A stretch of DNA of 38,324 bases, taken from assembly GCA_002269645.1 (NCBI GenBank), contig NIVC01004679.1, positions 1-38,324 of the forward strand, read 5' to 3'. Of the stretch, positions 1 to 38,324 are shown one piece after another (positions within the stretch are counted from its first letter, which is position 1; each line of letters opens with the position of its first letter). The notes below the pieces were generated by a model. The model was not told the DNA's origin. It ran no database searches and worked only from the letters and a program-made list of their open reading frames with translations. The translations under genes were made by a program, and so were the position numbers. This stretch comes from Macrostomum lignano (taxonomy: Eukaryota).

Positions 1-125
1 GGGATTCTGGGATAACTGAGTTTGGGATCTGGGATTCTGGGATAACTGAGTTGGGATCTGGATTCTGGGAAAACTGAGTTGGGATCTGAGATTCTGCGAT
101 TACTGAGTTGGGATCTGGGATTCTG
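1..125. repeat. ~29-bp minisatellite (gggattctgggataactgagttgggatct) in actinin intron
   Basis: About four tandem copies at the window edge. Confidence 0.85.
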
Positions 126-160
126 GAACAACCAAGCAGCGCCCACTAAGGCTCTCCCAC

Positions 161-3100
161 CTTGAATCCTTGCAGCTCGTCCTGGATGGCGTTCAGCCGG
201 CGGTCCTGCTCCTCCAGGCTGAGCTGCCGGCCGCTGGAGCAGATGCTGGACACGCCGTCCAGCCGCTGCTCGATCCAGGGCCGGCCACGTTGGCCAGGTC
301 GGCGAACTGCCGACGCAGGCGCTCGTTCTGGTGCTGCCGGGCCACCTCCTGCTGCAGGCTCTGGTCGCGGGCGGGCACCCGAGCGGAGACTTCGTCCCAC
401 TTCATCGCCAGCTCCTGTGGGCGGCGTATGAGGGCATCGCTGAATTGCTGATAGCCTGGGTCCAGAGTGCTAGGTTGGGACTGGGATCGATTAGTTTTAG
501 GACTGGGATTTATTAGTTTTGGGACTGGGATCGATTAGTTTTGGGACTTGGATCGATTAGTTTTGGGACTGGGATGGATTATTTTTGGGTCTTGGATCGA
601 TTAGTTTTGGGACTGGGATTTATTAGTTTTGGGACTGGGATCGATTAGTTTTGGAACTGGGATTTATTAGTTTTGGGACTGGGATCGATTACGAGTAGTT
701 TTGGGACTGGACCAATTAGTTTTATAACTAAGGGAAAACAATGTTATAGATGAAAATAACAGCAATATCTGCACTGCGCCACTGGCAGTAGCATGATTGG
801 GAGTAAAAGCTAAAACTTTCTTTGCTTACTTTTAAAGTTAAAACTGGAAAGGCTGTTACAATTTAAAACAAATGAGCAGGAGAGAACAAGAGCGCAGTAA
901 TTGGCGTTGCGCCACGATCCCTCCCCCCCACAGCTCTGCTCTCTCGCCCAGTCCAGCTGGCTCTCAGTCAGGGTTATCGAATTTCAAGCAGGCCAGTCTG
1001 CATTCGCGCCCCCAGACCCCCGCCCGCGGTCCGGCACGACAAGGCCTGGACGGGAGACACCCTCACGGGATGGGCGGTGGGCGGCTCCGTCACGCCCGGT
1101 TTCAAGGTGAACCAAGGAGTCCTTGAAACTAGGAGTCTGGAGTGCCAACTCTGCTGTACTGCGAGGCTACAGCAGTCTTCTGTAAAAACTGAAGCCCTGC
1201 CGTCTGCCTTGTCCAGCCTCCTGGCTCAGGATCTCCCTGAACCCCCTCAACCGCCTCCATCCGCTGTACGCAGCCGAGCCGCAGAAATGCCGAGCTTTGG
1301 CCGCAAAGAAATCTTCAAACTGGCTGGGGGTCACTGCAGCGGCCAGAGGGAGGGAGGCACCACACAGACAGGCTGTAGAGGCTGGGCGGCCCCATCCCCA
1401 CCCCCTGGATTGATTTCCCGCGCCCTGCCTCCGCCGTTCGCACTGAAGCGGCTGGGGGAGGGGGGGGGCTGGCCGAGCGGGCAATTCGCAAATGGCAAGG
1501 GGAAAAATGCGGCCAGGGGTGGCTGGGGATTCTGCATTGCAGCGGCAGCAAGGGGCTGCACCGTAACAGACACAGAACTGAACTGAACGCCGCTTGCCAA
1601 ATGGCAGAGTGGAGGGTGGGGCGCAGACACAAAAGCCGCAGTTCGAGGCTCCGAAGGCTGCAAGCAAAAGTGCAGCGGCCGCATCCGGCATCCGCTCCCT
1701 GGATTGATTGCCGCCGGCGCAAAGGTGCAACAGGCGGAGGCTTGGAAGATGTCAGCAGGCGGGAGTCGGGGGGGGGGGCGCAGGCTGGCCGTCCTCAACC
1801 ACAGGCGTGTGCCGTTCCCAGCCTGTTAAAACTCGAATACAGAAATCCTGCAGCTTGCTAAGCTAAACAAGCAATCCAATTATCCGGTTTGTGAAAATTC
1901 GCATTACATGACTCATAGGAGCTCGCATGAATCACTTCTGCTTCCGTAATGTCGTGACTTGCATGACCCATTAAATATGCATGACCCAATCTTTTTCGAA
2001 TAGCATGACCCTTTGATCCTGAATGACCCAACTAGCATGACCCATTGATCCTGTATGACCCAACCTAGCATGACCCATTGATCCTGCATGACCCAACCCA
2101 GCATGACCCATTGATCCTGCATGACCCATTGATCCTGCATGACCCAACCTAGCATGACCCATTGATCCTGCATGACCCAACCCAGCATGACCCACCCGGC
2201 CCCGCGGCTCACCCTGGCAGTCAGTCCGGTGTACGGGTTGATCAGCGCGTCGCCGGAAAGGCCGTGGGCGGCGGCCAGCTCGCGCACCTCGGCGTCGATA
2301 TGGGCGATGGCGCGGTGCTCGGCCTCGGCAGCCGGCAGGCTGGCCCGGAACTCCGAGTGGGCGGCCTGCAGCGAGTCCACCTCCTGCACCGAGTACACGA
2401 TGAAGAAGTCCATCAGGTCCTCGTTCGCTCCGTCCAGCCAGTTGTTGAACGGGGCCGCCCGCTTGGCGAACTGCAGGTGCAGCTGGTCCAGCGACTCCAG
2501 CACCTGCTCCGCCTCGCGCAGGGCCCGCGACCTGCGACAGCGGACCGGGCTCGACTTCAGGTCCTCCGCTGCCCTCCTGACCTCCGCTACCCTCCTGACC
2601 TCCGCTACCCTCCTGACCTCCGCTACCCTCCTGAACTCCGCTGCCCTCTTGACCTCCGCTGCCCTCCTGACCTCCGCTACCCTCCTGACCTCCGCTACCC
2701 TCCTGACCTCCGCTGCCCTCCTGACCTCCGCTGCCCCCCTGACCTCCGCTGCCCTCCTGACCTCCGCTGCCCCCCTGACCTCCGCTGCCCCCCTGACCTC
2801 CGCTGCCCTCCTGACCTCCGTTGCCCTCCTGACCTCCGTTGCCCTCCTGAATGAATCCAGCTGGCCTCACCTGGTGGTGCTGAGGACTCCCAGGCGGTCC
2901 CAGGCTCCGCAGATGGCCTGGCAGCGAGAGTTCACGGAGTCCAGGTCATGGTAGCCCAGGCTGTTCAGGTCCTCGGCAATCTTGCAGATCTGCTCCACCC
3001 GCTCCTGGTGAGCGCCGAGGTCGGCCTCGAAAGCCACCTGCTTGTTCATCATGGCTTTGAGGTCGTTCAGCTTGCACGATTTAAAGTCCTGCGACTGCTG

Positions 3101-6100
3101 CTGCGCCTCCTTGCCCTCCATCCAGGCCTCGTGGTTGCCGCACTTCAGCACGAACTTCTTGTACAGATTCTCCAGCCTGCGAACGGGTGAGTCAGGAGCT
3201 ATGCTTACTGCATTGAGGATATTCTCAACTGTGCAACAGCCACCGCCCCAATCTCACCTGTGCAACACCCGCCACCCCATTCTCACCTGTGCAACACCCA
3301 CCATCCCATTCTCACCTGTGCAACACCCACCACCCCAATATCACCTGTGCAACACCCACCACCCCAATATCACCTGTGCAACACCCACCACCCCAATATC
3401 ACCTGTGCAACACCCACCACCCCAATCTCACCTGTGCAACACCCGCCACCCCATTCTCACCTGTGCAACACCCACCACCCCAATCTCACCTGTGCAACAC
3501 CCGCCACCCCATTCTCACCTGTGCAACAACCACCACCCCAATATCACCTGTGCAACACCCACCACCTCAATCTCACCTGTGCAACACCCACCACCTCAAT
3601 CTCACCTGTGCAACACCCACCACCTCAATCTCACCTGTGCAACACCCACCACCTCAATCTCACCTGTGCAACACCCACCACCTCAATCTCACCTGTGCAA
3701 CACCCGCCACCCCATTCTCACCTGTGCAACACCCGCCACCCCAATCTCACCTGTGCAACACCCGCCACCCCAATCTCACCTGTGCAACAACCACCACCCC
3801 AATATCACCTGTGCAACACCCGCCACCCCAATCTCACCTGTGCAACACCCGCCACCCCAATCTCACCTGTGCAACACCCACCACCTCAATCTCACCTGTG
3901 CAACACCCACCACCTCAATCTCACCTGTGCAACACCCGCCACCTCAATCTCACCTGTGCAACACCCACCACCTCAATCTCACCTGTGCAACACCCACCAC
4001 CTCAATCTCACCTGTGCAACACCCGCCACCTCAATCTCACCTGTGCAACACCCACCACCTCAATCTCACCTGTGCAACACCCACCACCTCAATCTCACCT
4101 GTGCAACACCCGCCACCTCAATCTCACCTGTGCAACACCCACCACCCCAATCTCACCTGTGCAACACCCGCCACCCCAATCTCACCTGTGCAGCCGCTGC
4201 ATCTCCGCCAGCATCCACTCCTCGAATCCTTTCTCGGCCTTCTCCAGCCCCTTCCAGGCGTTGGCGATGTCGGAGACCAGCTTGCCCTCGGTGGGCAGGT
4301 AGGCGGGCCGGTTGCTGAGGCGCAGTCGAGTCTGCAAGGTGTTGAAGGTGGTCTCCAGCAGGGCCTTCTCCTCCAGCTTGGGCGGCTTCTCAGCCCGGCG
4401 ATAGTCTCGAAACTGGTTGAGGCGGTCGCGAACGCCGTCCAGGGTGTTGTCGGTGCTGCGGTCCTCCAGGATCGGGCGGGTCCGCTTGATCCAGGCTAGC
4501 AGGTCGCTGGCCAGGCGCTCGTAGAGGTCCATGAGCTTCTCGTTCTCCTGGTTGACGCGGAGCACCTTGCAGATCCGGTTGGCGGCGGTCTCCGCCTTCT
4601 GGGCGCCCGAGAAGGCGTGGTAGTAGGCGGACACGTAGGTCATCACGGACCGCTCGTCCGGCTTCACGTTGTTCACCATGTCTGCGGGGCGTGATGCCAG
4701 TGTACAGGTGTGATGCCAGTGTACAGGTGTGATGCCTGTGTACAGGTGTGATGCCAGTGTACAGGTGTGATGCCAGTGTACAGGTGTGATGCCAGTGTAC
4801 AGGTGTGATGCCAGTGTACAGGTGTGATGCCAGTGTACAGGTGTGATGCCTGTGTACAGGTGTGATGCCAGTGTACAGGTGTGATGCCAGTGTACAGGTG
4901 TGATGCCAGTGTACAGGTGTGATGCCAGTGTACAGGTGTGATGCCACTGTACAGACAAGATTGGAAGCATAGAAATCCTATGTATAGATGAGAGGACATT
5001 ATGGGCTGCACTCAGATCCCAGCGCTCACCTTCGGGATCTAACATCCTGGGAATGTCCAGGTGCTTCTCGGCCACATCGAAAGCGAGGTTCAGGTTTTCC
5101 AGCGGGTTGTCCTGCAGTTTTTACAGCGTCGGCGAGCATTTGAGGCTGGCTAATATAAAGCAATAAAACTGCTTTGCACTCATTCAAGGCAGCCCGCTTG
5201 AGAATTTTATGGCTGCTATAAAAGTGGTTAGTAGAAACACCAGACAGCAGGCATGAGTACAGGCAGGGAGGTGGCAGGCAGGCAACTCACTTTGCTCAGC
5301 TTGTCATAGTCGATGAGCTCCGGCCTGTGCCTGTGGATCAGCGCACAGAATGCCAGGCCGTCCTGAAAGCTGCAAGAGTAGAAAAGGGGGTCCCGGCAGC
5401 TGCAGGGGTTCGGAACGGCATGCGGTGCTGGGAGGCAAATGTGAGTAGCTGAACAACAGGAATGCCCGAAATCTGCTGCAATCCCTATCTACAGACACTG
5501 TAATCCCTGTCTACAGACACTGTAATCCTTATCTACAGACAGTGTAATCCATATCTACAGACAGTGCAATACCTATCTACAGGCACTTTAATTAATCCTT
5601 ATCTACAGACACTGTAATCCCTATCTACACACACTGCAGTCTCTATCTACAGACACTGCAGTCTCTATCTACAGACACTGTAATCTCTATCTGCAGACAC
5701 TGTAATCTCTATCTGCAGACACGGTAATCTCTATCTACAGACACTGTAATCTCTATCTACAGACACTGTAATCCCTATCTACAAACACTGCAGTCTCTAT
5801 CTACACACACTGCAGTCTCTATCTACAGACACTGTAATCCCTATCTACACACACTGCAGTCTCTATCTACACACACTGCAGTCTCTATCTACAGACACTG
5901 TAATCCCTATCTACACACACTGCAGTCTCTATCTACACACACTGCAGTCTCTATCTACAGACACTGTAATCTCTATCTGCAGACACTGTAATCTCTATCT
6001 ACAGACACTGTAATCTCTATCTACAGACACTGTAATCCCTATCTACAGACACTGTAATCCCTACCTACAGACACTGTAATCCCTACCTACAGACACTGTA

Positions 6101-9100
6101 ATCCCTATCTACAGACACTGTAATCTTTATCTACAGACAGTGTAATCCATATCTACAGACAGTGCAATACCTATCTACAGGCACTTTAATTAATCCTTAT
6201 CTACAGACACTGTAATCCCTATCTACACACACTGCAGTCTCTATCTACAGACACTGTAATCCCTATCTACAGACACTGTAATCTCTATCTACAGACACTG
6301 TAATCCCTATCTACAGACACTGTAATCCCTGTCTACAGACACTGTAATCCCTGTCTACAGACACTGTAACCCTTATCTACAGACAGTGTAATCCATATCT
6401 ACAGACAGTGCAATACCTATCTACAGGCACTTTAATTAATCCTTATCTACAGACACTGTAATCCCTATCTACACACACTGCAGTCTCTATCTACAGACAC
6501 TGTAATCCCAATCTACAGACACTGTAATCCCTGTCTAGACACTGCACCACCCCACCCAGCAGGATTGCAGCAGAATCAGGTGACAGAACAGCAACGTCAG
6601 CAAGCAGCTCATGCGGTGAGAAGGCAAGCGACAATGCATTGAACAGCAGAGGTCAGTCGGCATGCCCTGCAGGCGAGCGCACTGACTGACCCTTGAGAGC
6701 TTCGAATAGTCGAGCAGCTCCGGCCTGTGCCGGTGGATGAGCGCGCAGAAGGCCAGGCCGTCCTTCCAGCTGCGATCGAGTTGCGCAACAGGTGGACGGA
6801 GCGCGTTGGGATTCCGAAATTGATGCTGAGCTCTCCCAGATCCCCTAATCCCAATTTAGCACAGAGCGCCCCTTGCCCAGCCAGCTCACCTCATGTGAAA
6901 GTTCTGCACGTTCACGTTCTTGTAGGGAGCGGTCTTGCGCTGGCACCACAGCAGGAGGCCCTCCTTGGCGGTCATCTCTGCGTTTGGCGGCGTGGTTTAA
7001 AGTACAACTGCACTAATATTGACAACCAGTAAAATTCTGACTTACCTTCAACGGTGATGTCCTGGATGGCGAAGCGGAGGATGATCGTCCAGATCATGCC
7101 CAGCGTCATCTTCACGTTGCCGTCAACGATTTCTGAAATTCCAGTTTTAAGCCACGAGATAAATGACCGCGAGCCTTCTAGAGGGACCAGATTCTCCACG
7201 GCGCCAGACACTCGTATCTAGAGGCGCCAGACACTCGTATCTAGAGGCGCCAAATACTCGTATCCAGAGGCGCCAGACACTCGTATCTAGAGGCGCCAGG
7301 CACTCGTATCTAGAGGCGCCAGACACTCGTATCTAGAGGCACCAGAATCTCTTTTACAGAAGCGCCAGACACTCGTATCTAGAGGCGCCAAATACTCGTA
7401 TCTAGAGGCACCAGACTCTCTTTTACAGAAGCGCCAGACACTCGTATCTAGAGGCGCCAAATACTCGTATCTAGAGGCACCAGACTCTCTTTTACAGAAG
7501 CGCCAGACACCCACCCAGAGGCGCCAGACACGTATCTAGAGGCGCCAGACACTTGTATCTAGAGGCGCCAAATACTCGTATCTAGAGGCACCAGACTCTC
7601 TTTTACAGAGGCGCCAGACACACTCACCCAGAGGCGCGAGATACTTTCATCAAGAGGCGCCAGACACTCACCCAGAGGCGCGAGATACTTTCATCAAGAG
7701 GCGCCAGACGCTCACCCAGAGGCACCCGACACTCGTATCTAGAGGCACCAAATACTCGTATCAAGAGGCACCAGACTCTCTTTTACAGAGGCGCCAGACA
7801 CACTCACCCAGAGGCGCGAGATACTTTCATCAAGAGGCGCCAGACACTCACCCACAAGCGCCAGATACTCGTACCCAGGGGCGCCAGACACTCATTTAGA
7901 GGCGCCAGATACTCGTATGCAGAGACGACAGACACTCATCCAGAGGCGCCAGATACTCGTATCAAGAGACGCCAGGCACTCTCACCCAGAGGCGCCAGGC
8001 ACTCTCATCCAGAGGCGCCAAAAACTCCAAACCTCCCCACCAAAGCGCCACTCACCCTCGGCGCCAATGGACACGAGCTGCACGCCCTTGCGCTCGATGA
8101 ACTCCAGCGCCTTGTTAACATTGTTAATCTTGTGAAAGCGCATCCGGCCCCGCTCTGGCTTGGGCAAAGCCTCGCTCGAAATCACCTCCAGCAGCAGCAT
8201 GAGCTTCAAGCCGGAGCACAGGTCCTGGGTGATGTCCTCGATGGATGTGTCAGCTTTGCGCAGGAAGGAATTGATCCAGGCTGTGAATGTCTGTGCATGT
8301 GCAAAACAGTTTGTTCAACATTAATGGAAGGTTTGTAATGGAAGACAAAATCTTTGATATTGAAATTACAAGCTATATTGGATGGTTAAATATATATAGA
8401 TATTGAAGATTAAATATTGATACATTTTAAAATCAGATTATATACAAGACTATCATTAATCTTATACAAGAAGTAACTAAACAAAAGGAATATGAGCTAT
8501 ATGAAAAAATTCAAAAATATTTTTCAATCATAGATTAATTAAAGATTGAATAAGATACATAGCTTAGTATTAAATTTTTGAGAGCAAAATAAAATTATTT
8601 ATTATTATAAAAAGGATCATCATCTTTAAAAATCTTTATTGCTATTTTATTTTTATAATAATTTCATCCTTGAGTTTAAAGCAAAGTTGTACATTCACTA
8701 GCATAATGGAATATTAAATGTTTAGTACATATGCATATCATTGTTACATTAAGATAGTGATAAAGAGCATACTTACTATATATAAATACATATATAACAA
8801 TGAGAAAAGATGAAGATGGGATAGTGCAAATTACAAATCTAAATAAATAGAAAATATTTTAGCTTTAACTACTAAGTTAGTTTTCTACATATTAGAGTTT
8901 ATTACCCTAAGCACAAAAAACTTAAATCATATGCCTAAGTTGGTCATTTCTGCAGTCAAAGGATAATATGCAACTAAAGCCAAAGGACAATAAACTACCA
9001 AGTCTAATTTGATAGTTGATTATAGACTAGTGATATCATTAGTCTTTTGATTATTTTTTATCACAAAAGAAACAACCGTCTTTCAAATTTAGTAGGAGAA

Positions 9101-9445
9101 ATGTAGCACTGAAAGCTGCGCTGGCCTAGATTTTTAAGTCAGATTTTTATAGTAAGGCTTAAAATATTTTAATTGAATTTTTTTTAATTTAAAATTACAG
9201 CTTTTAGCAGCAATTAGACAATAAAACTATACACCTGCGATTAGTTCTAGAGCTCATGACCATGTTGCATTGAATAAACATTTAAAAGCGAAATGTACCT
9301 TTTTCTGCTGGATCTCCCACGCAGGGTCCAAAAAGTCTTCCCTGTTCCATTCTTCCTCTTCTTCTTCTTCGCCATCATAGTACCCAGGACCATTATTGTA
9401 CGCTGAGCCATTGTTGCTGTTATAATACTGCCCTGAATTAGCCAT
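161..9445 (-). CDS. ACTN: Alpha-actinin, 5' part (CH1-CH2 actin-binding domain and first spectrin repeats); 3' end lies outside the window
   Basis: GT-AG exons with consistent phases: 9445-9299, 8290-8056, 7132-7046, 6977-6890, [6769-6691 or 5369-5291], 5111-5030, 4681-4186, 3176-2871, 2531-2213, 414-161. Translation has alpha-actinin hallmarks: [139 protein letters not shown]. One -1 frameshift at ~278-280. Confidence 0.97.
470..720. repeat. ~21-22-bp minisatellite (ttagttttgggactgggatcga)
   Basis: Visible tandem copies inside the 415-2212 intron. Confidence 0.85.
1960..2195. repeat. Composite catgaccca(a/t) minisatellite
   Basis: Tandem units next to the donor at 2212; produces the [11 protein letters not shown] artefact in the ORF track. 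Confidence 0.85.
2560..2850. repeat. 18-bp minisatellite (ctgacctccgctgccctc)
   Basis: About 16 copies filling the 2532-2870 intron. Confidence 0.95.
3232..4192. repeat. 29-bp minisatellite containing the splice donor TGCACAG|GTGAGA (- strand)
   Basis: About 33 copies of ccaccccaatctcacctgtgcaacacccg, continuous with the true donor at 4185. Confidence 0.95.
4690..4950. repeat. 19-bp minisatellite (gtgatgccagtgtacaggt)
   Basis: About 13 copies in the 4682-5029 intron. Confidence 0.95.
5291..5369 (-). CDS. ACTN: Alpha-actinin CH2 exon, variant B: (S)[26 protein letters not shown]
   Basis: 79-nt exon, acceptor ctcttgcag, donor AAA|gtgagt, same phases as variant A. Confidence 0.9.
5480..6545. 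repeat. 22-bp minisatellite (ctatctacagacactgtaatcc) between the two alternative CH2 exons
   Basis: About 48 variant copies, including a recurring longer block (caatacctatctacaggcactttaattaatcc). Confidence 0.95.
6691..6769 (-). CDS. ACTN: Alpha-actinin CH2 exon, variant A: (S)[26 protein letters not shown]
   Basis: 79-nt exon, acceptor gatcgcag, donor AGG|gtcagt, phase 2 in and phase 0 out; fits the flanking exons. Confidence 0.9.
7195..8030. repeat. 23-bp-based composite minisatellite (gacactcgtatctagaggcgcca)
   Basis: Tandem variant units filling the 7133-8055 intron. Confidence 0.9.
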
Positions 9446-9802
9446 ACTTAAAGATGACAAACTAAGTATGCCGAACTGAACCAAATATCCGAGATGCAGT
9501 GGATGATGGATTCAGGAAGAAAAATTGACTGAACTTTTTCATTCAAATATAATTGTGGATGTTAATAAAAAGCAGTGAAACAAATGCACAACAACAGTTA
9601 GTTATTTGTCGTATGCAGCATTTTAAATTAAAAAAGAATACTAAAATTTTATTTTTTAAACCTTCTCAACTTGAAAGCTTTTATTTCTAAATTTCATTTT
9701 GTGCGTCTCTGGTAAATTCAGTTTGTGAAACTACCATCTATTTTTAGTGAATCACAATTTCATGAGGTCGTAAAGCGTGATTTAGACGATCCAAATGACG
9801 AT
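9446..9802. promoter_or_regulatory. Putative bidirectional promoter/5' UTR region between alpha-actinin and vasohibin
   Basis: The two inferred start codons (9445 on -, 9803 on +) diverge with about 357 bp between them inside an AT-rich island. No specific motif was identified. Confidence 0.5.
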
Positions 9803-12722
9803 ATGAATGCCGATTTTGATGAAACAACGTTGTTTCTAACAAACAAAAACGGATTTCCAATTGACGATGGCACCTGGAGCAATATGTGGAAATTTGCTGA
9901 GTATCAGCAACCCAAAGCTAAAGAAAAGATTCGAAGTATAAGAGCGACTTCAGCAAACGATTTGGCTGAGGTATAGTAATAAATGTATTTGAAATGCATG
10001 CATATGCCATCCACTCTACGGTTCTTAAAATAAAAGACTCTTGAAAACTCTTGTTATCTCATTATCTGTTTTCCTCTGTAAATAGCCAAAGGCTATTCTC
10101 ATCGCTTTCTGACAAATTTTGAGTTAAATCATATACACGAATCTTTTCCCTATTTTCAGCCAAAAATCCCAGTGCCTCCACTTACATTTCCGATTGGTTC
10201 GACGACATCGTCGAAAATACTGGCCGTTCAAAAATACTTTGCTGAGCTGCAGTAAGTGAATGGTATATTTGGCCTTTTGCTGCATACACTGGAACAAGAT
10301 CTTTGCCTTAAACTATTTTGAGCAGAGTTTCAAACAAAAAGGTCCCTAAAGAGTCAATAATTTTTTATCCTCCCTATCTATCGTTCGCAATCATTTTAGA
10401 TACAATCATACTGGCACGCAATTTTTTGAAATAAAAAAGTACCGCTCTTTTACTGGGTAAGATCAGAAAAACATGAAAGAATTGCTGTTACGAAAATCAC
10501 CAAAAGCCGAGCCTTCATCTCATTGCAGTCTCATGGAAGATGCCAAACAGATGATAAAAGAATCTCTGCCAATAAAATGCCTGGAGGCCGTTGTCCTCGG
10601 AATGTAAGTGCTGATCCGGTTTACATCTAATTGCTTCAGTGTTATCGCAATAGCAATCTCTGAATTCTACGAGTATTGCGAGACCCTCGCGACAACCTGA
10701 TTCCAACCCCCAGCTACCTGACCAACAAGATCGAGGACCTCACCCGCTTCGCAATCGGATTCAAGTCGGTCTTCAACGGTCACGTGCACCGGCACGTCGT
10801 GCTGGGCCTGTACAGCAAGGGGATGTTCGGAGCTCTTGGGATCAGCCGGCGAGACGATCTGATGTACAAACCGCTGACCTTTAAGGTAACTTTGGTTGGT
10901 GTACTCGGAAATTTCTAATGCAAGCGAATACTGCAGTAGTAATGCAGGCAACCCAGCATTCCCCTGTAAACCCCAGCAGACTCTAACGGAACTCATCATG
11001 GAGTACAAGGCGGCCTACCAGCGGCACTGGCACAAGCTGAAGCAGGTGAAGATCGGCATGGCCATCGGCAAGAATCCGCACAGCTTCGAGCCGCTGCCGT
11101 GGAAGGTGCCGTCTGAGCTTCAATTTGCAAGATTTCAAGTTCTGCTTGGCGCACGCACGCTCTGTCATGTCGCCCCCCTCCCCTCCTCCCGTACTCCAGG
11201 GCCTGACAGTCTTCCCCAGCAGCCAGCCGTTTGAGGAGATGCGCAGTGAGCTGGAGAAATTCTCTAAGCTGGTGAGCAAAGTTTCAGAATAGGGGGGGGG
11301 GCTTCAGCACGTTTTAGGACTAAAATTTTTCATAAAGAACCAGCCTGGCCAGTTTGAATGGGCTCACAGCTACCAGAATAAGAATCGTATTTTACGATCT
11401 GTGAATGAGCTTCACTGCTCATGATTGATAAGCTCAAAGCGGCTACACTGAGCTCTGCTCTGGTGGCCGGTCCTGGGGCTGATAGCAATGAGCAGGCGGC
11501 TTGACTGCACCAGACAGGGTGTCCTGGGGCTGATAGCAATGAGCAGGCGGCTTGACTGCACCAGACAGGGTGTCCTGGATCTGATAAAGTAATTTTAATG
11601 ACATTGCATGTGTGAGGAGAAGAAACTGATGCAAATCAATTGAAACCGTAATTGGATAAAACAGAGCGAAACCCCCATGATATCAATGACATTCTGGGCC
11701 TATGAACAATTAGTAAGGGCACTGGAATCTGTACTAAGGGCACTGAATTCAGTACTAAGGGCACTGAAGTCAGTACTAAGGGCACTGAAGTCAGTACTAA
11801 GGGCACTGAAGTCAGTACTAAGGGCACTGAAATCAATACTAAGGGCACTGAGGTCAGTACTAATGGCACTGAAGTCAGTACTAAGGGCACTGAAGTCAGT
11901 ACTAAGGGCACTGAAATCAGTACTAAGGGCACTGAAGTCAGTACTAAGGGCACTGAAGTCAGTACTAAGGCCACTGAAGTCAGTACTAAGGGCACTGAAG
12001 TCAGTACTAAGGCCACTGAAGTCAGTACTAAGGGCACTGAAATCAGTACTAAGGGCACTGAAGTCAGTACTAAGGGCACTGAAATCAGTACTAAGAACAC
12101 TGAAGTCAGTACTAAGGGCACTGAAATCAGTACTAAGGGCACTGAAATCAGTACTAAGGGCACTGAAATCAGTACTAAGGGCACTGAAATCAGTACTAAG
12201 GGCACTGAAATCAGTACTAAGGGCACTGAAATCAGTACTAAGGGCACTGAAATCAGTACTAAGGGCACTGAAATCAGTACTAAGGGCACTGAAATCAGTA
12301 CTAAGGGCACTGAAATCAGTACTAAGGGCACTGAAATCAGTACTAAGGGCACTGAAATCAGTACTAAGGGCACTGAAGTCAGGGCTTTCCGCCATGACAT
12401 CCGCCATGCAGGTGAGGCACGGCGCCAGCTTCTCCCACCAGCAGCAGGCGGCGGCCCGCCGGGAGCGGCTGCCCCGCAGTGCCAGCCTGCCGGCCCTCAG
12501 CCAGCCGGCCTCCCCGCAGCGCTCCGCCCAAGAGCCCGCGCAGCACCGCGGCAGACAGCAGCAGCAGCAGCAGCAGCAGTCAGCAACTCCTCAGAAGTCG
12601 CTGCTGATGCGGTGAGTTGTTGACAGCCGCCCTCAACGCTTGCAGGCAGCGACAAAAACTCCTTCATCCTCATTTGCCCCCCGCATTTCAGAAAGAAGTC
12701 CGGCTACCTTCTTCGCATCTGA
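9803..12722 (+). CDS. VASH: Vasohibin family tubulin tyrosine carboxypeptidase (detyrosinase), complete 9-exon model
   Basis: Exons 9803-9970, 10160-10251, 10400-10456, 10529-10603, 10714-10885, 10980-11105, 11200-11271, 12412-12611, 12692-12722, all GT-AG with matching phases. Motifs: NKNGFPIDDGTWSNMWK, LQYNHTGTQFFEIKK, LPIKCLEAVVLG (catalytic Cys), HRHVVLG (catalytic His), GALGISRRDDLMYKP, and C-terminal GYLLRI* (compare vertebrate GYQIRV*). The start ATG is inferred. Confidence 0.95.
11471..11578. repeat. 51-bp direct duplication
   Basis: Two copies starting at 11471 and 11522. Confidence 0.85.
11715..12382. repeat. 21-bp minisatellite (cagtactaagggcactgaa(a/g)t) in vasohibin intron 7
   Basis: About 32 copies; explains the LKSVLRA, VPLVLIS and ALSTDFS ORFs. 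Confidence 0.95.
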
Positions 12723-13329
12723 TTTCGGCCGCCAACTTCGTGAAAGCTGCCAAAACTGACCTCAATACGAGCTAGTAGAATCTTGTGATATTTTGTGATT
12801 TTTGTGATTTTTTCTGCACAACTTGTTAGGCAGTGCGGCAGTGCACAGAGCATAGCGCTGCACATTGCGGAGAGCGAGAGCTACAAGAATCTCTCAGACC
12901 AGTTGGGTCCCCAGTGAGACCAAGAGGCGGGCCAGTCCAGAGCTCAAAGTGCCGCCCGCACTTCCTGCCGGCCTTAGAGGGAAGGAGTTGCTTGGCTGCT
13001 GCGAACTCAGAGCAGGCGCATTCTGAATACAAACCAGCTGTTCCTGTGCCTGCACGCGTTCACGCAGTACAGATTTTTTTAAATACATGAGCTATTTTAC
13101 ATTGCATTAGAAATCATGTGTAGGCATCTCTCACACTGACTTGCAACTTGCAGTTTTTCTAAACTCTTGGTACTTATTGGTGGAGCTCGTGTTGAGAGCA
13201 GGTGAGGAAGAAGGCGTTCGGTGCTGCTGTCACATCGACCTACTGGTGACTGGAACAGCGGCTTTTGAACATCGAAATTTAGAATTTTTCTGGCCAGATA
13301 AATGGCAAATTTTGCATTCTCCTCGTGTC

Positions 13330-13420
13330 TGACTACTCAGTAAAATAACTACTCAGTACACTGACTACTCAGTACACTGACTACTCAGTACACTGACTAC
13401 TCAGTACACTGATTACTCAG
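13330..13420. repeat. 16-bp repeat (actcagtacactgact)
   Basis: About five copies. Confidence 0.8.
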
Positions 13421-13908
13421 TCCCAACTTTGGTGATACTCTGACTGTAACTCTTGCAGCCCTTCAAACACGGCCAATTCTCCCTGCCAGAATTCCAGTAA
13501 CAACGTGAATTATTTGTTAAAATCTGTCAATATCTGCCAGATGTGCCTGAGAACTTTTCGCTTCAATGAACCCCTGTCAAATCCATCTCGTCATTCTCAT
13601 GCTGCAGCTGCCCCGTGGGAAATAATCTCACAGGTTCCCATCACTCAGTTCTCTCTGCACCTTTGTCAACAGGCCTCAGAAATGACAAATATTGAAAACA
13701 GCTTCTGAATTGCTACAAGTTTGTTTAGAAACGGGGCATCACCAAAGGACAGTATGCTCTTTGAAAATTCCATACGGATCGCAGTTTTCCGAGGCAGGCA
13801 GTCGGTAGCGACTTGCTGAAGAGCTTGCAAAAGTGCATCAAAATTAAAGATATCGAGCGCTCAGGAGGAGCTGCTGCACGGCTGCTCAACGGATGAATTC
13901 CAGGGGCA

Positions 13909-14638
13909 TCAGAAAATCTGCCTGCCGTACGCGACCACCTCGCACAGGGTCAGGCCTTCGATCGGCAGGTCCACCTGCACCGTCCGGCCCACCCGGCCGC
14001 AGCTGAACTTCTTCACAGAGAAGCTGCTCGGCTCGAAGTAGGACGCGAACTCGACGCCATTGAGGCTGATGATGAAGTTGTTAAGCCTCTGAGAGCAGCA
14101 GTCTACCCGGTTGTACAGGGCCACGCGGTCGATGTACGCCCGCTGCGGCAGACTGGCCCGCCACCAGGCGTTCCTGGCGGAGCTCGTGTGGGTGCAGGAG
14201 CCGGCAGAGAAGTGCTGGTTGGTGCTGCCGTCGATGGCCAGGCCGCACGGGCCGCCAAAGCCGGTGTCGACCTGCTGGCAGCTGGAGAACAGCAGCCGCT
14301 CCTCCACTGCATGAGTTGTTTGCGTGGGTCCAGTCAGAGCTTTGAGCTCGGCAATGAAAGGCGTGAGTCCAGTCAGAGCTTTGAGCTCGGCAATATAGGG
14401 CGTGAGTCCAGTCAGAGCTTTGAGCTCGGCAATGAAAGGCGTGAGTCCAGTCAGAGCTTTGAGCTCGGCAATATAGGGCGTGAGTCCAGTCAGAGCTTTG
14501 AGCTCGGCAATGAAAGGCGTGAGTCCAGTCAGAGCTTTGAGCTCGGCAATGAAAGCACAGGTGCGAGAGACTCACCCGACTCCTTTGCGAACAGGCTGCT
14601 GGGGCAGTCGGCGGTGGCTGCCGCTTCCACTGCCAGCA
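13909..14638 (-). CDS. F-type (fucose-binding) lectin, FTP domain; intact terminal exon 14306-13909 and a short or degenerate upstream exon ending at 14576
   Basis: VEERLLFSSCQQVDTGFGGPCGLAIDGSTNQHFSAGSCTHT...WWRASL...YNRVDCCSQRL...LTLCEVVAYG. The canonical H-x26-R-x-D-x4-R fucose motif counts out exactly, and the AIDG motif is present. The upstream exon (..ADCPSSLFAKESG|gtgagt) splices in phase 1; its 5' limit is uncertain (ATG ~14638, or a frameshifted PAN-like remnant). Confidence 0.8.
14322..14553. repeat. 39-bp minisatellite in the F-type lectin intron
   Basis: About six copies of gcgtgagtccagtcagagctttgagctcggcaat(gaaag/atagg), in two alternating variants. Confidence 0.95.
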
Positions 14639-15073
14639 TTTTTGGTGCAGAATACTTGGCACTGCTGTGCGCTGCTTAAATAACGCTGAGCCTCCACCTG
14701 GTAGCTGCGATCTTCCAATCAGAAAGGGACTCGTTCAAAATACTATCCCAAAAATGATTTGCGACTGTAGCTGACAATCCACTCCACGCGGCTTTTCTCA
14801 TACTACTTGCGACGGACTTGAAAGTAGCTGAATTGATTGCGACAAGCTATTTTTGCTGCCGCTCACGCGGCTAAGCGGGCAACTGTAAACTGATTTAAGG
14901 AGTAGGCGATGGGGGAAGCAATTAAAAAGGGAACGCCAGAGGCTTAGATGAAATGAATGGAAGAAAGCGGGCCTCTCCGGTGGATCTTCTTCTGACGGCC
15001 GCTGCGGCTGCCTCTGTGGGACTGGGCGGCTGGCAGCCTCAGCTTCTTGCGACCCGCAACTTGCGCTCCGGGA

Positions 15074-15399
15074 GTGGACTTCCACAGCTGGTGCGGCAGG
15101 GCCATGGATGGCGTTACCAACCAGGACTTCTTCAGCGGCTACTGCACTCACACCAGCCCCAATATCAACAGCTGGTGGCGGGCCAGCCTGCCACAGCGGG
15201 CGTAAATCGACCGCGTGGCCCTGTACAACCGGGTAGACTGCTGCTCTCAGAGTTCGCGTCCCACTTCGAGCCGAGCAGCTTCTCTGCGAAGAAGTTCAGC
15301 TGCGGCCGGGTGGGCTGGACGGTGCAGGTGGACCTGCATGAAAGCCTGGAGGCTCTGACCCTGTGCGAGGTGGTCGTGTACGGCAGGTGGTTCTCTTGA
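15074..15399 (+). pseudogene. Inverted F-type lectin pseudogene
   Basis: Aligns to the 13909-14306 exon. In-frame TAA at 15203-15205 (TAC in the paralog) and a 37-bp deletion at ~15252 with GAG microhomology that shifts the frame. Confidence 0.85.
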
Positions 15400-16240
15400 C
15401 TCCGCTGACTGCCTCGAGAAAAGCCAAACTATCAAATCTTGTCTGTCTTGAGTTTTGCTTCCTCAGCCTTCTCAATGCTCAATTCTCTCTACTTTGCTTG
15501 TTGTAGTTGCAAATTTGATTGGAAATTTCAGAGTTCCTCCGAAGTTTGCTAGAAATGCTTTTGCTGATCAAAACTGCTCCTTAATCACTGCACTGGATCA
15601 CTGGATTCACTGGAATCACTGGAATCCTTGAAGGCACCAAATGCACTTGCTAATAAAGTTTTAGCACCATTTAGCGGTTAAGTTTATCTGATTAACCATC
15701 TCTGTGAGAAGTAGTCAGAGATTTTGCTAGGCGTCCGCATCTCACAGCATGGAATCCTCCGCTTGGAGTGCTGTAGGGGGCATTGCGAGGCCTTTGATGG
15801 CTTTGACAAGATAGCCTTGCCCTGAGCCCAATTCGAGTTCATTCCTACGAGCTACGTGGTTCCGCACGGCAGCGAGCGGCATTGGCTCAGGGACTCGTGC
15901 GGGACTCGTGCGGGACTCGTGCGGGACTCGTGCGGTATTGTGTAAAAACTTCAGATTTACTCCTAGTGAGCCATTCGTCTGCGGAAGCGAAGTTGCTGGT
16001 GCACCAATTCTGCAGCTGACCTGAATTATTAATTTTTGCCCACTGCCCTTCAAAAATTTTGCACTGCGTCTGGAAAAACTTCCTGACAACCCGCTGTTAC
16101 GCTGCGGCTGCGGCTGTAGTTGCTAAAACAATTGCAATGCATCTTCTTCTGATTGTAGCAGCCAATTTGCAGTCGGCCCCTGTGTTCTCTTATTTGAGTG
16201 ACGGCCTTCTTTGCTCAATCCTGACGCGTGATGAGATGCA

Positions 16241-17015
16241 TGGAATCTCGGCTTAGCTCTGCTCGTGCAATTAACGGCCTTGAGAGCCAACCCCCCCCAA
16301 GGCGCAGTGAAGTGTACATGCCTAACGATAATGTTTCATTTATCGTGGATAAATTTTTTTAAATGTTTCTTTTAATGTGGATAAGTTTTTTTAATGTGGA
16401 TAAAAGCAGGCAGTTTGCAATAGCCAAAACAAATTTTTACATGTCCCACCAACACGATGCCGGATGCAAACTCTCACAAGTAAGGCAGCTACATGCAGAA
16501 TTCTTGGTTGAGTTTCACAACCGGATCTGAAGTTCGCTCAAACAATGAAGCCCAACCCAGGTTTAGATAGGGAAGAATGAATTTAACAGAAATTCGAACC
16601 AATTTCTCTACATACGAGCGTATCTGTATAAAGCTACGTGGGTGCCAACTGCGTTACGAGTATGCAGATTAGGTTCGTGCAAAGTTAATTTATTGTGTGA
16701 AAATTGACAAACGCCTGGCTAGTAGAGAATACAAAAATTAATATTGGATATACTTTTATTGGAGAAAGCTTTGCAATCGTGTGATTTTTTCTTTGCACAA
16801 ATTTTCCAAATGTTTTCCAATGCAGAGAAGTCGAACTATTGTGTACCTTCTTGGTAGCAATCAAACAAGCTACGAAGCTGCTTTGAACTACCAAGAAGGT
16901 CATTTTACCTACAATATCTGACTTTATTTATCTTAAGGCATGTACACTTCACTGTGCCTTGGGGGTTGGCCCTCAAGGTTGTTAATTGCACGAGCAGAGC
17001 CAAGCCGAGATTCCA
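16241..17015. mobile_element. Non-autonomous TIR element (MITE-like) with ~90-bp imperfect terminal inverted repeats
   Basis: 16241-16331 (tggaatctcggcttagctctgctcgtgcaattaac...cagtgaagtgtacatgcc) is the reverse complement of 16928-17015 with few mismatches. The interior is AT-rich and non-coding; no clear TSD. Confidence 0.65.
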
Positions 17016-17872
17016 ATTTAGCCCCAAATTAATGTGACTGCACTTGGAATCGAGCCTGGGCCGCTGACGCATCTTGAGCGCCGCACCAGACCACTGGGCT
17101 GCGGCACACGACAGCCACAACACATGTACCATCACCGGAATTTTTCTGATCGAACAGTGCAAGTTTCATGAAAATCGGTTGAGTTGTTTTTTTTCATAAA
17201 TCAATCACACATGGAAGGATATACGAGTATAGACAACTCATTTTTAGTATATGGACTAGCCATCTAGTGCCCCCTTCGGGACGCCCAATAAGCAAGGAGC
17301 AAAAATGATTCATGCAAATCCATTGAAAAAGCACATTTTCTTAAGAACCAATTCCTTCTTCAGTTTTATAAATCACCTTATCCGAGTAAAATTGTTACGG
17401 ACAAAGGTATTTGCTATGAATCGATTTTTTATAAAAGTAACAAGAGGACACAGCAAAAAAGCCTTCACAAAGATAGCGGGCATTCCCCCTAAATAGAAGG
17501 CATTCCCCAGATAGCAAGCATCCACCAGATTGCAAGCATCCCTAAATCGCAAACATCCCCAGATAACAAGCACATCCGCGATAGCAAGCACCCCCAGACA
17601 GCAAGTAGCTAGTGCAACAATTTCCGCAGCTAGGGCATCAAGTGAGCATCGAGTGCACTTTACTCTGAGCAGTTCTGAAATTCTAAGCCAAGTAGAAAAC
17701 ATTGACGGATCATCATCACAAGGGCACCGCAATATGCTGGTCACAATTTATTTGAAATTGCATTTCCTTACGAATAGAGGACAGTTCCGCCTAAAGCTGG
17801 GCCTTGATCGCAGAAGTTCAGGTAGAGAAAAGAGCTGAGTAGCGGTTCGAGACAAAATTTACGTCCGCTGCA

Positions 17873-18027
17873 TCACCAGGACATCAAGCTGTTGGCGCTC
17901 TTCAGCGTGTGGGAGCAGGAGTAGCCAAATGAGTCCTGGTTGGTGTCGCCGTCCGTGGCCTGGCTGCACGAGGCTGAGAATTCGATGTTGATCTGCTGGC
18001 AGCTGAAGAAGCGCAGCCATTCGATCT
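17873..18027 (-). pseudogene. Truncated F-type lectin exon (N-terminal third only)
   Basis: Acceptor ttttcag in phase 1 after the 18507 donor. EIEWLRFFSCQQINIEFSASCSQATDGDTNQDSFGYSCSHT...W* aligns with the N-terminus of the intact FTP exon, then stops and degenerates. Confidence 0.65.
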
Positions 18028-18506
18028 CTGAAAATTTGTAGAATTCCACAGTTTTGGGCGAGAGTGAAAGGAAGCTTCCAAAGTCAGACGGTTTGGCTGC
18101 AGGAAATTTAAACCAACAGCTTGCCGCAGCCAACAGTAGCTAGCCAAGGACTACTTAAGTAGAAGGACGGGAAACTATGTTTCTTGAATTGACATGGAAT
18201 TGTAGTTTTCTAAACAAAAAGCTCTATGAATATCAATTGAGCTATGAAAATGAAATGAATACTGGATCTGCTTCCTATGGAAAGCAATAACAACTTTCGT
18301 GATGAAAAATGAAAACTTCCTATCTCTGTACTGTTTTTCGAAAAAATCTGCTTTCTAAAACTTTCCAGAAAACGTATAGTTTCCTAGTCCTTGCAACTGG
18401 ATAGCCCTGCCGGAATAGACTCACTCTGGCAGAGCAAGTCCTCAGACTTGAAGAATGAAGGCATAGCCCTGCTGATAATAATTAGTTTTTAAGCACCCTG
18501 GCTCAC

Positions 18507-18773
18507 CGGTCTCCTTGACAAACAGGTTGCCGGGGCAGTCGGCGCCGTGCCCGAACCAGCTGCCGTAGTACAGCTCCCAGTCGATGAGTGAGCAGTCGCA
18601 GCAGCCGCTCCGCCCCATCAGCAACGCGGCGCACCAGCCAAGGAGGTTGCAACGCACGGCGCAATCGGCGAAGCTGCCAACCTCCGTGCTGGAGTTGACG
18701 GCGGCAGTTGAGGTGCCCGGAGCGCAGGTGGCGGATCGGCGCAGATGCAGTTGGGTGTCAGCGGCCAGCCCGC
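18507..18773 (-). CDS. Cys-rich PAN/apple-like module exon (phase 1-1)
   Basis: 267 nt, acceptor caccgcag, donor G|gtgagc. Encodes ...GSFADCAVRCNLLGWCAALLMGRSGCCDCSLID...GADCPGNLFVKET. Its 3' end is homologous to the exon end at 14576 (ADCPSSLFAKESG). The PAN assignment rests on Cys spacing only. Confidence 0.6.
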
Positions 18774-19024
18774 CTGCGGTGATGGCTGCCAGGGACATCC
18801 TTGCCAAATTAATAGTTAATCTGCACTACTTGTATTCAGTAGCAAAATGCGGTCATTGAATCTACCTGAGTGCCGCGCATTTGGGTGTGAAACGAACTTT
18901 AGGTACAGCCTATTTTTCTAATCAAGAGCCACCAGCCGTTAGCCATGACTCCTGAATTTTGAGTTAACTGGTCCTAACCACTGAGCTGGGGCCTTACCTG
19001 TGGCCTTGCACGTTCGAATTTCCG

Positions 19025-20990
19025 TCTTCTTGTTTCTTGTTGTGCCTTTTCCTCTTCTTTCATCTTGTGTCTTCTTGTGTCTTCTTGTGCCCTCTTGTGT
19101 CTATTTGTGTCTTTTCTGTCTTCTTGTGTCTTCTCGTGTCTTCTTGTACCTTCTTTTGTCTTCTTGTGTCTTCTTGTGTCTTCTTGTGCCCTCTTGTGTC
19201 TATTTGTGTCTTTTCTGTCTTCTTGTGTCTTCTCGTGTCTTCTTGTACCTTCTTTTGTCTTCTTGTGTCTTCTTGTGTCTTCTTGTGCCCTCTTGTGTCT
19301 ATTTGTGTCTTTTCTGTCTTCTTGTGTCTTCTCGTGTCTTCTTGTACCTTCTTTTGTCTTCTTGTGTCTTCTCGTGTCTTCTTGTGCCCTCTTGTGTCTA
19401 TTTGTGTCTTTTCTGTCTTCTTGTGTCTTCTCGTGTCTTCTTGTACCTTCTTTTGTCTTCTTGTGTCTTCTTGTGTCTTCTTGTGCCCTCTTGTGTCTAT
19501 TTGTGTCTTTTCTGTCTTCTTGTGTCTTCTCGTGTCTTCTTGTACCTTATTTTGTCTTCTTGTTTCTTCGTATGTCTTATTGTGTCTTCTTTGTGCCTCT
19601 TTGTGCCTTCTTGTGTCTTCGTATGTCTTATTGTGTCTTCTTCTTTTATCTTGTGTCTTCTTGTGTCTTCTTGTGCCCTCCTGTGTCTAGTTGTGTCTTT
19701 TCTGTCTTCTTGTGTCTCTTTGTGCCTTCTTTTGTCTTCTTGTGTCTTCTTGTGTCTTCTTGTGCCCTCTTGTGTCTATTTGTGTCTTTTCTGTCTTCTT
19801 GTGTCTTCTCGTGTCTTCTTGTACCTTCTTTTGTCTTCTTGTGTCTTCTTGTGTCTTCTTGTGCCCTCTTGTGTCTATTTGTGTCTTTTCTGTCTTCTTG
19901 TGTCTTCTCGTGTCTTCTTGTACCTTCTTTTGTCTTCTTGTGTCTTCTTGTGTCTTCTTGTGCCCTCTTGTGTCTATTTGTGTCTTTTCTGTCTTCTTGT
20001 GTCTTCTCGTGTCTTCTTGTACCTTATTTTGTCTTCTTGTTTCTTCGTATGTCTTATTGTGTCTTCTTTGTGCCTCTTTGTGCCTTCTTGTGTCTTCGTA
20101 TGTCTTATTGTGTCTTCTTCTTTTATCTTGTGTCTTCTTGTGTCTTCTTGTGCCCTCCTGTGTCTAGTTGTGTCTTTTCTGTCTTCTTGTGTCTCTTTGT
20201 GCCTTCTTTTGTCTTCTTGTGTCTTCTTGTGTCTTCTTGTGCCCTCTTGTGTCTATTTGTGTCTTTTCTGTCTTCTTGTGTCTTCTCGTGTCTTCTTGTA
20301 CCTTCTTTTGTCTTCTTGTGTCTTCTTGTGTCTTCTTGTGCCCTCTTGTGTCTATTTGTGTCTTTTCTGTCTTCTTGTGTCTTCTCGTGTCTTCTTGTAC
20401 CTTCTTTTGTCTTCTTGTGTCTTCTTGTGTCTTCTTGTGCCCTCTTGTGTCTATTTGTGTCTTTTCTGTCTTCTTGTGTCTTCTCGTGTCTTCTTGTACC
20501 TTATTTTGTCTTCTTGTTTCTTCGTATGTCTTATTGTGTCTTCTTTGTGCCTCTTTGTGCCTTCTTGTGTCTTCGTATGTCTTATTGTGTCTTCTTCTTT
20601 TATCTTGTGTCTTCTTGTGTCTTCTTGTGCCCTCCTGTGTCTAGTTGTGTCTTTTCTGTCTTCTTGTGTCTCTTTGTGCCTTCTTGTGTCTTCTTGTTTC
20701 TTCTTGTACCTTTTTGTGTCTTCTTGTGTCTCTTTGTACCTTCTGTGTCTTCTTGTGCCTCTTTGTGCTTTCTTGTGTCTTCTTGTGTGTCCTTGTGCCT
20801 TCTTGTTTCTTCTTGTGTCTTCTTGTTTCTTCTTGTGTCTTTTTGTTTCTTCTTGTGTCTTCGCTTATCTTTTTGTGTCTTCTTGTGTCTCTTTGTACCT
20901 ACTTGTGTTTTTTATGTGGTCGAGCGTCTTCGTGTGTTTTCTTGTACCTTTTTGTGTCTTTGCGTTTTCTTGTCTACTTGTGGAACTGCA
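19025..20990. repeat. Hierarchical pyrimidine-rich satellite (10-bp TCTTCTTGTG, ~99-bp unit, 477-bp higher-order unit)
   Basis: ORFs 19691-20167 and 20168-20644 translate identically; a 33-residue (99-bp) subunit repeats within them. Confidence 0.95.
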
Positions 20991-21454
20991 TTTAGAAACC
21001 CAGCGATATTAATGTCTCATGTGCCTCAGTGCTTCCTCCCCTCACGCCCGCAGTACCAAACCTCACACAAAAGCACTCGAACCAGCCTCAGTCAGTATGA
21101 GACACTTGAGCTGAGTTTCAGCCCCCTCCAGCTATTGACTGTTTGGATAAATTTGCTCTGACAATGCAAAGCACAGAGCTGAGGATCCAAGCTCTCAAGG
21201 AACTGGTGGGACGAGAATAGGTGCGATGAGCAAAACATTCACATGGCAGGGAAGATGTCACTCCGGTGTAAACTGAACAGGTAATTGTCACAGAACACCA
21301 GTCAGTTCTGACGGAAGTGCATGAATTCAAATAGGATGCATCGACTCGCTGTGCAGCTGCTAACATTCATATGTTTCTTATCAACCTGTACTGCCTACGA
21401 ACCAGGTTTGGAGCACTCTCTACTTGGTGTCTGTCAAGCTTTTTATTCGGTTTC

Positions 21455-21830
21455 GGTTTAGTTCATTTCAGTTTAGTTTAGTTAAGTTTAGTTTAGTTTA
21501 TTTCAGTTCAGTTCAGTTTAGTTTAGCTTCTTGTGTCTTCCTGTGTCTTAAATTAATTTAGTTTAGTCTTGATCTAGTCTGGTTTAGTTCACTTTAGTTT
21601 AGTTTAGTTCAGTTCAATTTAGTTTAGTTTAGTTTGGTTTAGTTTGGTTTAGTTTAGTTTAGTTCAGTTCAGTTTAGTTTAGTTCAGTTCAGTTTAGTTC
21701 AGTTCAGTTTAGTTTAGTTCAGTTTAGTTTAGTTTAGTTCAGTTCAGTTTATTTTAGTTCAGTTTAGTTTAGTTTAGTTCAGTTCAGTTTAGTTCAGTTC
21801 AGTTCAGTTTAGTTCAGTTTAGCTCAGCCA
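21455..21830. repeat. (TTTAG/TTCAG)n pentanucleotide microsatellite
   Basis: Directly visible. Confidence 0.95.
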
Positions 21831-22018
21831 GCTTCTGGCACAGCAAGCAATGAGCCAATCAAATTGCTGGTGATCACAGTCGCAGTTGGCATTGGGTGGA
21901 GTTAATTCAAGAATTCTATCCGTCCTTTGGGTAATAAACTACGCAATAAAACCCCAACAGAAGCCTTCTGTAAGGGTCAGAGTCCACTGAATGATATACC
22001 AGCTATTAAGCAGAAGCC

Positions 22019-23778
22019 ATGCCAGCTAAGAAACATCTGAGCACTGAAGTGGCAGCAGCCATACTGTTCTTCGCCAGTTTCTTCGGAGGACAGACTGAAG
22101 GTGAGCTCATGCGAAGGGCTGGAGCAGCGGTAGGGAACAGCGGGAGGGAACAGCGGTAAGGAACAGCGGGAGGGAACAGCGGGAGGGAACAGCGGGAGGG
22201 AACAGCGGGTGGGAACAGCGGGAGGGAACAGCGGGAGGGAACAGCGGGAGGGAACAGCGGGAGGGAACAGCGGGAGGGAACAGCGGGAGGGAACAGCGGG
22301 AGGGAACAGCGGGAGGAAACAGCGGGAGGGAACAGCGGGAGGGAACAGCGGGAGGGAACAGCGGGAGGGAACAGCGGGAGGGAACAGCGGGAGGGAACAG
22401 CGGGAGGGAACAGCCGGAGGGAACAGCGCGAGGGAACAGCGCGAGGGAACAGCGGGAGGGAACAGCGGGAGGGAACAGCGGGAGGGAACAGCGGGAGGGA
22501 ACAGTGGGAGGGAACAGTGGGAGGGAACAGCGGGAGGGAACAGCGGGAGGGAACAGCGGGAGGGAACAGCGGGAGGGAACAGCCGGAGGGAACAGCGGGA
22601 GGGAACAGCGGGAGGGAACAGCGGGAGGGAACAGCGGGAGGGAACAGCCGGAGGGAACAGCGGGAGGGAACAGCGGGAGGGAACAGCAGGAGGGAACAGC
22701 GGGAGGGAACAGCGGGAGGGAACAGCGGGAGGGAACAGCGGGAGGGAACAGCAGGAGGGAACAGCGGGAGGGAACAGCGGGAGGGAACAGTGGGAGGGAA
22801 CAGTGGGAGGGAACAGCGGGAGGGAACAGCGGGAGGGAACAGCGGGAAAGCAGATGCAACAGCAAAAAGCATATGGAAACAGCCATGCATGAAAAACCGA
22901 AAGCAATTTCAGCACCGAGAAGCTGCCTCAACTTGTAGCAGAAAATTTTCTAATTACTGAACTTTCATCTGTTTTAATGCATTTATTTGGTCTGAGCCGT
23001 GTCCAGAAATGATGGCATGCAAATTTCGCGATCGACCCTCGTCTCGGGCCAAATAGTTTTGGAGTGGCCATCAAGTTCACTGTGTCCTTGTCACTGGGCA
23101 GGCAGGAATTTCAGCCTCTGTAATTAAACCAAACACACTCGCCTCTTCATCTGTCGCAAGAGGTGTTTTGATGGCAGCATCCCGCAGATCGTTCAGGTTT
23201 TCTGTCCAGGCTCTGTTTCTAGGGCTCCTTGGATTAGCTGAGCCAAAATGCAGCCATAGAACCGCGTCCGCGCATATCCCTACCGCACTACTAGTTTGTC
23301 AGTAGAAATATCAGTAGACATGTCAGTAGAAATATCAGTAGACATGTCAGTAGAAATATCAGTAGACATGTCAGTAGAAATATCAGGAGAAGTGTGAGTA
23401 AAAATGTCAGTAGAAGTGTCAGTAGACATTTTAGCAGAAATGTCAGTACAAATGTCAGCAGAGATGCCGGAACTCGCCCCGCAGAGGCCGCTGTGCAGTC
23501 ACTGGTGGTGTGCGAGAAGTCAGCGGCTGAGCTGAGCTGCCTGGCGGGCGCCATCCAGACGGAGTTCGCCATGTTCGGCAAGTCGGACGAGTTCAGCACG
23601 GCCTGCACCAGGACAACCAGCAGCCTGAACAACTGCTGGAGCCCGAACTCCCTGAGCTTCGTGCGGGCGCAGTGCGACGCTCGGCAGAGCTGCAGCTTCG
23701 TGGCCAGCAACGACAACTTCGGCGGCGACCCGTGCCCTGGCAACTACAAGTACCTGTTCGCCAACTACACCTGCCAAG
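22019..23778 (+). CDS. Secreted SUEL-type (Gal/rhamnose-binding) lectin: signal-peptide exon 22019-22100 plus SUEL exon 23485-23778; 3' exon(s) not identified
   Basis: Exon 1 MPAKKHLSTEVAAAILFFASFFGGQTE G|gtgagc has a basic n-region and hydrophobic core, phase 1. Exon 2 is 294 nt, phase 1-1: VCEKSAAELSC..GAIQTEFAMFGK..C......CWSPNSLSFVRAQCDARQSCSFVASNDNFGGDPCPGNYKYLFANYTC, the classic SUEL FG-DPC-G--KYL---Y-C signature. The SUEL exon is well supported; its link to exon 1 is inferred. Confidence 0.75.
22130..22848. repeat. 13-bp minisatellite (gggagggaacagc) in SUEL gene intron 1
   Basis: About 55 copies; explains six overlapping artefact ORFs. Confidence 0.95.
23295..23462. repeat. 12-bp minisatellite (gtcagtaga(a/c)at) upstream of the SUEL exon; inverted counterpart at ~27690-27835
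   Basis: Tandem copies are visible at both SUEL copies. Confidence 0.9.
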
Positions 23779-24029
23779 GTGAGGCAGCAGCTTGATTGAT
23801 TGACAGGAGGTGAATCACTCGGACAGGTTTGTCATCCGGTAAGTTCCGCTTCACTGCCAGCTTCTGCCCGGTGCCTTTTGAGCAGAAATGAAAATACATG
23901 AGCAGATTTAGTTGGAACTTTTACTTCGAAACTGAATGCTCTTTGAATTCCTCATTTCCTCATTCGAATATTAAATACCTCATTTTTAATACGAGCGTGT
24001 TTGAGAAAGCCATAGCGCTAATTGTCATT

Positions 24030-24330
24030 CCATAGCTTCACAATGACTGTCACCCATCACCTCAGCTTCACAATGACTGTCACCCATCACCTCAGCTTGA
24101 CAATGACTGTCACTCATCACCTCAGCTTGACAATGACTGTCACTCATCACCTCAGCTTGACAATGACTCTCACTCATCACCTCAGCTTGACAATGACTGT
24201 CACTCATCACCTCAGACTGACAATGACTGTCACTCATCACCTCAGACTGACAATGACTGTCACTCATCACCTCAGCTTGACAATGACTGTCACTCATCAC
24301 CTCAGCTTGACAATGACTGTCACTCATCAT
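24030..24330. repeat. 30-bp minisatellite (cttgacaatgactgtcactcatcacctcag)
   Basis: About 10 copies. Confidence 0.95.
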
Positions 24331-24939
24331 ATCAACATGAGAAGGGGCTCATCTATATTAGTGGATAATTATCATTCTCATGATAATTCTCAGTACAGAA
24401 ATCGACCTGCCCAGCTCAGGTAACAAAAAGATCCCTAACGACTTTCTCGATCAGGTCTGAGTTCGGCAGAGAGGCGGGGCTGAAATGCATCCCCTAAAGA
24501 AAGGGTAAAATATCCCCAAGCCGCTGAATTTTGAATGACAGCTCAGGATCGAAAACAGCAGGCTCAGCCTTATGCTTCCCGCGGCAGCGCCGGAGGGCGG
24601 GAGAGACAAACAAGACAGCCGCGTCTGCGGGAAGACAGCACGGGAAGACTCGAGAGTACGGGAAAAGCGCGCTAAAACTCCAGGCAAAGAAGAGGGTGGG
24701 ACAACTTCCCTCAGCCGATATCTTGCTGCTTCTTCTCCCCCCCGTCTCTACTGTGGCTCTCGTCTCCGGCGCGCCTCCCCGCTGGCAGCCAATGAGGGGC
24801 TGAGCAGGGAGGCTCAAAAACACAGCCAGCAACTGGCCGGGCCGGCCACTGCCTGCCTCCGGCTCGCTAATTGCGGCGGCGGATGAAGATAAGCAAGAAT
24901 TGATTGAGGCCGCGCCAACTGCTAATTTGGACCGGCGCC

Positions 24940-35857
<10,918 letters not shown>

Positions 35858-38324
35858 CGCAACCTGCCCGCACAACGCCAGCCAGAGCTCAGGCCGCTGC
35901 CATGGAGAACTGGCTATTTGCTATTTGCTATTTAAATTCGACCCTGTAATAACTAATGTCCGAATTCAGCAGAATTTTCATTCATATCTAACCGAAGACT
36001 GCGTCAGCTTGATCATTACTCCAGAAGCACTGCCAAAACTAGTTTTGAGAATCACGGAGATTCTAAGTAGAACTCGAACTGCTTCTCCGGAATGTGCAGA
36101 GTTGATCAGCGCAATGCAATGGTCCACTCTTGAAGGCACCGCATGCAACCTTGCATTGGCAAACAGGGACCGGAGCCCTGCAGAGTTGTGCCTGCATGCG
36201 GTTTTGGTCTGCACTTTTCCTGTGGGTCCACGCCACCAGGTCCATTGAGTTCGCACTGTTTGCAAAGCTTTGCACAGAATTCCAGCTTAGAAGTCTTGGA
36301 ATGAAAGCCAAGTAAAACTTTTCAGAGCCAGATTTCAGCGCATTACCAGACTCGCTCCGCACAGCACTTATGTTCCTGCTCTCACGCCACCGCTGCAGAC
36401 TCAGTGCGGACTGTGCCGGTAAGAGAATTGTTAATAGTTCAGAGGACGGACTTGATATCCACGCGTTTCAGTCGCGCGTTGCCACGATCTCGTAACCATA
36501 GGGTCGTCGAGAAATGCTGCACCCACAAAGGAATTAACAAAGAAAAGTTCTTGTGCGTGCACTTTTACTTTTATGGCAATATTTCTCACCAACGACAGCC
36601 CCCTTAGCATCAAGAGCTCTGAAATATTAATAGTTGAAGTGCATGTACAAAAGAACATTCATTCGTTGATTCCCTTGTTGGTGCAGCATTTCTCTATACT
36701 GCATACTCGACCGGTTTTTTTATTTATTGCACTTTTAAAGCGAACTTATCCAAACTAAATACGTCGTAAATAATTAACTTCCCATATTTTGCACCTGTGT
36801 GTACTTCGGCGATGGACTGCGCGGCAGCGACCGAGGCCCCCCTGCCGCTCTCTGTCTCCTTTTAGGCTACACCTACCACTGGCTGTCCATTCCGATTAAA
36901 AAAAAACTCAAACAAGAAAATTTGTTTTAAGAGTCAAATAAACGGATTTGTCTTTGCTTTAATTTCTTTGAAACCCAAGAGAAAATCTCAGTAGAGCAGG
37001 TTGCACAGGGAGGGACAGCCGGGCCTGTTGCTGCTCGAACACCCTCTCGAATACCCTCTCGAGCTGTCTGTCCTTCACAACCCGGCCCGCCTCTCTTCTG
37101 TAGCGCTGCCTCTGTCTCGCGCGGCCCCAGCCGGATGCACAGGATTCGGGAGCAGCCCTCGGGCCACGCGGCCGCTACCTCCGGTGCAAATTACCGCTGC
37201 TGCCCCCCCCCCCTGCCCTCGGATGCCCGCCGTTCAGCAGCTGCTCTGCAGCCGGGAGAGAAGCTCAAACTGGGAGGGAGGTGCCTGGGCGGAACGGCCA
37301 GTCTAAAAGGATTAATAAAACACAAATCTGCTGCCTCGACCGCAGCAGAGTGAGCAGTTTGCTGGGAAGGCAGTGGAGGGGTCAGGGGGGGGGGAGCAGT
37401 GGAGAACGCGGAAGCCGCCCGCTTCCCCTTCCTTCTCAACTGCGAAAGCTGAGGAAGCGGGGATGAGATTCCCCTTCCGCTGCGGAATCGCGAGAATTTC
37501 CGCCTGCTGCCGCTTCGATCACCATGCGATTTTCTTCCACCAGCTGCGCTATCCATCCTACTTGTCAGTAGGCTGCATTAATGATGTAGCCGTGCTTTTA
37601 TTTCACTTTGCCCACTCAGTAGCCGAGCAGACGACTTCATGGACAGCTGAAGTAGAAGCCATGCACATTATTTTCTTAGAAACGCATAGCGCTAAAAGCG
37701 GTTTCACCATAGACAAATTCTGTCAATTGCTATCACTATGAAGTTCCATTTGCAAAGTTTCCAATTTCACCAGAACGCAGTTGTTTGGTTAATAGATAAC
37801 ATGATGACTGACGCAACAATATCGTAACTACACGGGCCTCGGGCCTGTTCTGAGCCCAAACCTGTGTTGCATTAAAATTACTCAGACTAAAGCACAGCTA
37901 ATTCGGTAGATAGATAGTCGTTAAACCTGGCTAATATAAGATAAGCATTCGGCTAACTCTAACTCGACTGGGGTGTCTGCCGGTCTGCAAGAGAGTCTCC
38001 AATTTCTGCCTGAAGAAGTGTTTGGACCAATCTCTTAGCCATGTTCTTGAATGTAGCTGGGTGGCTCTGGGCTGCGGCCCGCGCACTTCACCGGATAAGA
38101 CGAGCATCGCGAGTGCAATTGCGAGCTGAAAACAGTTTGAGTCAGGCTGCACTTCCTGCTTCCGCGAGACCTCTTCCTACCCGCCCACCGATGCCGCCCC
38201 AGCCCCAGTGGCCTGCCGCCATCGCTTGATTGTTGCCAACCCCAACTGCGCGCTCATGAATTCGAGTGCACTACGCAACACACTGCCGCCCCCTCGCGCT
38301 GAGGTAGGTTTCTGTCCGAGCCAA

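What the first reader, a model, noticed from the sequence alone, without database searches (positions are those of the whole stretch)
5291..6769. Tandem duplicated, probably mutually exclusive CH2 exons in alpha-actinin
Seen: two 79-nt exons with identical phases and intact GT-AG sites encode [27 protein letters not shown] and [27 protein letters not shown]. By hand there are about six synonymous codon changes and five mostly conservative replacements, which suggests both are under selection. Including both or neither shifts the frame. Established: the well-known vertebrate ACTN mutually exclusive exons are the next-but-one exon (8a/8b) and the EF-hand exon, and the reported PIP2-binding peptide TAPY.NVN.QNFH.SWK ends at the swapped residues. 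Inference: a tissue-specific WK/FQ switch that may alter lipid regulation or actin binding.
Basis: partly seen in the sequence, partly recalled or inferred. Interest (0 to 1): 0.7.

Follow-up and report, generated by a model that had tools for sequence, protein, structure and literature searches.

The report
Alternative exon pair in flatworm alpha-actinin
The flatworm Macrostomum lignano's alpha-actinin gene holds two tandem 79-base versions of one exon, used one at a time. The same pair occurs in molluscs, annelids and a bryozoan, so it is a real, ancient splicing switch that automated annotation already captures.

Summary
On the minus strand, exons 6769-6691 (5A, SWKDG…SKLSR) and 5369-5291 (5B, SFQDG…DKLSK) are both 79 nt. 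They have the same phase and intact AG/GT sites, and 61/79 nt are identical. Seven codons differ synonymously and five change the residue. Including both or neither gives a premature stop.

The window is Macrostomum lignano alpha-actinin. Deposited gene models built from RNA-seq already use one exon each: PAA47452.1 uses 5A and PAA93892.1 uses 5B.

The same tandem pair, 79 nt each, sits at the same place in Biomphalaria (mollusc), Ridgeia and Capitella (annelids) and Watersipora (bryozoan). RefSeq isoforms X1 and X2 of Ostrea and Ruditapes differ only in this exon. The upstream copy ends in R in every species compared. The downstream copy always has F and nearly always ends in K. The pair is absent from Limulus, an insect-like contig and a monogenean.

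So this is a conserved lophotrochozoan pair of mutually exclusive exons. It is separate from the known exon 8a/8b and 19a/19b pairs. Four of six literature searches targeted such a pair and found no description, although annotation holds it.

Tissue specificity and any effect on PIP2 or actin binding remain untested. The K-to-Q change is specific to Macrostomum.

The parts
6890..6977 (-). Constitutive exon 4 of alpha-actinin. It encodes (E)[29 protein letters not shown] plus the first two bases (AG) of the Ser codon. It carries most of the mapped PIP2 peptide.
   Evidence: Single copy in the window; duplicated in Ridgeia and Watersipora.
6691..6769 (-). Exon 5A, the upstream alternative (79 nt). 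It encodes (S)[26 protein letters not shown]. Its pyrimidine tract is weak (10 of 18 bases) and its donor is gtcagt.
   Evidence: Used in PAA47452.1, PAA52094.1 and Logan transcript L006. Closest to the upstream W…R copies of molluscs and the bryozoan.
5370..6690 (-). Intron between the two alternatives (1321 nt). Most of it is a 22-nt minisatellite (5476-6544, about 48 copies), bracketed by a perfect 13-nt inverted repeat (5472-5484 and 6562-6574).
5291..5369 (-). Exon 5B, the downstream alternative (79 nt). It encodes (S)[26 protein letters not shown]. Its pyrimidine tract is strong (16 of 18 bases) and its donor is the consensus gtgagt.
   Evidence: Used in PAA93892.1 and three UniRef M. 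lignano models. Closest to the downstream F…K copies of the oyster and Capitella.
5030..5111 (-). Constitutive exon 6. It encodes [27 protein letters not shown] plus one base, and joins to either 5A or 5B.
4186..4681 (-). Exon 7. It begins with the equivalent of vertebrate and fly exon 8 ([29 protein letters not shown]), fused to the neck and first spectrin repeat. It is single copy here.

Best explanation
The window carries the alpha-actinin gene of Macrostomum lignano on the minus strand. It runs from exon 1 near 9447 and off the window start after exon 10.

Exons 5A and 5B are an old tandem duplication of the 79-nt exon that encodes the second helix of the CH2 domain and the loop after it (human ACTN2 residues 179-205). 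The spliceosome joins exon 4 to one of them and that one to exon 6. Because 79 is not a multiple of three, transcripts with both or neither carry an early stop. Such transcripts would make no functional protein and would probably be removed by nonsense-mediated decay.

The result is two full-length alpha-actinins that differ at five residues in Macrostomum. Two differences recur across phyla. One is W or F at ACTN2 position 180, the end of the mapped PIP2 peptide. The other is R or K at position 205.

The pair most likely arose once, before flatworms, molluscs, annelids and bryozoans diverged. Both versions have been kept since, which points to two isoforms with different regulation of the actin-binding domain.

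**Shown here:** the exon anatomy, the frame consequences, one-at-a-time use in transcript-derived models, presence in four phyla, and purifying selection on both copies.

**Inferred:** decay of the aberrant products by nonsense-mediated decay, a regulated (cell-type or stage-specific) choice, a single origin, and any biochemical difference between the isoforms.
For: **Anatomy and frame**
- Exon coordinates, splice sites and frame consequences.

**Identity of the gene and organism**
- The 90% cluster of the 98%-identical transcript P0239 holds M. lignano PAA47452.1, PAA93892.1, PAA52094.1 and three UniRef entries.
- The window is 98-99% identical to GCA_002269645.1 contig NIVC01003302.1.

**One exon per transcript**
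- PAA47452.1 and PAA52094.1 carry 5A. PAA93892.1 carries 5B.
- The GenBank annotation was made purely from RNA-seq and transcriptome assemblies (PMC5730564).
- Logan transcript L006 carries 5A only.

**Both exons intact elsewhere in M. lignano**
- Locus g1 (L007) has 5A identical and 5B with one synonymous change.
- Locus g3 (L011) also holds both.

**Same pair in other phyla, each 79 nt with AG/GT**
- Biomphalaria L005: 31250-31330 and 32622-32702.
- Ridgeia L004: 23701-23781 and 24625-24705.
- Capitella L009: 7042-7122 and 7424-7504.
- Watersipora L008: 19585-19665 and 20716-20796.

**Isoforms that differ only here**
- Ostrea edulis X1 and X2, Ruditapes philippinarum X1 and X2, and two Sinanodonta products differ only in this exon.
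- Independent Logan mRNA-sized contigs carry each type: P0248 versus P0269 and P0279, and P0313 versus P0266.

**Orthology signal**
- Macrostomum 5A differs from the oyster W…R exon at 1 residue and from the oyster F…K exon at 4. Macrostomum 5B differs at 2 and 5 respectively.
- Position 27 is R in 10 of 10 first copies and K in 9 of 10 second copies. Position 2 is W in 8 of 10 first copies and F in 10 of 10 second copies.

**Selection**
- Between phyla, 11-18 synonymous versus 1-7 replacement codon differences out of 26.
Against: - No read-level junction counts could be made, so relative use, tissue specificity and the frequency of 5A+5B or skipped products are unknown.
- In M. lignano the 5A and 5B models come from different near-identical gene copies (g5 and g3 versus g1). 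RNA-seq reads cannot be assigned among copies that are 93-99% identical even in introns. Switching within a single locus is therefore shown only indirectly, by the mollusc isoforms.
- The single-origin argument rests on about three informative positions in 27 residues. The label-swap test cannot give better than 1 in 8.
- Annelids have F in both copies and the bryozoan has R in both. Gene conversion or independent change has therefore occurred.
- The replacements are conservative, and the PIP2 arginine inside the exon (R192) is invariant. A large functional difference is not obvious.
- For Ostrea, Ruditapes, Gigantopelta and Sinanodonta the genomic order of the two exons was not checked. They were typed from proteins only.
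Confidence: 0.8

Rival explanations
1. Copy-specific constitutive use. M. lignano carries several near-identical alpha-actinin loci because of its recent genome duplication. Each locus would always use the same one of the two exons, so there would be no regulated switch within a gene in this species.
For: The 5A models come from g5 and g3 and the 5B model from g1. The assembly has extensive redundancy of at least 95% identity (PMC5730564).
Against: All three loci examined keep both exons with intact splice sites and nearly identical flanking introns, so no cis difference explains a fixed choice. UniRef model A0A1I8GKP4 combines the g5-type sequence with 5B. In molluscs, a single gene yields both isoforms.
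Confidence: 0.1
2. Recurrent independent duplication. The 79-nt exon would have duplicated separately in flatworms, molluscs, annelids and bryozoans, and the shared W/F and R/K pattern would be convergence.
For: Only about three positions carry signal. Annelids are F/F and the bryozoan is R/R. The neighbouring exon 4 is duplicated in only some lineages, so tandem exon duplication does recur in this gene. Within M. lignano dS between 5A and 5B is 0.72, lower than the saturated values in other species.
Against: The exon, the order (R-type first where genomic DNA was read), the length and the phase are the same in four phyla. Macrostomum and oyster exons are reciprocal nearest matches: 1 and 2 differences within type, 4 and 5 across types. 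The pair is absent from the ecdysozoan loci examined, which fits one origin on the lophotrochozoan stem. The low dS in M. lignano can be explained by its strong GC-rich codon bias.
Confidence: 0.12
3. One copy is a decaying or unused pseudo-exon, or an artefact of assembly.
For: None beyond the a priori possibility. The window does carry at least one assembly-type indel elsewhere in the gene.
Against: Both copies have open frames and canonical splice sites. Both appear in transcript-derived proteins. Both are intact in three M. lignano loci. Both are conserved at the protein level across phyla while silent sites are saturated.
Confidence: 0.03

Closest known systems
ACTN exon 8a/8b mutually exclusive pair (vertebrate ACTN2 and ACTN4, Drosophila Actn, C. 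elegans atn-1)
   Same: Same gene family and same domain (CH2 of the actin-binding domain). Same mechanism: tandem duplicated homologous exons spliced one at a time. The literature proposes that it tunes actin binding by tissue (PMC4494069; PMC4550062).
   Different: It is a different exon. The 8a/8b pair encodes the last CH2 helix (D..N..KPDE..YVS.YYHAF), two exons downstream. That exon is single copy in the window and in all five lophotrochozoan loci, and double in the arthropod-like contig L001. The pair studied here encodes ACTN2 residues 179-205.
ACTN exon 19a/19b (EF-hand) mutually exclusive pair of chordates
   Same: A tandem homologous exon pair in alpha-actinin that yields isoforms with different regulation (calcium sensitivity).
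   Different: It lies in the C-terminal calmodulin-like domain and is reported to be chordate-specific. That part of the gene is outside the window. The M. lignano 5A and 5B products are identical there.
RefSeq alpha-actinin isoforms X1/X2 of molluscs (Ostrea edulis, Ruditapes philippinarum, Gigantopelta aegis, Haliotis species, Mytilus species)
   Same: The same exon and the same two types (SWKDG…LSR versus SFKDG…LSK). The isoforms differ only there. These are the orthologues of 5A and 5B.
   Different: They exist only as automated annotation. I found no paper that describes or names the pair. Molluscs have K, not Q, at the third residue of the F-type exon.
Tandem exon-duplication substitutions in general (for example tropomyosin and MAPK8 exon 6a/6b, as catalogued in PMC4494069 and PMC8373072)
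   Same: Equal length, equal phase, homologous sequence, frame-breaking if both or neither is included, and deep conservation of both copies.
   Different: None in kind. This is one more instance, restricted to the lophotrochozoan species sampled.

Membership tests
Alpha-actinin (spectrin superfamily) | N-terminal actin-binding domain made of two CH domains | tested here: met
   Pfam CH at 124 and 122 bits for CH2 with either exon. E = 1.9e-130 to human ACTN2 structures 7ANK and 4D1E over the whole actin-binding domain.
Alpha-actinin (spectrin superfamily) | Spectrin-repeat rod followed by C-terminal EF-hands | tested here: met
   The rod exons are in the window. The full-length M. lignano products of this gene carry Spectrin, EF-hand and EFhand_Ca_insen hits. 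The EF-hand exons themselves lie outside the window.
Mutually exclusive exon pair from tandem exon duplication | Adjacent homologous exons of the same length and phase, each with its own splice sites | tested here: met
   79 nt each, 77% identical, AG/GT at both, no exon between them.
Mutually exclusive exon pair from tandem exon duplication | Including both or neither destroys the reading frame | tested here: met
   In-silico joins give a stop in 5B (both included) or in exon 6 (neither included).
Mutually exclusive exon pair from tandem exon duplication | Mature transcripts contain exactly one of the two, and each is used | tested here: met
   RNA-seq-derived M. lignano models carry 5A or 5B, never both. 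Logan transcript L006 carries 5A. Mollusc X1/X2 isoforms and independent Logan mRNAs carry one type each. No read-level counts were possible.
Mutually exclusive exon pair from tandem exon duplication | Regulated (tissue- or stage-specific) choice | not testable with these tools
   No access to read alignments, single-cell data or in situ data.
ACTN exon 8a/8b pair | The duplicated exon is the one encoding the last CH2 helix (…KPDE…YVS.YYHAF…) | tested here: not met
   That segment occurs once in the window (4681-4595 region) and once in each lophotrochozoan locus. The duplicated exon here encodes SWKDG…LS(R/K), two exons upstream.

The most novel reading that the evidence does not exclude
Lophotrochozoans would regulate the alpha-actinin actin-binding domain through their own splicing switch, more than 500 million years old. 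It sits in the first part of CH2, at the edge of the PIP2 platform (W/F180, R/K205), and in some lineages is joined by a second duplicated exon that encodes the PIP2 peptide itself. This switch would stand in for the exon 8a/8b switch that flies, nematodes and vertebrates use, which is single copy in every lophotrochozoan locus examined. The two isoforms would differ in lipid or neck/calmodulin-like-domain regulation and would mark different contractile cell types, such as muscle versus non-muscle or fast versus catch muscle.
Probability: 0.25. Interest if true: 0.55.

Novelty: new member of a known kind. Interest (0 to 1): 0.4.

Why it matters
Alpha-actinin is a textbook case of deeply conserved mutually exclusive exons. 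The literature I could search recognises two pairs, 8a/8b and 19a/19b. This is a third pair at a different place in the actin-binding domain.

It is kept in at least four lophotrochozoan phyla, while the classic 8a/8b pair appears as a single exon in those same loci. That makes it a clean natural experiment: which surface of CH2 does evolution alter to tune an actin cross-linker?

M. lignano has transgenesis and RNAi, and molluscs offer separable muscle types, so the idea is directly testable.

The biology is incremental rather than surprising. Automated annotation already holds both isoforms, and the residue differences are conservative.

Tried and rejected
- **First protein search (CH2 only).** It returned no same-species hit, because the tool lists only proteins up to about 1.75 times the query length. 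It did show that W and F both occur at this position across animals.
- **'FQDG' exons with intron read-through (P0055, P0079, P0081).** I suspected they were second copies in arthropods. The contig L001 showed a single exon fused to exon 6, so this was rejected.
- **A 640-aa query with the poly-E N-terminus.** It timed out. Dropping the low-complexity start fixed it.
- **M. lignano paralogues as a test of selection.** Introns are 89-99% identical between copies, so the comparison carries no information.
- **A docking-site/selector RNA structure.** I looked for one that could enforce exclusivity. The only notable pairing is a 13-nt perfect inverted repeat bracketing the minisatellite. It would bring 5A's donor and 5B's acceptor together, which does not explain exclusion, and its conservation could not be tested. 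It is not claimed as a mechanism.
- **Lek et al. 2010** (gene structure and splicing of alpha-actinins). The paper is not held in the library.
- **Lineus longissimus locus.** It was not on record.
- **Tubulanus model P0240.** It is a mis-joined model with a duplicated actin-binding domain and was not used.
- **Formal orthology test.** With four phyla it cannot give better than 1 in 8, so it is reported as descriptive only.
Full report
**1. What is in the sequence**

The gene lies on the minus strand.

- Exon 4 (6977-6890) ends with …NFHM plus AG.
- Exon 5A (6769-6691) and exon 5B (5369-5291) are each 79 nt. Each is preceded by AG and followed by GT.
- Exon 6 starts at 5111.
- The copies share 61 of 79 bases. 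Of the 26 complete codons, 7 differ synonymously and 5 change the residue: W/F, K/Q, L/I, S/D and R/K. NG86 gives dN 0.19 and dS 0.72.
- Joining exon 4 to 5A or to 5B and then to exon 6 keeps the frame. Joining both gives a stop inside 5B. Skipping both gives a stop in exon 6.
- With either exon the segment scores as a full Pfam CH domain, at 124 and 122 bits.
- The 1321-nt intron between the copies is mostly a 22-nt minisatellite of about 48 units.
- 5B has the better splice signals: 16 of 18 pyrimidines upstream and a gtgagt donor. 5A has 10 of 18 and gtcagt.

**2. What gene and what organism**

Translated segments and a guide transcript define ten alpha-actinin exons from about 9447 down to the window start.

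A 662-aa query found a Logan transcript (P0239) at 98% identity. Its 90% cluster holds Macrostomum lignano proteins PAA47452.1, PAA93892.1 and PAA52094.1, plus three UniRef entries. Their N-terminus and diagnostic residues match the window exactly.

The window aligns at 98-99% to contig NIVC01003302.1 of assembly GCA_002269645.1. The many small gaps indicate the same locus in another assembly version or allele.

**3. Are both exons used, one at a time?**

- PAA47452.1 (locus g5) and PAA52094.1 (g3) contain 5A.
- PAA93892.1 (g1) and three UniRef models contain 5B.
- None contains both.
- The GenBank annotation of this assembly was produced only from RNA-seq-guided and de novo transcript assemblies (StringTie, TACO, TransDecoder; PMC5730564). 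Both exons therefore occur in assembled transcripts.
- The Logan transcript L006 carries 5A only.
- All three M. lignano loci I could read keep both exons. In g1, 5A is identical and 5B has one synonymous change. In g3, both are identical.

There is a caveat. The copies are too alike, with introns 89-99% identical, to assign reads to loci or to test selection within the species.

**4. The pair is not special to this flatworm**

I searched genomic loci of relatives with the exon peptides. Two 79-nt copies with AG/GT, between single copies of exons 3 and 6, were found in the following:

| Species | Group | Locus | Copy 1 | Copy 2 |
|---|---|---|---|---|
| Biomphalaria glabrata | gastropod | L005 | 31250-31330 | 32622-32702 |
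| Ridgeia piscesae | annelid | L004 | 23701-23781 | 24625-24705 |
| Capitella teleta | annelid | L009 | 7042-7122 | 7424-7504 |
| Watersipora subatra | bryozoan | L008 | 19585-19665 | 20716-20796 |

Further evidence from proteins:

- A Nucella lapillus model reads straight through both copies.
- RefSeq isoforms of one gene differ only in this exon in Ostrea edulis (X1 versus X2), Ruditapes philippinarum (X1 versus X2) and Sinanodonta woodiana. In Gigantopelta aegis they differ here plus a rod micro-exon.
- mRNA-sized Logan contigs independently carry each type.

A single copy is present in Limulus (L010), in an insect-like contig (L001, where it is fused to exon 6), and in the monogenean Cichlidogyrus (L003, where the whole region has no introns). 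In vertebrates, intron read-through fragments show the same exon boundaries. The published catalogues list only the 8a/8b and 19a/19b pairs.

**5. One origin or several?**

Across ten species, position 27 of the exon is R in 10 of 10 first copies and K in 9 of 10 second copies. Position 2 is W in 8 of 10 first copies and F in 10 of 10 second copies.

Macrostomum 5A is one residue from the oyster W…R exon and four from the oyster F…K exon. 5B is two residues from the F…K exon and five from the W…R exon.

Labelling by genomic order gives the highest type-consistency score in 10 of 12 one-per-phylum combinations. With four phyla, however, the best possible rank is only 1 in 8, so this is descriptive.

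Annelids (F in both copies) and the bryozoan (R in both) show later homogenisation or parallel change. I favour a single duplication on the lophotrochozoan stem, with about 0.12 for recurrent origin.

Between phyla both copies show 11-18 synonymous against 1-7 replacement codon differences, with silent sites saturated. Both are therefore under long-term purifying selection.

**6. How it most likely works**

*Shown.* There are two interchangeable 79-nt cassettes. Any product other than one cassette breaks the frame. Each cassette occurs alone in transcript models.

*Inferred from general knowledge of such pairs.* Products with both or neither are removed by nonsense-mediated decay, and the choice is regulated by trans-acting factors. 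I found no convincing competing RNA structure. The only notable pairing is a 13-nt inverted repeat around the minisatellite.

*Structural mapping.* By alignment to human ACTN2, the exon covers S179-K205. This is the start of the second CH2 helix through the following loop.

- The PIP2 site was mapped to residues 165-181, plus the arginine platform R163, R169 and R192 (PMC4259493).
- The cassette therefore swaps the last two residues of the mapped peptide (W180, K181) in Macrostomum.
- Only W180/F and K205/R are recurrent across phyla. K181Q is Macrostomum-specific and R192 is invariant.

A modest change in CH2 stability, lipid docking or the nearby neck/calmodulin-like-domain contact is plausible but untested.

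**7. Comparison with known systems, and novelty**

This works like the ACTN 8a/8b pair but is not that pair. The 8-type exon (…KPDE…YYHAF…) is single copy in the window and in all five lophotrochozoan loci, and double in the arthropod-like contig.

Four of the six literature searches targeted alpha-actinin splicing or exon pairs. The other two concerned the M. lignano annotation and the PIP2 site. None returned a description of a CH2 pair at this exon. The most relevant paper, Lek et al. 2010, is not held, so prior description cannot be excluded.

The isoforms are already present in RefSeq and GenBank annotation. I therefore rate this a new member of a known kind: real, conserved, apparently undescribed in print, but unsurprising in mechanism.

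**8. Verdict**

- The structural interpretation (tandem, mutually exclusive CH2 exons) is supported.
- The functional interpretation (a tissue-specific lipid or actin switch) is untested.
- The implied novelty is reduced, because the pair is widespread and already annotated in lophotrochozoans.
- Interest is 0.4.

Noticed in passing
window 3223-4192 (minus strand; exon 7 ends at 4186): A 29-nt minisatellite of about 33 copies starts 6-7 nt inside alpha-actinin exon 7. Each unit therefore recreates the exon end plus the 5' splice site (GCACAG|GTGAGA), giving about 33 candidate donors in tandem. Using any but the first would add multiples of 29 nt.
   Followed up: partly
window 475-691, 2001-2194, 2563-2850, 4691-4954, 5476-6544, 7200-8027: Nearly every intron of the alpha-actinin gene longer than about 200 nt is made up mostly of its own distinct minisatellite, with periods of 18-33 nt (one also scored at 84 nt) and about 2-48 copies. 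This fits the roughly 15% tandem-repeat content reported for M. lignano.
   Followed up: no
window 5472-5484 and 6562-6574: A perfect 13-nt inverted repeat (TCTGCTGCAATCC / GGATTGCAGCAGA) brackets the minisatellite between exons 5A and 5B. About 0.03 such pairs are expected by chance in 1.95 kb. It could be a stem that loops out the repeat, or the terminal repeats of an inserted element.
   Followed up: partly
window about 275-283 (minus strand, exon 10): There is a one-base frame break between …NVAGP and WIEQRLDG…. The window reads GCCGGCCCTGG, whereas contig NIVC01003302.1 reads GCCGGGCCCTGG and the deposited proteins are in frame. This is most likely a homopolymer-length error in the assembly rather than a pseudogene.
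   Followed up: yes
L004 21714-21797 and 21869-21955 (Ridgeia); L008 16420-16506 and 16778-16861 (Watersipora): The preceding exon (exon 4, which encodes the TAPY…NFH PIP2 peptide) is also duplicated in tandem in an annelid and a bryozoan. In Ridgeia only about 70 nt separate the copies. It is not duplicated in M. lignano, Biomphalaria or Capitella. This may be a second mutually exclusive pair.
   Followed up: partly
window 4595-4681; L004, L005, L008, L009 versus L001: The exon that is duplicated in flies and vertebrates (8a/8b type) is single copy in all five lophotrochozoan loci examined, although the literature dates that pair to the bilaterian ancestor. The arthropod-like contig L001 has two copies (4476-4562 and 5183-5269).
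   Followed up: partly
window 13912-14330 (-) and 14926-15396 (+): One exon encodes an F5/8-type-C / NedA-like galactose-binding lectin domain (Pfam E = 5e-12). A similar segment (…FEPSSFSAKKFSCGRVGWTVQVDL…CEVVVYG) lies on the opposite strand about 600 nt away, forming an inverted pair.
   Followed up: partly
window 23295-23792 (+) and 27361-27870 (-): Two nearly identical exons encode a SUEL-type (rhamnose/galactose-binding) lectin domain (Pfam E = 3e-18). They lie in inverted orientation about 3.6 kb apart. Each is preceded by a 12-nt repeat that translates as (SRNV)n.
   Followed up: partly
window about 35469-35831 (+): An exon encodes a C2 domain (Pfam E = 5e-8), so another gene lies at the far end of the window.
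   Followed up: no
window 19024-20973: A 2-kb array is built from a 10-nt unit (GTCTTCTTGT) arranged in higher-order 99-nt and 477-nt periods. The plus strand is almost free of A (AT skew -0.9).
   Followed up: no
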